IMG/VR virus record: IMGVR_UViG_3300021519_000007
Span: 1 to 64,000 of that record
DNA length: 64,000 nt
Origin: a virus
Strand: one strand, 5' to 3'
In this document: positions 1-64,000 of the stretch, one piece after another
Numbering within the stretch: the stretch's first letter is position 1
Layout of the letters: the number at the start of each line of letters is the position of its first letter
The notes under the pieces: generated by a model
Databases searched by the model: none
What the model was told of the DNA's origin: nothing
Seen by the model: the letters and a program-made list of their open reading frames with translations, nothing else
Made by a program: the position numbers and the translations under genes

Positions 1-946
1 CAGTTGGCGCACTTCTCATTACGGTTGGGAAAGAAGTACAAATATTTGCAGCGGTTGTAGACACAGCGCCGCCCACTCCAAAAATACCCGTCTGACCGAC
101 ATCGGTAGCCTGAATACGATAATAGTATCGTTGGCATCGACGAAGTTCCTCACCAAAATCACGAAACTCAAAATCACTAACAGCACTACCAACCTCCAAC
201 TGTACACCAGTAATATCAAAATAATCAGCAGCACCAGCAGTACCAACAGGCGTAAACACAAACGAAACACCCAACTGCGTAATAGTAGTAGCCAACACAG
301 CACTAGTCGTAACAACAAAACGCTTCCACGAAGTAGTCAAAACATTATTCGTAGTCGTATTAACAGTATTAGTAGTAAAGTTACCAGTCGTATTATCCGT
401 ACCAGTACCAGTCACAATATTAGACACAAGATAAGAAGTAGCATTAGAATAGTTAGCGCCAGCCCTAGCCCAAAAACTAAGAGTAACAAACTTACCCCGC
501 ACAGCCTGAATATTCTGTGACTCAAAACTAGTTTGAATCGTAAATGGAGTAACAAGCGTAGCGGCAACGGCACGTCCCACGCGCAAGAAGTAGTTGAACC
601 CAACAGGGTCAGTAGCCGTAATGGCCTGACGAGTAAACGCAGTTGACGTCGCCGGTGATGCCTGCAAGAATTGCCAACGATCAGCACCATAGTTTAAACC
701 AGTTGTACTAGTCGCACTTGTCGGGTTAAACGTAGTACCCCTTTGCCACACATCAAAACCACCATTAATAACAAAATTACGACGATACTCTGGACTAGCC
801 TGCATCCAACGACTAACACTATCAGCATCAACAACATACTTAAGCAACTCATCAGTATCTGTGCAGTAAATCATTTGACCAACAGAAGGACTAGCCGGTT
901 TAGTGCTAGATGTAACTACCTCGTGACCTGCTCCAAATATACTCAT
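1..946 (-). CDS. Tail fibre / receptor-binding protein with a carbohydrate-binding-like domain (partial, runs off left edge)
   Basis: Not in the ORF track because there is no stop in the window. Translated by hand from ATG at 946 (AAGGA upstream): MSIFGAGHEVVTSSTKPASPSVGQMIYCTDTDE...RNFVINGGFDVWQRG...YGADRW...VTLSFWARAG...GVQLEVGSAVSDFEFRDFGEELRRCQRYY, typical phage fibre motifs. Confidence 0.85.
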   Translation of the reverse strand, partial: MSIFGAGHEVVTSSTKPASPSVGQMIYCTDTDELLKYVVDADSVSRWMQASPEYRRNFVINGGFDVWQRGTTFNPTSATSTTGLNYGADRWQFLQASPATSTAFTRQAITATDPVGFNYFLRVGRAVAATLVTPFTIQTSFESQNIQAVRGKFVTLSFWARAGANYSNATSYLVSNIVTGTGTDNTTGNFTTNTVNTTTNNVLTTSWKRFVVTTSAVLATTITQLGVSFVFTPVGTAGAADYFDITGVQLEVGSAVSDFEFRDFGEELRRCQRYYYRIQATDVGQTGIFGVGGAVSTTAANICTSFPTVMRSAPT

Positions 947-968
947 TGTGATTCCTTAAAGTTTTCCA

Positions 969-1838
969 TTAAACCGCATACCTAATAATAACAACGCCAG
1001 AACCCCCGGCATACCCGACGAAACCACCGCCAAGACCCGCGCCACCGCCGCCGCCTAAGCCATTTGTTCCAGCCGTACCAATACTAGTTCGCCCAGTAGT
1101 GTAGTTTCCCGAATCTCCCGTTCCGCCACCACCCGAACCGGCAGCGCCGCCCGTTCCAACATGTGCAGAACCGCCGCCGCCGCCGCCATAAAGAGTTGCG
1201 GTTCCCGTTATCGACGAAGACTTTCCCGCACCACCGGCACCGGCTTGAGACGAACTTACCGAATCTTGTCCTACAGCACCCGCTCCACCACCACCAGCGG
1301 CGGCGCGACCAGCACCACCCGAATGCTGTCCCGTTCCGCCAGCAAACCCCTGACCAGAAATCCCCGTTCCGCCCACACGGAGAGTTGCGCTGGTATTGTC
1401 ATAACCGCCACCGCCGCCAGAGCCACCTGCGGAGCCACTACCGCCCGAGTTTGTTCCACCACCACCGCCGCTGGTTGAGACACCAAGACCACTAGATGGA
1501 TTTCCGCTTCCAGCAACAGTAAAAGATGTGCTAGTTGTACCTCCCGCACCACCCCCACCGACAACAACAGGATAAGTGCTTGGAATTACAGAGGCAGTTG
1601 TATCAATAACCCCACCGCCACCGCCGCCAGCGCCAGCGTTATCGCCACCACCACCGCCACCGGCAACGACCAACAAAGCAACAGGAGAAACGCCCTTGCT
1701 AATCACAAAGTTGCTAGAGCCAACCGTTGCAAAGGTATGAAAGTTATACTTTATGGAGTTAATGGTAACGGGGGCAATTGTACCCCCAGTAGCGCGAAGA
1801 CTTTGATTAGCGTTGGCAACTTGTCCAATAGGAATCAT
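969..1838 (-). CDS. Glycine-rich (polyglycine) fibre-tip/adhesin-like protein
   Basis: ATGG...HTF...LVVAGGGGGG...GGSGVVIIRY, the characteristic phage Gly-rich domain; directly follows a fibre gene. Confidence 0.8.
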   Translation of the reverse strand: MIPIGQVANANQSLRATGGTIAPVTINSIKYNFHTFATVGSSNFVISKGVSPVALLVVAGGGGGGDNAGAGGGGGGVIDTTASVIPSTYPVVVGGGGAGGTTSTSFTVAGSGNPSSGLGVSTSGGGGGTNSGGSGSAGGSGGGGGYDNTSATLRVGGTGISGQGFAGGTGQHSGGAGRAAAGGGGAGAVGQDSVSSSQAGAGGAGKSSSITGTATLYGGGGGGSAHVGTGGAAGSGGGGTGDSGNYTTGRTSIGTAGTNGLGGGGGAGLGGGFVGYAGGSGVVIIRYAV

Positions 1839-1857
1839 GCTGTTTGTCCAATAGGAA

Positions 1858-1866
<9 letters not shown>
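1821..1866. repeat. Perfect 23-bp tandem duplication (ttgtccaataggaatcatgctgt x2) spanning a gene junction
   Basis: Copies at 1821-1843 and 1844-1866 read directly from the sequence. Confidence 0.95.
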
Positions 1867-6051
<4,185 letters not shown>

Positions 6052-6097
6052 CTGAGTTTACTACCTCGGAATACGGAAGGGCACTCCCCTTCTTACT

Positions 6098-6106
6098 ATT
6101 ATACCA
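6098..6106 (-). promoter_or_regulatory. Extended -10 promoter (TGGTATAAT) upstream of the collagen fibre gene
   Basis: Perfect TGnTATAAT in the intergenic gap 6052-6129. Confidence 0.55.
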
Positions 6107-6129
6107 TAGTTAAGTGCTTAGTTAATGGA

Positions 6130-7038
6130 TTAAGCAATTTTGATTACGCGCAAATTTGTCGGATACTGGTCGCTGCCAGACATCCCGCCAATAGACCCTT
6201 CATAATCAAAAAATTTAGCAACTGTGTAAATAGTGTTGCCTGCGGAAAGTTGAACAAGCATTGGTATATTCATAAATTTCATGGTCCCATCGTAAGTCGC
6301 TTGAGACTGTATCCAATTTGCTCCACCGTAAACCCATTGACGATAAATGCTAGAACCGCTGTAAGAGTAAAACGCTGTTGAAACATCAATAGAGTAATAC
6401 CCTGAACTACTGACAGTCAGGGCATTTGTCTCGGAATTCCACGAGAAAATAGAACCGTTGCTATTATATTCTTCAATATACGCAATGTTTGTTTCTGTTC
6501 CAGAAGTTACCGTTTGAGGACCCTGTTGACTTAGTCTTCCGTACCAAAACTGAGTGCTAAATCCACTTGCTCCAGCAGGACCAGTTGGACCTGTGGCACC
6601 TTGAGGTCCAGTTGGTCCTGTGACCATAGAGGCCGCGCCTGTCGAACCAGTTGGACCTGTAGCACCTGTAGAGCCCGTCGGCCCTGTGACACCCTGAGCA
6701 CCAGTGGCTCCTGTCGGACCCGTAGGACCCGTAGGTCCCGTGGGGCCCGTTGGTCCCGTAACCCTTATAAAGTTTTCAGAATCACCGAGATCTAATACGT
6801 TTTGAATAGTATTACCAATAACAATATATTTGCTTATATTGTCAACTAGATCTCTTTTTACCTTGTCGTTTTGAGTATCTACATAGACATACTCTTCGCC
6901 GACCAGAGAAACATCCCCAATGTAAATTGTATCCTTAACAATTTTTTTAATTTTTACATACGAGTTATAAAAGTTATAAGACTGATTTAATATTGCCTTT
7001 CCTTCTACTTCTGCTATTGCCTCTTCATATTCTGACAT
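6130..7038 (-). CDS. Short collagen-repeat fibre protein with C1q/TNF-like C-terminal domain
   Basis: About 20 GPT/GAT triplets followed by a beta domain ([14 protein letters not shown]...[11 protein letters not shown]...LRVIKIA). Confidence 0.7.
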
Positions 7039-7045
7039 ATCGAAC

Positions 7046-10000
7046 CTAGCGCTTCAGTGACTCGTAATACACTTCAGAAATGCCGAGAACAGTTTCGCTC
7101 TCGTTAACATTTATACCCGACCTGGGAGTGTAAAAGTCGGATGAGTCTATCTCACCTTCGCCAACCGCAAACGCATTAAGGAATGCAAGTATGGAAGTCG
7201 ATGCTACAATGTTCTTATTGCCTATAGCGGCTAGTTTCAAATAGTGTAGATCTGTTGCTCGTACTACAGTCTGGCCAGTGACAATATTATTAGCCACAGT
7301 GACGGGCATGTTGTTCTGGAATAGGCGGCCCATAGAAACGTATTTGGGGAGAACAGTATACTCTGAGATCCAGGCATCCTCGGTTAGAGCGCGTGCCTGT
7401 AACTGTATGTAGTTTCCTATTTGATCATCTGGTAGATGCAAGCCACCGTATTGCTTATTGACATTATTTCTGAACGGTGCCCATAGACCATTGTCACTGA
7501 CGCGCATTTCCCACTCAATTGTTTGCGTGTTGATCTTTATATTATCAACCCACCATTTGCCTATGAATCCAGATGCATCCGCGTCTCCGTCGCCGTCAGA
7601 AACAAGCACAAGATAATAGTCACCACTCCTGGCTCTTGTTCCACGCATATCGAACGAAACGTGTGACCAAGCCCCAGGAATAAAATCAAAACTAATCGGA
7701 GCACCTTCGGGCACTACGCCAGAGAATACATCTATGCCATTAGTGCCAGCAGGCTGCTCGGCTGGCCTGAGCAGGAACTTCGGTCTTAGTGTTTTTGATT
7801 TGAGTTGACGTGGAGCCCAAATATCGAACTCAATAAATAGATGGCTCCAGTCATCAACTGTAAACTGGTTTGATACTACACCCGGCAGAAGCGTTCTGCC
7901 CTTGGATTCAAAAGCATAACTACCCATACCGCTAATGGTCCTTTGACTGTCTGAGTAGACACGATCGGAACCGTTTAGCGTGAAAAAGTTTTCAAACAGA
8001 TTTTTATTTCCAGAATCAACCGTGAATAATTGTGCTCCCTCGATGGCGGTCTCGCTCTTGAATTGCTTTGTTTGCAATACGGCGTAGGCTGCCGAGTCTA
8101 GACTGAAGGAATTGATATACATATCCTTGTCTGCAAACTCGGCATACCAGCCGATACGTCCGGTGACTGGACTCCACTCAGGACTTGAGGCCACGGCACT
8201 GCTATACACCGTGTGGTCGGGTTGTTCGGCAGATGTGAGTTCATCTATCTCAACAGACATATTATTGCCCTGAACGATCAGCGACAATTCGTAGTTCGTC
8301 TCCCCGGACAGCACTGGGAGATAAGATATGCCTTTGTTCGCAGAAGCATACTGTTCAATAAAAACACCCCCAGGATGTATATCCCAAAATAGGGCAGGGG
8401 TCTTGTTATCATAAGATTTATTTCTTAATGTCTTATACCTTTTTAGCGTAGACGATGAACGCACGGCGAATGAATACTCTGCTGTTAGCCAGGAGGACTG
8501 AATCAAATCATTCAACTCTTGCTCCCTAGCAAAAAGCATAAATCTGTTGACGTTACTCTCTGATATAAATTTTCCTGTCTGAAAAATAAACGATTCTTTG
8601 CTATCAAGCGGGTTGAGATCAGACCCAATTGTGACTATCTTGTCTCCCCTTATCATCGGTGGGATTTTCATTATGCTCTGATCGTAGCCAAGATCTGGAA
8701 CATAGACATTCTCTTCAAGCGTGTTTACTTCTACTGACGTGTGCTTTACACCTCCCGATACCGCATTATTAATACAGCGAATACTCATGATCTCTATCGA
8801 TGTATTTTTGGGCGACCTAGCAAAACCCGCGAAAAATATCCTTACGCCGGTTATATTCCAAAAATCAAATTCTGCACTGGCTGTCATAAACTCCGACAGG
8901 TGGGCAATAAACTCGGGTTTTATTGTTCCCGGAACAAGGTCTTTATCACTTGCCGAAACCTGCGGGTAGAGATGATCTTTAAAAGACACTGGATTGCTTG
9001 TGGCCGGTCCCGCAAAAGAGCCATCGGGTGCCGACGTGAACTGGATAAAACAGCCCGGCCTTGCTGGATCCTCCCAACCGTTCAGGATATTAACACCAGG
9101 CAATGCGACTCCAGCGCCGGTATCCCATGGGAAATCTGAGAACGTCATGTTGATCGTTAGATCTTCCCCGTCAGTTGTGAGATCTGGTCTTTGTCCCGGG
9201 TATTTCCCAATCTTTGTGCAGTTGACAACACCATTGACAGATTGCATATACACCGACCAGTTCGTCCCGACCTTTGTAAGCGCCCGAGCAAAACTGAAAT
9301 TGAGCCCCCTCGTGTTTTCTTTTGTGCTAATTTTTCCTACAGAGTAATCAGATTCCTGGAATTGAGAACGGACAGGACTACTAGTGCCTGCCGGTGGTGT
9401 GCTGCCAGTAAAACCCTTCTTAAGCGTCCAGTTTTCATTCTTATATCTGTATGCTATTTTTAATTCGTCAACAGTCGACGATGTATTGAGTGGGTCCCCG
9501 GTCTCAATATAATTCTGATCAAAAGAGACTGCATCAAACGTACTGATGCCGGTTGTCGGATCGTAACCCTCAATGCTTGTAGTGCTGGGAGACAAGTCCG
9601 AAAGTGGCATTCTGAGTAGGCTCAAGTCGCCGAACATCTCACTGAACTCAATAAGAAGCGTGGGGGTTGTGGCATCGCCAAGACTATTCACAACGTTTCT
9701 GATCGGATCCTCCGAAGTTCTAGAGAACTTTGGAAGCATGTTCAGTGCATCATTTAGGGTAGACTTAATCTGAGACGAGGTCTGATCATGCGCAAAAGGT
9801 CCCAGGCTAATCGGAACATACGGATCGTTATCGGTTGGATAGTAGAGAATAGAGAACGTTCCAGATGTAACGGGATCGTTCAGAGTTATTATTTGCGAGA
9901 AGGCTTTTTGATTTACATGGTAAGTGTTTAGTTCTTTTATTGTTCTACGGCGTACAGGATATCTATAATTGATAAAGTCTCTTATGTTTACGTGCTTCTG

Positions 10001-10693
10001 CGCAAGCGTAGTATCAATTGCGGACGCATTATCAGCAAACGCAAAACCAATCTCAACGGATTTTATTTTTGATTTGGCTTCAATTGGAACCCAGTCTGCG
10101 ATGGCGGCACTAGACCGAATGGAGTATGTTGTGGCGTTCGACCCAGTAAGGGTGTGGGTTACCTGTGTTGCCGGTGTACCACCCATACGGGGGTTCATCA
10201 TCCAATGCTCCACCCGGATCTGGTTGTCGACAAAAATCACCACGAGCCAATAGTCTGTGTTGGATGTTAGGGACGCACAAAACTCTGTGGCAAGAACACT
10301 CTCGACCCCGGAGACTCTTTTAACAATTTCAAGACTTGAGGTTTGGTGGTTGAGTTTTCCAATAATGCAAGTGTTATTTGTCACACGACGACCGGCAACG
10401 CCAACCCGATAATCCATTGCATTTGCGCCAGTGGTCACCTCAACAACGGCGGCAAAGTTCAGAAGATTAGTCTTTTGATTCAACTGAAACTCATGAACGT
10501 TTGAATAACCACCGGTGGCGACAATGCCACCACTTTGTGAAATCGACACACTGTTAGATATCTGTGTTATATTGCCTAGCGTAGAGAAGTCTTCAACAAA
10601 CCAATAGTCTGTTGTGGGAGGCGTGCCTCCGATCAGCGTAGTGTATCCGCTGAACTGCCCCTCGTCGGAGTCAAATAGGTCTGTTGCCGCCAT
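7046..10693 (-). CDS. Large baseplate/tail protein with lectin-like beta-sandwich domains
   Basis: 1215 aa, aromatic beta-rich, CBM-like motif (WWVDNIKI); located after the baseplate wedge genes. Confidence 0.6.
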
Positions 10694-10696
10694 GTC

Positions 10697-13414
10697 TTAT
10701 TCCGTAATATTCGTTAGTACTGCGTAGATTGTCGTGGCGCCTGATGACGACGCAATGATTGGCGGCTGTATATCGCCCGATACGGTTGCCTGCCCGGTTG
10801 AAAGCGCCTGTCCATCTTTTGCGCCGAGTTCAATTTCATCCGCATTCATTACTTCTGTGATGAGTATAGCAAAGCCATGGGCCGTGTATTTATCAACAGA
10901 GTTTATAATGTTTGGTATGACCAGTCTTGCCGGTATATCATCTCTTTTGATCTTATTTTTTTTGCTTACCGCATCATAAGCAATCACAAAGTCTTGATCT
11001 CTGTAGTAGGTCGACCCCTCCTTGAAGGCGCCCGATCTTGCGATAACAGATGTGGCTATGCTACCCGAGCCAATTAAATCAACTGGTTCATACGAGGGGG
11101 AGTCACTTGTCGGAGATTCGAAGTAAACAATTTCGTCTTCGTATGTTTGACCCCCAACTGTGTAGGTTACAAAGATTGGATCCCCCACGGGCATCGAGAT
11201 CTTTTGCTCCGCCTGCCACGTACTGTACTCAATGAACGGAGACGACTCTGCGTCTTCATAAACAAGAACATCGTGAATGATAGGATCATCGATCTTTACA
11301 GAATAATCTTTTCTTAGGAACCGGATCTCCGATATAGATACAGTGTACGACTTTTTATTGTATCTTGCTCTTTTAACAGAGTATTGATGAGAACAAACTC
11401 TATTAAACAATAGGGAGAGTTCTTCGCTTCTTGTTGTTTCAAATCTGTTATTGGTATTTGATACACTTCTTGAGTCTATCAATCGAGGATATTTTTTTGC
11501 TTCGGATATATATGTTTGAGAATAGTCGTTAACATATTTATCATATACAGAAGACCCCAGAGTGCTGCTTGTGTCAGACATATAAATGCTTGGCTGGGAG
11601 TAGGGGTTCTTTGAGAAGGAGATCTTGCCGAGCAGGTTGGACTGCGCTGTACCGAACCCATTGGCATCTATGTTCTGATCCAGAGTTTGTTTTGTCGGAG
11701 CATAGATTCTGGTGTCTACATTGTTCTCCATCTTGGGTGCGAAAACATCATGGATTTTAAACGATACAAATTTTTCTTGCTGGAGATGTTCGTTGTCACT
11801 GGTAGGCTGCGGTCCTGGGTTGTCGCTGTAAACCCAATCCGGAAACTCTTTGAACGTCACTCCCGGAAGTATTGGATAATTTGGAAGATTCATCGCGACT
11901 GGCTGCAGGTTGTAAAACTCGAGGCAAATCCAGTTTGCTGCGACAGGATAAGGAAAATCGATTATTTGCTTTTGGTTGAGTTTAAAACTTTGACGGACCG
12001 GAGTCCACAGGATGTTCTCCCAGTCGTCAATGTTTTGTGGGGGATGTTCGCCAAGTTCTTGGCGAGAAAAATATACGTTCATTCTCACGCCCGGCGTCAA
12101 GGTGTTTACCTCTATGGTGTCTATTACCGCAGACCGATATGAGCCGTCGACAATTTTTCGAATATCGAAGTATAGAGCCTCGACCCCCTCAGAGGAAGGA
12201 TTCGGGAAGTTTGTCCAGTTGGTGTAGATCTTGCCATCGTTTGCTTGTTCGGCAGAGTTATATCTTACGCCCTCTCGGTACCCATTTCCCAAAAGATCTT
12301 TGCCTAGGTTTCCAACTTCAGACAAAACTCTATACGTCAAGCACTGGTTATTAAGACGAGTCAAAGCCCCAGAGTTATTATAAGCGTATACGTCATTGTC
12401 TTCTGGTGATCCGAATTGGTTGTTCGGGTTGGGCGATACAGAGCAGACGTTTTTCACCTTGTCCGGTGTAAGATTCCTAATGCGGATTTCATATTTGTGA
12501 CCAGCCTCAGAAACAACTGGAGTGTCAAAAGAGACTCTCAACCACTCGGGCATTGTGTTAAGTGTTACGTCCCCGGCAATACCGGACGGAGACGGTGCTG
12601 TGGTTTTTTGATAACGTCCTTCGGAAAGAACGATATCGTAATTGGTTACATCAACGAACTTCCAATCAATAACGACATCTGTCTGGAAACCTGACGGCTC
12701 GACTAGAATCTCAAATCCCTTCATTCTGGGGACGATATCTGTCGGCAAAAATAATCCAATATTTGTTAAGTCAGTTGTTGCCGTTGCTTTGAAAACCGCC
12801 GAATCGGGAAAAATAAATCTTTGGCGTAATTCGGAAGAAAAATCAATAAGGTCAGAAAAAGATTTGGTGTCAATTATTGAGCCACACACATCCTGGATGC
12901 CGGAAACATACCTGCCAACGCGAAAATTATTTACGTCAATCGAGTAGGGGAACTGTGGAAAGTCTTTTGTCGGCCAATCTTCGGTTCGACGAGTGAATTT
13001 AATTCTTATTCTTTGCGTCTCCAGAATTGAATCCTCCTGGTCGAGAAAATAAAATTCGCAATGCTTCCAAGGATTTATTGAGTTTGATTCATAGGAGACA
13101 CTGTGGTCAAAAAGTTGATCAACAACAGGTTTAACACTCCTCCACCTAGAGCCAATCCCGTCCGAGTACTCATCAATGTTGTCAAGATCCACTGAGTCAT
13201 ACTGTATCTCTATATCGATTGGTTTTTTAATAACGTCAAAAGACATGTAGTTCAGTGATCTTCTCTTGCCCAGATTGATTTCAAGATAATCAGACGCACC
13301 ACCTACTTCGTTTCTTGAAGACCACCAAAGGCCGCCGCCGGAGTTACTATACTCGTTGCCCTCGGCACTAAAATACGTTATATCGTAAACGCCGTTTACT
13401 TGCCCAATCATCAC
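10697..13414 (-). CDS. Baseplate/tail protein with discoidin (F5/8)-like domains
   Basis: WWSS...DYLEINLGKRRSLNYMSF and a second related unit (ANDG...W...EALYFDIR); overlaps the wedge gene stop. Confidence 0.6.
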   Translation of the reverse strand: MMIGQVNGVYDITYFSAEGNEYSNSGGGLWWSSRNEVGGASDYLEINLGKRRSLNYMSFDVIKKPIDIEIQYDSVDLDNIDEYSDGIGSRWRSVKPVVDQLFDHSVSYESNSINPWKHCEFYFLDQEDSILETQRIRIKFTRRTEDWPTKDFPQFPYSIDVNNFRVGRYVSGIQDVCGSIIDTKSFSDLIDFSSELRQRFIFPDSAVFKATATTDLTNIGLFLPTDIVPRMKGFEILVEPSGFQTDVVIDWKFVDVTNYDIVLSEGRYQKTTAPSPSGIAGDVTLNTMPEWLRVSFDTPVVSEAGHKYEIRIRNLTPDKVKNVCSVSPNPNNQFGSPEDNDVYAYNNSGALTRLNNQCLTYRVLSEVGNLGKDLLGNGYREGVRYNSAEQANDGKIYTNWTNFPNPSSEGVEALYFDIRKIVDGSYRSAVIDTIEVNTLTPGVRMNVYFSRQELGEHPPQNIDDWENILWTPVRQSFKLNQKQIIDFPYPVAANWICLEFYNLQPVAMNLPNYPILPGVTFKEFPDWVYSDNPGPQPTSDNEHLQQEKFVSFKIHDVFAPKMENNVDTRIYAPTKQTLDQNIDANGFGTAQSNLLGKISFSKNPYSQPSIYMSDTSSTLGSSVYDKYVNDYSQTYISEAKKYPRLIDSRSVSNTNNRFETTRSEELSLLFNRVCSHQYSVKRARYNKKSYTVSISEIRFLRKDYSVKIDDPIIHDVLVYEDAESSPFIEYSTWQAEQKISMPVGDPIFVTYTVGGQTYEDEIVYFESPTSDSPSYEPVDLIGSGSIATSVIARSGAFKEGSTYYRDQDFVIAYDAVSKKNKIKRDDIPARLVIPNIINSVDKYTAHGFAILITEVMNADEIELGAKDGQALSTGQATVSGDIQPPIIASSSGATTIYAVLTNITE

Positions 13415-14988
13415 GCTGTCACGGCACCCTTGAATATAGCGTTAGTGTTATTGACCGGCAATATGTTTGATGGATAAAAGATTTCATTATCTTCAACGCC
13501 CTGAAGGAACGTGTATATCTTTTCAACTGGTTCAAAGAATTTTCCGCTATGAACGGAGGGGTATTTTTGGTAAGCCTGATTCGGTCCATTATAAAAACTA
13601 TCTGTGTCATATGCAGAATCATAGATCGCAGAATCGTTATATGCAATAACAGTATCTACCGTAATAAACATAACCGGAAGATCAACTCCAACGTATGGGT
13701 AGTTTCTCTCTTCGTTCTCTTTCCCAGCCTCAAGGATCTTACCGTTTAGCAGGTCGGTCTTAACGTAATTGACTGAGGCATTGCCCGTTACAAATCTACT
13801 AACTGAGAATTTTTCTGAGGAGGCAAAAACACTATTGGTGTTGACCGCTATGTATCTTTCATCGGAGGGAGCAATAGAGAACACGGTACCCTGCGGCTGG
13901 ATTTTTGCTATAAGATTGTCGAGGTTCTTTTGCACACGGGGGTTGAGATAATCACTGTGTCCTGATCTTTTGGAGAGACCAACTGTTGGAGCATGGGAAA
14001 TAAGGGCGTCGTAATAAGCAGAGGACGGGTCGCCAAAATCTCCAACATAAAATAGATCGCTGGATGATGACTGCTCTAAAGCAACGCTCTCAATACTGTC
14101 CATTTGGGAAGCGTCTATGGAGAGTCCACTTATGGAAAGGTTTGACGAACTGAATTTTATTACATATGTTGTTGTGGTCGTTTGCTCGACTGTCGCATTG
14201 CTCGATTTGACCCCCTTGAAGGATTTTAGCGCCGACAGGAGTAGTGACGGGGATACCTGCTGAACATACACGCTGGGTGAGTGCTCGCCGTTTAAAACAA
14301 ATTGAAAATATCCCGCGTCTGTTGTGGAGTTTACACTCAACCTTGCGAATGGTTCGCTGACGCTGGGGTTAGCACCAACCTCTGGGCGAATTATAAATTC
14401 ATTAACAGAATTGGTTGAACCATATTTTTCAACGCCTATAGGATAATCAGAATTTTTATCAAATATGTGTTTATAGTTTTCCGCAACGCTGACGGTTTGA
14501 CCTATCGCTGCGCTTGCCGCTGCTTCGATTCCCTGCAGTGTTCCGCCCATTCTTGTTGCCTGGAGGTATCCGATGGCGCGTGATCTGTACGCTTTGTCTG
14601 CAGACTCAATCACCTGCCACTCCTCGGACGTAAGCGTGCTCTTCTTTGGATCGATCAGATACCTTTCGTCAGTCAGACGATCAAAACCAGCCAAAGGTGA
14701 ATAAAGATTGTCCAGATTTTGAAATCCCAGTGCTGCGCTTTCGAATTGAAGCCTGGCGATCAGAGACTTTTTCTTGAGTATGCCCGATCCTGAGTCTCCG
14801 ACAAGGGCGGTTAGAAACCCGTAGAGGTGGGAGTCTCTGCTCTTGGTGTAGACCTCCTCCGGAAAACGGAGCATCAGGTGTTCTACAAAAAGGGGACCAT
14901 CAAGAGGCTCAACAACGGGATTCTCCACCAGCGAGAAATACATCTGGCCGTTTGAGTCATTGACCTTGTATTGATTGAGCGTGGGCAT
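13411..14988 (-). CDS. Baseplate wedge protein (P2 gpI-like)
   Basis: D-x-x-YR-x-R...GGTLQGIEAA motif; immediately downstream of baseplate J. Confidence 0.65.
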   Translation of the reverse strand: MPTLNQYKVNDSNGQMYFSLVENPVVEPLDGPLFVEHLMLRFPEEVYTKSRDSHLYGFLTALVGDSGSGILKKKSLIARLQFESAALGFQNLDNLYSPLAGFDRLTDERYLIDPKKSTLTSEEWQVIESADKAYRSRAIGYLQATRMGGTLQGIEAAASAAIGQTVSVAENYKHIFDKNSDYPIGVEKYGSTNSVNEFIIRPEVGANPSVSEPFARLSVNSTTDAGYFQFVLNGEHSPSVYVQQVSPSLLLSALKSFKGVKSSNATVEQTTTTTYVIKFSSSNLSISGLSIDASQMDSIESVALEQSSSSDLFYVGDFGDPSSAYYDALISHAPTVGLSKRSGHSDYLNPRVQKNLDNLIAKIQPQGTVFSIAPSDERYIAVNTNSVFASSEKFSVSRFVTGNASVNYVKTDLLNGKILEAGKENEERNYPYVGVDLPVMFITVDTVIAYNDSAIYDSAYDTDSFYNGPNQAYQKYPSVHSGKFFEPVEKIYTFLQGVEDNEIFYPSNILPVNNTNAIFKGAVTA

Positions 14989-17027
14989 TAGTTACTTTCC
15001 CAAGTGTTTTGAGCCTTTACCTGAATGATGAGAGCATTCTCAATAGCCTGGCCGTTTTGAATATTGGCGACCGCCGGTAACTCATTGTCGTTTAGAATGA
15101 AATCGTAATCAAAATAAACTGGTGTTGAAAATGACTTTCCGTATTCCGTTACTAGTTCTATCTTGTGCCTGGGACTGTTAATATCATTGATCGGTGTTTC
15201 GTATGTCCACCTAACGTTGTCAACACCATTAGTGTTGTGGATGATCTGAAGCAGATCGCTCATTTGGATTGCTGCGCCAAAATACTGGGTTCCAAAGAAT
15301 GCCGAAACGGCGGATGCAATTTCTTTGTCCACATTCGTTTCGGTAAATCCGGGCGTATACATAACGGTAATGTACAGTTTTAGATACTTATATGTTGATG
15401 AGTGGACTAACACATCTGTCGTTATCGGCTTTGAACCCTCAATGGTCGCCTGCAACTGCTCAATAGATATATCATAATTGTAATCAATGCTGAAGTATTT
15501 GCCCTGATCTTTTACGGATTTCAGCCACTCGATTCCGTTTCTTGCTCTAACTGTTCCAGCGTACGTGCTTATGTCCCTCACAACAAAGTAGTGGGCTGGT
15601 GTTGCAACAACGGTGAAACCCTCGTCCTCATACCATCCTCCATCGACTGGACTATTGTAAGCGGTTTTTGTAAAAGCAAGACCAGTATTGGGATCCTGAT
15701 ATGTTGCTTCGTAATATGTATTGTTATCAATTTGTATTGACCCCGCCGGGATGTCTGTCATCGGTTGGTGGTACAACACGTGCAAGAAATTACCCAGAGC
15801 GGGAACATCATTCGTTGAAATTCGGATATAGTTCCCATTATATGCAATATTTGTTGGGTTATTGACAAAAGTCATCTGTGTTGACGGGAAGGCCTCCTCA
15901 CTTGTAGCGAGTTGTTTTTGCTGCCCGTTAACATAAACATCTACACAATTTGTAATCCCCATCAACCATTCGTTGCGAGACGCACGGGACAGATAGGTGT
16001 GCTCAAACAGAAAAACATTGTCATCAAAGGGAATAAAGGTTGGCGTCCCGTCAATACTGAGGGTAGTCCCCGAACCCAGCAGCGTTATATTCGGCACCGG
16101 ATTGTTTTCAATTCCCTGCGACCCTGCGCCGTTCACAAGTCTGGCTGGATTGTTAAACCCAAAATCTTTTCCAGGCCGCAGAAATGCTGCGCTTTTGCCC
16201 GACCCCTTTGTAACATAATAGTTATTAGAGTAGGTATACTTTGAATACGGAACCGAGGAAATTGAAGTCGTGTAGGCGGTGTCGCCGCTGTAGAATGGGT
16301 AAGCGATATTATCTGAAACTTTTGGTGTTTGGATATACTCTATGTACTTAGACTGAGGACCAATAACATTTGCTTTTGTCACTGCTGGATGAGACAAAGA
16401 CAACGCCAAATAGTGGTCCAGCGTACCGGATATATTTCTAAAGATTGAGTTCTGAAAACGAGCCTTTAGTCCTGCGTCTGTTTCTGTGTCCACGCCCCCT
16501 AGTGTCTGGACCTCATTGGTTATTGAGGTAACGCCGGGCATGTTGATCGTGCTTGTTATTGCGTTGATTGCGCCAACCGGAACATTGCCTATTGTACCTG
16601 TTGTTGTGCATTCAACACGGACAAGCGCCCTGGTGTCTGCAGCATTTAGCGTGACTGTTTCGGTTGCAACAAAGATAAGCCCAGGTACTGAACCCGTTGC
16701 AGAGGTGGCGAATTGGGCTCCCTTTGGGACTGTTGTGCTGTAAGCGGCAGTGTTGGGTCTTGAGACTGTGACAATGCCCGTTGCTCTTGCCCCAAGTTGT
16801 CTACCAAACCCAAATAGGGAGATGAACGAGTCTAGTCTTGTGCCGGACAATTCATCAAGATACAGTTGCCCAGACAAAACATCAATGTCAACAGACGCAG
16901 CAGCAATTGATTCGGCAACTGCCTCAACAATCTTACGCTCTGGTGTACCGACCTCAAGAGACATGTTCGGATCAATGAGTCGAGCCTGTGTGATTATACT
17001 TTGTGTTATTTCGTTTACTGTTGCCAT
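14988..17027 (-). CDS. Baseplate J-like wedge protein
   Basis: LDSFISLFGFGR...ATG...GTIGNVPVGAI...GGVDTETDAGLKAR...NGVDNV, canonical Baseplate_J motifs. Confidence 0.9.
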   Translation of the reverse strand: MATVNEITQSIITQARLIDPNMSLEVGTPERKIVEAVAESIAAASVDIDVLSGQLYLDELSGTRLDSFISLFGFGRQLGARATGIVTVSRPNTAAYSTTVPKGAQFATSATGSVPGLIFVATETVTLNAADTRALVRVECTTTGTIGNVPVGAINAITSTINMPGVTSITNEVQTLGGVDTETDAGLKARFQNSIFRNISGTLDHYLALSLSHPAVTKANVIGPQSKYIEYIQTPKVSDNIAYPFYSGDTAYTTSISSVPYSKYTYSNNYYVTKGSGKSAAFLRPGKDFGFNNPARLVNGAGSQGIENNPVPNITLLGSGTTLSIDGTPTFIPFDDNVFLFEHTYLSRASRNEWLMGITNCVDVYVNGQQKQLATSEEAFPSTQMTFVNNPTNIAYNGNYIRISTNDVPALGNFLHVLYHQPMTDIPAGSIQIDNNTYYEATYQDPNTGLAFTKTAYNSPVDGGWYEDEGFTVVATPAHYFVVRDISTYAGTVRARNGIEWLKSVKDQGKYFSIDYNYDISIEQLQATIEGSKPITTDVLVHSSTYKYLKLYITVMYTPGFTETNVDKEIASAVSAFFGTQYFGAAIQMSDLLQIIHNTNGVDNVRWTYETPINDINSPRHKIELVTEYGKSFSTPVYFDYDFILNDNELPAVANIQNGQAIENALIIQVKAQNTWESN

Positions 17028-17028
17028 A

Positions 17029-17490
17029 TTAGCCGACCGGTTGTGTAATTGACACTGTGTTGCCGTTTCTCATTACCAGATTTACCTGCATCACAAGTTT
17101 TGTATTAAATCTTTTGTTTGTTATTGAGCCTATTGATTCTATTATTTCCGAATCAGATACTGTTGATCTCCCGAATGTTGCTATGTCAGAATTCACTCTT
17201 GTGTTTTGTTTATCTATGAACGACTGAACAACTCTGACTATTTCTTCTTCTATCTTATATACGGACAATGAATCTTTTCCAATGTACGAATCGATTGGGG
17301 TACCGTCCGGCAGCGTGCCGCCATCGAGAAGCGATCCGTACTCAGGGTGCATTGTGTCTGTCCCCATCGGCTCAAGAAGTCCATTTTTGAGATCTTGAAA
17401 TGTCTTATTCTTCCCAGTAACAATGGCAGCCCCGGACTTGCTTGAGACAAATGTTAAATCGCCAGCCTTAATATCAAAACTCCAACTCAT
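17029..17490 (-). CDS. Baseplate wedge / sheath initiator (gp25-like)
   Basis: LLEPMGTDTMHPEYGSLL, a gp25/GPW-like motif; precedes baseplate J. Confidence 0.75.
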   Translation of the reverse strand: MSWSFDIKAGDLTFVSSKSGAAIVTGKNKTFQDLKNGLLEPMGTDTMHPEYGSLLDGGTLPDGTPIDSYIGKDSLSVYKIEEEIVRVVQSFIDKQNTRVNSDIATFGRSTVSDSEIIESIGSITNKRFNTKLVMQVNLVMRNGNTVSITQPVG

Positions 17491-18023
17491 TTAACAGGCA
17501 CCCTTGAGTAATAGACAACAACTTTTCCGACCGATAGAGATTCGCTAAATAAAAGCGTTTGCTCTCTTATTATGATCTTGGAAGGGGGAATCAATAAGCC
17601 GTTGTTAAAAACCTGGATTGTGTCCGATACGGGTATTCCCGAAAGAAGTGTTTCGGTTGTGGGGGAAACGATGTCAAACTCCTGATGAGTCGGCACGCCT
17701 ATGGGCATGTTGTTTATAAAAACGTGGTCGCCACTTATGTTTACGTTGCTTGCAGCAGCAATTACAATGTCCCCCTCTTTGGGATACGCGCTTCCATAAA
17801 GGTCGGTTCGGGCAACAACTCCCTCGAAGTACCAGTTTGTTGAATCCTGTCGTCTTACAATCCAATACTCGCCAGTCTTTGGTATGCGATAGAAACCATT
17901 ACTAATCGGCATCTTTATAGCGAATCGTCCACCGTCTTTAGAACTACAATGAACCTCATTCGTATCAATATCAACGGTGTCTATTCTTATAACTTGTGTG
18001 GTATTTTTTGTATTTTGGTACAT
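17487..18023 (-). CDS. Baseplate central spike-like protein
   Basis: N-terminal OB-fold-like segment (IPKTGEYWIV); lies between the hub and gp25-like genes. Confidence 0.5.
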   Translation of the reverse strand: MYQNTKNTTQVIRIDTVDIDTNEVHCSSKDGGRFAIKMPISNGFYRIPKTGEYWIVRRQDSTNWYFEGVVARTDLYGSAYPKEGDIVIAAASNVNISGDHVFINNMPIGVPTHQEFDIVSPTTETLLSGIPVSDTIQVFNNGLLIPPSKIIIREQTLLFSESLSVGKVVVYYSRVPVK

Positions 18024-18024
18024 T

Positions 18025-21000
18025 CTATCCTAGATTGTTAAACATAACCATGCCCGGCACCATTGTATCCGAAGATCTACTTGTGCTTGGGGAAGATAGA
18101 TATGCTGTTGTTTCGAATCCAGACGTATAGTCCCACTTGTGAATGACACCTTCGACATACATTATTATATCATGTTGTTTAAATTCCACAAGTCCCCCCG
18201 CCATCAGTTCCGGCATGAAGGTCAACTCTACACTTGTAGCCGTATGCATAGACCAGTTATATACGAACTGGTTGTATGCAGAAACAAATTCAAACCACGG
18301 GCTCCTGATCAGGGGATCGTTGTCTACTTTTGGGCGAGGCCCATAGATCTCAAAAAATCTAGCGGTTCTATCGCTGACTCCCTGAAAGTATTGAGTGTAA
18401 TCAGACCCTTGCTCGGAGGCAAGCGCTTTTGAGACCTCGTTCTGTATGTCTACGTTTTTTATTTTATTTGCAATGCCTGTTATTGACTTGGCGTCATAGA
18501 TATAGCCGCTTTTGTCCTGCTGGAAGACATCATCTATTGTGATCACACCAGTGGACAGGATCATGTCCTCCGCTTGGACTCCTCCTCCCAACGGATCAAC
18601 AGTAGCCCCGTTCACATACATGTGTGTTACAAGAGGTCCATCATCAAGAACAATATTGAAGTCGATTATCTCAATATCATCTATCTTAATATACGGCTTG
18701 CGACCAAAAACTCCAAAGCGGTCGGGATAAAAAGCACAGAACATACCATTGGGCAGGCTCATAAACTCTCTCATAGATCCCTTGCTCAACTGCATAACCG
18801 CATCCATAACCGTGCGGTCATTCATCAGGGACTTGTCTCCAACAAGAAAACGAGATCCAAAAAGATCTGTGGGGAATTGGGTAATTGTTGTAAACGCCGC
18901 GGCTGTGGCAATCATGGCTATGTCGCCCCATGTGGGCGTAATGTTTCCATTGCCCGTTGTGCCCGCGGGTGAACCATCCACTGCTGTGTTTGGAAGCCTG
19001 ACCGTCTGGCCGTTCCATTCTGGCTTGGGGTTGTCGTTGTGATTTGCAACGATAGATATCGATACCGGATTGTTTTTGAAAACGGCCGGTGACGATGTGG
19101 AATTGGAACCCAAGTGGTCTTCCTGTGAAGCGCTTGGGACTCCGTTCGGGTATTTAACAGTCCAAACATAGTTGCCCGAATCAAATGAAAATTTAATCTC
19201 TTGAGGAATACTCTGAGCGTTTGTTCCAACACTGATTGTTCCGGGACCAAGATTTCCATCAGCATCTGGAATTATGGTGCTCGTCGGCGAAACCATACCG
19301 GTATCAATAAGAAATTGAAGTAACTTTTTCCCGCCGGAGCCCTGTGCTTCGTATAATAGAAGTTGATTCTTCAGCGGCTTTACATTATCCACAAGGTGCA
19401 GATCATAATTTGAAGCGATATAAAAATACTCCGCCAATCTATTATCCCAGCCCTTATAGAATTTACTATAGACGTCATGATCAGACTTTGATATATTTGC
19501 TGTAGAGTATGCGCTTTGATTAACGGGCACAGGACCAATGAGTGACTTTATGCTCTTTAGATAATCCTCTCTTGCCTTTGCCGCGGGCTTTTTTGAGGTT
19601 CCGACATCGGGTATAGAGTCACCGGTTACAGAGAATATAATATTTTGATTACTAAATTGATCTGCATTGGATATCCCGATAGCAGAAAGCGCCTTAGGGG
19701 ATATTGTTATTGGCGCTTTATTGTTTAAAGATTTACCACTAATACTGTTGTATATATTTCCAACACCAAGATACACAACATTGCAACTTTTACTTGTATC
19801 CTTGGGGTTAAAGACGGTTACAATAGAACCGGCTGTGAGCGCCGATCCGCTAGCAAACTTATAGTTGCCGCCATCAAGGGGCGTGGCAAACATATAAAAT
19901 TGAACCTCATCATACTTAAGCGGCAGCCCCTTCACCTCGGGGATATACATTTTGGGTATTGTGGGTGCAGATGATTGATAAACAATCGCCGGTGATAGGT
20001 AAAGGCCTCCAGCATCTATCTTCGTTGAGTCATTAGACACAGGATCCGTCTTTTTACCGTCGGCCCCGATCTTTATTGCGTCAGAGGGCGACTGCACAGC
20101 AGGGCCAGAAAAAAGTGCTTCCCAGGTCACATTAAGGGGATTGACATTATCTGCGACCTCTGATGCGGTTAGGATATCGATAGACTTAACATTGTCAAGA
20201 CTCTGATTTGTTCTTACGTCATTAAGTATGCTCTGGACCGTAGATGTATTGACTGCATTGTGGCAGGCATCAAGTATCTGGCTGTAGAATCTCTCCTTGC
20301 CGTAGCCGTACGCTAGCGTTTGGGCCACCTGCTCTGCCATACCCGAGGACAGATCAGGAGTGCCGGGTGCCGGTCTAGAGGCGGTCGATGTCTTTACAAT
20401 ATTATAGAAGTTGTTGCAGAATGTTGTTACCTGTGTGCTGATGCTTTCCGAAGTATTCTGCTTCAGGCCGTCAAGCGCATTGCCGGGGTTTGCAAAAAGC
20501 CCCTTTCCGTGAGATGGGTAACGATCATCTGTTCCGTTGTAGTTTTTATCTATGCCGCTCATAACAAGCGCGGCAAGAAGAACCTGAGCCTCTGTCGGCT
20601 TTGTCGTCTTTGAGTATTTAGAAAGAGCGTTTATAATATCTTTGATGTCGCCAATTTGCGTTGTTGCCGCAAGACCCGTGGGAAACTTTGACGAGAGGGC
20701 GGATGCCGCTTGATCAGTGGTCGTTACGTTAGCCGTCAAGAAGTCCCGCATCGCTGGGATTAAAGAGTTTTCTGCGGATTTTGATTCCCCGACCCTTTTC
20801 AAATATGTTTGAATCAGTGAGTTTGGAAGTTCGTTAGGAATGTCTCCAACTATAACTTCGGAATGATCCAGACCAGCGATTTCCTGGAGAAAATCCTGAA
20901 GCATCTGTCCCATGCCACCATCGTTGCCCTTTCCTCCACTCTCTGAGAGGGTGTCACCAACAGCGTATGGATTGTAGAAAGAACTGTAGTTTTGGTTATC

Positions 21001-21417
21001 ACCCTGCCCGTACCACCCCTTGCTTCGCATCCAGTTGACAAACCCGACACCAGGATCGTAGTACGAATAAAGAAGACGCTTAAGAGTGCATGACGCTTTT
21101 ATTTCAATCTGATTTGGGTAGGCTTGAAAATACGGAACACTATCTATAAACCCCGTAAAAACCTGGATTGGGTTATCCTTATACTTCTGCAACCAGATGG
21201 TGACCCCGTCCATCGGCAAAAATTTTGGGTCAAATCTACCAGTATAGTACCAGTCATCATTCCTAATACTGATGGACGCGCTAGATGTCTTGTTCGTCAC
21301 ACGTTCTACTGAACCACTCACAATGTCATTAGAGACATCTATTACAGCGCCCGTTTTCCTAGAGTAGATAAAAGCATACACTTTCGGAGAATATACTAGA
21401 CGTTTGATATCACTCAT
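18025..21417 (-). CDS. Baseplate hub protein with large insertion
   Basis: N-terminus DVSNDIVSGSVER...QVFTGFID; C-terminus VELTFMPELMAGG...YVEGVIHKW...GFETT (gpD/gp27-like). Confidence 0.7.
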   Translation of the reverse strand: MSDIKRLVYSPKVYAFIYSRKTGAVIDVSNDIVSGSVERVTNKTSSASISIRNDDWYYTGRFDPKFLPMDGVTIWLQKYKDNPIQVFTGFIDSVPYFQAYPNQIEIKASCTLKRLLYSYYDPGVGFVNWMRSKGWYGQGDNQNYSSFYNPYAVGDTLSESGGKGNDGGMGQMLQDFLQEIAGLDHSEVIVGDIPNELPNSLIQTYLKRVGESKSAENSLIPAMRDFLTANVTTTDQAASALSSKFPTGLAATTQIGDIKDIINALSKYSKTTKPTEAQVLLAALVMSGIDKNYNGTDDRYPSHGKGLFANPGNALDGLKQNTSESISTQVTTFCNNFYNIVKTSTASRPAPGTPDLSSGMAEQVAQTLAYGYGKERFYSQILDACHNAVNTSTVQSILNDVRTNQSLDNVKSIDILTASEVADNVNPLNVTWEALFSGPAVQSPSDAIKIGADGKKTDPVSNDSTKIDAGGLYLSPAIVYQSSAPTIPKMYIPEVKGLPLKYDEVQFYMFATPLDGGNYKFASGSALTAGSIVTVFNPKDTSKSCNVVYLGVGNIYNSISGKSLNNKAPITISPKALSAIGISNADQFSNQNIIFSVTGDSIPDVGTSKKPAAKAREDYLKSIKSLIGPVPVNQSAYSTANISKSDHDVYSKFYKGWDNRLAEYFYIASNYDLHLVDNVKPLKNQLLLYEAQGSGGKKLLQFLIDTGMVSPTSTIIPDADGNLGPGTISVGTNAQSIPQEIKFSFDSGNYVWTVKYPNGVPSASQEDHLGSNSTSSPAVFKNNPVSISIVANHNDNPKPEWNGQTVRLPNTAVDGSPAGTTGNGNITPTWGDIAMIATAAAFTTITQFPTDLFGSRFLVGDKSLMNDRTVMDAVMQLSKGSMREFMSLPNGMFCAFYPDRFGVFGRKPYIKIDDIEIIDFNIVLDDGPLVTHMYVNGATVDPLGGGVQAEDMILSTGVITIDDVFQQDKSGYIYDAKSITGIANKIKNVDIQNEVSKALASEQGSDYTQYFQGVSDRTARFFEIYGPRPKVDNDPLIRSPWFEFVSAYNQFVYNWSMHTATSVELTFMPELMAGGLVEFKQHDIIMYVEGVIHKWDYTSGFETTAYLSSPSTSRSSDTMVPGMVMFNNLG

Positions 21418-21419
21418 TG

Positions 21420-22295
21420 TTATCCCTGGTTCCCGCCTGGTCCGCCTGGTATTGCATTATAGCCGGACTCAGCCACTGGGTCTGCCGCTTTGACAGTACT
21501 AGATGTTCTTGTATCTAAAGAGTTTCTGTACCTTTTATATATTAAAGAGTTGTTGTCTGGATTCTGATCATTTGGGTTTTCCAAAACACCATCACGAACT
21601 TCTATCCCGTAAGCAACAACCGCAAACCTTAGATCCAGTTCCGGATTGAACACTCCTGTTTTATGACCGGCCCTGACATCAAGAATATATCCATCGAAAT
21701 GCATTCTCGGATAACGGTATCTAACAACTTGTTTTCCATTTCCGATACCATAGTCCCAAACTCCATGACTTCGATAGAAAGAAAGTTCTGGCAACTCAAA
21801 ACGAACAAGACTGGCAGCACCATGTATTGACGCTTGATGGTAGCCAAGGGCAAGCGAAACGAGTTGATCGTAATGATCCTGACTCGCTGTTTGCACGGTG
21901 ACCATGGCGTCGTTGTATTTAATATGCCTGGGGTAAAACGATTTACCAAAAACCGTTTGCGACTGTGCATACTCCATAGACCAGCCAATTGTTATCTGCT
22001 TGACCCACAGCCTTGCCCTTTTCTGTTCGTCATCGTCCTGACTGATTCCGGGAGTGTGATTTACAATATAGGCGTTGGTAGTGTTTTTGACAGGAGGAAA
22101 CGGTTTAGAGGGGTCGACCTTTATTGTTGGGTACTCTATGGCGGCATAGTTCCCTCTCCCTGTTGGTTTCCAACGAGGAGATTTTGTGACGACATCAATT
22201 TTGGGAGGGGTGTTGGTATCAGCAATAGGTAGTCCGCCATAAGACAAAGATGTTGCGTCGTTTCCTGAACCGCCGCCTGGTAGTTGTACAGTCAT
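21420..22295 (-). CDS. Tail/baseplate protein (tube-initiator-like by position)
   Basis: 291-aa ORF between the lysin-bearing tail protein and the hub; assigned mainly by synteny. Confidence 0.45.
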   Translation of the reverse strand: MTVQLPGGGSGNDATSLSYGGLPIADTNTPPKIDVVTKSPRWKPTGRGNYAAIEYPTIKVDPSKPFPPVKNTTNAYIVNHTPGISQDDDEQKRARLWVKQITIGWSMEYAQSQTVFGKSFYPRHIKYNDAMVTVQTASQDHYDQLVSLALGYHQASIHGAASLVRFELPELSFYRSHGVWDYGIGNGKQVVRYRYPRMHFDGYILDVRAGHKTGVFNPELDLRFAVVAYGIEVRDGVLENPNDQNPDNNSLIYKRYRNSLDTRTSSTVKAADPVAESGYNAIPGGPGGNQG

Positions 22296-22299
22296 TGTT

Positions 22300-24648
22300 T
22301 TATCCGATCACTGTACCATTATGGACTTTAAAAATTGCGACTGTACTAACGTGAGTTCCCTTATAGGACCCCTTAACATGAATAAGGCCACCGTCTATAT
22401 TGCCCCACGTTTTTGCTGCTACAATACTGACAAGTTGGTGCTTGATTTGATCACCAGAATAGCGCGGCTGATGGAAAAATGAGAAGTCTTCTCTGGTAAC
22501 CGAGCCCTCAGCATTCCGCATGAAAACTTCTAAATTACCAGAGTTATCAGAATAAAGATGGAACCAGCGTGATGAAGAACCATTGGGCAGGTCTATGCGC
22601 ATATCAATGCTCACGTCTTTTCCGGCGGAAACATCGACCTGAAGATGCGTTTTACCTGACACCAACACTTCAATATTTCCAATCAGATCGGGCAGGCCGC
22701 CCGTACCTCCGCCTGTACCCCCGCCCGTGCTACCGCCCTCATTATTTGTGGGGTTTCCCGTGACAGACGCATAAACCTCGGCAAGAAAATCCTCAACCAA
22801 GTGAACTGTTGGATTAACAGCGGTATCACCAATAATACCCTGGTATGGTTGATACATTGCGAAATGAACATGCGGATAACTATACGTGTGCACATACCCT
22901 AATACGTCTCCGGCCTTTACTTTTGCGCCAGGTTTTATTCCGCTGGGTAGATCTTTTTGTAGATGGGTATAAAAAAATGTTCCATACTTAGTATGAAGAT
23001 GTATGCTTGTGCCGAAGGTTTTTCCATCCGGTACTGTGTAGTTGAATTCTCCTGAGGTTGTGCCCTGTTCATCACCGTTGCCCCACCCCGTAAGCAATCC
23101 GTCTGCAACAGCAAATACCGGCGTTCCAACCGGCCTGCCTATATCGCAAGCGTAATCAGATTGCCAGTTTCCAAATCCTCTTGAGCAGTGATCGTTTACG
23201 CCACCGCCCCATTCGCCACTTTTTGGATCGGGAACGGGATAAGCAACATCACCCGATATGGCGGGGAATCCGGCAATCCCGCCAGAGCCTCCCTGTGTGC
23301 CGATTTGTATCGTCACATAGTCTGAGCCAGTGAAACCAAGTTCTTCAGCGGCCTTGTACCAAAGATCAATCTTTGCAAGGTCGCCCTTTGACCCCTTTGA
23401 TCCTCCGAATCCAACGTCTCTCTTGTAGAGGACGAGACTCTTGTTCTTGTAGGTGACTTTTACTGGGGTAAGATAGGGAAGATCACCGAGCGCATTATAG
23501 TTGTTATCGGAGCCGTTGGTTTTGTTTGTGCTAAGTTCGGCATAAGTGTACCAGTTTGCTTTTTGGTCCAGATGGTCGCCCTTGTAACCACCATCATCAT
23601 ACGTGCCGGTGTCATTGGGGCCAAAGAATGTTGCCCACACCTCTTGGCTCTGCCCATAGTTAATGGCTGTGTTTCCAGTGTCGCCCGTGGTTCCACCAGT
23701 ACCGCTACCGCCGGATGTAAAAGCAATATTGCTTCCGAACTTGCTGGTCCAAATTTCTTCTGCCGTTTTAGCGGGAGCCGCTAGCGGATTATAAACCAGA
23801 GTTGAGATATCTCCTGTCGCCCATGAAGCAATAAGAGATTTAAAGTTGGCGGCAATGGTGCCACGCTTTGCATCAGGGAACTGATTAATAAGATCTTGAA
23901 ACGGGTCAACCTTGTGCAAGATATTGTAGTTCTGAAACTTTGTTCCACTTTTTGCAGCACGTGTAGCGGCAGCAGTGTTACCCCCGAGGGAATTAATGAT
24001 CCCACCCTTGCGGCTCGATGCCGTCATTGGGGTCTTAAGAACATCAGACCATTTGTTTGATCTTGCCTGGCCAAGCGAATAGCGATCATTCTCCGAAACA
24101 ATTTCTGCGTGGATAGTCCAGGTCGGAGACACTGTGTCTTTCGACATTACAAGATCTGGTATATCCGTCACCATTATGATGAAGGACCAGCCTCTTGCGG
24201 GGTAGCCAAACTTCAAAAAACTCTGTCGTCTCTCCTTGCCAAGAGAACCCGTTGTCCAGCCAATGTATCTCTTGAAGTAATTGTATATCTCACGTTGTTT
24301 CTTATAGTTCTGGCAGTGCCCAGTGATGACCATCTTGTCAGCGTATGTTGAAAGAATCTGAACAACTTCTCCACCGTAAGTCGAAGTCCTTCTTGTATTC
24401 ATGCCATAGCCCCACGTTATTTCATCCGCACCGGTCTCAATAATAAAGCGCCCGCCAGAGTCTGCGGGAGCACCGGCCATATGAGAAATAAAATCAGTGT
24501 TGTCATTTCTATCGACATCATTTGCTGGTTCAAAGATAAGCCGGATATCAAGTTGCTCTTCAGCAATCAGTCTTCCCTGGTCATTGAATATAGGCTTAGT
24601 CGCTGCCCTGGGATTAAGGATCTCTTTTTCGTGGAAGTAGTTTTTCAT
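22300..24648 (-). CDS. Virion-associated peptidoglycan hydrolase: tail domain + RlpA/3D-like double-psi barrel + M23 peptidase
   Basis: WATFFG...LPYLTPVKVTY...RDVG...IDLW (DPBB); DIGRPVGTPVFAVADG...YTHL...VKAGDVLG...PHVHF (M23). Gly/Thr linkers separate the domains. Confidence 0.8.
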   Translation of the reverse strand: MKNYFHEKEILNPRAATKPIFNDQGRLIAEEQLDIRLIFEPANDVDRNDNTDFISHMAGAPADSGGRFIIETGADEITWGYGMNTRRTSTYGGEVVQILSTYADKMVITGHCQNYKKQREIYNYFKRYIGWTTGSLGKERRQSFLKFGYPARGWSFIIMVTDIPDLVMSKDTVSPTWTIHAEIVSENDRYSLGQARSNKWSDVLKTPMTASSRKGGIINSLGGNTAAATRAAKSGTKFQNYNILHKVDPFQDLINQFPDAKRGTIAANFKSLIASWATGDISTLVYNPLAAPAKTAEEIWTSKFGSNIAFTSGGSGTGGTTGDTGNTAINYGQSQEVWATFFGPNDTGTYDDGGYKGDHLDQKANWYTYAELSTNKTNGSDNNYNALGDLPYLTPVKVTYKNKSLVLYKRDVGFGGSKGSKGDLAKIDLWYKAAEELGFTGSDYVTIQIGTQGGSGGIAGFPAISGDVAYPVPDPKSGEWGGGVNDHCSRGFGNWQSDYACDIGRPVGTPVFAVADGLLTGWGNGDEQGTTSGEFNYTVPDGKTFGTSIHLHTKYGTFFYTHLQKDLPSGIKPGAKVKAGDVLGYVHTYSYPHVHFAMYQPYQGIIGDTAVNPTVHLVEDFLAEVYASVTGNPTNNEGGSTGGGTGGGTGGLPDLIGNIEVLVSGKTHLQVDVSAGKDVSIDMRIDLPNGSSSRWFHLYSDNSGNLEVFMRNAEGSVTREDFSFFHQPRYSGDQIKHQLVSIVAAKTWGNIDGGLIHVKGSYKGTHVSTVAIFKVHNGTVIG

Positions 24649-24667
24649 TTATTTAAGTTGTTGGTTC

Positions 24668-26962
24668 TTAATTACCGATTCCGATTGCGTCAACAATAGT
24701 TGATCCAATGCCAATCGCAGCGTTCACGGGATTCGGATTCTCTATATACTTAGATGTAAACGATGGGTCAATCAATTTCTTTGCATCCTTTGATAAATTA
24801 ATAGTAAGTTTAATATCACCCTTAGATTGTTGTCCAGGCTTCAACAGTTTGTTTTCAAGATCCTTTTGCTTTTTTGTGAGGAAATCCCAGGTTGTTCCCG
24901 CACTCCCCTTGTCGTTCCCTATTGCGTTTAGGTCTCTCTTAAAATTGTTGAGGTTACCGCCGGAGTCCTTTATGGCCGCTTCCAGGGTTGATATTTGATC
25001 AGCATATGTAGACGTTACTTCGCTGCTTGTGCCGGTCGTTAAGTTTATCTTTCTAGATCCGAGGACCGTTGGATCTGTTAAGAATTTTTTAGATTTTGCA
25101 TTCCTTGTAGCATTGTTCAGTGCGTCTTGTACAGCCTGGCCCTTGTTGTCGTTTCTTATTGTTGATGTTTTGGGACCGGTCTTAGAGGTTGCCGCGCTAG
25201 AGAACAGGGTCGCTAGCACACCCTCGTTTTGATAATCCCTTAAACCGACACTAACCAGGTTTCTCACATCGTCGGGCTCAAGACCATACAGATTCTTAAG
25301 CATTGATACCCTGTATGCAAATGCCGCATCAGTTTGCATTTTTTGATCAAATGTAGCAACGTCTTTGACATTGCCAATCTGCTGTTCAACCTGCTGAGCC
25401 GCCGTCTTCAGAAGCAATCCGGGATTGTTTCGAACAAGTATGAAAGGAACCTTATTTTGATTGGCTGCTATCATGTTGATGTTCATGTTACCACCCGATG
25501 AAATGTTCTGAAGGCCAGGCGTTTTAAATCCACCCGCATTAGCCGCGGCAAGGCCTTGCTGTGTTACCTGCAAAGACGTTCGAGCATTGAGGGGTTGTTG
25601 CTTTGCGGCCTCAACGGTGGCTTGAATAGAGTTTGCCATTTGTTCGAGGCTCATGCTGGAAGCGGCGGCCGCTTTGGGAAGTTCGTCTCTGAGTAGACGT
25701 GTAAGGTTTTCAAGTTCTTTTGTTGTCCCACCCTGTCTCATAAACTGTTCATAGAATGGTGCAAGAGTTCCTGCGCCTAACTGTGTGTTTGTCATCACAT
25801 CTGTCATCGAGCCATAATAGGCATCGTATGCCTTTTCGTGCCCCGGTCCGCCAAGCCCCATTCCTTCTACTGTTGCTCTTGCTGCAGCAGTTTGCTCAGG
25901 GCTCAAGCCCATACTAAATAATGAATCTACACGTGTCTGAAGGCTTCTACTAAGGCTTGTCTGATATCCCTGGCTAAATGGGTTGTAACTAAATCCGTAA
26001 CCAAGACCCGCTGCAGATCGAGCAGGATCGTAAAGAGTGCCCTTGGTGAATTTATAGGCTTCGATACCCGCATCGATGGCCATCCCGACTGGCCCTGCCA
26101 TTCTTGCTCCTGCCATCATGAGTTCGCCAGCACCAGCCGCCATCCCGGCAAATCCCTCTGCGGCCGGTGCTACCCTTGCTGCAACCGCCCTAACTGCTGG
26201 GTTTTTGCTTTCTTGTAGGGCGGCAAGACTTGAACCACCAGAAAACATTTTTCCCTTGAGCGTTGCAAGGTTTCTTTTTATATCCGCTTGCCCAAGATTC
26301 TCGTTTTGAAGATTTTCATGTGCTTTACGCTCCCTGGCTGTCCAACTGTCGTCCGGGGTAAGACCAAGCGCAACCTCTCTGGACGCATTGGGGTCCCCAT
26401 GCAGAATGGTTCTCTTCTCCGCTATACTTAAATTGTCATACGCCCCTTCTGCTGCATACGAATTAGAGAAAGCACCGTATAAAGCCTCGCCTACGTTGTA
26501 GACGGTCCCCGCTTTGCTTCCCCTTATGCTTCTCCCAATGCCCGAAAGGGCCGCACTTGTGCCACGACCTGTAGCAAACTGATAGTTTGTAAGCCTGTTG
26601 AAGACACCGCTCGCACCAGAGCCAGCACCACGAGAGCGGGAAATCTGTTCGTTGTACATTTCCTCCCAGCCAGCGGCACCAAATTTGTCTTGGGCCCATT
26701 TGTCTACGTCACCATCGTAACCTTCACTTCTGGCACGAAGCGTGTCTCGTGTTTTTGCGCTTGAGCGTGCCACAAAAGATGTTACCTGGTCTCCCGTACC
26801 AGCAATAAGCGATCGCGCATCTTGTGCCGTAGCACTTGTTTCGTTTTTATTTTCTTCAGACTTAATCCTGCCAAACTGAATTTCCGATATAAGCGCTCTA
26901 AGAAGTTGAGCCTCTAGGCTTTCATGAGGGCCCTTGGGAGGCACGTTGGAAGCATCAGCCAT
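24668..26962 (-). CDS. Tape measure protein
   Basis: Ala/Gly-rich helical 764-aa protein directly downstream of the frameshifted chaperone pair. Confidence 0.75.
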   Translation of the reverse strand: MADASNVPPKGPHESLEAQLLRALISEIQFGRIKSEENKNETSATAQDARSLIAGTGDQVTSFVARSSAKTRDTLRARSEGYDGDVDKWAQDKFGAAGWEEMYNEQISRSRGAGSGASGVFNRLTNYQFATGRGTSAALSGIGRSIRGSKAGTVYNVGEALYGAFSNSYAAEGAYDNLSIAEKRTILHGDPNASREVALGLTPDDSWTARERKAHENLQNENLGQADIKRNLATLKGKMFSGGSSLAALQESKNPAVRAVAARVAPAAEGFAGMAAGAGELMMAGARMAGPVGMAIDAGIEAYKFTKGTLYDPARSAAGLGYGFSYNPFSQGYQTSLSRSLQTRVDSLFSMGLSPEQTAAARATVEGMGLGGPGHEKAYDAYYGSMTDVMTNTQLGAGTLAPFYEQFMRQGGTTKELENLTRLLRDELPKAAAASSMSLEQMANSIQATVEAAKQQPLNARTSLQVTQQGLAAANAGGFKTPGLQNISSGGNMNINMIAANQNKVPFILVRNNPGLLLKTAAQQVEQQIGNVKDVATFDQKMQTDAAFAYRVSMLKNLYGLEPDDVRNLVSVGLRDYQNEGVLATLFSSAATSKTGPKTSTIRNDNKGQAVQDALNNATRNAKSKKFLTDPTVLGSRKINLTTGTSSEVTSTYADQISTLEAAIKDSGGNLNNFKRDLNAIGNDKGSAGTTWDFLTKKQKDLENKLLKPGQQSKGDIKLTINLSKDAKKLIDPSFTSKYIENPNPVNAAIGIGSTIVDAIGIGN

Positions 26963-26964
26963 TA

Positions 26965-27318
26965 TTACTCACCACTCTCTGTGTAAAAGCCGAACTGTTC
27001 GAGCGCTTCAAGCATGGTCTCCATGCTGTCCTCGGAAAATCCTGGATTTTCTGGATCGAACTCTTCGATTTCTTGGACATCAAAATCATCCTCGTGGTCT
27101 TCCTCGTTAAGGATTTGTCTCGCAGATTCTGGAAATGCAATTGCCGCCTGCATTTTGAATCTCATTGATTCTTTTCTTCTATCTTCGGTAATTTCTAATT
27201 TAATAATTTCCTGCATGGCGTAACGTTGGAGGTAATTTAAATCCCCAACGAGGAGGCCCTGTCTATCAAGAAGCCGGAGGAGGGCTAACCAGTAATCCGA
27301 CTTCTGTTTTATTTTCCC
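26965..27318 (-). CDS. Tail assembly chaperone, -1 frameshift extension (gpGT-like)
   Basis: The -1 frame from the GGGAAAA site is open (GKIKQKSDYWLALLRLLDRQGLLVGDLNYLQRYA) and joins track ORF 26965-27216 (MQEIIK...) in frame. Confidence 0.8.
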   Translation of the reverse strand, partial: GKIKQKSDYWLALLRLLDRQGLLVGDLNYLQRYAMQEIIKLEITEDRRKESMRFKMQAAIAFPESARQILNEEDHEDDFDVQEIEEFDPENPGFSEDSMETMLEALEQFGFYTESGE

Positions 27319-27800
27319 TGCAACTCCTGAAATGCGTTTATCTGTCTGTCAATCAAGATCAGATAGTGCTGGTATAGTTCGCTTATAATTATCCAATACC
27401 ATCTGTTTTTGATATATGAAAACTTTTGACGTATGTTGTTCTTTACGTCCGGCCCAAGGTTACGCATGAGCGGTCTGCCGTCGATTGTCTCAATAGAAGC
27501 AGCAACAGTGGCCGCCGCAAGGGCCTTGGCTTCCGCAATTCCGCCCTCATGCTCTTTACAAATCTCAGCGATTGCCAACTCCTCGCCAATTTTTAACGTG
27601 CGGATCACAAAAATATGACCCGCAAGTTCAACCTCTGCAGAAATTGAACCGTTGATCAACAAGTTTTCGATGTCTGTTCTTAAAGACGGCGTAACTTGCT
27701 CATCATTTTCAAATTCTTTTTCCTCATCCGTCGGAGAGGATTCATCTGTGTACTGATCGATAGAACTATCGAAGACTTCAGAGAAAATATCATTCTGCAT
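27309..27800 (-). CDS. Tail assembly chaperone (gpG-like)
   Basis: Lies between tube and tape measure; HIFVIRTLKIGEE...SIETIDG; ends in a slippery site. Confidence 0.8.
   Translation of the reverse strand: MQNDIFSEVFDSSIDQYTDESSPTDEEKEFENDEQVTPSLRTDIENLLINGSISAEVELAGHIFVIRTLKIGEELAIAEICKEHEGGIAEAKALAAATVAASIETIDGRPLMRNLGPDVKNNIRQKFSYIKNRWYWIIISELYQHYLILIDRQINAFQELQGK
27312..27318 (-). other. Programmed -1 ribosomal frameshift site G GGA AAA
   Basis: CAG GGA AAA TAA: an X XXY YYZ heptamer immediately before the stop, with an open -1 frame downstream. Confidence 0.85.
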
Positions 27801-27848
27801 GTTGCATCACCTTACTCTTTATGTTAGAGGTATAGAGCCCATGATAGC

Positions 27849-27876
27849 AAAAAAAGAGCCGCCATAAAGGCGGCCC
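27849..27876 (-). terminator. Intrinsic terminator after the tail tube gene
   Basis: GGGCCGCC-TTTAT-GGCGGCTC followed by T7. Confidence 0.85.
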
Positions 27877-27903
27877 TTTCCATATAACTATATTAATGTG
27901 ATG

Positions 27904-28521
27904 TTAAACGAATGAGCCGTAGTTACCCAGGCCGTAGTTGTTGAGAAGAGTACCAGCAGCGGGCTGGTCAGTATCGATACCAGGAGCATTGGTATTAGCA
28001 TCTGTTCTTGTTGCGTGTGTATATGCAATAGTGAGTTGCTTAACAATTTGCATTGTCGTGACATCGATCTGCTCACCATCATCAATCGAGGTGATAACGC
28101 AGTTGTGGTAGATCTCACCATATGGCTTTAGGTCCTTGTCACCCTGAAGGTCCTTTGGGGGAACGATGACCTTGACGGCCTCAATCGGCTCAGAGATTGA
28201 TGCAAGCGTAAAGAACACGTCCGCAAGATCATTTGGTCTCGAGTTCTTGCTGCCCGTTGCAACCTGGATGATTCTATCCCACACCTTAGAGTTGTAGAGT
28301 TCCAACATCGTAATGTCCAGGTAGCCCTCAGAGACGGCGCCAGGGGTGATGATCTGAAGAGGGTAGCGTGCATCCAGGGGTTGGATTGGGTATGGTCTAT
28401 TCACTGGCTGCGGTGAACGAACACTAACGTTCTGCGCAAAGGCAACCGGCTGCGACTTCCAATAAAAGGCCGTAAAGCCCGATCCGCCTACGCGGAATTT
28501 TTCACGATTAGTAAATGACAT
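27904..28521 (-). CDS. Tail tube protein
   Basis: Follows the sheath; RVGGSGFTAF...PIQPLD...YHNCVITSIDDGE...KQLTIAYTH resembles Bxz1-type tube proteins. Confidence 0.8.
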   Translation of the reverse strand: MSFTNREKFRVGGSGFTAFYWKSQPVAFAQNVSVRSPQPVNRPYPIQPLDARYPLQIITPGAVSEGYLDITMLELYNSKVWDRIIQVATGSKNSRPNDLADVFFTLASISEPIEAVKVIVPPKDLQGDKDLKPYGEIYHNCVITSIDDGEQIDVTTMQIVKQLTIAYTHATRTDANTNAPGIDTDQPAAGTLLNNYGLGNYGSFV

Positions 28522-28532
28522 AAATTAATTCC

Positions 28533-30590
28533 TTATTGGGCGTTGAAGGTTCCGGTGATTGTGTCGAGTGCTATTGCAACCTCGATGTTATTGATTGCAT
28601 ACGGTAGAGAGTATGAGAATCTAATTGTCATCGACGTTGCCGAGGTTGTGGAGATTGTCGCGGTAACTCCACTGTAGTTCGTGATTGCACCGCTGTTCTT
28701 GAGATACTCAAGAACCTTCGTGACCGATGTACCCACGATGAACGGAGCCCTTGCGTCTGTTAGGACACGACCAATGATATTCTCGTCAAGGGTCTTAGAG
28801 ATCGACTCAATCATGTAGAATTTAGAGCGCATAGCATTGAGTTCACGCTTGTTGTCGTCGTTGACAGCGGTAGTGATAGCATGTCGCACACGCACCACAC
28901 CGTTCTTGCTCTCGACAACCATGAGTCCAACTGTGGAGTCGTTGATCTTTTCTGCTTCGGTTCTGTACACAGCGACATCGTTGATGCCCGGGATAGATCT
29001 ACGCGTCACAGAACTCTGAACCGGGCTACCGGCCAGCATGCCAGCGATAGAAGCCGCAATGTACTGCCCACCGATAACGCTCATCTTGCCTGTGACAGGA
29101 TTGGAGATCTTAAATGCAGATGGGGAAACAAGAACCGTTCTTTCAGACAGAGCCTGTTGACTAAGGATCTTGGCGTGCTGCTGTAGCGTATCGTTTGACG
29201 CTTTGCCAGTTAGCGAGGTGCCGTCATTCGTTGAGTCCTCACCGAAGATGGCGATCACATATTCATTGTTCTGACTCATCTCATTGATGTGATCAACAAA
29301 CTTAATCTGGATTGCTGCGATTGTATCGTCCGTGATGTTGCTGTTTTGACCGACAGCAGGGACTAGTACGTTGATTGCGCCCTGATCTCTGAGCGCACCC
29401 AGCGTAACCGCCCAATGGTTCGGGTTGGACTCCGTGCCTTGGACGCGAACACCGTCAGCATCGGCCGCATAAAGGGCCTGAGCCACGATTTGGTTTGAGC
29501 CCGATCGGAAGCACATGTAGGCTGCTGCAGAAAGAGGGCTGATAACATTACCGTGAGAATCAAACGCCGGTCCAAACTTGTTCTCTAGTTCATGATAAGA
29601 AGAGAACAGCGTTGGGACATAGTAATTCGTATCGATATACTGGTATCCAACACGAACGTTGGCGGCGTTTCTGTCAAGACCTATCATTGTGGGTCCATCA
29701 ATATTACGCATCATTGTGAACGATGTCGCCGCCGCGGCTGACGGGGAAAACGAGAATTGAAAATCAACTCCCGGGTTTCCGTTTATGCCTGCCGTGAAAA
29801 CAGCGACATTGCTTGTTCCGGAGGAGAGATTAAGCGCATTGCATACGACAATTGAGTCGGTGTCAATACCGTCGACCTCGTGTAAAAGCGTCGCATAGGT
29901 CTGGCCTGTAAGAACAACAACCTCGTCGGTGTAGGTATTCAGCCCACCCGTGGTTGTGTAGGAAACATATACAGTTTGGCTCGACATTATGTGGCAATCG
30001 CCTGGATTTGCACCAAAGTCTGCTGCAGCACGGCGAATTCGACCGTTAGATAAATTAACTTCATAGTCTGTGCCGACCACATAGGCCCCAGCACGCTGAA
30101 TGGAAATGTTGGAACCGCTCGGTGCATCACCTGACGTAGAAATCGTTCCACCATTGCTGGGTGTAACAACCCCCGTCTCATTGTCATAAGAGAAAGAGAT
30201 ATCATTCGTGACAACACCAGATGGTGAAGTCGTCTTGATCACAGCAACAACGCTCTCCGTAGAGGAGATTGTGGTGTAGAGGCTTCTCCTAATAGATGTG
30301 ACGCCATTGACGTCCGTAGTTAGCGTGTAATCCTTATCCGAGCCTTGAGTATAAACCGTATTGAGTCTATTGATATCACGAACAACAAACGTGCTCGCAG
30401 GAGACGTCTTAATGTTTGTGCCAGTCAGTTCGACTGGGTCGCTGTCTAGCAGATATTTAATTTGATTTTGCTCTTGGTGTCCGCGAGCAAGTCCCACAAT
30501 GCCGACAACTGTCGGTTGATCAAGAACAGTAGCCGTATTTGGTGTGTCGACTTCTGTTACTAAAATTCCAGGTGTTTGATAACCAGCCAT
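28533..30590 (-). CDS. Tail sheath protein
   Basis: MAGYQTPGILVTE N-terminus; AASIAG...VRVRHAITT...ELNAMR...FSYSLPYAINNI C-terminal sheath domain. Confidence 0.9.
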   Translation of the reverse strand: MAGYQTPGILVTEVDTPNTATVLDQPTVVGIVGLARGHQEQNQIKYLLDSDPVELTGTNIKTSPASTFVVRDINRLNTVYTQGSDKDYTLTTDVNGVTSIRRSLYTTISSTESVVAVIKTTSPSGVVTNDISFSYDNETGVVTPSNGGTISTSGDAPSGSNISIQRAGAYVVGTDYEVNLSNGRIRRAAADFGANPGDCHIMSSQTVYVSYTTTGGLNTYTDEVVVLTGQTYATLLHEVDGIDTDSIVVCNALNLSSGTSNVAVFTAGINGNPGVDFQFSFSPSAAAATSFTMMRNIDGPTMIGLDRNAANVRVGYQYIDTNYYVPTLFSSYHELENKFGPAFDSHGNVISPLSAAAYMCFRSGSNQIVAQALYAADADGVRVQGTESNPNHWAVTLGALRDQGAINVLVPAVGQNSNITDDTIAAIQIKFVDHINEMSQNNEYVIAIFGEDSTNDGTSLTGKASNDTLQQHAKILSQQALSERTVLVSPSAFKISNPVTGKMSVIGGQYIAASIAGMLAGSPVQSSVTRRSIPGINDVAVYRTEAEKINDSTVGLMVVESKNGVVRVRHAITTAVNDDNKRELNAMRSKFYMIESISKTLDENIIGRVLTDARAPFIVGTSVTKVLEYLKNSGAITNYSGVTATISTTSATSMTIRFSYSLPYAINNIEVAIALDTITGTFNAQ

Positions 30591-30650
30591 TCGTTATGAT
30601 TTCTCCAATCAAAGATTATACGTTAGGAGTGGTTAGATTAATTGGTATCA

Positions 30651-31367
30651 CTATTTTTCAGTAGAAGATATAACGCCTCTACCTCTTACGTAGAAGGGAT
30701 CAAGCGTATTACTGCCAACGATTTCAAGAAGTTTCTCTTGCTCTCTTTCAAACGGCTGACCACCGTATACAATAATGTCTTCAACATAACTGACGACATC
30801 AGATTCTTTTAATGTATTGTAGAATCCACCGCTGCAGCCAACTGAGTATCCACTTTGATATATCAGCGCATCTTCCGAGTCCCACATCGTAGACATTGTC
30901 GTGTCTCCAAGCGGTGTCAGATAGTCTGATCGGAATGCAATCTGAGCGGAATCGGCAACATCGTCATAAACGATTTCAAAAAATCTATTAAGAAGCGCGT
31001 CAAGATGACCAAAGCCGAGCAGTTCCATTACGCTGTCCGTTAAAACATCTATGTCAAGTGGGCTTAGGGCAACACATTGTAGTTGTATTGAGCCCTCGAA
31101 TAGAAAATGTTTTGCGGGTATAGTAAGAAAATTGTCAGACTGCAGGTATTCGATATGACCCACGCCTGCACTTTTGACTGTGTTCTCGTTGTAGGAGATG
31201 ATAATCCCCGGGAACTGTTCTCTCTTCAGGGGGAAGTTTGTGGAAATGTAAAGGTTTTGAAGTTGGGGATCGGGATAGTTTTCCGAGAATACTGTCTTCA
31301 GCGCTGAGACAAGCGTTCGCTTTATCAGTCTCTTGTACTGTACTGCGGGTTCTGGTCGTAGAGCCAT
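30651..31367 (-). CDS. Tail terminator / completion protein
   Basis: FPLKREQFPGIIISY...FEGSIQLQCVALSPLDIDVLTD; immediately precedes the sheath. Confidence 0.65.
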   Translation of the reverse strand: MALRPEPAVQYKRLIKRTLVSALKTVFSENYPDPQLQNLYISTNFPLKREQFPGIIISYNENTVKSAGVGHIEYLQSDNFLTIPAKHFLFEGSIQLQCVALSPLDIDVLTDSVMELLGFGHLDALLNRFFEIVYDDVADSAQIAFRSDYLTPLGDTTMSTMWDSEDALIYQSGYSVGCSGGFYNTLKESDVVSYVEDIIVYGGQPFEREQEKLLEIVGSNTLDPFYVRGRGVISSTEK

Positions 31368-32737
31368 TATGTGTACTCTCCTTGCGCATCATTATAGTAC
31401 GGGTGACCGACAAGTGCCTTGGCATCAGAAGAACTAAAGGCTCCAGTATTTGAATTGGTAACCACAAACTGTGTTGATGTTGCACTGTATATTACGGCAT
31501 CTGCGATTTCCCACCAGAGAGAAGTTGTGGGGGTAACATCGTTTACCACAGTGACCTTCTGTCCAGCGGCAAACGTATTGTCCGCCGTATAGGTTATTCT
31601 TGTTCCATCCCCAGAGACATCTGTTACCGGCGTAAAGTATCTGGTCACGCCAATAAATAGACCTTCTGTCAAAACAATAGATTCGCCAGATATCGGCTGA
31701 ACGCCCATACCCATTGCTACACCCGAAAGATCTACACTTGAAGAGCCCTGGGAAAATCCGTCAAGCAGTGGCTGGTAATTGTAAAGTTCAATAGCGGATA
31801 TTGAATACTGGAATGCAGAAAAGACTGTTGAGAAGTCTGGAGCATTGATAACGTATGGGGTGGATTCTTCAAGCACCACACCGTGTCCAACCACAAAACC
31901 ATCACCCGATTGACCAAAGGGAGGATTCGCAATGAAATCGTACTGGACCGGGAAGTCGTCCTCGCCATAGGAAATTGCGGACCCTTCAGTCACACTAGAC
32001 TCAACAACACCCTCAGACACGTCGGCAAACATATAAGAACTTCCCGCTACAACAAAGAACTCATCCCATATAGCCTCGATTACTGTAACACCAATAATTA
32101 TTGTGTTATCTGGCGTATCAGCATTTATAGCGTACACATTAGAAACAGTTGAAGATGACAAGATTGTTCCTGAAAGACGGTGGATGCCACCCTCTCTCTT
32201 GGTTAATATGGACGCAACGCCTATAGATGTAGAATTGTCTTCCGCAGAGTATCTGTCTCGGTAAAGGACTCCTCCAATACCGAACAGAACAGTGGAGTTC
32301 GCCGGAGATATAAAATCGTCTTTCCATTCTGAAAAACTAATGCCGTAGACAAGGGCGCTTTCTTCCCCGTCTATACCCAGGAAAGATGAGACAGACGCCA
32401 TGCCTTCACCTACCGTGTCAAAATCCACAAACCCACTGTCCGCGGAGTTCGCTTCTGCAACACCAAGGACGGTGTCGAGGTCCTCAAAGGCCTTAAGAGC
32501 AACAAATTTTATTACACCCGTGCCCGATATAATTGATTCGTCTACCGCATCAAAAGTATCCAGGTCGACAATCTCAACAAAACCGGTAACCCTCCGGAAG
32601 GAGCCGCCACTCTCCTGGTCGGTGAAATCAATTGTTGCCACACCGACTACAGAATCAAAATCTTCTTTAAGATTGTATAAATCATTAGCACTAGGTCTAG
32701 CAACACCTATTGCGTATCTCTCTACATATGTGGGCAT
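31367..32737 (-). CDS. Acidic virion protein with cryptic 20-aa beta repeats
   Basis: Gly at residues 11, 32, 52, 72, 92, 112, 132, 153 and 173; small C-terminal beta-barrel (ITYTADNTFAAGQKVTV); located in the neck region. Confidence 0.6.
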   Translation of the reverse strand: MPTYVERYAIGVARPSANDLYNLKEDFDSVVGVATIDFTDQESGGSFRRVTGFVEIVDLDTFDAVDESIISGTGVIKFVALKAFEDLDTVLGVAEANSADSGFVDFDTVGEGMASVSSFLGIDGEESALVYGISFSEWKDDFISPANSTVLFGIGGVLYRDRYSAEDNSTSIGVASILTKREGGIHRLSGTILSSSTVSNVYAINADTPDNTIIIGVTVIEAIWDEFFVVAGSSYMFADVSEGVVESSVTEGSAISYGEDDFPVQYDFIANPPFGQSGDGFVVGHGVVLEESTPYVINAPDFSTVFSAFQYSISAIELYNYQPLLDGFSQGSSSVDLSGVAMGMGVQPISGESIVLTEGLFIGVTRYFTPVTDVSGDGTRITYTADNTFAAGQKVTVVNDVTPTTSLWWEIADAVIYSATSTQFVVTNSNTGAFSSSDAKALVGHPYYNDAQGEYT

Positions 32738-33798
32738 TATACGATACCGTATTCCACTTTGCCGGGCGAAACCTGATGCAGAACATTGTTGGGCGGCACC
32801 AGTGCCATTTCAAATTCCTGAGTGACAATGAAGCGCTTCTTGTCTCTGCCCCTCTTTCCCCAACCCCTGACCGTTCTTGGGCTTGTCTGCTTGGCCTGAT
32901 AGTAATCAAGAATGTTTTTAATCGAATATCCGTCGACTGCAACTTCAACAGCAATCAGTAGATCATTGTCTGCGAATATTGGGGTAAAGTACGAGAATGC
33001 TTTAGCATGCTCAACTCTAGTCAGAACGCCCCGCTCACCAATCTTGAATAGATCAATTGGCACATCGGGCTGCATCACGAGCGTCAACGTCGGTTCGGCA
33101 AACCCACCATACTTGGGGGCAACGATTGATGTTTCGTCGTAGGTATAATTGCCGTCCCCATCGAGAAACCTTTCTGGATCGTTCTCTACGGATACAAAAC
33201 CAATAGAAAAACAAACGGGACAATTGTTTCTAACCTGGCTGTAGGCGTCATCAAAACATGATGGGCACTTTTTAGCGACCCCCTTGTCGACATCATCAAG
33301 AGTATACATATGCCTATGAACCACTGATTGGCCATATCTGCGTAGCATGTCTCCAGTCTGACGCCGCAGTCTCTTGATCTCCTGGGGCGTTGAGGGTGGC
33401 CCAACGTTCTTCATATCCACGATGTGGGCACTACCCTTGGGCAGGGCTTCTATGAAACTGCTGCTACCGGCGGCATATAGAAGAGGCTGGCCAGTAACAA
33501 TGAAATCCTCAACAGCATAGACCTCGGGCGGGTTGCCACCGTCATCCCAGTAAATTGTATAACGACCAGTCGTTAGGGGGGATGTACCGGCCCAGGCATA
33601 TATGCCGCTACCCTCCGGCTTTTCATAGATCCCAATGGATGTGGGCTCAAGGAAGTAATCGCCGGTCGGCGTATCAATTATTGATATGCGAAAGGTGGGA
33701 GACCCCGACTCCCCACCCGTATATATGGAGTCAAACGTTGCCTCAAACGGGCTGTTAGGAGAGGCGTAGAGAATTCCACTGTTATAATAAGAGTCCAT
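32737..33798 (-). CDS. Head-to-tail connector (stopper-like) with Zn ribbon and N-terminal Ig-like domain
   Basis: CPSC...CPVCFSIGF...GGF motif; neck synteny. Confidence 0.55.
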   Translation of the reverse strand: MDSYYNSGILYASPNSPFEATFDSIYTGGESGSPTFRISIIDTPTGDYFLEPTSIGIYEKPEGSGIYAWAGTSPLTTGRYTIYWDDGGNPPEVYAVEDFIVTGQPLLYAAGSSSFIEALPKGSAHIVDMKNVGPPSTPQEIKRLRRQTGDMLRRYGQSVVHRHMYTLDDVDKGVAKKCPSCFDDAYSQVRNNCPVCFSIGFVSVENDPERFLDGDGNYTYDETSIVAPKYGGFAEPTLTLVMQPDVPIDLFKIGERGVLTRVEHAKAFSYFTPIFADNDLLIAVEVAVDGYSIKNILDYYQAKQTSPRTVRGWGKRGRDKKRFIVTQEFEMALVPPNNVLHQVSPGKVEYGIV

Positions 33799-34857
33799 CT
33801 ACTTATTAAATGCGCGGTAAGCCTCTAAATTCCCTAGTAATCTTTTATCTTCTGGTGCATAAGATACTGCATTTTCTCCGTGCTTTTCCGCCTCTCCCAC
33901 CAATCCTAGATTATATGAGGACACAGCAGCCAGATCGTGAGGCAGAGAACCCCACGCTGGTTCCTCACAAAGATACTCCAATGGCTTCTCCGTGATCTCT
34001 AGGGCCCTCTTAGAAGCCGCTAGACAGGCCTCCCAGCGCATCTGGTCATGATAGTACAAAGACAACTCAACCCAGCCTTCGCGCCTCTCAGGGGCCTCTG
34101 CACACGCCCTAAGCAGCCACTGCTCTCTGTTCTGGGTTTCTATCTCTGCGATGTACCGCATCGACCTAGCGCGCTCTGGGGCCCACAGGGCGCGTGGCAG
34201 GCTTAGATGGCGCTTAAATTCTGCCAGCGCTTCGTCACGCCTTTGATAGAAGAAGAGTTCTCTAGCGTAATAAAATGCATTTCTATCATCGTCTGGGTCC
34301 TCTTCGACAGAGAGGGCCAGCAAGGGTAGGTAGGAGGATCGGGACTTTGTGTGGTCGGGGTGATGGTGAATCTCAATCTCCGAGTACCAGTTCTGAGTTT
34401 CATGTCCTGTTGTCGAACCAATTACCTCGTGAACGGGATGCTTCCACCTGTAGTTCTTACGGGCATGAATCTTGTCTCCGCCGTAAGTCAGCCCCTCAGA
34501 TCCGTCAGTGTTCCACGACCAGACATACTTGTAGCGGGGGCGTGTAACACCTTCAGCATGAGCCTTCTCAAGCCCCTCGCGCCATCCGGGCAGAAGAATC
34601 TCGTCGACATCAAGGGCGATACAATAGTCAAAGTCTTCGGGTATTGCATCAAGGGATGCATTGCGAGCAAGATCAAAACGCCAAGGATCAATCTTAATCT
34701 CAACAACTTCAGCACCGCACTCTTTTGCAAGAGCAACAGTGCTGTCAGTCGAGCCAGTATCGGCAAGCAGGACAAGGTCGGCGTCTTTTGCAGACTCGGT
34801 CCAGCGCTTTATGAACTGCTCTTCGTTCTTGGATATGTTATAGACAGCAACTTTCAT
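33799..34857 (-). CDS. GT2-family glycosyltransferase with TPR repeats
   Basis: ISKNEE...DTGSTD...RFDLARN...LDVDE (DxD)...PVHE; C-terminal helical TPRs (FYYARELF, RREGWVELS). Confidence 0.9.
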   Translation of the reverse strand: MKVAVYNISKNEEQFIKRWTESAKDADLVLLADTGSTDSTVALAKECGAEVVEIKIDPWRFDLARNASLDAIPEDFDYCIALDVDEILLPGWREGLEKAHAEGVTRPRYKYVWSWNTDGSEGLTYGGDKIHARKNYRWKHPVHEVIGSTTGHETQNWYSEIEIHHHPDHTKSRSSYLPLLALSVEEDPDDDRNAFYYARELFFYQRRDEALAEFKRHLSLPRALWAPERARSMRYIAEIETQNREQWLLRACAEAPERREGWVELSLYYHDQMRWEACLAASKRALEITEKPLEYLCEEPAWGSLPHDLAAVSSYNLGLVGEAEKHGENAVSYAPEDKRLLGNLEAYRAFNK

Positions 34858-34863
34858 GCTGCT

Positions 34864-34872
34864 ATTATATCA
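34864..34872 (-). promoter_or_regulatory. Extended -10 promoter giving a leaderless glycosyltransferase mRNA
   Basis: TGATATAAT-AGCAGC-ATG, with no Shine-Dalgarno. Confidence 0.6.
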
Positions 34873-34874
34873 AA

Positions 34875-36293
34875 CTATGCCGTGATTGCAGTGTATGTGT
34901 ACTTGATGAGTAGCGGGGAACCAACCGAGGCGGACGATGATGTGACGCTGAGGTCAACAGTACCCACGCCCATGTCGGCATCAATGGTGGCATCAATCGT
35001 GCTACCGACCTGAATGCGACCGTACTCTGTGATGTAAGCATTTGTTCCGTCTTGAATAATAAGAACCTCAGTAACCATGTAATCACTACCCTGCTGAAGG
35101 GTGATCATAAACTTGGCGGCACGAAGACCGTCGTCAAACGAACCAAACACCGTGGGCGATGTTGCTGTGACGCTGGCAGCACCGTCTGTTGATTCAATGA
35201 CGGTGTCGGTTAGCGTTACTGCTGTATCAGATAGGCGCTCTACGGCATTAATACTATAGGTAAGACCGCTGGTTAGGTCGATACCCGAATTGAACTGCCA
35301 GTATTGGCGGGGAGACTCGTTCTGCCAGAGGATTGAGTGGTCGGTGTCACCCTTGAGGACAATACCACCGCCATCAGCGGTTACATCAGACGCCGTCGCT
35401 GGCGCGACTGGAGTACCAAGTTCAATATTGATGTCGTTAACTGTAAGAGTTGTGGACTCAATAGTGGTTGTGGTGCCATGAACGGTAAGGTCACCACCAA
35501 CAACAAGATTTTGATTGACTGTCGTTGTGCTCGTGCCCGTTGTGGAACCAATTGAGATGTTGGTCGTTGAACCGGCGATACCATTTGTACCGATTTCAAC
35601 TGTCTTAGTTTCGGTATCGTCGGTTGCACCCGTGGCCAGATAGTAACTAGACGTGCCGGTTGATGCTGTCGCGATGTTTAGGTTCTGAGCCGCCGTAGCG
35701 TTGGCAATTGTTAGATTGGTTGAGGAAACAAAAGCCTCAAACGTTGCGTCACCATCAATAGAAACTTGGAACGTAGGCTCATAATTGAAGACAAGTTCGC
35801 CAGAAGAACCGGAGAAACCAGTTTCGTCGGAGATATTGCCAGCCAGTTCGGCAGATGTTGTTGCAGCAAAATCGCTTAGTTTGTTTGAAGTGGTAGCGAG
35901 TGTGCCAGTTGTCGGGAACGTGACCGTGGTGTCGCCAGTAAGAGTGAACGTCGCATCGAATGCGCCAGACAGTTCAAGTGCTCCGCCAAGGGTAATGGTG
36001 CTGGTTACCAGATTAGAAACGCCAGTACCACCATAATCGGCAGCAATGACATCGCCCTCCCATGCTCCAGTAAGCGTAGAATCGGTGTAAGCGATTGTCT
36101 TCGTGCCGGTGACCGCCCCAAGATAGATCTTGAGGTCGTCGTTATTGCGCCAGAGGTGACCCTCGGATGGAGCAGATGCGTCAGAAGACGAAGGGAAGGA
36201 AATAGACCCTGCGACACCAGCGGCGGCAAGTGTGGTTAGGCCACCAACTTGCAGGCCATTTTTTACAACGAAATCTTTATTGACGGTCGCCAT
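34875..36293 (-). CDS. Neck/whisker-like fibre protein
   Basis: KDFVVKNGL N-terminus, Thr-rich beta shaft (GDLTVHGTTTTIESTTL), and C-terminal AAKFMI...EVLIIQDGTNAYITEYG domain. Confidence 0.65.
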   Translation of the reverse strand: MATVNKDFVVKNGLQVGGLTTLAAAGVAGSISFPSSSDASAPSEGHLWRNNDDLKIYLGAVTGTKTIAYTDSTLTGAWEGDVIAADYGGTGVSNLVTSTITLGGALELSGAFDATFTLTGDTTVTFPTTGTLATTSNKLSDFAATTSAELAGNISDETGFSGSSGELVFNYEPTFQVSIDGDATFEAFVSSTNLTIANATAAQNLNIATASTGTSSYYLATGATDDTETKTVEIGTNGIAGSTTNISIGSTTGTSTTTVNQNLVVGGDLTVHGTTTTIESTTLTVNDINIELGTPVAPATASDVTADGGGIVLKGDTDHSILWQNESPRQYWQFNSGIDLTSGLTYSINAVERLSDTAVTLTDTVIESTDGAASVTATSPTVFGSFDDGLRAAKFMITLQQGSDYMVTEVLIIQDGTNAYITEYGRIQVGSTIDATIDADMGVGTVDLSVTSSSASVGSPLLIKYTYTAITA

Positions 36294-36300
36294 TGTTCTC

Positions 36301-36708
36301 CTAGAACTTGGTTCTTATTATTTTTATTTCTACCGGGTCTAACGATGAGGCGGTTAAACATTGTGCATACAGCACAATATCCGTTCCTACAATATCTGCG
36401 TAGAACATAACATCTAGTTCTCCAATACTTAAGGATGCGTACTCCACCCAATCTAAGTCTGTACCGTTATGAATTATCTTGAAGTCTGATGCTGTTCTAT
36501 CTGTTCCCCGGCTACATCTAATTACATAATTAGCCATCCCGTATAGCGTTCCATCTAGAATGTTTATTGCGTAGTTGACAGAAGACGTCAGATTGACCGT
36601 GAAGTTGTCTAGTCCACTGGGACCGGTCGGTCCGGTTACCAAAGGGCCTACCTCGCCCTGCGGTCCGGTCGGCCCCGTTGGTCCGTATTTTCTTTGGACG
36701 GCAGTCAT
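36301..36708 (-). CDS. Small fibre-associated protein (GPT stub plus a domain paralogous to the C-terminus of 34875-36293)
   Basis: [11 protein letters not shown]; ANYVIR...FKIIHNGTDLDWVEYA aligns by eye with AAKFMI...VLIIQDGTNAYITEYG. Confidence 0.55.
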   Translation of the reverse strand: MTAVQRKYGPTGPTGPQGEVGPLVTGPTGPSGLDNFTVNLTSSVNYAINILDGTLYGMANYVIRCSRGTDRTASDFKIIHNGTDLDWVEYASLSIGELDVMFYADIVGTDIVLYAQCLTASSLDPVEIKIIRTKF

Positions 36709-36720
36709 TCAACGACCACC

Positions 36721-37566
36721 TTAGTTGTAACCGCGACCCATGTAACGGGCGCGCATGGGCGCAGGAACAAGACGACCAGCCTTTGAGGAGACAAGAAGTT
36801 TGCTCTTGCCAAGACCGAAGTACTGGCGCTTCCATAGCGTTAAGACGCGACGGTATTGCTTGTCCTCAACTTCCAGAACCTTAAGCCAAGTTTCCTGATA
36901 TCTTCTTCTATCTAGATAACCGACAGGAGAATTGTCAACATCCGGCTGCTCGGAGTACGATCTCACAAGATGTCTGATTGTGGAAATCAAAATTCCATGA
37001 GACAATAGGGCGCCGCCGTTATGATCAAGTGGGAAACTGCTATCTGTGAATGCGGTAATCGGCTGCTGGACATTGATATCAAGCAAGACTTCTGGGACAA
37101 GGGATCTCATCTTCGACTTGTCAAAGCGAGCCATTGTCATGTCTCTCAGCCATGGGCCACCAATCTCAGAATCAAAACAATCCTCAAGTTTTCTCCAGGC
37201 CATATCAACCCACGGATCAATGGGGCTGGCACCAGTGGACTCAAATGGATCAATAGCGTCAAAGTCAACGATGATTGTTCGTCTCTCGCCGTTACTCAGA
37301 ACGAACTGGGCAGTTGCGAGATATTCTCCGGGCTCTGTTATCTGCGAAGAGTCAACTAGATACTGCGCATGGCCGTCGGCGACAACAGTCCCAGGATCGT
37401 TTGTAATAGCGGGGACGGTCTCAGATGGCTTCTTGATAGTGAAGAGGACTTGCCTAATGGCAGTCAGGGGAATTAGTGTCTCATCATCTGCTTCATATAT
37501 ATATGCTTCAAGAAGTGCGGTATCATTTATGAATACACGCTTTTGTCGCTCGTAGCCAAATGACAT
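36721..37566 (-). CDS. Head-to-tail adaptor with N-terminal Ig/BppU-like domain
   Basis: DCFDSEIGGPWL...LVRSYSEQP...DRRRY..W resembles Bxz1-type adaptors; located after the capsid gene. Confidence 0.55.
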   Translation of the reverse strand: MSFGYERQKRVFINDTALLEAYIYEADDETLIPLTAIRQVLFTIKKPSETVPAITNDPGTVVADGHAQYLVDSSQITEPGEYLATAQFVLSNGERRTIIVDFDAIDPFESTGASPIDPWVDMAWRKLEDCFDSEIGGPWLRDMTMARFDKSKMRSLVPEVLLDINVQQPITAFTDSSFPLDHNGGALLSHGILISTIRHLVRSYSEQPDVDNSPVGYLDRRRYQETWLKVLEVEDKQYRRVLTLWKRQYFGLGKSKLLVSSKAGRLVPAPMRARYMGRGYN

Positions 37567-37579
37567 CTCATATATTAAT

Positions 37580-37612
37580 AGAAAGGGACCGCCTCAAAAA
37601 GAGGCGGCCCCC
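37580..37612 (-). terminator. Intrinsic terminator
   Basis: GGGGCCGCCTC-TTTTT-GAGGCGGTCCC then TTTCT. Confidence 0.7.
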
Positions 37613-37624
37613 AACTATTATTGC

Positions 37625-38113
37625 TTACCTTTTTTCTACGCCGCCAAAAACGGGGAGATCAGGTGATACAGCAGGGGCCGCGGGCTCTCCGGTGCGGTCT
37701 GCAGGAACTGGATTTTCCACGGTGCCAACGGCATTCGAACGCATGGGGTTCGTGTCGCCAGTGCGGATGTCATTCCAGGTAGATCTTTTCTCAGCATTGA
37801 CAAGCCCAACAGTTTTGGACTGGTCAGACATGCGCTCTAGTTTGAATGCCAAGTCGGTCTCCATGGCCGTCTTTGCGGCACGCTCACCGTACTGGATCTT
37901 CTTAGCCTCAGCAGACGAGATGATCTCAAACGATAGGCCTATGTTGCGGCCAAATGCTGGATGATCTGTGATATCAGCGGGTACTTCAACCCAATCACCG
38001 CTCTGTCCACGACGCTGGAGGGTGATGTGATACGGATCTTTGCTTGAACCAAAGCGCAGGTTCACGGGTACTGCATGAAGATTTCTAATAATCTTTTTTG
38101 TCTTGGTCGCCAT
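37625..38113 (-). CDS. Hypothetical virion-module protein
   Basis: 162-aa ORF with AGGAG RBS and TGCTAAAAT upstream (38168-38176). Confidence 0.7.
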   Translation of the reverse strand: MATKTKKIIRNLHAVPVNLRFGSSKDPYHITLQRRGQSGDWVEVPADITDHPAFGRNIGLSFEIISSAEAKKIQYGERAAKTAMETDLAFKLERMSDQSKTVGLVNAEKRSTWNDIRTGDTNPMRSNAVGTVENPVPADRTGEPAAPAVSPDLPVFGGVEKR

Positions 38114-38183
38114 GATGTTCTCCTAATGTGACTGCCCCTAGAGTATTCTAGGGAGCATGGCTATTTTATTTTAGCAGATATTA

Positions 38184-38456
38184 CTATCTTCTAAATTCTT
38201 TATAGAGCATGTTGTTTAACTTTTGCAGTTCTGCACCGCTAAGTGTTTCAATTTTTTGCTGGATCTGGAGCATAAATTTACGCTTCATTGAAGCGTCTTG
38301 GGATTCCGGACTTTTATTATACGGACTATCGCCGTACCAGCCGCCTTCTCCCGGTGCCCACTCTCTGGGCCAGTCAGGATTTTTCAAGAGGGGGTGCTCT
38401 GCGGACTCTTTGTATTCAGACCATCGTTCATTTGCTGTTTCAAATTTGAATGGCAT
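38184..38456 (-). CDS. Hypothetical protein (start revised to ATG 38456)
   Basis: The track start (38504) lies inside the capsid terminator; MPFKFETANERW is the plausible start. Confidence 0.55.
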   Translation of the reverse strand: MPFKFETANERWSEYKESAEHPLLKNPDWPREWAPGEGGWYGDSPYNKSPESQDASMKRKFMLQIQQKIETLSGAELQKLNNMLYKEFRR

Positions 38457-38483
38457 TATAACTATTAAGTTGAGTTGTCGACC

Positions 38484-38517
38484 AAAAGAAAAGGGCCGAG
38501 GCATAAGCCCCGACCCT
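38484..38517 (-). terminator. Intrinsic terminator after the major capsid gene
   Basis: AGGGTCGGGGC-TTAT-GCCTCGGCCCT followed by TTTCTTTT. Confidence 0.85.
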
Positions 38518-38543
38518 GTTCTCCGAACTCTGACTCGTAAAGA

Positions 38544-39599
38544 TTACGAGTAAAGACCGCGCTCTGCGATGTTGGTGATGACACCCGAGTTCTGATGCGC
38601 ATCCGACTTGAGGATACGAGCAAGACCACGAGCGTTAAGCACGAGCATGCCCACGAGTTCGTCCATGACGAAGCCCTTGTAGAACTGCTCGACCTGATGG
38701 TTCTCTTCCACGTCAAGAGAGTACATGACGGGGAAGACGCCGACATAATTCGGCTCAGCAGCAAGGAAGATCTCGCCCTGAGGAACAATGACTGACTTCA
38801 TGAGTTGGAACTCACCGAACTGGGTGATGGATTCGCCGTTGACGACCTTGTCCTTGAAGGCCCAACCCGTCATGTTGACGTCCCATGTGTAGAGGTCACG
38901 CATGTCCTGCGGATGCATGAGCATACGCTTAGCCTCTAGTTGTTCAATCTCGACCATCGAAACGGCAGAGTAGAAGTCCACTGGCTCAAGAGGAGAACCA
39001 GCACCGACAAGAACGGTCTTCTCTCTCTCGTAGCCGCCTGGACCCTGCGAGATGCCTGTCTGGACACCACCGACGGGGTTGAGGCCAGCCGTACCGTAAT
39101 CGGTAATGGCGGATTCTAGGAGCAGGATTAGACGATAATCTTCCTGCTTCTGGATGGCCTGACGCGATTCGTCCTGAGCGTACTCAATGGCGTTAACGCG
39201 TAGGTAGTAAAGATCTTCCTTACGCACACGCGGGAATGCCGCGATGCGGAAGAGGTTCGGGAAGGCTTGCTTGCCTTCAAAAACCTGAACCTTGACTTCG
39301 GCGTCTGTCTGGTTAAGGACATACGCCATGCCGAGATCGTCAAGGATGTCGTAAGGCATGAGGGGACCGCGTTCGAGAGTATCTTCGACGAGGACATTGC
39401 GGACAATGCCTTCGTAGCGAAGACGGATCTGGATTGGGCCGATCATACCTTGACCGATGCGTTGCATCGCGTTGGTCTTGTCAGCGAGAATCTGAGCGAG
39501 ACGTTCCTTCTTCTGCGAAGATGTCAACTTCGGAAGGTTCGCCAACTTCTGCTCGTATTCAGCACTGGAGACCGCTTTTCTGGCTGTTACTAGGCTCAT
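38544..39599 (-). CDS. Major capsid protein (HK97-fold, Bxz1-like)
   Basis: RIGQGMIGPIQIRLRYEGIVRNVLVED...AIQKQED...ITQFGEFQ...GVFPVMYSLDVEE...NARGLARI; GC3-biased codons; followed by a terminator. Confidence 0.88.
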   Translation of the reverse strand: MSLVTARKAVSSAEYEQKLANLPKLTSSQKKERLAQILADKTNAMQRIGQGMIGPIQIRLRYEGIVRNVLVEDTLERGPLMPYDILDDLGMAYVLNQTDAEVKVQVFEGKQAFPNLFRIAAFPRVRKEDLYYLRVNAIEYAQDESRQAIQKQEDYRLILLLESAITDYGTAGLNPVGGVQTGISQGPGGYEREKTVLVGAGSPLEPVDFYSAVSMVEIEQLEAKRMLMHPQDMRDLYTWDVNMTGWAFKDKVVNGESITQFGEFQLMKSVIVPQGEIFLAAEPNYVGVFPVMYSLDVEENHQVEQFYKGFVMDELVGMLVLNARGLARILKSDAHQNSGVITNIAERGLYS

Positions 39600-39624
39600 A
39601 GTTAATTATATTCCTGTTCTTATA

Positions 39625-40224
39625 TTAGACGAGAAGTTCGATGATGATGGCTTTGTCTGAAAGGCGCTTGACTAGACGTGCTGTCGAGTTGTGCCAATCT
39701 ATGCCGGGACGAGCACTGTTGTCCCAGTAAAGGCGACCAGACTCTTCGTTACCGGTCATGTAGATCTCGTTCGACGCTGTGCCGTCTTCGTCTGCGGCTT
39801 CAGCGGAAAGACCGCTGTCGTCGAACACTGGGGCGAGGACTTCGTAGACCGAGCCAACACCGCGCCAGACACCGACTTCGGAACCGCCGGGGCGGGTACC
39901 GTCTGTGCCGATTTCATTTAGTTCGCCACCAACGAAGTTGGCAAAAAGACCGAATGCACGACGAGCGCCTTCTTGTGTGCCGTCGTCGTCGTTGTACTGT
40001 GCTGCGCACTGCGGGCGAACTGTCTCGCCAACGGTCTTTAGAGCAACCATACCGGGCCAAATTGCAGCCTTGCCAGCGTGATCAGAATCGTCAAACGGGT
40101 TGGTCTGTGTGCGGTCGAACGAGGGATCAAGCGCAACCGCGTAGGGGTAACCCTGTGTCTGAGCGTAAAGAGCGCGCAGAGTGCGACGGCGATTGACGTT
40201 TGCAAGATTTTGTAGTCTTAGCAT
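39625..40224 (-). CDS. Capsid decoration / cement protein
   Basis: RRTLRALYAQTQ...IWPGMV...FGLFANFV...EVLAPVFD; lies between the protease and capsid genes. Confidence 0.6.
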   Translation of the reverse strand: MLRLQNLANVNRRRTLRALYAQTQGYPYAVALDPSFDRTQTNPFDDSDHAGKAAIWPGMVALKTVGETVRPQCAAQYNDDDGTQEGARRAFGLFANFVGGELNEIGTDGTRPGGSEVGVWRGVGSVYEVLAPVFDDSGLSAEAADEDGTASNEIYMTGNEESGRLYWDNSARPGIDWHNSTARLVKRLSDKAIIIELLV

Positions 40225-40258
40225 GTTGGAATTATCTCCTGTTTTCTTTTATTTAAAC

Positions 40259-42715
40259 TTACATGAATAGGGATGAGTCATCGGTTTCTTCCGATGAAAC
40301 AACCGTTGAAGAATGTGTCTGGAAGTTGGCTGTCTTTAGTGAAGGAACACGACCGGCAACCTTTTTAGAGGCCGTACGGACCGAACTCTTCTTCACACGG
40401 ACTAGCGTCTCTTCGCGAGCATCTAGTTCCTGAGACGACTCCTTCTCTAGGGAAGCAGCCCGCTCGAACTTGTCACCCTCTTCGATGAGGCCAAGTTGAA
40501 TCTCGGTCTCAGCGATCTTGAGCGAACGGAAGATGTGTGAACGAACATCATCTTCACTTGAGAAGGCGGTGCCAATGGGACCACCAAGGCTGTTAGCGTT
40601 CTCACTTGTGATTGGGTCACCGACATGGAAGTCGTCTGAACCAAACGTTTTGGTGTGATCACCAACCTCTTCGAGAAGCGGTGCGTCAACGGAGACACGA
40701 TCCTGGGCTTCAGCACCAGGAGCAGTGACACCGCTTGCGGCGGCCTCCTTACGGGCCTTCTTGACGGCCTTAGTGTCGAAGAGCATCTCTTCTACAACAT
40801 CAAGAACGAGATCAGTACCAGCGGCATCGAGCATGGCCAGGACCTGGTTGCGCTTAATGCCAAGGACACCGGCCATCTTCTTAGATGCCTTTTCCTTCTT
40901 GTCCTTCTTTTCTTCCTTCTCGTCGTCCTTATCGTCGCACTTGCAGGGCTTCTTACCGCATTCCTTGCAGGTGTCGTCGTCTTCGTCGCTGGCGGCCGAC
41001 TTCTTCTTCTCGTCCTTCTCTTCTTTCTCTTCTTTTTCCTCAGACTCTTCGGACTTCTTGTTTTCGCCCTCTTCGTCTTCTTCCTTCATTTTCTTATCCT
41101 CCATCTTTTTCTTAATGAAATCAGGCATTTCGCCAGACTCATGTACGGAGGCAGCAACACCAATTGGGCCCTGACCAGCAGAGCCTACTTCGGAAGTAAC
41201 TGGATCCTCCTGACCTTCGTCAGGGAATGTCATTGTGGCGGGGGCAGGACCAGCGTCAACAGCCATCTCGGGATCTTGATGCTCGGTATGCCCATCGCTC
41301 CATACGGGCTCAGCAGCAGTCTTAGAGGACAGGTAGTCTTCTAGATTACTGAGGGCCTGACTGAGTTTGTCTTGTTCGCTCATATTTTGGATTTCCTTCG
41401 TATTCGATTCGACAGGTTTCTGTGGATTCTTCAGTGTTTTAGGGTTTACAACCTTATCGTTTGTAATACGATTGGGAGGTAGAGTTGGTTTTTCAACTCT
41501 TGTTAGCAGACCGGCGTCTTTAACAATTTCCCACTCGCTATTTACAACTTTTGTATTAGTATCTTTTACAGTAGCAAAAGTACCAATACCCGCACCGCCC
41601 CCACCAAATCCACCACCTGGATTGTCAAAGGCACTACCTGCGGACGGCCCGCCCTTAATAGCCGGGCTTGGAAGACCGGACGGGGAATTTGGAACCATTT
41701 CGCCAGAGTTTGGACCGGGAACCATATCCGGGTTTGGACTAAGTTCAGAAAGATTCTGACGAGCCTGATCTATATCTGGATCCGAGAGGCTTTGTGGCGG
41801 TTGATTCTCATCAAGATTTACATCGGCCGGTTGGTCGTAACCGCAGACCTCACACTGGCCGCTTGCCATATCGTTACCGCACTGAGGGCAGGGCTTCTCT
41901 TGGCGAAGCGTATCAACCTCATCGGGGACCTTCACTAGATCCGACTGTGGCGTCGTATCCTTTTTGGTTTCGGCGGGATGATGCTCATGGATGAGAGCGG
42001 TTTTCGCTTTTGAGATCTTGTCAAGCACTAAAGCGGTGCTGTCGGCAGGATCAAACACGTAGGAGATCTCAAAGAAGTGAACGTCGTAGCAGTCCTCGTA
42101 AGACTTACGACTGCTCCTGCTTCCCGTGCTGGACTCAAAAAAATCAAACGAAGCACCCTTGCTCTTAATATGGTCGCAATACTCTTGGACGCTTGTGGCC
42201 CAGTTGCTACAGATGTTGCACTGGGTGCGCTCGACGTTAGCGCCCATTGACACTGAGTCAATGTCACCAGAGATGATTGCCTGAGCCAGTTTGGGGAACT
42301 GACGAGCATCCGTCTCTAGCAGTAGTTCAATCCATGTTGGTGGCTTGTGGTTGTCGGGAGCGGTAGCATAGTAGGGATCGAGCGCTGATGCCTTCTGTAA
42401 ATCGTCATCAATATGAAGGCGGGCATCAACAACAACGCCACGAGCGCGGGTCGGGTCGCTGTTATTGTGGTCAACAAAGATAGGCTTGCCAATAAATGTG
42501 TTATATGCTTTTGCCAGTTCTTCTGAGGGCCATCCATCATTGTTTTTATTTACACGGCTAGAGATGGCCCGCACCTTGGTGTAGATGTAGCCGTCCTCTA
42601 GGCGGTAGTTGGTCTTGTCGCCGATAGAAGCAAACTTCTCAAGGCTGGCATTCTCAGTTCGGCTGGCGCTGGTTCTAAAGTCTAGAATTTCTGCTTTGGC
42701 AAATTTAGTAATCAT
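40259..42715 (-). CDS. Capsid maturation protease fused to scaffold-like region
   Basis: NKNNDGW...FIGKPIFVDHNN...RARG...VSMG...CNIC...FFEISYVFDPAD protease motifs and a highly charged C-terminal half. Start revised to the TAATG overlap at 42715. Confidence 0.8.
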   Translation of the reverse strand: MITKFAKAEILDFRTSASRTENASLEKFASIGDKTNYRLEDGYIYTKVRAISSRVNKNNDGWPSEELAKAYNTFIGKPIFVDHNNSDPTRARGVVVDARLHIDDDLQKASALDPYYATAPDNHKPPTWIELLLETDARQFPKLAQAIISGDIDSVSMGANVERTQCNICSNWATSVQEYCDHIKSKGASFDFFESSTGSRSSRKSYEDCYDVHFFEISYVFDPADSTALVLDKISKAKTALIHEHHPAETKKDTTPQSDLVKVPDEVDTLRQEKPCPQCGNDMASGQCEVCGYDQPADVNLDENQPPQSLSDPDIDQARQNLSELSPNPDMVPGPNSGEMVPNSPSGLPSPAIKGGPSAGSAFDNPGGGFGGGGAGIGTFATVKDTNTKVVNSEWEIVKDAGLLTRVEKPTLPPNRITNDKVVNPKTLKNPQKPVESNTKEIQNMSEQDKLSQALSNLEDYLSSKTAAEPVWSDGHTEHQDPEMAVDAGPAPATMTFPDEGQEDPVTSEVGSAGQGPIGVAASVHESGEMPDFIKKKMEDKKMKEEDEEGENKKSEESEEKEEKEEKDEKKKSAASDEDDDTCKECGKKPCKCDDKDDEKEEKKDKKEKASKKMAGVLGIKRNQVLAMLDAAGTDLVLDVVEEMLFDTKAVKKARKEAAASGVTAPGAEAQDRVSVDAPLLEEVGDHTKTFGSDDFHVGDPITSENANSLGGPIGTAFSSEDDVRSHIFRSLKIAETEIQLGLIEEGDKFERAASLEKESSQELDAREETLVRVKKSSVRTASKKVAGRVPSLKTANFQTHSSTVVSSEETDDSSLFM

Positions 42716-44100
42716 TATTCCCAGCGATTCCAATCTGATTCAAGTTGCTCTTGTCCCGCCATTGGCTCTTGTTCTGCCTCTAGGTTGTTCTGTGTTGGAG
42801 AGACGTTAGATCCTAGGTCGTCCTGGCGCTGACGTGGAAGCGCAGCGGCGGGATTGCCTGGTGTTCTTGCGCCGCGATACCAGTCAATTGGACCGCGACC
42901 ATTCTCCTTATACCCTCTACCAACGGCCTCCAATGAGCGAGTCATCCAGTTCTGACCATGCTTGTATCTTGAGAACCCGCGCAACTTTGCAAGTTCATCT
43001 ATGTGGGTTGCCATGCCCTCGGGCTTAATACTTCGGATTCCCGTAATTGCCGGTCTCGCATCCGGCCGTTTGCTCGGACCCTCTTCGGGGTCCACCCATG
43101 TTGGGTTTTCCTGATAGGGTGTTAAACTAATTACAGACTCCCCGGTTTTGTCTTGTTCAAGTCTCACTCCAAGTTCATCAAGAAATGCTCTGATTTTAAA
43201 CGAAACATCCGTGTTGGTTTCTTTTCCGTACGCCTCTTCTTCGTCAACAAACTTTTTAATCTTCTTGAGGATTTCGTTGGGAACTTTTTGTCTCATGGAG
43301 AAACCAGGTCTTGACTCCGCGTAGGGGCTGATCCCTTTCATATCTTTGCGGGGTTCATCCTTGTCCTTATCATCTCTTTTCCTGTTTTCCGCAGGCTCTC
43401 CTCCGACCATCTCTGTCTCTAGTCCGTCCTCATCGTTTGACGTTCCGGTTTCAGCAACCTCAGCCCTGGGAACCAGAATGTCACGTGCTTCTTCGTCACG
43501 CTCTGTTGCTGAGGTTTTAAGGGTGGCGAAATAAAAGCCACCTTTTTCTTCAATGCTCGCAATTTTATATTGCGGTGAAAACTCTCTTATAAGTTCCAGC
43601 CTCGCAACACTTTTCAAAACATTCGCCTCACGGGAAACGGTCAGGGACGAAACGACCCCCATCTGTTCAGATAGACCATACGGTGGCTGTTTGGGATCAG
43701 GAAGTGGCGTCAGGTCATCCTCCTCCTCTTTGTCCAGAACACTGACTAAGGGCTTCTCTTGATCAAGATCGTTGATTTCAATATCTCTCTCGCCCGGAGC
43801 ACTATTCTTTTCTTCACTGATACTATCAACGTCATTTTTGATCTCTTTGAGGAGATCAAGAATGCGATTCATCTTATCTTCTTCGGTCTTCTCATGCTCT
43901 TCGTCTTCGACCACAACGTCATTGCCATCCTCTGCAATGTAGGCAACACGAATGCGTGTGACAAAGAAGTCGGAATCGTTACCGGCTTCCTTGACTCTTC
44001 TGAATGAGAGGATCTCCGCATCAGGATAGACAGAGTTAATCTCATCAAGTGCATCAGCGCTTGTAATATTCGCGGCTCTTTTAAGAATTAATTCTTCCAA
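42715..44100 (-). CDS. Acidic head-region protein (putative internal virion protein)
   Basis: 461 aa, D/E-rich, translationally coupled to the protease gene. Confidence 0.6.
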   Translation of the reverse strand: MEELILKRAANITSADALDEINSVYPDAEILSFRRVKEAGNDSDFFVTRIRVAYIAEDGNDVVVEDEEHEKTEEDKMNRILDLLKEIKNDVDSISEEKNSAPGERDIEINDLDQEKPLVSVLDKEEEDDLTPLPDPKQPPYGLSEQMGVVSSLTVSREANVLKSVARLELIREFSPQYKIASIEEKGGFYFATLKTSATERDEEARDILVPRAEVAETGTSNDEDGLETEMVGGEPAENRKRDDKDKDEPRKDMKGISPYAESRPGFSMRQKVPNEILKKIKKFVDEEEAYGKETNTDVSFKIRAFLDELGVRLEQDKTGESVISLTPYQENPTWVDPEEGPSKRPDARPAITGIRSIKPEGMATHIDELAKLRGFSRYKHGQNWMTRSLEAVGRGYKENGRGPIDWYRGARTPGNPAAALPRQRQDDLGSNVSPTQNNLEAEQEPMAGQEQLESDWNRWE

Positions 44101-44112
44101 AACATTTTCCTC

Positions 44113-45549
44113 TTAAATTACGTTCGTGGAAACCTTGACTTTAATGAGATAAAGCAGGCCAACATATTGTGGTCTAGTGTTTATTGGAGCCTGACCAGAA
44201 TTTCCGGTAAGACCGGTGACCTTCATCTGATCAGCAATCTTGACACCGTTTTGTTCTATTATATCACCATTTACCTGACCACTCATCCTACCACTGTTGT
44301 CTTTTAACGTATTAGTGGATTGATCGCCAGAGGGCCCTGTGATAATTAACTCGTATGGGGTGCCTGTAATTCTTCCAACATCTGTTGTTTCGTTGAGGTT
44401 GTGTCCGACAAATGTTGTTGATGTTGCCTGAGCCAGGGTGGGTTTACTTGTTACGTTTGAGTATGTATAACTACCAGGAAATGTTAATCCTGCTGGATTA
44501 TTTCCCGCATATGGCCATGGATCACTAGCGCCCCCATTCGGATAAAGCCCGTGCTCGCTTGACCAGCCTATCGGGTCTCTATCGCCAGTTTTGCCCGCAC
44601 CCTTTAGATCTGCGCCATGGACGTGAGTTGTGTTTGCAACAAACGGATCTCCCGCTTGTGAGGAGGGTTTTACACGTGTAAAATATTCCTGGCCCCACGG
44701 GGCCGGTCTCGTTGTTATATCGCTAGATTGATTAAAATTATGAACATGATTTGGTGTTAGATGAACATGAGAATGAACATGAGTATGACTTTGAATCGAA
44801 TGAGTATGAGATTTGACGGTATGAGTGTGCTGTATATCATGATAGTGGTTTTGAATATGGAGGAGGCCGCCATCGTGATAATGGTTTATTGGCTTTTCAA
44901 CATTGCTACCTGTCAAACTGTTGGGCGACTCAAGGCCTGAGTCATAACCAATACCGGGAGCAAATGCCTGACCGGCCGCCTTGGGTGCGCCACTCGTCCA
45001 AAGGTTGTTTTGGTTCAGTGCTGGTTGAGCATTAGCATCAAGCGCATAACCATTGAATGCCTTGATGCCTGGCACGGTAGCATCCGCACCAATAACCATT
45101 TTGTTTCTTAGATCCGGAACGGTAATGGGTCCCGGTAGAGGGAACGAGTGGTTGGCCTGAGCGATAGTGGAGCCATCGCACGGCTGCCAGCCGTCGGGGA
45201 TTCCAATATCTCTTGTAGGCCTCCACCATTGAATGATCGTGCCGAGAGGCACATCGTTGTAGTTCAGCCCAGAGACAACCGAATAGAGGCTTCTTTTTCC
45301 GACCTGGTTTTGGTACCCACCGTTAGTTGTGCCCGGATATTTTGTGCTTGCGGAGGTTGCAATGACATCGTTGTTTCCAAGCCAGGTTGAGGCTGACCCC
45401 GTGTAAGAATTTCCGCTTGACCCGGCATACCCGTTGGGTCCACCAATAATTGCATCAATGGTGTCAAAGTTAAATACAAGATCGTCACCAATAAAAGAGT
45501 CCTGGGCTCGATCCCAAACCTTTAGTCTGCCCTTTTTAGAATTTCTCAT
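44113..45549 (-). CDS. Collar-domain fibre with His-x-His metal-binding needle
   Basis: VPLGTIIQWW...IPDGWQPCDG...VPDLRNKMVIGA collar; dense HxH run; C-terminus RPQYVGLLYLIK. Confidence 0.75.
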   Translation of the reverse strand: MRNSKKGRLKVWDRAQDSFIGDDLVFNFDTIDAIIGGPNGYAGSSGNSYTGSASTWLGNNDVIATSASTKYPGTTNGGYQNQVGKRSLYSVVSGLNYNDVPLGTIIQWWRPTRDIGIPDGWQPCDGSTIAQANHSFPLPGPITVPDLRNKMVIGADATVPGIKAFNGYALDANAQPALNQNNLWTSGAPKAAGQAFAPGIGYDSGLESPNSLTGSNVEKPINHYHDGGLLHIQNHYHDIQHTHTVKSHTHSIQSHTHVHSHVHLTPNHVHNFNQSSDITTRPAPWGQEYFTRVKPSSQAGDPFVANTTHVHGADLKGAGKTGDRDPIGWSSEHGLYPNGGASDPWPYAGNNPAGLTFPGSYTYSNVTSKPTLAQATSTTFVGHNLNETTDVGRITGTPYELIITGPSGDQSTNTLKDNSGRMSGQVNGDIIEQNGVKIADQMKVTGLTGNSGQAPINTRPQYVGLLYLIKVKVSTNVI

Positions 45550-48476
45550 TAGACACCAAACAGAAAGTTGTCATCAAAACTATCGTTGGCAGTAACTTCG
45601 CCATCAAGATAGTGTGTACCCTCAAGCACCAATTTATCTAGGTTGCGTGCTTTCCCCCGCTCGTTGACAAAATCTTTTTGCTGGTTCGGCAGATAGTGAC
45701 GACCGGCGATGTGCTCTGTGCTGGCCTTTCTGCCGGTGCTGAGATCTGTTTCTCCAACCATATCATTTTGACCCGGCCCAGCATCATCCATTGTCTCAGG
45801 AGTTCCATCGAGGGGATCGTTAATAGAATCCTCGTCAATCTCATTAGGATGAATACTATTGCGTCTATCAAACCTCATGTCATTGACATTGAATTCTTCG
45901 ATCGTAACCTCATAGGGTTCATCGCCCTCTTCGGGGAAAGCGGAATCAATTCTCTTAAGTGACACATGCTCTGGGGTGTAGTCAACAACCTCAACAATGT
46001 CAGGCTCTTGATCTTGACCAGAAAACACCTGATAGACGGCACCGATCTCAAGGGGATCGCCGTCAATATCTACGATATCTTCCTGCTTTGCCTCCATGTC
46101 GTCTTCAACCTCGGGGTTTAGGCTAAGGTTGGCGTCTGGACCGAGGTCCTCGTAAGCATCAAACTCTGCGGGTTCCTCGCTGATTGCGGCCTGGATTTGC
46201 TGACCAATCTGTCCAACAATGCCCTGTTCGGCACGACCCTGGATAGGTGATGGGGCCTGAGGTGTGTTGGTGCCAGGTTGTGCATAGGCAATCTCGGATG
46301 TCTGCGGCACATAGGCCATCGGTGTGGTCTGCGCCTCTCCCATAGGGGCGGTTTGCGGATTTTGATTGAGCATTGTTTTTGGAATAAAAACACTTCTACC
46401 ATCAGCCGTTGTTGCCATTGTGTAGTCATCAGCATGGAGAATCGACTGCTGCTGATCAGACTGCATGGTCTGTCCAGGTGGCATGGGTGCGGCAAACGAC
46501 TGTTTCTTTTTCGCTTCCATATTTTTATCTTTGAATTTATCGCCAAGAAGAACACTAAAGATCTTCTCCGCCATCTCAACAACCTTTTGAACCTTCTCGG
46601 AATCAACACCCTTAAGCGCACCGTCAATACCCTCGGCGACAACCTTTTCTGGGTCAGATGCAGCCTTCTCGTCATCTTCGGGGGTTGCATCAATCCAGCC
46701 AGAATTTTCGCCAACGATATCTTTAAGGAGTTCTGGCGAGTCGCCATGTTCAGCATTGTATCCACCGGTGCCACCAATACTGGGATCAGAGTCTTGGCCA
46801 TGGAGGTGGACAGCGAAGATGTCTTCGCTCGGCTCGGTCACCGATGTCTTCTGGTTGGCAAGGGCCTCACCAAAAAGAGAGCCGAGTTCCTCAGCATAAG
46901 GCGCAAACGTCTTAGCAATACGCGCTAGGCTATTGGCCTGTCTGACGTATTCGCTACGGTCTTCACCGCAGCAGTGGCACATGCTGTCAATTAGAGGGTC
47001 GGAACATTTGGGGCAAGAGAATTTGAAAGAGGAAAGACGTGCGTCCTCCCACTCGTTCTCATCTCTCACGTGGGAATGACGAGCAATATCCTCATCGTTC
47101 TCCAAATAGTCAACAATGTTCTCATGAATGAGTTGCTTGAAGTCGTCATTGTTTAGAAGGGTGTCGATAACCTCTTCCGGCATCTCTGGAAACTTCACGC
47201 CCTTGGCTTCTGGCTCTGCATCATCCGAACCAAGGCCCCTCATCTCTGGGTTTCCCTCTTGATCGTGTAGGCCACCGTCATCCATGTTCTTCTCGACCTC
47301 ACCCTCGGCATGTCGTACATTTGAGTTGCCTCCAATATCAGAGCGCATGTGATCTGTGTCGTCTTCGTTGTTTACAATGTCGAATACACCGGCCCCGGCG
47401 TCGGCAGAATGCTTGCCTTTGGCGTTGGGATGACGTGCTTTGTGCAGTTGAGCGTCAACTTTGGCCGCCCATGAGCGACCAGCGTCTCCACCCCAGCAAA
47501 GCCATGCAACATCCCATGCTGTGATCTCGCCGGGCTTGGCTTTCTTAGAGCGACCACCAGCGTGACGCTCAAAGAACGAGTGCATGCGATTGATGTGTTC
47601 TTCGGTTAGTTCTTCACCGGCTGCAATCTTGCGAGCGCGAGCAGCAGTAGCGGCCTCGAAACCATCGCCAGCCTTTCCCTCAGCATAATACTTCAAGCCA
47701 CGCTTAGCGGCAGCGCGAACGCCCGCAGGGGGAACCTTGTTGACTTTCTTAACTGCTTCTTCGGGGCTCTGCTTTTTCTTTGCGGCAGCCTCTTTACGAC
47801 CAGCATCGCACTTTTCGCAAGAACCGGGGGCGCAAGGCTTTGTACCGGGTACGCGCTTATAGCCGTCCCAGCATCCACAGTCCTTTGCGACCTTGGCCGA
47901 CATTGCGCGACCACCCGGGAGCGCACCATCATTGCGCTCGTTATACTCTCCAGATCCAAACTCATTATCCATTGCCATTGGGTTGGGTTTGAGTGTGCGA
48001 TCCCAGTAGGAATCTTCTGTAGCATCGTGGTCAACGTCTTCGATAGCGTTGTCCTCTTCTTTGTCAAGATCGCCGCGCTCGTCCATGTCATGGAGGATAT
48101 CTAGGACTTCGTCCAACTTGCTCTCCATGTCGGAGTGCGCCTCAACGTCTGTCGAATCAGAATCCTCTGTGTAATCGTCGACCCATTCGTTAAGATCGGA
48201 CGGTTCGCTAACAATGTCGATACCGTCCTCTGCTGCGCTAACAACATCCCAACCAATCTCTGGGTCGTAGACTAGCCGTTCGCCGTTACCTACGGACGAC
48301 TGGCGGTAGAAAGCAATGTCTGGTTCGGATGGAATTGTCTTGTCCCAGAAGACCTTTGCGGTCTTAACCACACGACCGTCGGTAAACTCTACGGTGTATT
48401 CTTTTGTGGCCGAATCAAAATCAAGAATGAGGCCGGGTGTGTTACCGGCGAAGACAGTCAGACCTAGATAGTTCAT
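45549..48476 (-). CDS. Large mosaic acidic head-region protein (putative internal/processed virion protein)
   Basis: Acidic linkers separate CWDGYKRVPG...C, a helical RMHSFFERH...AWLCWGGDAG module and a CPKC...CHCC ribbon. Start revised from TTG 48536 (which overlaps the upstream gene) to ATG 48476. Confidence 0.65.
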   Translation of the reverse strand: MNYLGLTVFAGNTPGLILDFDSATKEYTVEFTDGRVVKTAKVFWDKTIPSEPDIAFYRQSSVGNGERLVYDPEIGWDVVSAAEDGIDIVSEPSDLNEWVDDYTEDSDSTDVEAHSDMESKLDEVLDILHDMDERGDLDKEEDNAIEDVDHDATEDSYWDRTLKPNPMAMDNEFGSGEYNERNDGALPGGRAMSAKVAKDCGCWDGYKRVPGTKPCAPGSCEKCDAGRKEAAAKKKQSPEEAVKKVNKVPPAGVRAAAKRGLKYYAEGKAGDGFEAATAARARKIAAGEELTEEHINRMHSFFERHAGGRSKKAKPGEITAWDVAWLCWGGDAGRSWAAKVDAQLHKARHPNAKGKHSADAGAGVFDIVNNEDDTDHMRSDIGGNSNVRHAEGEVEKNMDDGGLHDQEGNPEMRGLGSDDAEPEAKGVKFPEMPEEVIDTLLNNDDFKQLIHENIVDYLENDEDIARHSHVRDENEWEDARLSSFKFSCPKCSDPLIDSMCHCCGEDRSEYVRQANSLARIAKTFAPYAEELGSLFGEALANQKTSVTEPSEDIFAVHLHGQDSDPSIGGTGGYNAEHGDSPELLKDIVGENSGWIDATPEDDEKAASDPEKVVAEGIDGALKGVDSEKVQKVVEMAEKIFSVLLGDKFKDKNMEAKKKQSFAAPMPPGQTMQSDQQQSILHADDYTMATTADGRSVFIPKTMLNQNPQTAPMGEAQTTPMAYVPQTSEIAYAQPGTNTPQAPSPIQGRAEQGIVGQIGQQIQAAISEEPAEFDAYEDLGPDANLSLNPEVEDDMEAKQEDIVDIDGDPLEIGAVYQVFSGQDQEPDIVEVVDYTPEHVSLKRIDSAFPEEGDEPYEVTIEEFNVNDMRFDRRNSIHPNEIDEDSINDPLDGTPETMDDAGPGQNDMVGETDLSTGRKASTEHIAGRHYLPNQQKDFVNERGKARNLDKLVLEGTHYLDGEVTANDSFDDNFLFGV

Positions 48477-48516
48477 GTTAATCTTTAAGTAAGGGGTTGA
48501 GTCTGTTTTGTTGCTT

Positions 48517-49563
48517 TTACCATTGATATCGTACAATTACAATTCCTTGAGCACCGGACCCGCCATCATTACCATAACCATAGCCTTGAGCGCCACCATC
48601 TCCATAAGTTGCAGCAGCAGCATTACCACCAGTACCATAAGTGCCGTAACCACTACCAGACCATACAGATCCTAGATTATAACCAGCACCGCCGACGCCA
48701 CCGATACCGTTCAGTAGGTTGCTTCCAGTACTGTTTCCGCCCGTGCCCTGAGCACCAGCACCACCGCCGGGAGCACCAGTGCCATTACTACCACTACCAC
48801 CACCATAATAAGTGTTACTGCCGCCATTACCGCCCCAAACTTGATTAAGACCGCCTTGACCTCCGCCACCTCCGGCAGCACCATTACCGCCATAATAAGA
48901 AGGACCACCCCCAGAACCTGAACCTGCTACTCCGCCGCCATTATCTGCAGTACCACCGCCACCACCACCCCCAACAGTAATGCCAACAGCGCCAGCACCT
49001 TGAGAAATATTCTGAACACCATTACCATAAATAGAACCGGCAGCACCACCACCACCGCCGCCATCATAGTCATAACCAGAATCGCCGCCACCACCGCCAC
49101 CACCCGCAAGGACAAAAATACCAACAGTATTACTACTTGTTGCAGAAACAGTAAAGGTATCATTAGCAGTAAACACATGATAACGATAACCACCGACAAC
49201 AGTAGGAGTGCCACCAGAAGCAGACCACATAGTATAAGAACTCGTAGCCGTAGAAGCAGCACCACGACCAACAATATTATTCGCTTTAACAGTAAACGTA
49301 TAAGCAGTACCACCCGTTAAACCAGCAACACTCCCTGTAGTAGTCGCACTGGTTCCCGTCAAACCGCCCGGAGAAGAAGTAATGGTATAAGAGGTAACAG
49401 GAGAACCACCATTATTGACGGGGGCAGTCCAAGAAAAATTAAGAGTAGAGGTTGACCTGACAGTTTCACTAGTGATAGTTAAACCAGTAGGTGCTCCCGG
49501 TAGACCAGCACCGGGAAAGAATCCTCTTACTGATAGTCCACCTAAACTAGAACGAATTGGCAT
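48517..49563 (-). CDS. FN3 + glycine-rich adhesin-like protein
   Basis: PGAPTGL...SWTAPVNNGGSPVTSY...YTFTVKANN (FN3), followed by a Gly-rich domain ending GAQGIVIVRY. Confidence 0.8.
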   Translation of the reverse strand: MPIRSSLGGLSVRGFFPGAGLPGAPTGLTITSETVRSTSTLNFSWTAPVNNGGSPVTSYTITSSPGGLTGTSATTTGSVAGLTGGTAYTFTVKANNIVGRGAASTATSSYTMWSASGGTPTVVGGYRYHVFTANDTFTVSATSSNTVGIFVLAGGGGGGGDSGYDYDGGGGGGAAGSIYGNGVQNISQGAGAVGITVGGGGGGGTADNGGGVAGSGSGGGPSYYGGNGAAGGGGGQGGLNQVWGGNGGSNTYYGGGSGSNGTGAPGGGAGAQGTGGNSTGSNLLNGIGGVGGAGYNLGSVWSGSGYGTYGTGGNAAAATYGDGGAQGYGYGNDGGSGAQGIVIVRYQW

Positions 49564-49574
49564 TACATTAACCC

Positions 49575-52500
49575 TTAAGCGAACTTAGCCGTAGAAGCAA
49601 GAACCGTATACGTGGGAGTTGCCGCTGTCTTCATAATTGTAAAAGTATACACATCTGTTGAGTTAGCATTGCCACTTGTTGGTGCTGTTCCGGTAAACCA
49701 TTTCGGAGTTACGCCCACACCGTCAATTGCAATTGGTCCCGATGGTCCAGTTGGGTAGTAGGCAGAAGATCCATTCTGACTCAAAACAGAGATTGTGATT
49801 GCTTGCCCAACCGAAAGCAATGAACTTAAGGTTGTTGTCGAATTGCCGCGAACATTGAGCCACCAATTTGCAGTTGCATTGTTGTTTGCGTACACAACCG
49901 ACTGGGTCTTTGCGTCAAAATTGACAGGACCCGTGAGTCCAGTAGTGGTTGCAAAGGTTTCTGTTGGTCCAACAACGTTAACATTGGAGAGCGTTGTTGA
50001 CCAGATCGGTCCGGTGGCTCCGCCAAACGATGTAAGAACAGATCCTGTCGGTCCCGTTGCTAAGAACGCTGTAGTGTCTGCGGAAGACTGATAGTGAATC
50101 TGACCGGCAAGACCACCCGCAACGTTTGTTGCCTTGCTTGGTGTTGGGTTAGACCCTGACGTAACGCGACCGTACGCGTCTGTTGTGACGGATGTGTATG
50201 TGCCAGCCGTTCCCGCAGTAGAAAGATCAAGAGTCGCAAGCACAGATCCTGTTGGACCAGACGGACCAGTAGCAAGAGATATTCTTCCGCTTGTCCCGGA
50301 CACTCCGGCAACATAAATTGAATTAGATCCGGATGTAACACGACCGTATGTGTCTGTTGTAACGGAATTGTAGGTTCCAGCCGCTCCGGTTGTTTGCAAA
50401 CCAACAGTAATAGCGTTTGCACCAGTTGGTCCGGACACCGAGAACGTCAGTTGTCCGCTTGGACCCGTGACACTAGAGACAATAACAGATGAATTATTAA
50501 CGGCGTCAGTGATTCCGTAGCCAGACAGCGTTGTTGGATTTGTTCCCGCCGTCACACGTCCGTAGGTGTCAACGGTCACAGATCTATATGTGCCAGTGCT
50601 AGATATGACATTAGAAGCAAGATCTATTGTGGACAGAACGGATCCTGTTGGTCCCGACGGTCCGGTCGAAAGAGAAACTCTTCCGCTTGTTCCGGCAACT
50701 CCAGCGATATACGTTGGATTAGATCCGGCGGTAACACGACCGTAGGCATCTGTTGTTACAGAGTTATACGTTCCAGATGTTCCCGTTGTTGGTAAGCCAA
50801 CAGTTATCGCATTGGCCGTGGTGGGACCAGTAACGCTAAACGTTAACTGACTACTTGGACCCGTGACGCTAGTCACAATTTGATCAACAATGTTATGAGC
50901 GACTAGCGTTGTTGGATTGCTGCCTGATGTTACTCGACCATATGTGTCAACGACAACAGACTGATATGTCCCAGCAGAAGCGACACCCGTTGGTAGATCG
51001 ATTGATACGGCGTTTGAACCCGTTGGTCCCGTGACGCTAAACAACAAACGGTTTGGACCCGTAACACTGGCGACCAAAAGGGAAGTTGAGCCATTGGTAA
51101 CGCGACCATAAGCATCGGTGGTAACAGAGTTGTACGTTCCAGCAGTTCCGGTTGTTCCAAGTTCAAGAGTAATGGCATTGGACCCGGTTGGTCCACTAAC
51201 AGACGCCACAACTCTTCCGCTTGGCCCCGTAACACTAGAGACGATTACAGAGGAACTGCTTACCGCGTCGGTGATCCCATAACCAGATAGCGTTGTCGGG
51301 TTAGTTCCTGCCGTGACGCGCCCGTAGGTGTCAACAGTCACAGATCTGTATGTTCCTGTGCTTGAGATTACACCAGAGGCTAGATCAAGTGTTGGGTTGC
51401 CAGACACTCCACTGCCATTTGATACGGTAATTCTTGCAGAACTTGCTGTGGCAATGCTTGCTGTCGATGTTGTTCCAGTCGCCGTCTTGACGATGAATCC
51501 TGTTCCCGCAAGACTTGGGATGGAGGCAAGGATGCCTGTGCTGTCTAGCGGTTGAGCGTCGTTGATTCCATACAGGGCAAGCGTATTCGGGTTTGTTCCC
51601 GACGTAACTCGTCCGTAAGTATCAACCGTTACTGACTTATATGTGCCAGCACCCGTGCTAACAATATTTGAAGCGAGGTCGAACGTTGCCACAACGGACC
51701 CCGTTGGGCCAGAGGGCCCTGTGGCCAAAGATATTCTCCCGCTTGTTCCAGAGACATCAGCAACATACGCTGGGTTAGAGCCAGCAGTAACGCGACCCTT
51801 AGAATCGATTGTGACCGAAGCGTAGGTCCCGGTTGGGCCAGTCAAAGACGCAAGGGTGGGATTGGGATAGGATCCTGCAAGATCGCCGCCTGCTGGGCCC
51901 GTTGGTGTTCTGGAATTTGTGAGCGCTGCATTTGTGCTGAGAACAACTGGCGTCCCGCCAGATGTTATCGCGCTCGTCACAGCAAGATCTCCGCTGATGC
52001 TTGTTGTTGCGCTAATTGTTAACTGACCAGGACTTGATCTGTATATAGAGGCGTCAGTAGAACCGCTTCCAGACCCCCAAAGAATCTGGCCGTCTGCCTG
52101 TACAGAAAGTCGGTTATAAGTGTCCCCGTCGACCTTACCCTGAAATACCAGATCGGTTGATACAGATCCAACTGAGGAGAATGTGTTTATAGATTCAATA
52201 ACTGGTTCGGTTGTAGGGCGGTATAGATAGGTGTCTGTGCCAATAGCAATACCACCCAAGGGGCCCTGTGTCGGCAAAGACAGTTGCTCGGCTGTCTCTA
52301 AAACACCACCGGTCCCACTGTATAGAGAAACACCTCCGCCTAGCATGATGCCACCCATTGAGCCCGTATCCATTATGGACAACTGGCCCTGAGAAATGGT
52401 TAGCGCAGCAGTACCGACATCTGAGTTTATTGTTAAACCAGATGCGCCAAGGGATGTCGACCCAAGTAGGATGTTCTCAATGGAAATTATTTCATCCCAT

Positions 52501-52586
52501 GCGGGACCCACATGATTATGGTCAATAAGTTGACCAACAACAATCCCAGAAGGCTTGTTTGCTGTACTACTCGGGAAAGAGGTCAT
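49575..52586 (-). CDS. Repetitive fibre protein (GTYxSVTxDxYGRVTxG repeats)
   Basis: About 9 copies of the GTY[RKNQT]SVT[VT]D[TA]YGRVT[AS]G fibre repeat; C-terminus KWFTGTAPTSGNANSTDVYTFTIMKTA. Confidence 0.75.
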   Translation of the reverse strand: MTSFPSSTANKPSGIVVGQLIDHNHVGPAWDEIISIENILLGSTSLGASGLTINSDVGTAALTISQGQLSIMDTGSMGGIMLGGGVSLYSGTGGVLETAEQLSLPTQGPLGGIAIGTDTYLYRPTTEPVIESINTFSSVGSVSTDLVFQGKVDGDTYNRLSVQADGQILWGSGSGSTDASIYRSSPGQLTISATTSISGDLAVTSAITSGGTPVVLSTNAALTNSRTPTGPAGGDLAGSYPNPTLASLTGPTGTYASVTIDSKGRVTAGSNPAYVADVSGTSGRISLATGPSGPTGSVVATFDLASNIVSTGAGTYKSVTVDTYGRVTSGTNPNTLALYGINDAQPLDSTGILASIPSLAGTGFIVKTATGTTSTASIATASSARITVSNGSGVSGNPTLDLASGVISSTGTYRSVTVDTYGRVTAGTNPTTLSGYGITDAVSSSSVIVSSVTGPSGRVVASVSGPTGSNAITLELGTTGTAGTYNSVTTDAYGRVTNGSTSLLVASVTGPNRLLFSVTGPTGSNAVSIDLPTGVASAGTYQSVVVDTYGRVTSGSNPTTLVAHNIVDQIVTSVTGPSSQLTFSVTGPTTANAITVGLPTTGTSGTYNSVTTDAYGRVTAGSNPTYIAGVAGTSGRVSLSTGPSGPTGSVLSTIDLASNVISSTGTYRSVTVDTYGRVTAGTNPTTLSGYGITDAVNNSSVIVSSVTGPSGQLTFSVSGPTGANAITVGLQTTGAAGTYNSVTTDTYGRVTSGSNSIYVAGVSGTSGRISLATGPSGPTGSVLATLDLSTAGTAGTYTSVTTDAYGRVTSGSNPTPSKATNVAGGLAGQIHYQSSADTTAFLATGPTGSVLTSFGGATGPIWSTTLSNVNVVGPTETFATTTGLTGPVNFDAKTQSVVYANNNATANWWLNVRGNSTTTLSSLLSVGQAITISVLSQNGSSAYYPTGPSGPIAIDGVGVTPKWFTGTAPTSGNANSTDVYTFTIMKTAATPTYTVLASTAKFA

Positions 52587-52591
52587 ACAGA

Positions 52592-53011
52592 CTAACCTAC
52601 GACTTCTACAACCGCCGTTGCCGTGACATCATTGGTGCTGGTTAGGCGCAAGAAGTTTGGCGTGTAAGGAGAGAGTTCAATCGTCGCTTTTCCGGCAGCG
52701 GCAAACTCAAACCCGGTCAGGGCATACGAAAGGGCCCCTCCCAATATGTAGTAAGGATGAGCGTCTTCATGACCGGGATTATAGTTTCTACCAGCCGAAC
52801 GATTCGCAGCATAAGCGGCTTCAACCAAAATCGTTGTTGGACCATCGACTTCAATATGAACAGCAACGTTTGTTTGTGCACCAACAACGGCGTAAGAGGA
52901 AGCGCCATATACATCGTTCGGACCAGTCGGACCAGTCGGACCAGTCGGACCATACGCTCCTGTGGATTCGTTGTTCCAGACTACTTGGACGCCACGATTA
53001 AGAACAGCCAT
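52592..53011 (-). CDS. Small virion protein with GPT stub (fibre base/spike-like)
   Basis: [12 protein letters not shown] inserted in a beta protein; upstream of a fibre gene. Confidence 0.55.
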   Translation of the reverse strand: MAVLNRGVQVVWNNESTGAYGPTGPTGPTGPNDVYGASSYAVVGAQTNVAVHIEVDGPTTILVEAAYAANRSAGRNYNPGHEDAHPYYILGGALSYALTGFEFAAAGKATIELSPYTPNFLRLTSTNDVTATAVVEVVG

Positions 53012-53050
53012 TTATCTTATCCTTCTAGGGTTCACTATTTAAGCGTAAGG

Positions 53051-53100
53051 AAAAACAAAAAACTACAGCCCCCAAATCCAAAAGGACTGGGGGCTGCGGT
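53051..53100 (-). terminator. Intrinsic terminator
   Basis: ACCGCAGCCCCCA...TGGGGGCTGTAGT followed by TTTTTGTTTTT. Confidence 0.85.
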
Positions 53101-53134
53101 CGTGCCGATCCTCTGTTGAGTGGATCGGTGGGTG

Positions 53135-53569
53135 TTAGTTCTCTGTAATTGTTAAAGCACCCGCAGAAAAACTCGCCGTGTCACCCGTACTGATGGACTT
53201 TGGCGTCGTGAGGTCGCCCCAATAAAGAATATTACCAGAAGACGCGGCATCAAGCAGGGCGAACTGATTGATTATGCCCCAAGATGCTGTTGCTGTTGAC
53301 CATGTGATTGCTACACCGTTTTGCTTGAGACCCGTTGTTGAGCCGGTAGCGTTTGGCCAATTGGTTGTGTCGTTGGTGAGCGATTGGCGACCGTAGGCGG
53401 TGCCAGACGCACTCACTTCGTTTGCTGCAGTTCCACCCGATGGATCAGTCAATGAGCCAGCAGTGGTCCAGAGACCGACGTAAACGGTGGCGGCGGCAGT
53501 GTAAGGGGTATTACCGAGAACGTGATTTAGAATTACCTTTGAAAGATAATTGGATTTTGATCCCGCCAT
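53135..53569 (-). CDS. Small beta-rich virion structural protein (widespread phage family)
   Basis: SNYL...VYVGLWT...EVS...YGRQ...WGII..FALLDAASSGNILYWG...GDTASFSAGALTIT. Confidence 0.7.
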   Translation of the reverse strand: MAGSKSNYLSKVILNHVLGNTPYTAAATVYVGLWTTAGSLTDPSGGTAANEVSASGTAYGRQSLTNDTTNWPNATGSTTGLKQNGVAITWSTATASWGIINQFALLDAASSGNILYWGDLTTPKSISTGDTASFSAGALTITEN

Positions 53570-53739
53570 TACTTAAACTCCCATTTGTTCGTTTCGTCGT
53601 TCCAGATAATCTCTGGTCGTTTTTCAATTTCTTCTACTGTCAGTGCGCCGTGTGTTGTGACATCTTCGGGCATTGATACGAACTTTGTGCCAGTCCAACA
53701 AATTGGGCCAACAGTTTTCTCAGACTTTTTACTAGTCAT
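53569..53739 (-). CDS. Hypothetical 56-aa protein (start revised)
   Basis: TAATG overlaps at both ends; MTSKKSEK...WEFK. Confidence 0.55.
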   Translation of the reverse strand: MTSKKSEKTVGPICWTGTKFVSMPEDVTTHGALTVEEIEKRPEIIWNDETNKWEFK

Positions 53740-54218
53740 TATGTCTGACGATAGGTGATGGTAATTCTTTCGGTGTCGCCGTTTGAGAAGTTGCGTGTAG
53801 CCGCAAGATCTGCGCCGAAAATGCAGTCGTCTGTTCCGGTCGTATTGCTGAGCGCAACGAACCAGAGCGTTGCCCCATTCACGTTTGGCGTACCTGTAAA
53901 TGTAAACGTCACCTGTGGTGCCGTCGACTGGTACGAACCGGAAGAGAGCGAACATGCGGGCCAGCCGTTGGTGCTGCCTGCGTTGCGATTGAGACCCTGA
54001 CGGGCGTAGCCACCGTTGCTTGTCTGACCGATTTCAGCAAGTGACGTTGTCGTGGATGTGCCGTTGCCGACTGTCTTGTCGGCACCAACGCCGCCTGTCT
54101 TTGCGCCCATACCGACATAAACGGTTGAGCCTGGAACGCTATTTGTTCCAGCGGTGAAGTTGCCAAGCCACGTGTTGATGAGGCTCTGCTCTCCCCTATT
54201 CCAAAGAATGTAAGCCAT
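53739..54218 (-). CDS. Small beta-rich virion structural protein, paralogue of 53135-53569
   Basis: VYVGM...LAEIG...GYARQ...VTFTF...NGDTERIT; AGGAG RBS. Confidence 0.65.
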   Translation of the reverse strand: MAYILWNRGEQSLINTWLGNFTAGTNSVPGSTVYVGMGAKTGGVGADKTVGNGTSTTTSLAEIGQTSNGGYARQGLNRNAGSTNGWPACSLSSGSYQSTAPQVTFTFTGTPNVNGATLWFVALSNTTGTDDCIFGADLAATRNFSNGDTERITITYRQT

Positions 54219-54255
54219 AGTTTTGGTTTTCTCCTAAGTCCTTAGTAATTAATTT

Positions 54256-54774
54256 TCAGGTTGTTGAAGATTTAATGTGTAAATCGAGTGTCGATGGCTT
54301 TAGGTTCTCGGGATTGAGGACTTCGCAGAGGCCACCTTGCTTTGTCCCATCGGTAAAGATTACCCACCATTTACGGGGACGGAGTCCTAGATAAATCTCT
54401 GTACGGTCCCAATAAATAACCTCGACCAGTTGTGATGGGCCGTCAACTAGGTGGGCAAAGCAAAACCCCGGGATCGGGCCGTCGTAATCTCTGGTGCTGA
54501 CGACGTGCTGGTTAATCCCAACCTTGTCGCCACGCATATCAAATTGAATTTCACGCACCCATACGGTCGGCTTTGATTTGCAATCGTAGCACCAGCAGGA
54601 ACTCTGTCTGTCCTCAGACTTGATGCTCAAAAGTTCATCGACTTTTTTCTGAGCAATTTTTCTCTCTAGTGAGTGGTCTTCCTGATTGGATCCGGTCTCT
54701 ATCTTCGAGTAAACGAAGTTTGATCCGTTTTCCTGCTCAAATTGCAGTTCATCATCTGGTTTTCGATTGACCAT
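54256..54774 (-). CDS. Hypothetical protein (Cys/His motifs)
   Basis: 172-aa ORF with CWCYDC and CFAH. Confidence 0.6.
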   Translation of the reverse strand: MVNRKPDDELQFEQENGSNFVYSKIETGSNQEDHSLERKIAQKKVDELLSIKSEDRQSSCWCYDCKSKPTVWVREIQFDMRGDKVGINQHVVSTRDYDGPIPGFCFAHLVDGPSQLVEVIYWDRTEIYLGLRPRKWWVIFTDGTKQGGLCEVLNPENLKPSTLDLHIKSSTT

Positions 54775-54776
54775 AA

Positions 54777-55880
54777 TTATATTATATCATATTCTTTAAG
54801 AATAATCATGAGAGAACTGGCCTCTTCAACCTTCTCCCAGTCTGTGTCCTTATAGGCAACCTTTGCGATCAATTTGCGCATCTCTTCGATCTCCTCTTCC
54901 GCATCCTTCTGCTTTGGCTTGTTCTGAATATCCCCAAGCCTGAGGATCAACATATCGTATGCGTTTTCTTCGCCGTGCATTGTTTCGATAAATTCTCTTG
55001 CACCCTTTTTATTATCAAAGTGATCAAACATATGCTCGCGGATGAAGAAGCAAACCTCTTTGGTGTCTTCCTCCGGCACACCCAGACGATCAAACATCTC
55101 TTTAACCATGTCTGGGCCGACCTCCTCATGGTCTCCACCCTGACCATCCGGACCCTTGTGAAAGTGGGTTCTACCCTTCTCGTCAACCCAGACAGATCTC
55201 AGTTTCCCAATATCATGAAGAAATGCAGCCCAACGAAGGTTTCTGTTGTTGCTGTGCTTGGCAACGTAGTCCAAACAAATGAGAAGGTGCTGGAACAGTT
55301 CAGAGGAGGTGTTCTTGTACCTTTGCCAGAACCCTTTGCTCTCGGCAACCTCCGGGAGCATGATCTTAAGCGCTCCAACCTCCTCCATAAGTCGAATTGC
55401 CGCTACGGGATTCTCTGCATCCATTATGTCATTAAGGCAATCGCGTATCTCTTCGGCGGGACAGTCCACAATATTTTTGACATATTTTTTAGCATCAAAG
55501 ATATCTTGCTCGTCTGGGATGTGTTCATTCATCGACCTAGTCACAAAAAGCGTCAGGAGATTGTCTACCTCAAAAAATGGGCTGGTCTTTGCGGTCCTTC
55601 TATTGTTTTGCATATAGTTTTGAACAACATCGTAGACCGTGTTCCGATTCCCCGGACACTCTTCAAAACAAATACGATTTAGATGGTTGATGTATCCGCG
55701 TGCCAGGATCCCCTTGTCTGACGGCGGAGCCTGCAAACCAGCAGCCCAGTAGTTGGCCTCGCGGGATAGTTCGGGGGCAAGATGCTCCAAGAGGACAAAG
55801 TGCGGCTCATAGCCCGTGACAACTTTTGGCTCACCAGAGAATGGTAGAACAGCAACCCAGTTATTCTTATCCGATGGCAT
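54777..55880 (-). CDS. HD-domain phosphohydrolase resembling the body+HD part of CCA-adding enzymes, lacking the nucleotidyltransferase head
   Basis: AEEIRDCL...GALKIMLPEV...FQH...LRWAAFLHDIGK...HEEVG...IREHM...GD; no GGxVRD or DxD head motif. Confidence 0.75.
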   Translation of the reverse strand: MPSDKNNWVAVLPFSGEPKVVTGYEPHFVLLEHLAPELSREANYWAAGLQAPPSDKGILARGYINHLNRICFEECPGNRNTVYDVVQNYMQNNRRTAKTSPFFEVDNLLTLFVTRSMNEHIPDEQDIFDAKKYVKNIVDCPAEEIRDCLNDIMDAENPVAAIRLMEEVGALKIMLPEVAESKGFWQRYKNTSSELFQHLLICLDYVAKHSNNRNLRWAAFLHDIGKLRSVWVDEKGRTHFHKGPDGQGGDHEEVGPDMVKEMFDRLGVPEEDTKEVCFFIREHMFDHFDNKKGAREFIETMHGEENAYDMLILRLGDIQNKPKQKDAEEEIEEMRKLIAKVAYKDTDWEKVEEASSLMIILKEYDII

Positions 55881-55907
55881 TACACTAATTATTTCAACGA
55901 TTGGGGC

Positions 55908-55940
55908 AAAAAGAGAGCCGCCCCCCGAAGGGGACGGCTC
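55908..55940 (-). terminator. Intrinsic terminator separating the accessory and virion regions
   Basis: GAGCCGTCCCC-TTCG-GGGGGCGGCTC followed by TCTTTTT. Confidence 0.9.
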
Positions 55941-56014
55941 TGAGGGAGTGGGGGGTTTTGCGACGTTGCAAGAAAAACCCCCCTATGAGGATTGGATGGT
56001 GAAGAGAAAATCTC

Positions 56015-56347
56015 TTACGAACCGATCTCGTTCTGAAGGTCCAGCAGACGCTGGATCTTCTCGGAGGCGTTAGCCGCCGAACGGGTCGGCTCAAAGCCGC
56101 AGGCGCGCTGGAAGGCACCGAACGACCTAAAGTGCTTGATAATCGTAGCCGAAGATGGCCAGCAGGCATCCTCATTGAAGCGCTGGACGAGGGTTTCCTT
56201 ATCCGCACGCTTGGACTTGCGAGCACCATTGGGGTAGAAATGTGCCTGCGTGGGCACTTCCCCATACTTCTTGTGATACAGGCATCCGGCCTGGATCAGC
56301 AATTCTTGTGTCCACTCACCGGTGGTGTTGGTCTTGCTTGTCATCAT
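56015..56347 (-). CDS. Homing-endonuclease-associated repeat protein (DNA-binding, no nuclease domain)
   Basis: WTQELLI...YGEVPT...WPSSATIIKHFRSF...ACG. Confidence 0.6.
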   Translation of the reverse strand: MMTSKTNTTGEWTQELLIQAGCLYHKKYGEVPTQAHFYPNGARKSKRADKETLVQRFNEDACWPSSATIIKHFRSFGAFQRACGFEPTRSAANASEKIQRLLDLQNEIGS

Positions 56348-56357
56348 TATATCTCCT

Positions 56358-56762
56358 TTAAACGATGGTAGAAACGGTTAGGCTCTTGATGCCATCAAGA
56401 ATCTTGCGGTTATGATTCTCAAGGAACTGGTTGCGCTCCTCAAGGGCCGAGATCTTATCAGCGGCATACTGAAGCGTAGCAATCATAACATTGAGATCGA
56501 TAGAGGTATTTGCGGGCTTCTTCTCAGGTGCCGTTGCAATAACAATAACCTTAGCCTTACGAGCCTTCTTGTGCTTGTGCCGGATCGGATCGTTGTTGCG
56601 GTGCGCATGAGTGTAATACGCAGAGCGAACCGACGTCGCCGTGCTATCCGTGCTGTCTGCAACCGCTCTAACGGCCTCGATCAGCATGGCTTCGGGGTTT
56701 GCTCCCCGGTAAGCCTTGACTGCGAGATACGCAGCCTTCTGTTTACTAATATTAACCTTCAT
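56358..56762 (-). CDS. Hypothetical basic DNA-binding / coiled-coil protein
   Basis: AAGGAG RBS; HTH-like AVRAVA...SVRSAYY; C-terminal coiled coil. Confidence 0.55.
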   Translation of the reverse strand: MKVNISKQKAAYLAVKAYRGANPEAMLIEAVRAVADSTDSTATSVRSAYYTHAHRNNDPIRHKHKKARKAKVIVIATAPEKKPANTSIDLNVMIATLQYAADKISALEERNQFLENHNRKILDGIKSLTVSTIV

Positions 56763-56805
56763 GTTTTATTCTCCTTTGGAAGGTATGGTTCAGCGAACTG
56801 GTCGA

Positions 56806-56836
56806 ACTGTAGCACACATATCGTGCGATGTGTCAA
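56806..56836 (-). promoter_or_regulatory. Sigma-A-like promoter TTGACA-N19-TACAGT (extended TG) with an internal inverted repeat
   Basis: Read directly; ACACAT...ATGTGT dyad in the spacer. Confidence 0.5.
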
Positions 56837-57222
56837 GCAACAAGTTCTTTCTTCTGATCCCTCTTGAGTTTGAGGTAGTGGCTGTTGCACATCCCCTTAC
56901 TGTGATGAGCCTCATTGCAGTTTTCAACATCACATCCCCTACGAGCCCTAGGTGGTGCGGAGATAACAAACTCGCATTCAGCAAAGGCCACATCATCATC
57001 GTACTCAGGAAAGAAGTCGATAATTGAACGGCTCCCCTCTTTTGAGATCATCCGATCTATGGTGTCAAACTGGACTCTTGTGATTCTTCCTGCGGTGAAG
57101 TCGTTGATGCGCTTTGCGGATACGCCGCAACGAGCAGCAAATGCTTCGGCAGTCTCTCTTTCAGAGCAAGACTTAATCCAAGGAATGAGAGGTGCTATGG
57201 GGAGGACTCGCGGAAGGTTCAT
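56833..57222 (-). CDS. XRE-like HTH protein with C-terminal Cx4C...CxxH zinc motif
   Basis: AFAARCGVSAKRIND; CDVENC...GMCNSHY. Confidence 0.6.
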   Translation of the reverse strand: MNLPRVLPIAPLIPWIKSCSERETAEAFAARCGVSAKRINDFTAGRITRVQFDTIDRMISKEGSRSIIDFFPEYDDDVAFAECEFVISAPPRARRGCDVENCNEAHHSKGMCNSHYLKLKRDQKKELVA

Positions 57223-57248
57223 ATCTCTCCTTGGTTTGTGTTAACCGC

Positions 57249-57278
57249 ACCCTAGTCGGGGTTGGAGATAACTGTCAA
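57249..57278 (-). promoter_or_regulatory. Sigma-A-like promoter TTGACA-N18-TAGGGT
   Basis: Read directly upstream of 57222. Confidence 0.55.
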
Positions 57279-57304
57279 CTACGAAACATTTGATACGAGA
57301 AAAG

Positions 57305-57378
57305 TCCGCGAGGCAGGATTCGAACCTGCAATCTGCCGGGTAGAAACCGGCTGCCTTGATCCATTTGGCCACTCGCGG
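57305..57378 (-). tRNA. tRNA-Arg (UCU), no encoded CCA
   Basis: CCGCGAG/CTCGCGG acceptor, GCCGG-TT-TCT-AC-CCGGC anticodon arm, GCAGG-TTCGAAT-CCTGC T arm. Confidence 0.93.
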
Positions 57379-57386
57379 GATGCGTT

Positions 57387-57875
57387 TTAGACAGCGACTC
57401 CATAAATGCCATCGTCATCCATCAGAGATGCCATCCCCGTGGATCCTAAACCATTCTCTCCACGATCAGTCGTAGTTGCGACCTGCAATTCCGCAAGAGC
57501 CTCGGGCATGTCCATAACGAAGTTGAAGAACAGTTGGGCAACACGATCACCACGACTGATCAAAACCTCTTTGCTGCCCGCGTTGTAAAGGATGACCCTA
57601 ACCTCGCCCCGGTAGCCCGGGTCTACAAGTCCGGGTGCGTTGAGCACGAACACTCCATGCTTTGCCGCAAGACCAGAACGGCTCATAACAAACGCACAGA
57701 TATCTTTGGGCATCTCAAGAGAGATACCGGTGGACACGATAATCATCTCTCCGGGTTTCGCTGTGTAATGGTTGTCAGCACAGATATCATAACCCGCATC
57801 AGACTCATGCGCCTTGTGCGGTGTAACTGCGGTGTCTGTTAAGCGAACAAAACGGACATCAATCATCAAAGCCAA
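57387..57875 (-). CDS. dut: Trimeric dUTPase
   Basis: All five motifs: AGYD, RSGLA, GLVDPGYRGE, GDRVAQ, RGENGLGSTG (start may be ATG 57866). Confidence 0.95.
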   Translation of the reverse strand: MALMIDVRFVRLTDTAVTPHKAHESDAGYDICADNHYTAKPGEMIIVSTGISLEMPKDICAFVMSRSGLAAKHGVFVLNAPGLVDPGYRGEVRVILYNAGSKEVLISRGDRVAQLFFNFVMDMPEALAELQVATTTDRGENGLGSTGMASLMDDDGIYGVAV

Positions 57876-58176
57876 CCCTATCGTCTTCGATATTCATGTT
57901 GACTCCAATATCCTCAAAGAAATCTCTCAATTTATTAGTATCACCAACACACTCTCTTGCGATAAGATCCAACTCAAGGATCCTTAGAACACGTTCACGC
58001 ATGTCTATAAATACAGTCATACATGCGCCCAGAACTTCCTTCTTCTGCAGCATGGATAGCGCATCCATCTGGTCGTCACAGGCCTCAAACGCAACAATCA
58101 TTGCCTCTGAGAAAGCACTACCGATCTCGACGGTAATGTCTCCCGCAAGACACGCGTTACCACTGAATTCACTCAT
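57859..58176 (-). CDS. Hypothetical protein (start revised to ATG 58176)
   Basis: GGAG-rich RBS before MSEFSG; the revision avoids overlap with the upstream gene. Confidence 0.55.
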   Translation of the reverse strand: MSEFSGNACLAGDITVEIGSAFSEAMIVAFEACDDQMDALSMLQKKEVLGACMTVFIDMRERVLRILELDLIARECVGDTNKLRDFFEDIGVNMNIEDDRVGFDD

Positions 58177-58192
58177 ATCACGCTCTCCTCTC

Positions 58193-58414
58193 CTACTCCG
58201 TTGAGTTCTTTTTACTTGAACAGCAACCCTCTGCTTGCATACGAAATTTATACAAGCCACCACACACATAGCAGCGCCAACACGACACAAGTGGATGACG
58301 ATCAGACGCACAACAATAGGCGGCGTCTTTTAGTTCTCCATGAATGTAATGGCACCCCCCACAGGGATAGCCTTTCGTCTCCAAGGCTTTGACCAAGTTC
58401 TCACTCCTTTCCAT
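58193..58414 (-). CDS. Small double zinc-finger protein
   Basis: Two CxxC...AxxCC units. Confidence 0.55.
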   Translation of the reverse strand: MERSENLVKALETKGYPCGGCHYIHGELKDAAYCCASDRHPLVSCWRCYVCGGLYKFRMQAEGCCSSKKNSTE

Positions 58415-58420
58415 AGACGG

Positions 58421-58449
58421 AGTCTACATGGAGCGCGGGCTACGGTCAA
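58421..58449 (-). promoter_or_regulatory. Sigma-A-like promoter TTGACC-N17-TAGACT, 6 nt before the ATG
   Basis: Read directly. Confidence 0.6.
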
Positions 58450-58760
58450 TTATCAAAAAAGTCATTTGAGGGATCCTCGGACCAGAAGCGGTAGATCACA
58501 GAGAACTCCTCGTCTTGACCAAAGCGCCAGCCCTCAGGGCACGACAAATCAATAGCGCTAGACAGATCGGCTAGGAGAAAGTCTTTATTGTCATTGGATG
58601 AGTTTTCAATGTTCTTGAACACGTCACTATAGTTCGACTGTAAAGTGTTCCAACGTTTTACGTCCACACCATTAAGCACATCAGACATCTTTTGAATAAC
58701 AGAATTTATACCGCTATCTAAATCAAAAGACACATCTTTGAATTCCTCAATGCTATCCAT
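58446..58760 (-). CDS. Hypothetical acidic protein (start revised)
   Basis: MDSIEEF start overlaps the upstream stop. Confidence 0.5.
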   Translation of the reverse strand: MDSIEEFKDVSFDLDSGINSVIQKMSDVLNGVDVKRWNTLQSNYSDVFKNIENSSNDNKDFLLADLSSAIDLSCPEGWRFGQDEEFSVIYRFWSEDPSNDFFDN

Positions 58761-59217
58761 CGAGAAGGTCAGCCCAGTTCTTCTCCTCATGGTGCTCAAA
58801 AAGTTCAACAATTGCTGCTAAAGAGATATTGTTTGTAGGTTGCTCAATAGCCCAAGTGAATACATTGTTATGATATTCTTCACGAAATACATAGAATCTT
58901 ATAGCAATCGGATAGGGGACACTGAACACTTCAATCAATCCCCAGAGACAATACATTTCATTGCCACCAATAGTGACGTTCTCTTTATGAACAATTCTCA
59001 CAGGAGTATGAACAACAGCGTCTCTAACGATACGGATATCTGTATCAAACGGAGCACCATTAGACCATGCTTTATTTGCCATTCTTAATGCTTCAATAAA
59101 TTCAAGGCAAGAATATTTTACAGTTCCAGTTTCTTTTTCATCCACAAAAACAAAGTCATCAAAATTTAGATAATCAAATTTGTCGTCGTCGATGATTCCC
59201 ATAGTAACCTCTTTCAT
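58753..59217 (-). CDS. Hypothetical protein
   Basis: 154-aa ORF in an AT-rich patch. Confidence 0.55.
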   Translation of the reverse strand: MKEVTMGIIDDDKFDYLNFDDFVFVDEKETGTVKYSCLEFIEALRMANKAWSNGAPFDTDIRIVRDAVVHTPVRIVHKENVTIGGNEMYCLWGLIEVFSVPYPIAIRFYVFREEYHNNVFTWAIEQPTNNISLAAIVELFEHHEEKNWADLLDG

Positions 59218-59240
59218 TAATATGTGGGAATCGGTTAGTT

Positions 59241-59360
59241 AGGAGCCCCGGTTCCCACCCGGCAATTATCGGCTTGCCTACCGCCTCACACGGTAGCACA
59301 GGCCGCGTAGAGACGCGACCATCTGACGGTCTACGTCCCGGATGCTGACCGGGGACTCCT
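59241..59360 (-). ncRNA. Candidate structured non-coding RNA (about 120 nt)
   Basis: Closing helix AGGAG(T)CCCCGGT/ACCGGGGCTCCT, inner helix CATCCGG/CCGGGTG, hairpins GGTCGCGT-CTCT-ACGCGGCC and CTACCGT-GTGAG-GCGGTAG. TGGTATAAT lies at 59361-59369. Confidence 0.55.
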
Positions 59361-59371
59361 ATTATACCAAT

Positions 59372-59830
59372 TTATTTCTTTAAATCAAGATATGGTGCTT
59401 GTGATAGTGCAACGCCTGTACAACCCCAGGCATACACGCCGTAACGATTGACGATCCTCTGTGCTTGGATCATCTGTTGACGTGGTGTCGCCCTATCTGC
59501 GGTCGGAGCCATATCCGTTCCAGCAATACCTTTCTCATGCCACAGGGGTTCCCAAATACCCAAGCCCCCGGGGTAACTTCCGTTCCTCGTTTGGTGCCAG
59601 TCAATACCCCATTTGTATCTCTTTCCACTCGCACCGGCTGGAGCGGGCTGCTCACATCTACCGATAGCGATAAAGAATCTCCAATTAGGGACAATCTTTC
59701 CTATTCTCATGTGCTGTTTACCGTGCCTAATGCCTCCTCGATATTCCGGCAATGGACGAGCCAATGCTGTAGGCACCACTAGCATAACAATAACAAAAGC
59801 CAATATTAGTTTCTTAATCATTTTAAACAC
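59372..59830 (-). CDS. Secreted resuscitation-promoting-factor (Rpf)-like transglycosylase
   Basis: Signal peptide; IGRCE (catalytic Glu), NGSYPGGLGI...W, APTADRATPRQQMIQAQRI...YGVYAWGC match the Rpf core. Confidence 0.8.
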   Translation of the reverse strand: MFKMIKKLILAFVIVMLVVPTALARPLPEYRGGIRHGKQHMRIGKIVPNWRFFIAIGRCEQPAPAGASGKRYKWGIDWHQTRNGSYPGGLGIWEPLWHEKGIAGTDMAPTADRATPRQQMIQAQRIVNRYGVYAWGCTGVALSQAPYLDLKK

Positions 59831-60251
59831 CCACTATTCTCGCGCAGGTCCAGTCGCTCCAGCCACGCGTTTTGTAGAAGTAATACGCGATCCTTGTGTT
59901 CCAGACAGGATCAAATATGTTCGCTCCAAGCCTCCACCCCTCTGAGTTGTAGGTTCGGTTGATCTGAAACAATCCGTAGTCCGAAGTCCTCGAGACGGCA
60001 TACGGATTCCACACGGACTCGCACGAAACGATCCGCATAGCGTTACCAGCCTGCGATCCAAAACCAATGCGGACGACGCACTCCAGTTCAGCCTTCGTCC
60101 AGTGAGCCGGACGATGGTTGCACGCGTACATCCTTTGCGTTTGGATCTTCTTCTTGTGCGGGTTGGGAATCCCCATCCCCGCTGTTGCTGTCCCAGTCGC
60201 AACCACTGTCGAACATATAAACACTGCGATAAATGTTAGTAGTACCTTCAC
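59823..60251 (-). CDS. Secreted lysozyme-like / SLT transglycosylase (start revised to GTG 60251)
   Basis: AGGAGG RBS; signal peptide; IVSCESVWNPYA...DYGLFQIN...FDPVWNTRIA...GWSDWTC. Confidence 0.85.
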   Translation of the reverse strand: MKVLLTFIAVFICSTVVATGTATAGMGIPNPHKKKIQTQRMYACNHRPAHWTKAELECVVRIGFGSQAGNAMRIVSCESVWNPYAVSRTSDYGLFQINRTYNSEGWRLGANIFDPVWNTRIAYYFYKTRGWSDWTCARIVGV

Positions 60252-60427
60252 GGGCAACCTCCTGCTTGTACCGTCCCATTCTGGGTCCCCCCACGAAACG
60301 GACACAAGCGGGGGTTAGTCACACGGTTTTGCGTGACGGGCGTCTTCTGCGGTTAGGATTTTGAGGCTGGGTTCCAGCCCCTTGTCGGTCTCGCTACGCC
60401 CCCTGCTCGGTGGTGTCTCTTATTATC
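60252..60427 (-). promoter_or_regulatory. Structured 5' leader, candidate c-di-AMP (ydaO)-like riboswitch variant
   Basis: GATAAT -10 box; helix CGAGC(A)GGGGG/CCCCCGCTTG; two inner hairpins; ydaO-like words CCCGTCA, CTAACCCCCG and GGGGGACCCA; competing helix next to the RBS. Confidence 0.35.
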
Positions 60428-60463
60428 GTGCCGGAGTATGGCTTAAATAGGCCATTCCGGACA

Positions 60464-62296
60464 TTAGAACTCTCCCATGGAGAGTCTGTTGAGGAGATCA
60501 GACAGGATGTGTTCTTCATCCTTTTGTGTCCCATCCACCACGGCAGAAATTATAGCACGCTTGTGGTCGATCAATTCGGCCAGATACTCATCAATTGTCC
60601 CCGCAGCCATGAGGTAGTAGCAGGAAACAGGATTCTCCTGCCCTGAGCGATGGCAACGATCCTCGGCTTGGTGGTGTTTAGTCGGAGTCCACGTCAACTC
60701 AAGGAAGGCGACGTTGGAGCAGACATGCTGCCACCCGTCGATCCCCTCGGCAGCGGCGTCGATGTTGGCGACAACAACACGAACACTGTCGTCCTCGGAG
60801 AAGCGGTCGATTGCTGCCTGCCTTGCATCCGATCCCATGCCGCCCACAACACGGACGGCCTTGGGGCCAAGGTGTTTGCACACCATGTCCACTGTGTTGC
60901 GGTGGCTGCAGAACAGGACGAGTTTCTCGTCAGATGTGAGGAAGTCGTCGATCCATTCAAGCGCAGCATTGATCTTTCCACGGGCACATACTTGACGCAG
61001 TGCGTTGAGTTTTGTGATTGCAATTGCCGCCTTTGCACGGGCGACCTTTGCATCGACCTCATGCTGCCAAGCGTTTTGAGCCTCGACCGGCGTAAGAGTA
61101 GACAGATGCTCATTGAATTTTTGATCCGAATTAACCTGCGAACGAATCCAAACAGCGATGTCATCTCGAACCCGATTATACTCGGGGCGGTTGGTGATCT
61201 CCAGCGGAATGGAGATGCGCTCCTTCGGAGGCAGTTCTGTAAGGACATCCTCTTTGCGTCTACGGATCAAGATGCCACTCCTGCGCAGGCGAGTATTCAA
61301 CTCGAACAAATTACTTGCTCCGCGGGTGTCCCAACCGTAACCGTTGTAGGAAGGGTTACAATAGCGCTCAACAAATGTCCAGTTTCTACCGCCTGTGATT
61401 TCATTGAGGCGGCCAATGATTGACAACTGAGACATAAGGTCGATTGGACTGTTTGTCAGGGGTGTGCCCGACATCGCAATCCTGATTTCTATCTGGCTGG
61501 CAAGGATCGCCGATGCTTTGGCCCGCTTGGACTTACCGTTCTTAATGAAATGCGCCTCATCAAAAACAACGGCCTTACATCTCAGGCGCTGGATCTCAGC
61601 GACCCAACCAGCAAGGATGTCATAGTTGATTATGACAATTTTTGTATTGCCGGGAATCCTTTTGCTCGTGCGGCCCGAACAGACAAAGATCAAGTCGTTA
61701 GAAATGGAGGGAAAGAATCTATTTATCTGACGAACCCAACCCATTTTGATTGAAGCGGGGCAGATGACTACAACGGGGTATGCCTGCTCCACTGCCACAG
61801 CAGCGAGAGCGCAGAGCGTTTTGCCCGTCCCCATCTCGTCACCTATGTAGACCCTACGGTTACGAACGATCCAGTCAACCGCAGCCTTCTGATAGTTGCG
61901 GAGTGATCCAGCCAAACCGGGGACAATAATGTCCGGCCCCTCTTGGGCGACAGACAGTTCCTGGTTCTCTTCTTGCTGCTTCTGACGTTCTTCTTCAGCC
62001 TGCAGGATCTGCTCAATGAGCCGGTCAGCAGAAGCGTTACGCTTGAAACCATACTCTTCGATGATCTCTAGCATTGGCTCAATTGCCTCACGCTCGGCAG
62101 GAATAACCCAAGCGCTAATCATCTTGTCGCCACGGGGGTAGAAGTTCGGGTGCATTTTCACACCCCGAATATTTCTTTTGAGATCACGCAGGCGAGCAGC
62201 AATCTTGCTTGTCTCATCTGTCGATAGATCATCTACGGCAATACCAAAGCCGTTCCCGCTTCTAAGCGCACCGAAATGCTTGAATGGTCTAGACAA
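60464..62296 (-). CDS. SNF2/SMARCAL1-like helicase (start revised to TTG 62296)
   Basis: GDEMGTGKT, DEAH, SGTP, LIRRRKEDVLTELPPK, QAEDRCHRSGQ; GAAAGGAG RBS before the TTG. Confidence 0.92.
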   Translation of the reverse strand: MSRPFKHFGALRSGNGFGIAVDDLSTDETSKIAARLRDLKRNIRGVKMHPNFYPRGDKMISAWVIPAEREAIEPMLEIIEEYGFKRNASADRLIEQILQAEEERQKQQEENQELSVAQEGPDIIVPGLAGSLRNYQKAAVDWIVRNRRVYIGDEMGTGKTLCALAAVAVEQAYPVVVICPASIKMGWVRQINRFFPSISNDLIFVCSGRTSKRIPGNTKIVIINYDILAGWVAEIQRLRCKAVVFDEAHFIKNGKSKRAKASAILASQIEIRIAMSGTPLTNSPIDLMSQLSIIGRLNEITGGRNWTFVERYCNPSYNGYGWDTRGASNLFELNTRLRRSGILIRRRKEDVLTELPPKERISIPLEITNRPEYNRVRDDIAVWIRSQVNSDQKFNEHLSTLTPVEAQNAWQHEVDAKVARAKAAIAITKLNALRQVCARGKINAALEWIDDFLTSDEKLVLFCSHRNTVDMVCKHLGPKAVRVVGGMGSDARQAAIDRFSEDDSVRVVVANIDAAAEGIDGWQHVCSNVAFLELTWTPTKHHQAEDRCHRSGQENPVSCYYLMAAGTIDEYLAELIDHKRAIISAVVDGTQKDEEHILSDLLNRLSMGEF

Positions 62297-62329
62297 GGAA
62301 TCTCCTTTCTCTTGCCTGTGGTTGTGTAG

Positions 62330-62403
62330 TAGCACCTGAGGGAATTGAACCCTCACCCCCGGTGACTAGTTCTGACCGCCGTGGGGGCGAACCTGCGGTG
62401 CTA
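62330..62403 (-). ncRNA. tRNA-like element (acceptor + T arm, no D stem or canonical anticodon loop)
   Basis: TAGCACC/GGTGCTA acceptor, (T)GAGGG-TTCAATT-CCCTC(A) T arm, central GC-rich hairpin. Confidence 0.55.
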
Positions 62404-62408
62404 GTACG

Positions 62409-62594
62409 TTATACGCTCTGTGCTTCGGTCAGTTCAGCAAACTCAATGTTCATCTGAACATCGGTGAACTGACCATCGTTTGCCGTCTCATGCTCGATAA
62501 GACCAAGGGCATTGTTGACGATAAAGCGAGCGTCTTCGATGTTTTCAGCGTTTTCGACGCCCACCTTGACTGTGGCAGTAAAGTTATAAGCCAT
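62409..62594 (-). CDS. Hypothetical 61-aa protein
   Basis: Strong AAAGGAGGT RBS. Confidence 0.65.
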   Translation of the reverse strand: MAYNFTATVKVGVENAENIEDARFIVNNALGLIEHETANDGQFTDVQMNIEFAELTEAQSV

Positions 62595-62616
62595 TTCTTC
62601 TACCTCCTTTCGTGAA

Positions 62617-62689
62617 TACTCCCACGGGGATTCGAACCCCGGTATCTGCCATGAAAGGGCAGGGTCCTAGGCCACTAGACGATGGGAGC
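62617..62689 (-). tRNA. tRNA-Glu (UUC), no encoded CCA
   Basis: GCTCCCA/TGGGAGT acceptor, CTGCC-CT-TTC-AT-GGCAG anticodon arm, CGGGG-TTCGAAT-CCCCG T arm. Confidence 0.95.
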
Positions 62690-62758
62690 GAGTCCCCGGA
62701 TAGACGAACGGGCCGGGTCTCCGGGAGCATTACAACCCCCGGAGGTTTGTGGATTATA

Positions 62759-63088
62759 TCAAACGCTTACAATAGCGGTCGCAAAATTGACCGCGACTTC
62801 TGCGTCTGCACTGATGGTAGAGACACCAAACGAACGGCCCACACCAACAAGAGCATAAAACTCGCTGTTGTTTGTGACCGTGCCATTACCCACGACCTTG
62901 ACCCGACCGGGGGCGACTACCGTAGCATCGATCCCGCTCTCGGCAAGGTTGCGCCGATGATGGTAGGCCAGAGCGGGAGTCTTGGCCGTAGCCTGCAGAA
63001 TGACAGGCATACCCTCAGGGGTAAGATTGATTGCACCCAAGAAGGTGGGGATCATAGAGGGGCGACCCCTCTTAGTGTTTGCACTCAC
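62759..63088 (-). CDS. Hypothetical protein with N-terminal AT-hook-like KRGRP
   Basis: AAGGAG RBS; GTGA overlap with the upstream gene. Confidence 0.55.
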   Translation of the reverse strand: MSANTKRGRPSMIPTFLGAINLTPEGMPVILQATAKTPALAYHHRRNLAESGIDATVVAPGRVKVVGNGTVTNNSEFYALVGVGRSFGVSTISADAEVAVNFATAIVSV

Positions 63089-63336
63089 AGTTTTTCTCCT
63101 TTATTTGTGACGCTCTTTTTATTCGTGCTATCTGTTTTTAGACGCTTGACAAACCCAGAGGCTACAAGCGTCTTCCGAACATTCATCATCCATCTATGAT
63201 CAGACGGTGATGCTGAGATGGTGACGATGTATCTATCGCCATCATACACCTTAAAATGAGACCCTCGTCGACTTTGCTCGATACGTAGTCCCTCGGTCTC
63301 TAACGACCTTAGCAGTTTCTTGACATCCTTGTTCAT
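63085..63336 (-). CDS. HicA-like protein
   Basis: KKLLRSLETEG...RGSHFKV...TISASPSDHRW, HicA-type fold with GSH. Confidence 0.6.
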   Translation of the reverse strand: MNKDVKKLLRSLETEGLRIEQSRRGSHFKVYDGDRYIVTISASPSDHRWMMNVRKTLVASGFVKRLKTDSTNKKSVTNKGEKL

Positions 63337-63611
63337 CAGAAGGGTGTCGTTGAGGCGGTGTTGATGTGATCAACAATGGTCGCACCCATAGCGGTGGCAC
63401 AGGAGCGGCAGAACTTGGGAGGCCTACCAGCGACACCCGTCCTCACGATCGTGCCGCCGCATCGTGCGCAATCTTTATCGTATTCGGGTGGACGTACACG
63501 GACAATCTTCGGAGCCGGGCACGTGGCACAATGCACACGCGGCCTGCCTCGTTTACCACTATGCGCAATCATAGATCCGCATACATTGCACGGCTGACTG
63601 TAATACTTCAT
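63336..63611 (-). CDS. Tandem zinc-ribbon / AT-hook protein
   Basis: CNVC...KRGRPR..CATC and CARC...GRPPKFCRSC. Confidence 0.6.
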   Translation of the reverse strand: MKYYSQPCNVCGSMIAHSGKRGRPRVHCATCPAPKIVRVRPPEYDKDCARCGGTIVRTGVAGRPPKFCRSCATAMGATIVDHINTASTTPF

Positions 63612-64000
63612 CGGTTCAACATCCTTTCGGCGGTTTCAATACGCTTTCGATTACGTTGTTCAATATCATTGGCAGCGTAGCCTCTCACAATAACACCTTT
63701 GTTCACACTAATGATGCGATGATGGTTTCTGATCTTCTTCATGCTAGCACGTTTATTGATACGCGCAAGCGAAAACATTGAATCATGGTATCCCTCGTTT
63801 GCCTTGGCCTCAACCTCATATGGGATAAGACGATAGACCTCTGTGTATTCGACACCCTCTTGCTCGGCAACTCTCTTTGCAGACTCGTTCATGAGGTTGT
63901 ATGTCTCAATAAAGTCGGGGTTGTCCTCCCATTGCGCAGCATGAGTAATCTCATGCCAGATGGAACGACTTGCCGCCTCGGGTGTCAGGCGAGCAACGAT
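63608..64000 (-). CDS. Zincin-like metallopeptidase (partial, starts beyond right edge)
   Basis: The frame is open to 64000; hand translation gives IWHEITHAAQW (HExxH) upstream of the track start, plus YRLIPYEVEA. Confidence 0.7.
   Translation of the reverse strand: MVARLTPEAASRSIWHEITHAAQWEDNPDFIETYNLMNESAKRVAEQEGVEYTEVYRLIPYEVEAKANEGYHDSMFSLARINKRASMKKIRNHHRIISVNKGVIVRGYAANDIEQRNRKRIETAERMLNR

Follow-up and report, generated by a model that had tools for sequence, protein, structure and literature searches.

Why should a phage encode two adjoining, apparently exported wall-cutting enzymes, one of them with an Rpf domain, among its replication and nucleotide-metabolism genes? The question is raised by a minus-strand locus at positions 59,241 to 60,427 of the window analysed here, by which we mean the first 64 kb (64,000 nt) of the 75,997-bp IMG/VR virus record IMGVR_UViG_3300021519_000007. 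A first-pass annotation had described this locus as a regulated, non-lysis cassette, bracketed by two structured RNAs, by which the infected cell remodels its wall or wakes dormant neighbours that become new hosts.

The phage and the setting of the gene pair

CheckV estimated the source record to be about 48% complete. The GC content of the window is about 47–50%, and nearly all of its large ORFs lie on the minus strand. PHROG and Pfam scans identified a contractile-tail virion module with a sheath, a baseplate wedge, collagen-like fibres, a major head protein and a protease, as well as a 782-aa tail protein carrying an M23 peptidase (22300–24648). Upstream of the virion module lie genes for an SNF2 helicase, a dUTPase, an HD/CCA-like enzyme, HNH, Ku, a pyrimidine-dimer glycosylase and GP88.

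At 52–54% identity, the major head protein resembles its counterparts in actinobacterial phages with genomes of 135–165 kb, namely Mycobacterium cluster C-type phages, Rhodococcus phages E3 and Finch, and Gordonia phage Skog; Mycobacterium phages account for 209 of the 227 records matched. By sequence, the phage is a relative of the cluster C/E3-type actinobacterial myoviruses, originating from lake water. Near-identical DNA was present in lake and freshwater metagenomes of five further studies, and DNA contigs from four other lake/freshwater runs show only 7 SNPs; among the sequencing runs listed as containing the stretch there was no RNA run. Because of this distribution and the kinship of the head protein to those of actinobacterial phages, the host is very probably a freshwater actinobacterium. 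The DNA of the locus gave no match in cultured phage records, and no counterpart of the SNF2 helicase was found in the related cultured myoviruses, so that synteny with those phages could not be used.

The lysozyme/SLT-like gene (gene 1) comes first at 59823–60251, followed by the Rpf-domain gene (gene 2) at 59372–59821, both on the minus strand. The corresponding ORFs span 59823..60305 and 59372..59830, and the gene-caller starts yield proteins of 142 aa (GTG at 60251) and 149 aa (ATG at 59821). At these starts the two genes abut (TAAAATG), and the overlap that had been described, 8 nt long, appears only with an alternative GTG start; the genes are probably translationally coupled. The signal peptides described along with the overlap did hold up as predictions. 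Each N-terminus opens with a few basic, K-rich residues that lead into a hydrophobic core, and an AxA site follows (ATA followed by G in gene 1, ALA followed by R in gene 2); both proteins are accordingly predicted to be exported by the Sec route. No other protein in the 76-kb record carries an export-type N-terminal segment, which argues against packaging of these two in the virion.

The pair is flanked by the SNF2 helicase gene upstream and the dUTPase gene downstream, and the M23 tail protein lies 35 kb away. No holin or TM ORF adjoining the genes was found in the source phage, and with such neighbours the locus does not look like a lysis cassette, which would be marked by an adjoining small membrane protein and a late-gene position. 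This agrees with the accessory position, the distance from the tail lysin and the lack of a neighbouring holin noted at first pass.

Two predicted exported muralytic enzymes

Gene 1 (59823..60251, minus strand) encodes a predicted exported lysozyme-superfamily enzyme of 142 aa, as judged by Pfam, PDB-profile and AlphaFold/Foldseek comparisons. Its GTG start lies 6 nt past AGGAGG (60258–60263). The protein matched the Pfam SLT model with an E-value of 1.3e-7 and 31.6 bits (cut-off 21.3) and SLT_3 with 3.7e-5; its score against the family model and its catalytic E-S residues both place it in SLT/GH23 (PF01464). Among 24 homologues the Glu of the CES motif is invariant and an Asp is near-invariant (conserved in at least 90%). 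The sequence around this Asp, S/T-D-Y/H-G-L-F-Q-I-N, is characteristic of c-type lysozymes and reads SDYGLFQIN in the window. Against the PDB, the family profile matched only c-type lysozymes, weakly (E from 7e-4), and Pfam Lys (PF00062) gave no match at E ≤ 0.1. The AlphaFold model has a pLDDT of 85, and its Foldseek matches are weak and all of lysozyme fold, a mixture of GH22, GH23 and Rpf structures. A tblastn search of cultured phages with gene 1 gave no match.

Gene 2 (59372..59821, minus strand) encodes a predicted exported, divergent Rpf-domain enzyme of 149 aa, recognized by Pfam, motifs, Foldseek and hhalign. Its match to Pfam Transglycosylas/Rpf (PF06737) lies barely over threshold (29.0 bits, cut-off 27, E 1.7e-6). 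Across 20 homologues, C56, E57 and C134, i.e., the catalytic Glu after a Cys and a second conserved Cys, are invariant, as are the GGLG, AT..QM..AQ and AWGC motifs. The putative secretion signal shows typical n, h and c regions ending in ALA followed by RP, and the AxA site is kept in the homologues. The family sequence profile matched nothing in the PDB, and a fold search was needed: with the AlphaFold model (pLDDT 80), the top five Foldseek PDB matches were RpfB/RpfE, with probabilities of 0.77–0.98 and TM scores (target) of 0.27–0.73, at E-values of only 0.15–0.85. Since the family profile retrieves proteins of canonical RpfB-type architecture (DUF348-G5-Transglycosylas) at E-values of 1e-10 to 1e-7, sequence comparison identifies gene 2, divergent as it is, as a genuine Rpf-domain protein.

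The divergent branch carries an insertion after the catalytic Glu, ahead of GGLG, and is sparsely represented: the family profile found just 17 of 1.84 billion representatives at E ≤ 1e-10, and there were no close relatives in 185,579 prokaryote genomes. In cultured phages, tblastn of gene 2 matched only the tape-measure protein of phage Boilgate and one unannotated gut phage. An hhalign comparison with gp044 of Rhodococcus phage Trina gave 93% at E 2.5e-7, with 38% identity over 66 columns. A lone 369-aa call, considered as a fused or longer form of gene 2, proved to be an over-extended ORF.

The motifs first quoted for the two proteins (CES...GLFQIN and CE..GGLG..ADRATPRQQ..AWGC) are thus present, with key residues invariant in 20 homologues each, and the HMM search proposed for them placed both the SLT and the Transglycosylas/Rpf matches above cut-offs. 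Domains, catalytic residues and signal-peptide-like N-termini all support the proposal of two exported muralytic enzymes, and by their family membership both would cut the glycan strands of peptidoglycan.

Metagenomes yielded 24 homologues of gene 1 and 40 of gene 2, nearly all unnamed ("hypothetical protein" at most) and many on contigs of 40–138 kb. Within the same myovirus lineage, the locus always lies between the SNF2 helicase and dUTPase genes, and its first gene varies. The lysozyme-like first gene is found in the window and in contig L010; L005 has it too, with an upstream gene that is not the SNF2 helicase, and L003 carries the gene pair in a different context. In L002 and L004, the partner is swapped for a different secreted protein of 200 aa resembling RlpA/DPBB lytic transglycosylases, a likeness that is an Atlas lead only (score 0.92) and is negative in Pfam. 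The Rpf-like gene of L006–L009 stands alone, with no partner beside it. In G003, a complete phage of 89 kb with 60% GC and terminal repeats, there is no linkage between the two: the lysozyme-like gene is found at 5.2 kb and the Rpf-like gene at 70.9 kb beside a serine recombinase. This phage also encodes a holin-like TM protein and a PG_binding/CHAP endolysin at 67.7–68.8 kb. Given a partner that is swapped in L002 and L004, missing from L006–L009 and unlinked in G003, the pair appears accessory in character.

Structured RNAs and putative promoters around the genes

From the helicase stop (60464) to gene 1 there are 212 nt, which hold, in order, a palindromic hairpin, a -10 box and a structured leader. 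The box, GATAAT (60422..60427, minus strand), reads TATAAT in L010; it is conserved in the alignment of the window with this contig, lies about 7 nt ahead of the conserved start of the leader and is the putative promoter that had been assigned to the pair as its own. An extended -10 box, TGCTATAAT (60549..60557, minus strand), near the 3' terminus of the SNF2 helicase gene and still within it, is a candidate distal promoter of the cassette. The window contains 11 copies of the TGNTAYAAT pattern where 3.4 would be expected, a three-fold excess, and eight of the 11 copies are on the coding strand.

The leader (60252..60415, minus strand) was delimited by fold z-scores, conservation and compensatory pairs. 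At about 165 nt it matches the 170-nt structured leader that had been proposed, with hairpins at 60363–60381 and 60318–60337 and a fold that is specific to the coding strand when compared with shuffles (z of -3.8, as against -1.1 for the other strand). It can be aligned over its full length with L010 and over its 3' half only with L005. The two-sequence alignment contains 41 pairs, 100% of them paired, with 6 compensatory changes versus 0–1 in slid controls, for a structure that is drawn from two to three sequences. In the last helix, an anti-SD sequence AACCCCC (60310–60316) pairs with the SD sequence AGGAGG (60258–60263; GGGGG in L010), and a G-run inside the leader forms a competing partner for the C-run. 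From these few sequences we infer the layout of a translational switch able to hide the ribosome-binding site. L002 and L004, with their other partner gene, have only 45–67 nt at this place and no leader, and a pattern search of viral contigs for the leader returned only the already known contig L005.

The analogy first drawn with the riboswitch of Streptomyces rpfA found no support in Rfam. Over positions 59100–60600, no family, ydaO (RF00379) included, matched the leader or the downstream RNA at E ≤ 10; at the gathering threshold the whole window contained only tRNAs and no match to either RNA, and the homologous places in L002, L004, L005, L010 and L021 gave no match at E ≤ 1.

Directly past the stop of gene 2 lies the predicted promoter of the next transcription unit (59361..59388, minus strand), TTGATT-16-TGgTATAAT, consisting of a -35 box TTGATT, a 16-nt spacer and an extended -10 box TGGTATAAT, with 10 of 12 consensus positions plus the TG. 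A TGNTAYAAT box is found at the same place in L002, L004, L005 and L010. About 7 nt after the extended -10 box begins a separate, unclassified four-helix RNA of about 120 nt (59235..59360, minus strand), defined by fold z-score, conservation and covariance model (CM). Its fold has a free energy of -76 kcal/mol and a z of -6.1. The RNA is 75–77% identical at the nucleotide level in L002, L004 and L005, with flanks that are not alignable, and its 36 pairs are 97% paired, including 6 compensatory changes versus 0–1 in slid controls. A natural SNP at 59357 turns one of its A-U pairs into G-U.

The CM recovered two groups of sequences, group 1 at E-values of 1e-25 to 1e-29 and a second group (L020, L021, L023 and L024) at 0.003–0.025. 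What the second group has in common with group 1 is the core hairpin GACCGUYAGAKGGUC, helix P5 and the 3' strand; on high-GC phage contigs that have no Rpf gene in the vicinity, it precedes an HNH-terminase fusion gene by about 70 nt. In L010, the promoter is kept and the RNA is absent. No U-tract follows the RNA in the source phage, so transcription should continue into the next genes. The first of these (58753..59202, minus strand; from the ORF list and its translation) encodes about 149 aa with no known domain and gave no Pfam or PHROG match; homologues of it come after the RNA in L002 and L004, L010 has one as well, and L005, where the genes after the RNA differ, has none. A 17-base pattern of the RNA core had 84 matches in 185,579 prokaryote genomes, about the estimated chance level, none of which could be extended by nhmmer, and two further RNA patterns gave no new members in viral contigs.

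The downstream element is thus as stable and conserved in structure as had been claimed. Since a promoter of its own precedes it and other phages carry it with no Rpf gene close by, it falls outside the cassette: two RNAs do bracket the genes on the map, and they do not make one unit with them. On comparative evidence, the 120-nt RNA is an independent, mobile, unclassified phage RNA rather than the 3' border of the cassette. As it directly follows a promoter and precedes long arrays of genes in the same direction, one may speculate that it has a leader or antitermination-type role.

Possible roles of the pair and comparison with known systems

The reading we prefer, at a rough probability of 0.5, is that the pair forms an accessory operon of exported wall-cutting helpers and is not the principal holin-controlled endolysin. 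It is favoured by the variable partner gene, the unlinked genes and separate endolysin of G003, the precedent of Trina, the translational-control leader and the lack of an adjoining holin gene. The operon's -10 promoter would drive its transcription early or midway in infection, and the leader would gate the translation of gene 1, with the SD sequence hidden or freed by alternative pairing of the C-run and the G-run. Host Sec would export both proteins during infection, and from outside the membrane both enzymes would nick the infected cell's own wall. Such help may loosen or turn over the wall towards a growth-like state, pre-weaken it for lysis, or both; the principal endolysin would be something other than this pair, and any effect on dormant neighbours would be incidental, arising from enzyme or muropeptides that are set free. 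A role in host physiology is made plausible by the up-regulation of host rpf genes during Rhodococcus phage infection (PMC10986025) and by the less efficient infection of Rpf-deficient mycobacteria by some phages (meeting report, PMC12908700). The WC1 RNA-seq paper, for its part, studied a phage without an Rpf of its own and so carries no timing information for a phage-encoded Rpf gene.

Alternatively, and this we regard as possible but tentative, the two proteins would be the lysis enzymes of the phage, namely Sec-exported or signal-anchor-release endolysins that build up outside the membrane and are set to work once a holin or pinholin, encoded at another place, has abolished the membrane potential. 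Exported endolysins are well known from other phages of Gram-positive bacteria. The hydrophobic segment of gene 1 is rich in Gly/Ala/Ser/Thr, as in SAR domains, and in L004 the Rpf gene is directly followed by a holin-like TM ORF of 31 aa with a charged tail. Apart from the M23 domain of the tail protein, no other free endolysin domain (Amidase_2, GH25, CHAP, NlpC/P60 or PG_binding_1) was found in the 76-kb source record or in the partial relatives G001 and G002, a weak negative, since the genome search overlooked the CHAP domain of G003, which hmmscan detected. With only about 48% of the genome at hand and no other free endolysin in it, the pair could itself be the endolysin system. Yet no holin-like gene lies beside it in the source phage, it follows a translational-control leader in a region of replication and nucleotide genes, its partner gene is variable or absent, and both the G003 homologues and the secreted Rpf of Trina coexist with separate endolysins. 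The non-lysis part of the first-pass annotation has indirect support, by analogy with G003 and Trina, both distant from the source phage.

We consider it doubtful that the pair acts as a wake-up module, in which the secreted Rpf and its partner would resuscitate dormant neighbours or block the dormancy of the infected cell and so enlarge the pool of productive hosts. Small freshwater actinobacteria often grow slowly, and gene 2 has a true Rpf-family domain with the catalytic Glu and the Cys pair intact, in a predicted exported and stand-alone form like that of cellular Rpfs. A meeting report describes a dependence of some phages on host Rpfs (PMC12908700), and phage-driven rpf expression that avoids host dormancy has been raised as an idea (PMC10986025). 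However, gene 2 belongs to a divergent and rarely found branch with an insertion and no close cellular homologue among those searched, a gain for the neighbours of a lytically infected cell is not a strong argument for selection, and muralytic helpers account for the same features. Still harder to credit is the combined proposal that the leader is a new ligand- or signal-sensing switch gating a pair that resets dormancy or wall growth in slow-growing freshwater actinobacteria to the benefit of the phage, and that the 120-nt RNA is a new class of actinophage regulatory RNA (e.g., for processive antitermination or as an operon leader). A role as virion-associated entry enzymes that pierce the wall at infection is highly improbable: although phage Rpf motifs were first described within tape-measure proteins (PMC1796659) and gene 2 matches that of Boilgate, these are small stand-alone proteins whose cleavable-type signal peptides would lead away from the cytoplasm, where virions assemble, and their genes are not part of the structural module, in which an M23 tail enzyme is already encoded.

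The accessory-helper reading can be set against several known systems. Cellular Rpfs, such as Micrococcus luteus Rpf and M. tuberculosis RpfA-E, share with gene 2 the lysozyme-like fold, the Cys-Glu pair, the C-terminal Cys, a secretion signal (predicted for gene 2) and a catalytic core of about 70–100 aa, whereas gene 2 is phage-encoded, lacks LysM, G5 and DUF348 domains and has an extra loop after the catalytic Glu. As in RpfB-RipA partnerships, an Rpf is encoded beside a second wall hydrolase, its presumed partner; there the partner is an endopeptidase, while here it would be a glycan cutter, lysozyme/SLT-like or, in L002 and L004, RlpA/DPBB-like. In Streptomyces, rpfA is preceded by a ydaO (c-di-AMP) riboswitch, and both this gene and the phage genes thus have a long structured leader before an rpf-type gene; in contrast to ydaO, the phage leader does not match RF00379 and its control point appears to be SD sequestration. 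Rpf-related muralytic sequences are also found in the tape-measure proteins of mycobacteriophages, which carry Rpf-type motif 1 (Piuri and Hatfull 2006, PMC1796659), but that motif is embedded in a virion entry protein, whereas the gene 2 product would be free, exported and made during infection.

A canonical Rpf query had matches in 110 cultured phage records, mostly in tape-measure proteins. Stand-alone Rpf genes were found in Rhodococcus phages Trina (gp044, annotated as "transglycosylase") and Grayson (gp46) and in Streptomyces phage LuckySocke (gp182); no characterisation of these proteins was found in the literature searched. Like gene 2, they encode small stand-alone proteins with a predicted signal peptide and an Rpf domain, and the genes lie among those for replication and nucleotide metabolism, apart from the annotated lysin A. 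In Trina, gp044 combines a predicted Sec signal peptide with a textbook Rpf domain, is located among helicase, methyltransferase and ThyX genes, and is accompanied by a separate lysin A, gp061. Its sequence is canonical (AECESGGNW...GGLQFS), whereas that of gene 2 is divergent (CEQPAPA..., the insertion and GGLGIW), and unlike the Trina-type Rpfs, gene 2 is paired with a lysozyme-like gene behind a structured leader.

Recurring in cultured and uncultured actinophages alike, secreted Rpf genes offer a handle on phage manipulation of host dormancy and wall growth, and should the enzymes be active on freshwater actinobacteria, they could serve as aids for growing hard-to-culture freshwater lineages. 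Most of what the first-pass annotation described at the locus holds, and its interpretation finds support in part. Units for a secreted Rpf already exist in cultured phages, and the pair described here is a variant of them. What it adds is a divergent Rpf branch known so far only from phage-like contigs in metagenomes of mainly lake origin, glycan-cutting partners that can replace one another, lysozyme-like in some cases and RlpA-like in others, and, as the most original parts of the finding, two RNAs: a conserved leader apparently able to mask the ribosome-binding site and an adjoining unclassified RNA common to unrelated phages.

Independence of the 120-nt RNA from the cassette

The structured 120-nt RNA that follows the Rpf-like gene has a second group of family members in other phages, found at L021:7910-8031 (plus strand), L020:445-566 (minus strand), L023:13069-13190 and L024:13073-13165. 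On these high-GC phage contigs, a gene encoding an HNH-endonuclease/large-terminase fusion lies approximately 70 nt downstream of the RNA, and no Rpf gene was found near it in any of the four; the 120-nt RNA is therefore independent of the Rpf/lysozyme cassette. L010, which at the protein level is the closest relative, retains the extended -10 box (TGTGTATAAT) 3' of its Rpf gene; in place of the RNA there follow 358 nt of unrelated sequence (L010:2119-2476). This stretch contains a possible 64-aa ORF, and folding of 141 nt within it (2300-2440) gave a stability no better than that of shuffled sequences.

Promoter motif and natural variation

The window contains 11 copies of the extended -10 motif TGNTAYAAT, against 3.4 expected; 8 of these copies are on the coding strand and several fall in intergenic gaps. 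Minus-strand copies are located at 6098, 18164, 34864, 44258, 54781, 59361, 60549 and 62753. This is probably the main promoter type of the phage. One lake-water run carried three clustered substitutions in the leader, covering a predicted unpaired stretch and a helix end (window 60343-60346), together with one substitution in the hairpin that follows the helicase gene (60435). Apart from these changes, at most five letters of the 2 kb differed between studies.

Membrane-protein candidates and the recombinase neighbourhood

Among the relatives, only L004 has, between the Rpf-like gene and the 120-nt RNA, a 31-aa ORF (L004:6335-6430, plus strand) that combines a single transmembrane segment with a tail rich in Lys and Arg; this ORF is a lead for a holin-like protein. 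The sole other small membrane-protein candidate in the whole record of the window phage is a 49-aa ORF, just outside the window (64900-65049, minus strand), whose product has a basic tail in addition to a long hydrophobic segment; the cassette lies ~5 kb downstream of it. G003, a complete 89-kb phage with terminal repeats, encodes within 5 kb (L163:7666-12213) a holin-like gene, a PG_binding/CHAP endolysin, a metallophosphoesterase, the Rpf-like gene and a serine recombinase. The last two share a strand, a placement typical of lysogeny-expressed genes.

The lysozyme-like family and its replacement

Two relatives carry, in place of the lysozyme-like gene, a gene for a secreted 200-aa protein (L002:5472-6080 and L004:5343-5966, both plus strand). 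A Pfam search with this protein returned no match, and a protein atlas positions it beside RlpA-like double-psi beta-barrel lytic transglycosylases. The “SLT” family itself (window 59823-60251, minus strand) contains the motif ES...(S/D)D(Y/H)GLFQIN, a signature of c-type lysozymes, in which the Asp is conserved. In the PDB, its profile matched nothing but c-type lysozymes of animals, all weakly, and the family may represent a bacterial-virus branch between GH22 and GH23.

Follow-up and report, generated by a model that had tools for sequence, protein, structure and literature searches.

The DNA studied here comes from an IMG/VR virus record, a contig of about 76 kb of which 64 kb, referred to below as the window, was analysed; the phage setting proposed in an earlier, sequence-only reading of the locus is thus borne out by the source. 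On the minus strand, the gene for an SNF2-family helicase of 630 aa (60464-62356; Pfam SNF2-rel_dom, 8e-30, and Helicase_C, 2e-12) ends in a TAA stop codon at 60466-60464 and is followed by a gene-free stretch of 212 nt. Next come a gene for a lysozyme-like SLT-domain protein of 142 aa (59823-60251; Pfam SLT, 1e-07), which starts with the GUG at 60251-60249, and one for an Rpf-like transglycosylase-domain protein of 152 aa (59372-59830; Pfam PF06737, 29 bits against a cut-off of 27), which overlaps the SLT gene by 8 nt. Enzymes of the Rpf and SLT types cleave the actinobacterial cell wall, and dormant cells are resuscitated by Rpf factors. The N-termini of both proteins, judged by eye from the translations, are hydrophobic and signal-peptide-like, and the two enzymes look like secreted proteins with putative signal peptides. 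Two tRNA genes flank the helicase-SLT-Rpf block on the same strand, at 57305-57378 and 62617-62689 (Rfam tRNA, 66.7 and 57.9 bits).

What host does the phage infect? A blastn search with the window DNA found no match among cultured phages, and because the helicase relatives among cultured phages are all less than 36% identical, the host assignment rests on SLT homologues in Acidimicrobiia MAGs, which point to a host that is probably a member of the Actinomycetota. Near-identical DNA is present in lake and freshwater metagenomes of several studies (six public runs, all of DNA). The contigs from these runs are 99% or more identical to the window, and the only useful variation among them is three changes in the linker at 60343-60346. 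The three clustered differences occur in one lake-metagenome contig (run X2), just 5' of the 3' strand of the P2 base described below, and one of them abolishes the terminal U-A pair of that base.

Further relatives came from protein-guided scans with the SLT protein, which gave 235 loci. In two metagenomic phage contigs, L082 and L084, the gene order of the window is retained, with the same helicase gene upstream, the full leader, the SLT gene and a second gene; the second gene has a PF06737 match in L082 and no Pfam match in L084. Identity between copies is 61-83% in the leader and 66-78% in the flanking genes, which is about the same. A further contig, L002 (the same contig as L083), has only the 3' half of the leader, behind a different upstream gene that ends inside the region. 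There is no such leader at L003, L004, L005 or L163, nor at the cellular homologues in Acidimicrobiia MAGs.

The leader, of about 170 bases, is non-coding. The reading of it as coding sequence, with translation beginning at 60305, is rejected: the frame that opens at the GUG there shows no protein-level conservation among the copies, and the N-termini of 21 SLT homologues, all with the same V/M-K-V-L start, align at the GUG at 60251. The Shine-Dalgarno sequence (SD) AGGAGG (60263-60258) stands 6 nt from the start codon in the window but 8 nt from it in L084; since this spacing differs by 2 nt, the conserved bases upstream of the start lie in different frames and are not conserved at the protein level.

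A few bases upstream of the fold is a -10-like box, GATAAT (60422-60427, minus strand), which reads TATAAT in L082 and CATAAG in L084 in the same alignment columns. That this box is the likely promoter of the leader we infer from the box itself, because a consensus sigma-70 scan of 59700-60700 found no full promoter, and no promoter-like site inside the fold. Between the helicase stop codon and the box is a near-palindrome, CCGGAAUGGC...GCCAUACUCCGG (60431-60460, minus strand), which forms a hairpin without a U tail in the minimum free energy (MFE) fold and whose core, AUGGCyUAkUUAAGCCAU, is common to the window and L082. Either a protein-binding operator that covers the -35 region or a terminator without a tail is conceivable. 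The same element, CCGGAAUGGCC..GGCCAUACUCCGG in the window, is a perfect ATGGCTTA-GT-TAAGCCAT in L082.

The words and hairpins named in the earlier reading are all found on the minus strand at the places given for them. At the 5' end of the fold is CGAGC-A-GGGGG (60409-60399), here G-run A, which supplies the 5' strand of a long-range stem, P1 (60408-60401 with 60312-60306), kept in 3/3 copies with one-sided changes only. The last Gs of the run double as the start of the P2 base. The sequence-only reading had drawn this stem as CGAGC(A)GGGGG paired with CCCCCGCUUG. Both strands are present as described, but the stem does not amount to ten pairs: three of the five 5' Gs also serve a covariation-supported helix of GGGCGU with ACGCCC, so that the long-range stem is effectively CGAGC-A-GG(G) with (C)CC-GCUUG. 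P2 is a long irregular hairpin (60339-60400) in which six pairs are changed on both sides across the window, L082 and L084; it consists of a base (60400-60396 with 60343-60339), a GCG/CGC segment that is not retained in L084 (60394-60392 with 60351-60349), a two-pair GA/UC segment (60386-60385 with 60358-60357) and a tip, the hairpin GGGGCUGG-AAC-CCAGCCUC (60381-60374 with 60370-60363). P3, the hairpin GUCACGC-AAAACC-GUGUGAC with its A-rich loop (60337-60318), is present in all four copies, with an A-U to G-C change in L084.

After P3 come the junction bases CUAA and the C-rich strand CCCCCGCUUG (60318-60305 together, with CCCCCGCUUG at 60314-60305), which is the 3' strand of P1 or, alternatively, the 5' strand of a hairpin P4 or an anti-Shine-Dalgarno strand. 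The 3' strand of P4, with the C-rich strand as its partner, is G-run B, GUGGGGGG (60294-60287); the longer word GUGGGGGGACCCA (60294-60282), singled out in the earlier reading, is confirmed. A mini-hairpin, P5, CCC-AGAAU-GGG (60285-60275), belongs to the consensus fold; its stem never varies in the four copies and so carries no covariation evidence. The ribosome-binding region (60274-60236), made up of ACGG, UACAAGC, the SD, the GUG start and the first codons, is the best-conserved part of the intergenic region (73-83% identity), and its GGUAC can pair with GUACU across the start codon.

In L002, G-run A, most of the C-strand (its distal part) and G-run B are missing; P3, CUAACC, P5 and the ribosome-binding block are almost unchanged. 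The L002 phage probably makes a short leader without the switch strands, and their joint absence looks like the loss of a dispensable, detachable regulatory module. The stretch L002 1153-1500 is a mosaic junction, in which a 76-aa upstream ORF ends within the region of the P2 5' strand, after a TATTATAAAT box.

Is the leader a genuinely conserved structure? A 231-nt stretch folds to -91.4 kcal/mol, as compared with -73.3 +/- 4.8 kcal/mol for dinucleotide shuffles (z = -3.74), and 0/200 shuffles did as well. Pair counts were taken on the three full copies, those of the window, L082 and L084. In the three-helix fold of P1, P2 and P3, 94% of the 83 pair cells are standard pairs, and 7/28 pairs show changes on both sides, namely one in P3 and two each in the base, the two-pair segment and the tip of P2. 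The observed pairing together with its double changes was attained by 0/500 shuffles, a control that comprises three sequences and ignores their kinship, and when partners were slid by 1-3 columns the controls were 32-56% paired with 0-1 double changes. Given the alignment only, RNAalifold recovered the same helices. Because there are only three full copies, and because the shuffle control ignores relatedness, the covariation is suggestive of a conserved fold rather than conclusive. The consensus folds of the three copies contain one junction, P1/P2/P3, plus downstream hairpins. Invariant bases make up 21/48 of the unpaired junction and loop positions and 29/56 of the paired ones; unpaired bases being no more conserved than paired ones, the alignment singles out no ligand pocket.

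The C-rich strand (CUAACCCCC; CUAA-CCCCC, 60318-60310) has three possible partners: G-run A, G-run B and the SD. The earlier proposal of mutually exclusive folds at the ribosome-binding site stands, in that the competing C-strand pairings, the SD included, are present in all three full copies. The pairing of GCUUGUG..CCGU with ACGG.UACAAGC, ending at the SD, that it described is likewise part of the MFE fold. Which partner is predicted to win differs with the copy and the method: MFE folding chooses the SD in the window and G-run A in L082 and L084, and the consensus fold of whole leaders has G-run B as the partner. When RNAalifold was run on whole leaders, P1 was replaced by P4, followed by P5 and then by the GGUAC/GUACU hairpin spanning the SD and start codon. 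Three features speak for P4: the length of its loop varies, at about 3 nt in L084, about 13 nt in the window and about 32 nt in L082; the outer pair changes from C-G in two copies to U-A in L084; and in L002, from which the whole P4 hairpin is absent, G-run A, the distal C-strand and G-run B are lost jointly. The lowest-energy state of the window, at -76.1 kcal/mol, is the one with the SD covered. For L082 the fold with P1 (-68.2 kcal/mol) lies only 1.9 kcal/mol below the one with the SD covered (-66.3), and for L084 P1 is favoured and leaves the SD free. The predicted ground state thus differs among copies, the SD being masked in the window and unmasked in L084.

One might suppose that the element is structured without switching, for instance a 5' element that protects against RNases, a processing site or a transcription signal, and that the competing pairings are accidents of its G and C runs. 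P1, P4 and P5 are indeed nearly invariant G/C runs, which leaves the switch itself with hardly any support from covariation; the copies also disagree in their predicted ground states, and the junction bases are not specially conserved. Yet all three partners of the C-strand are retained in 3/3 full copies despite divergence of about 30%, and in L002 the C-strand and its partners are lost together. The anti-SD complementarity, read from the sequences, is also kept in the window and L084 despite different flanking bases. Weighing these points, we consider a structured, non-switching element quite unlikely.

Another explanation would need pairing at the ribosome site and no ligand. The lysozyme gene e of phage T4 has two promoters, which give transcripts with and without a masking strand. 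The leader described here might similarly be a timing device or a protein-controlled leader, in which a masked ribosome site is freed by a protein of the phage or the host, by another 5' end or by processing. The two systems have points in common: both are phage muralytic genes, and in both the ribosome site can be locked in a hairpin by an upstream complementary strand. Moreover, the SD is masked in the MFE fold of the window, phage muralytic enzymes need timing, L002 shows that a shorter leader without the masking strand is viable, and the near-palindrome over the -35 region could be an operator. What differs is that the sole promoter-like box lies upstream of the whole fold and that the fold is far more elaborate. 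The scan of 59700-60700 found no T4-type second promoter inside the masking hairpin and, the only -10-like box being upstream of the fold and none inside it, there is no evident sign of the two-promoter arrangement of T4. Masking would also not require a conserved junction of three helices with irregular internal loops, and in L084 masking of the SD is not the predicted ground state. A ligand-free timing leader is therefore unlikely in our view, though not far-fetched.

The more specific claim of the sequence-only reading was that the leader is a variant or degenerate c-di-AMP (ydaO, RF00379) riboswitch. This claim fails at the level of the family model, the HMM, the reciprocal search and the architecture. 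With RF00379, whose gathering threshold is 38 bits, nothing matched at gathering, nor with the limit relaxed to E<=10, in the window, the whole virus record, L082 or L084; as a control, the same search scores true Actinomycetota sites at 85-109 bits. An HMM built from ten true ydaO sequences and run with nhmmer gave no local match in the leaders; across the 64 kb of the window it scored best at 9489-9509, on an unrelated GGGGACCCA word that fits equally well by chance. In the reciprocal direction, a covariance model of the leader built here, R1, found no match in the ten true ydaO sites. The ydaO aptamer has two three-way junctions and six helices (P1-P3 and P5-P7) in a pseudo-twofold symmetric arrangement, with a pseudoknot between the P7 loop and the 3' tail or SD (PMC11963983). 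The leader, by contrast, has one junction. None of its hairpin loops is complementary to AGGAGG, the sole anti-SD stretch being the 3' strand of P1, and the second-junction blocks GGGGUGAAU, UAGGG and CCCGAAC are absent from all three copies when the alignment is read against the consensus. The leader is not a member of the c-di-AMP riboswitch family, nor of any Rfam family.

What, then, of the resemblance that suggested ydaO? The word order given in the sequence-only reading agrees with the Rfam consensus, with agCGgGGGAaCCa upstream and CCCGuCAGCUAACCuCGc downstream, and the best match to GGGGGACCCA in the leader is, as was said there, on the downstream side, 3' of the CUAACC strand. In the Rfam consensus gCGgGGGAaCC, a mini-hairpin and GGGG lie near the 5' end and CCCGuCAGCUAACCuCGc near the 3' end, and the G and C strands pair. 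Only two short words of the leader match, in swapped order. CCCGUCA, P3 and CUAACCCCCGC together resemble the ydaO 3' word CCCGuCAGCUAACCuCGc, and CGUGGGGGGACCC-AGAAU-GGG resembles the 5' word gCGgGGGAaCC-loop-GGGG but is located downstream. As for the 5' block, the G block that matches well (60294-60275) comes 3' of the C block in the leader; the pairing, for which the 3' partner in ydaO is CCuCGc, does exist, and the upstream G-run A is without the GAaCC-hairpin part of the ydaO block. The continuous junction word of ydaO, CCCGuCAGCUAACCuCG, appears in the leader as CCCGUCA...CUAACCCCCG, split by P3; a word of this length is too short to be significant, and nhmmer finds no match.

One could still imagine a rearranged, circularly permuted or one-site ydaO derivative that continues to sense c-di-AMP, by which the phage times its wall hydrolases with a messenger of the host. 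The two matching words are, like those of ydaO, complementary, the C-rich CUAACC strand preceded by CCCGUCA pairing with the GGGGGAcCC strand, and a mini-hairpin follows the G-strand as in ydaO. The ACGG after the mini-hairpin can pair with the CCGU just before the junction, which compares with the GGG/CCC helix of ydaO, and the ribosome site is immediately 3' of the leader structure. The leader likewise fronts wall-hydrolase and Rpf-type genes of what are probably Actinomycetota, a gene context typical of the actinobacterial ydaO regulon (PMC6009663, PMC9960051). The likely host phylum does contain true ydaO: 17/121 Actinomycetota genomes sampled have it, one of the Acidimicrobiia among them, but 0/5 of the genomes that hold the nearest cellular SLT homologues do. 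Set against a derivative are also the empty family, HMM and reciprocal searches, the single junction, the swapped word order that places the G-strand 3' of its partner, the splitting of the CCCGUCA..CUAA junction word by a 7-bp hairpin, and the lack of the second three-way junction with its blocks and of the loop-to-SD pseudoknot. Assessed by eye, a circular permutation in which the pairing of the C-strand with G-run B corresponds to ydaO P3, P5 to P4, and ACGG:CCGU to P5 is formally possible as a minority reading, but the whole P1/P2 arm would then be confined to a loop of 3-13 nt. A ydaO derivative that still senses c-di-AMP seems to us quite unlikely.

The other proposal of the sequence-only reading, a new cis-regulatory motif in a phage, fares well: the leader is non-coding, it is conserved in syntenic phage contigs, and its fold is kept by compensatory changes. 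We accordingly favour, with about even confidence, a new, rare, phage-restricted, riboswitch-like translational leader of the SLT and Rpf-like operon that falls in no catalogued RNA family. On this account the stretch would be the 5' untranslated leader of a two-gene phage operon for an SLT lysozyme-like enzyme and an Rpf-like transglycosylase. Its sensor-like domain would be formed when P1 closes a junction bearing the long irregular P2 and the short, A-looped P3. Pairing of the 5' G-run with the C-strand would close P1 and leave the SD free; pairing of the C-strand with the second G-run, 20 nt downstream, would give hairpin P4; and pairing of the C-strand with the SD AGGAGG would block the ribosome site. 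A stabilised closed junction would then exert translational control by holding the C-strand away from the ribosome-binding site. We infer that the pairings switch, that the closed-junction state is the 'on' state, and that a ligand is involved. The trigger would most likely be a small metabolite or second messenger of the host and, less likely, a protein.

At what step would control be exerted? A terminator search of the leader found no downstream hairpin with a U tail, and therefore any control would act on translation, the mechanism we consider most likely. In Actinobacteria, RNA switches are classically found on genes for wall hydrolases and Rpf proteins (PMC6009663, PMC9960051). The rpfB switch of Mycobacterium tuberculosis, which occurs in a few mycobacteria, works as a transcriptional attenuator and carries an intrinsic terminator (PMC6009663). 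It and the present element have in common that each is a structured 5' leader of an Rpf-type muralytic gene, restricted to a lineage and proposed from structure and a few related sequences; the phage leader differs in having no U-tailed, terminator-like hairpin, and appears to act at the ribosome site.

A bolder form of the preferred account is that the leader represents a new riboswitch class of a small freshwater-actinophage lineage, perhaps half a c-di-AMP aptamer rearranged, that reads a host metabolite or second messenger to time the secretion of a lysozyme-like enzyme and an Rpf 'wake-up' factor. This we put forward tentatively, as a possibility that we would on the whole expect to prove wrong. 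A phage with SLT and Rpf genes behind a sensor-like RNA would link wall remodelling or host resuscitation to a host-derived signal, and such coupling would be a level of phage-host interaction that has been little explored. A ligand, if there is one, would make the leader a new riboswitch class, and should the ydaO-like words be a mark of descent, the leader would show how a pseudo-dimeric aptamer can be cut down and rewired. If, on the other hand, the leader is merely a masking hairpin, it would be an ordinary timing device for a lysis-type gene.

How widespread is the element? Across the roughly 235 loci, R1 matches only the window, L082 and L084, plus L002/L083 weakly. Since this narrow model found nothing in the other 232 loci or in 302 further genomes (151 of Acidimicrobiia and 151 of Actinomycetota), the leader element is probably very rare and restricted to phages. 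Three degenerate-pattern scans of IMG/VR (for P3 plus CUAA, for the ribosome-binding block, and for the C-strand through G-run B) yielded either nothing or the L002 contig alone. When IMG/VR was scanned for the P2 tip hairpin as an exact word, the match at L001 proved to be a chance one, within a coding region.

Several observations on neighbouring sequences may be of use. A second structured, gene-free stretch lies on the minus strand directly after the Rpf-like gene (59242-59369), with no Rfam match at E<=10 and no recognisable conservation in L082 or L084. It begins with an extended -10-like TGGTATAAT (59369-59361), continues with a fold closed by GGAGUCCCCGG/CCGGGGCUCC and then CUAACUAACC, and folds to -76.9 kcal/mol (z = -4.8). 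In Acidimicrobiia (L166-L172), no known riboswitch is found upstream of the cellular SLT homologues, which have a conserved synteny, with one or two divergently oriented tRNA genes about 700 nt upstream of them.

An N-terminal extension at L004 and L005 (..LPFSYETKRS..) was considered as a translated leader and set aside, as it resembles real protein and holds no motif of the leader. In this sister SLT clade (L004 1390-1500, L005 1387-1500; P0014-P0021) a conserved extension of 35-45 aa, ..G[VL]LPF[ST]YETKRS.., precedes the hydrophobic segment, which suggests a signal-anchor form and not a cleaved signal peptide. A helicase scan brought up a related phage, L251, which was rejected as a carrier of the leader: after its helicase gene come a short leader lacking the motif and a secreted protein of another kind. 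At L251 2431-2800 the protein after the helicase has a hydrophobic, signal-peptide-like N-terminus (MKRYLLAIMLVL..) and a 50-nt leader, and because a different signal-peptide-like protein occupies this position there, the place behind the helicase gene looks like a hot spot for exported proteins.
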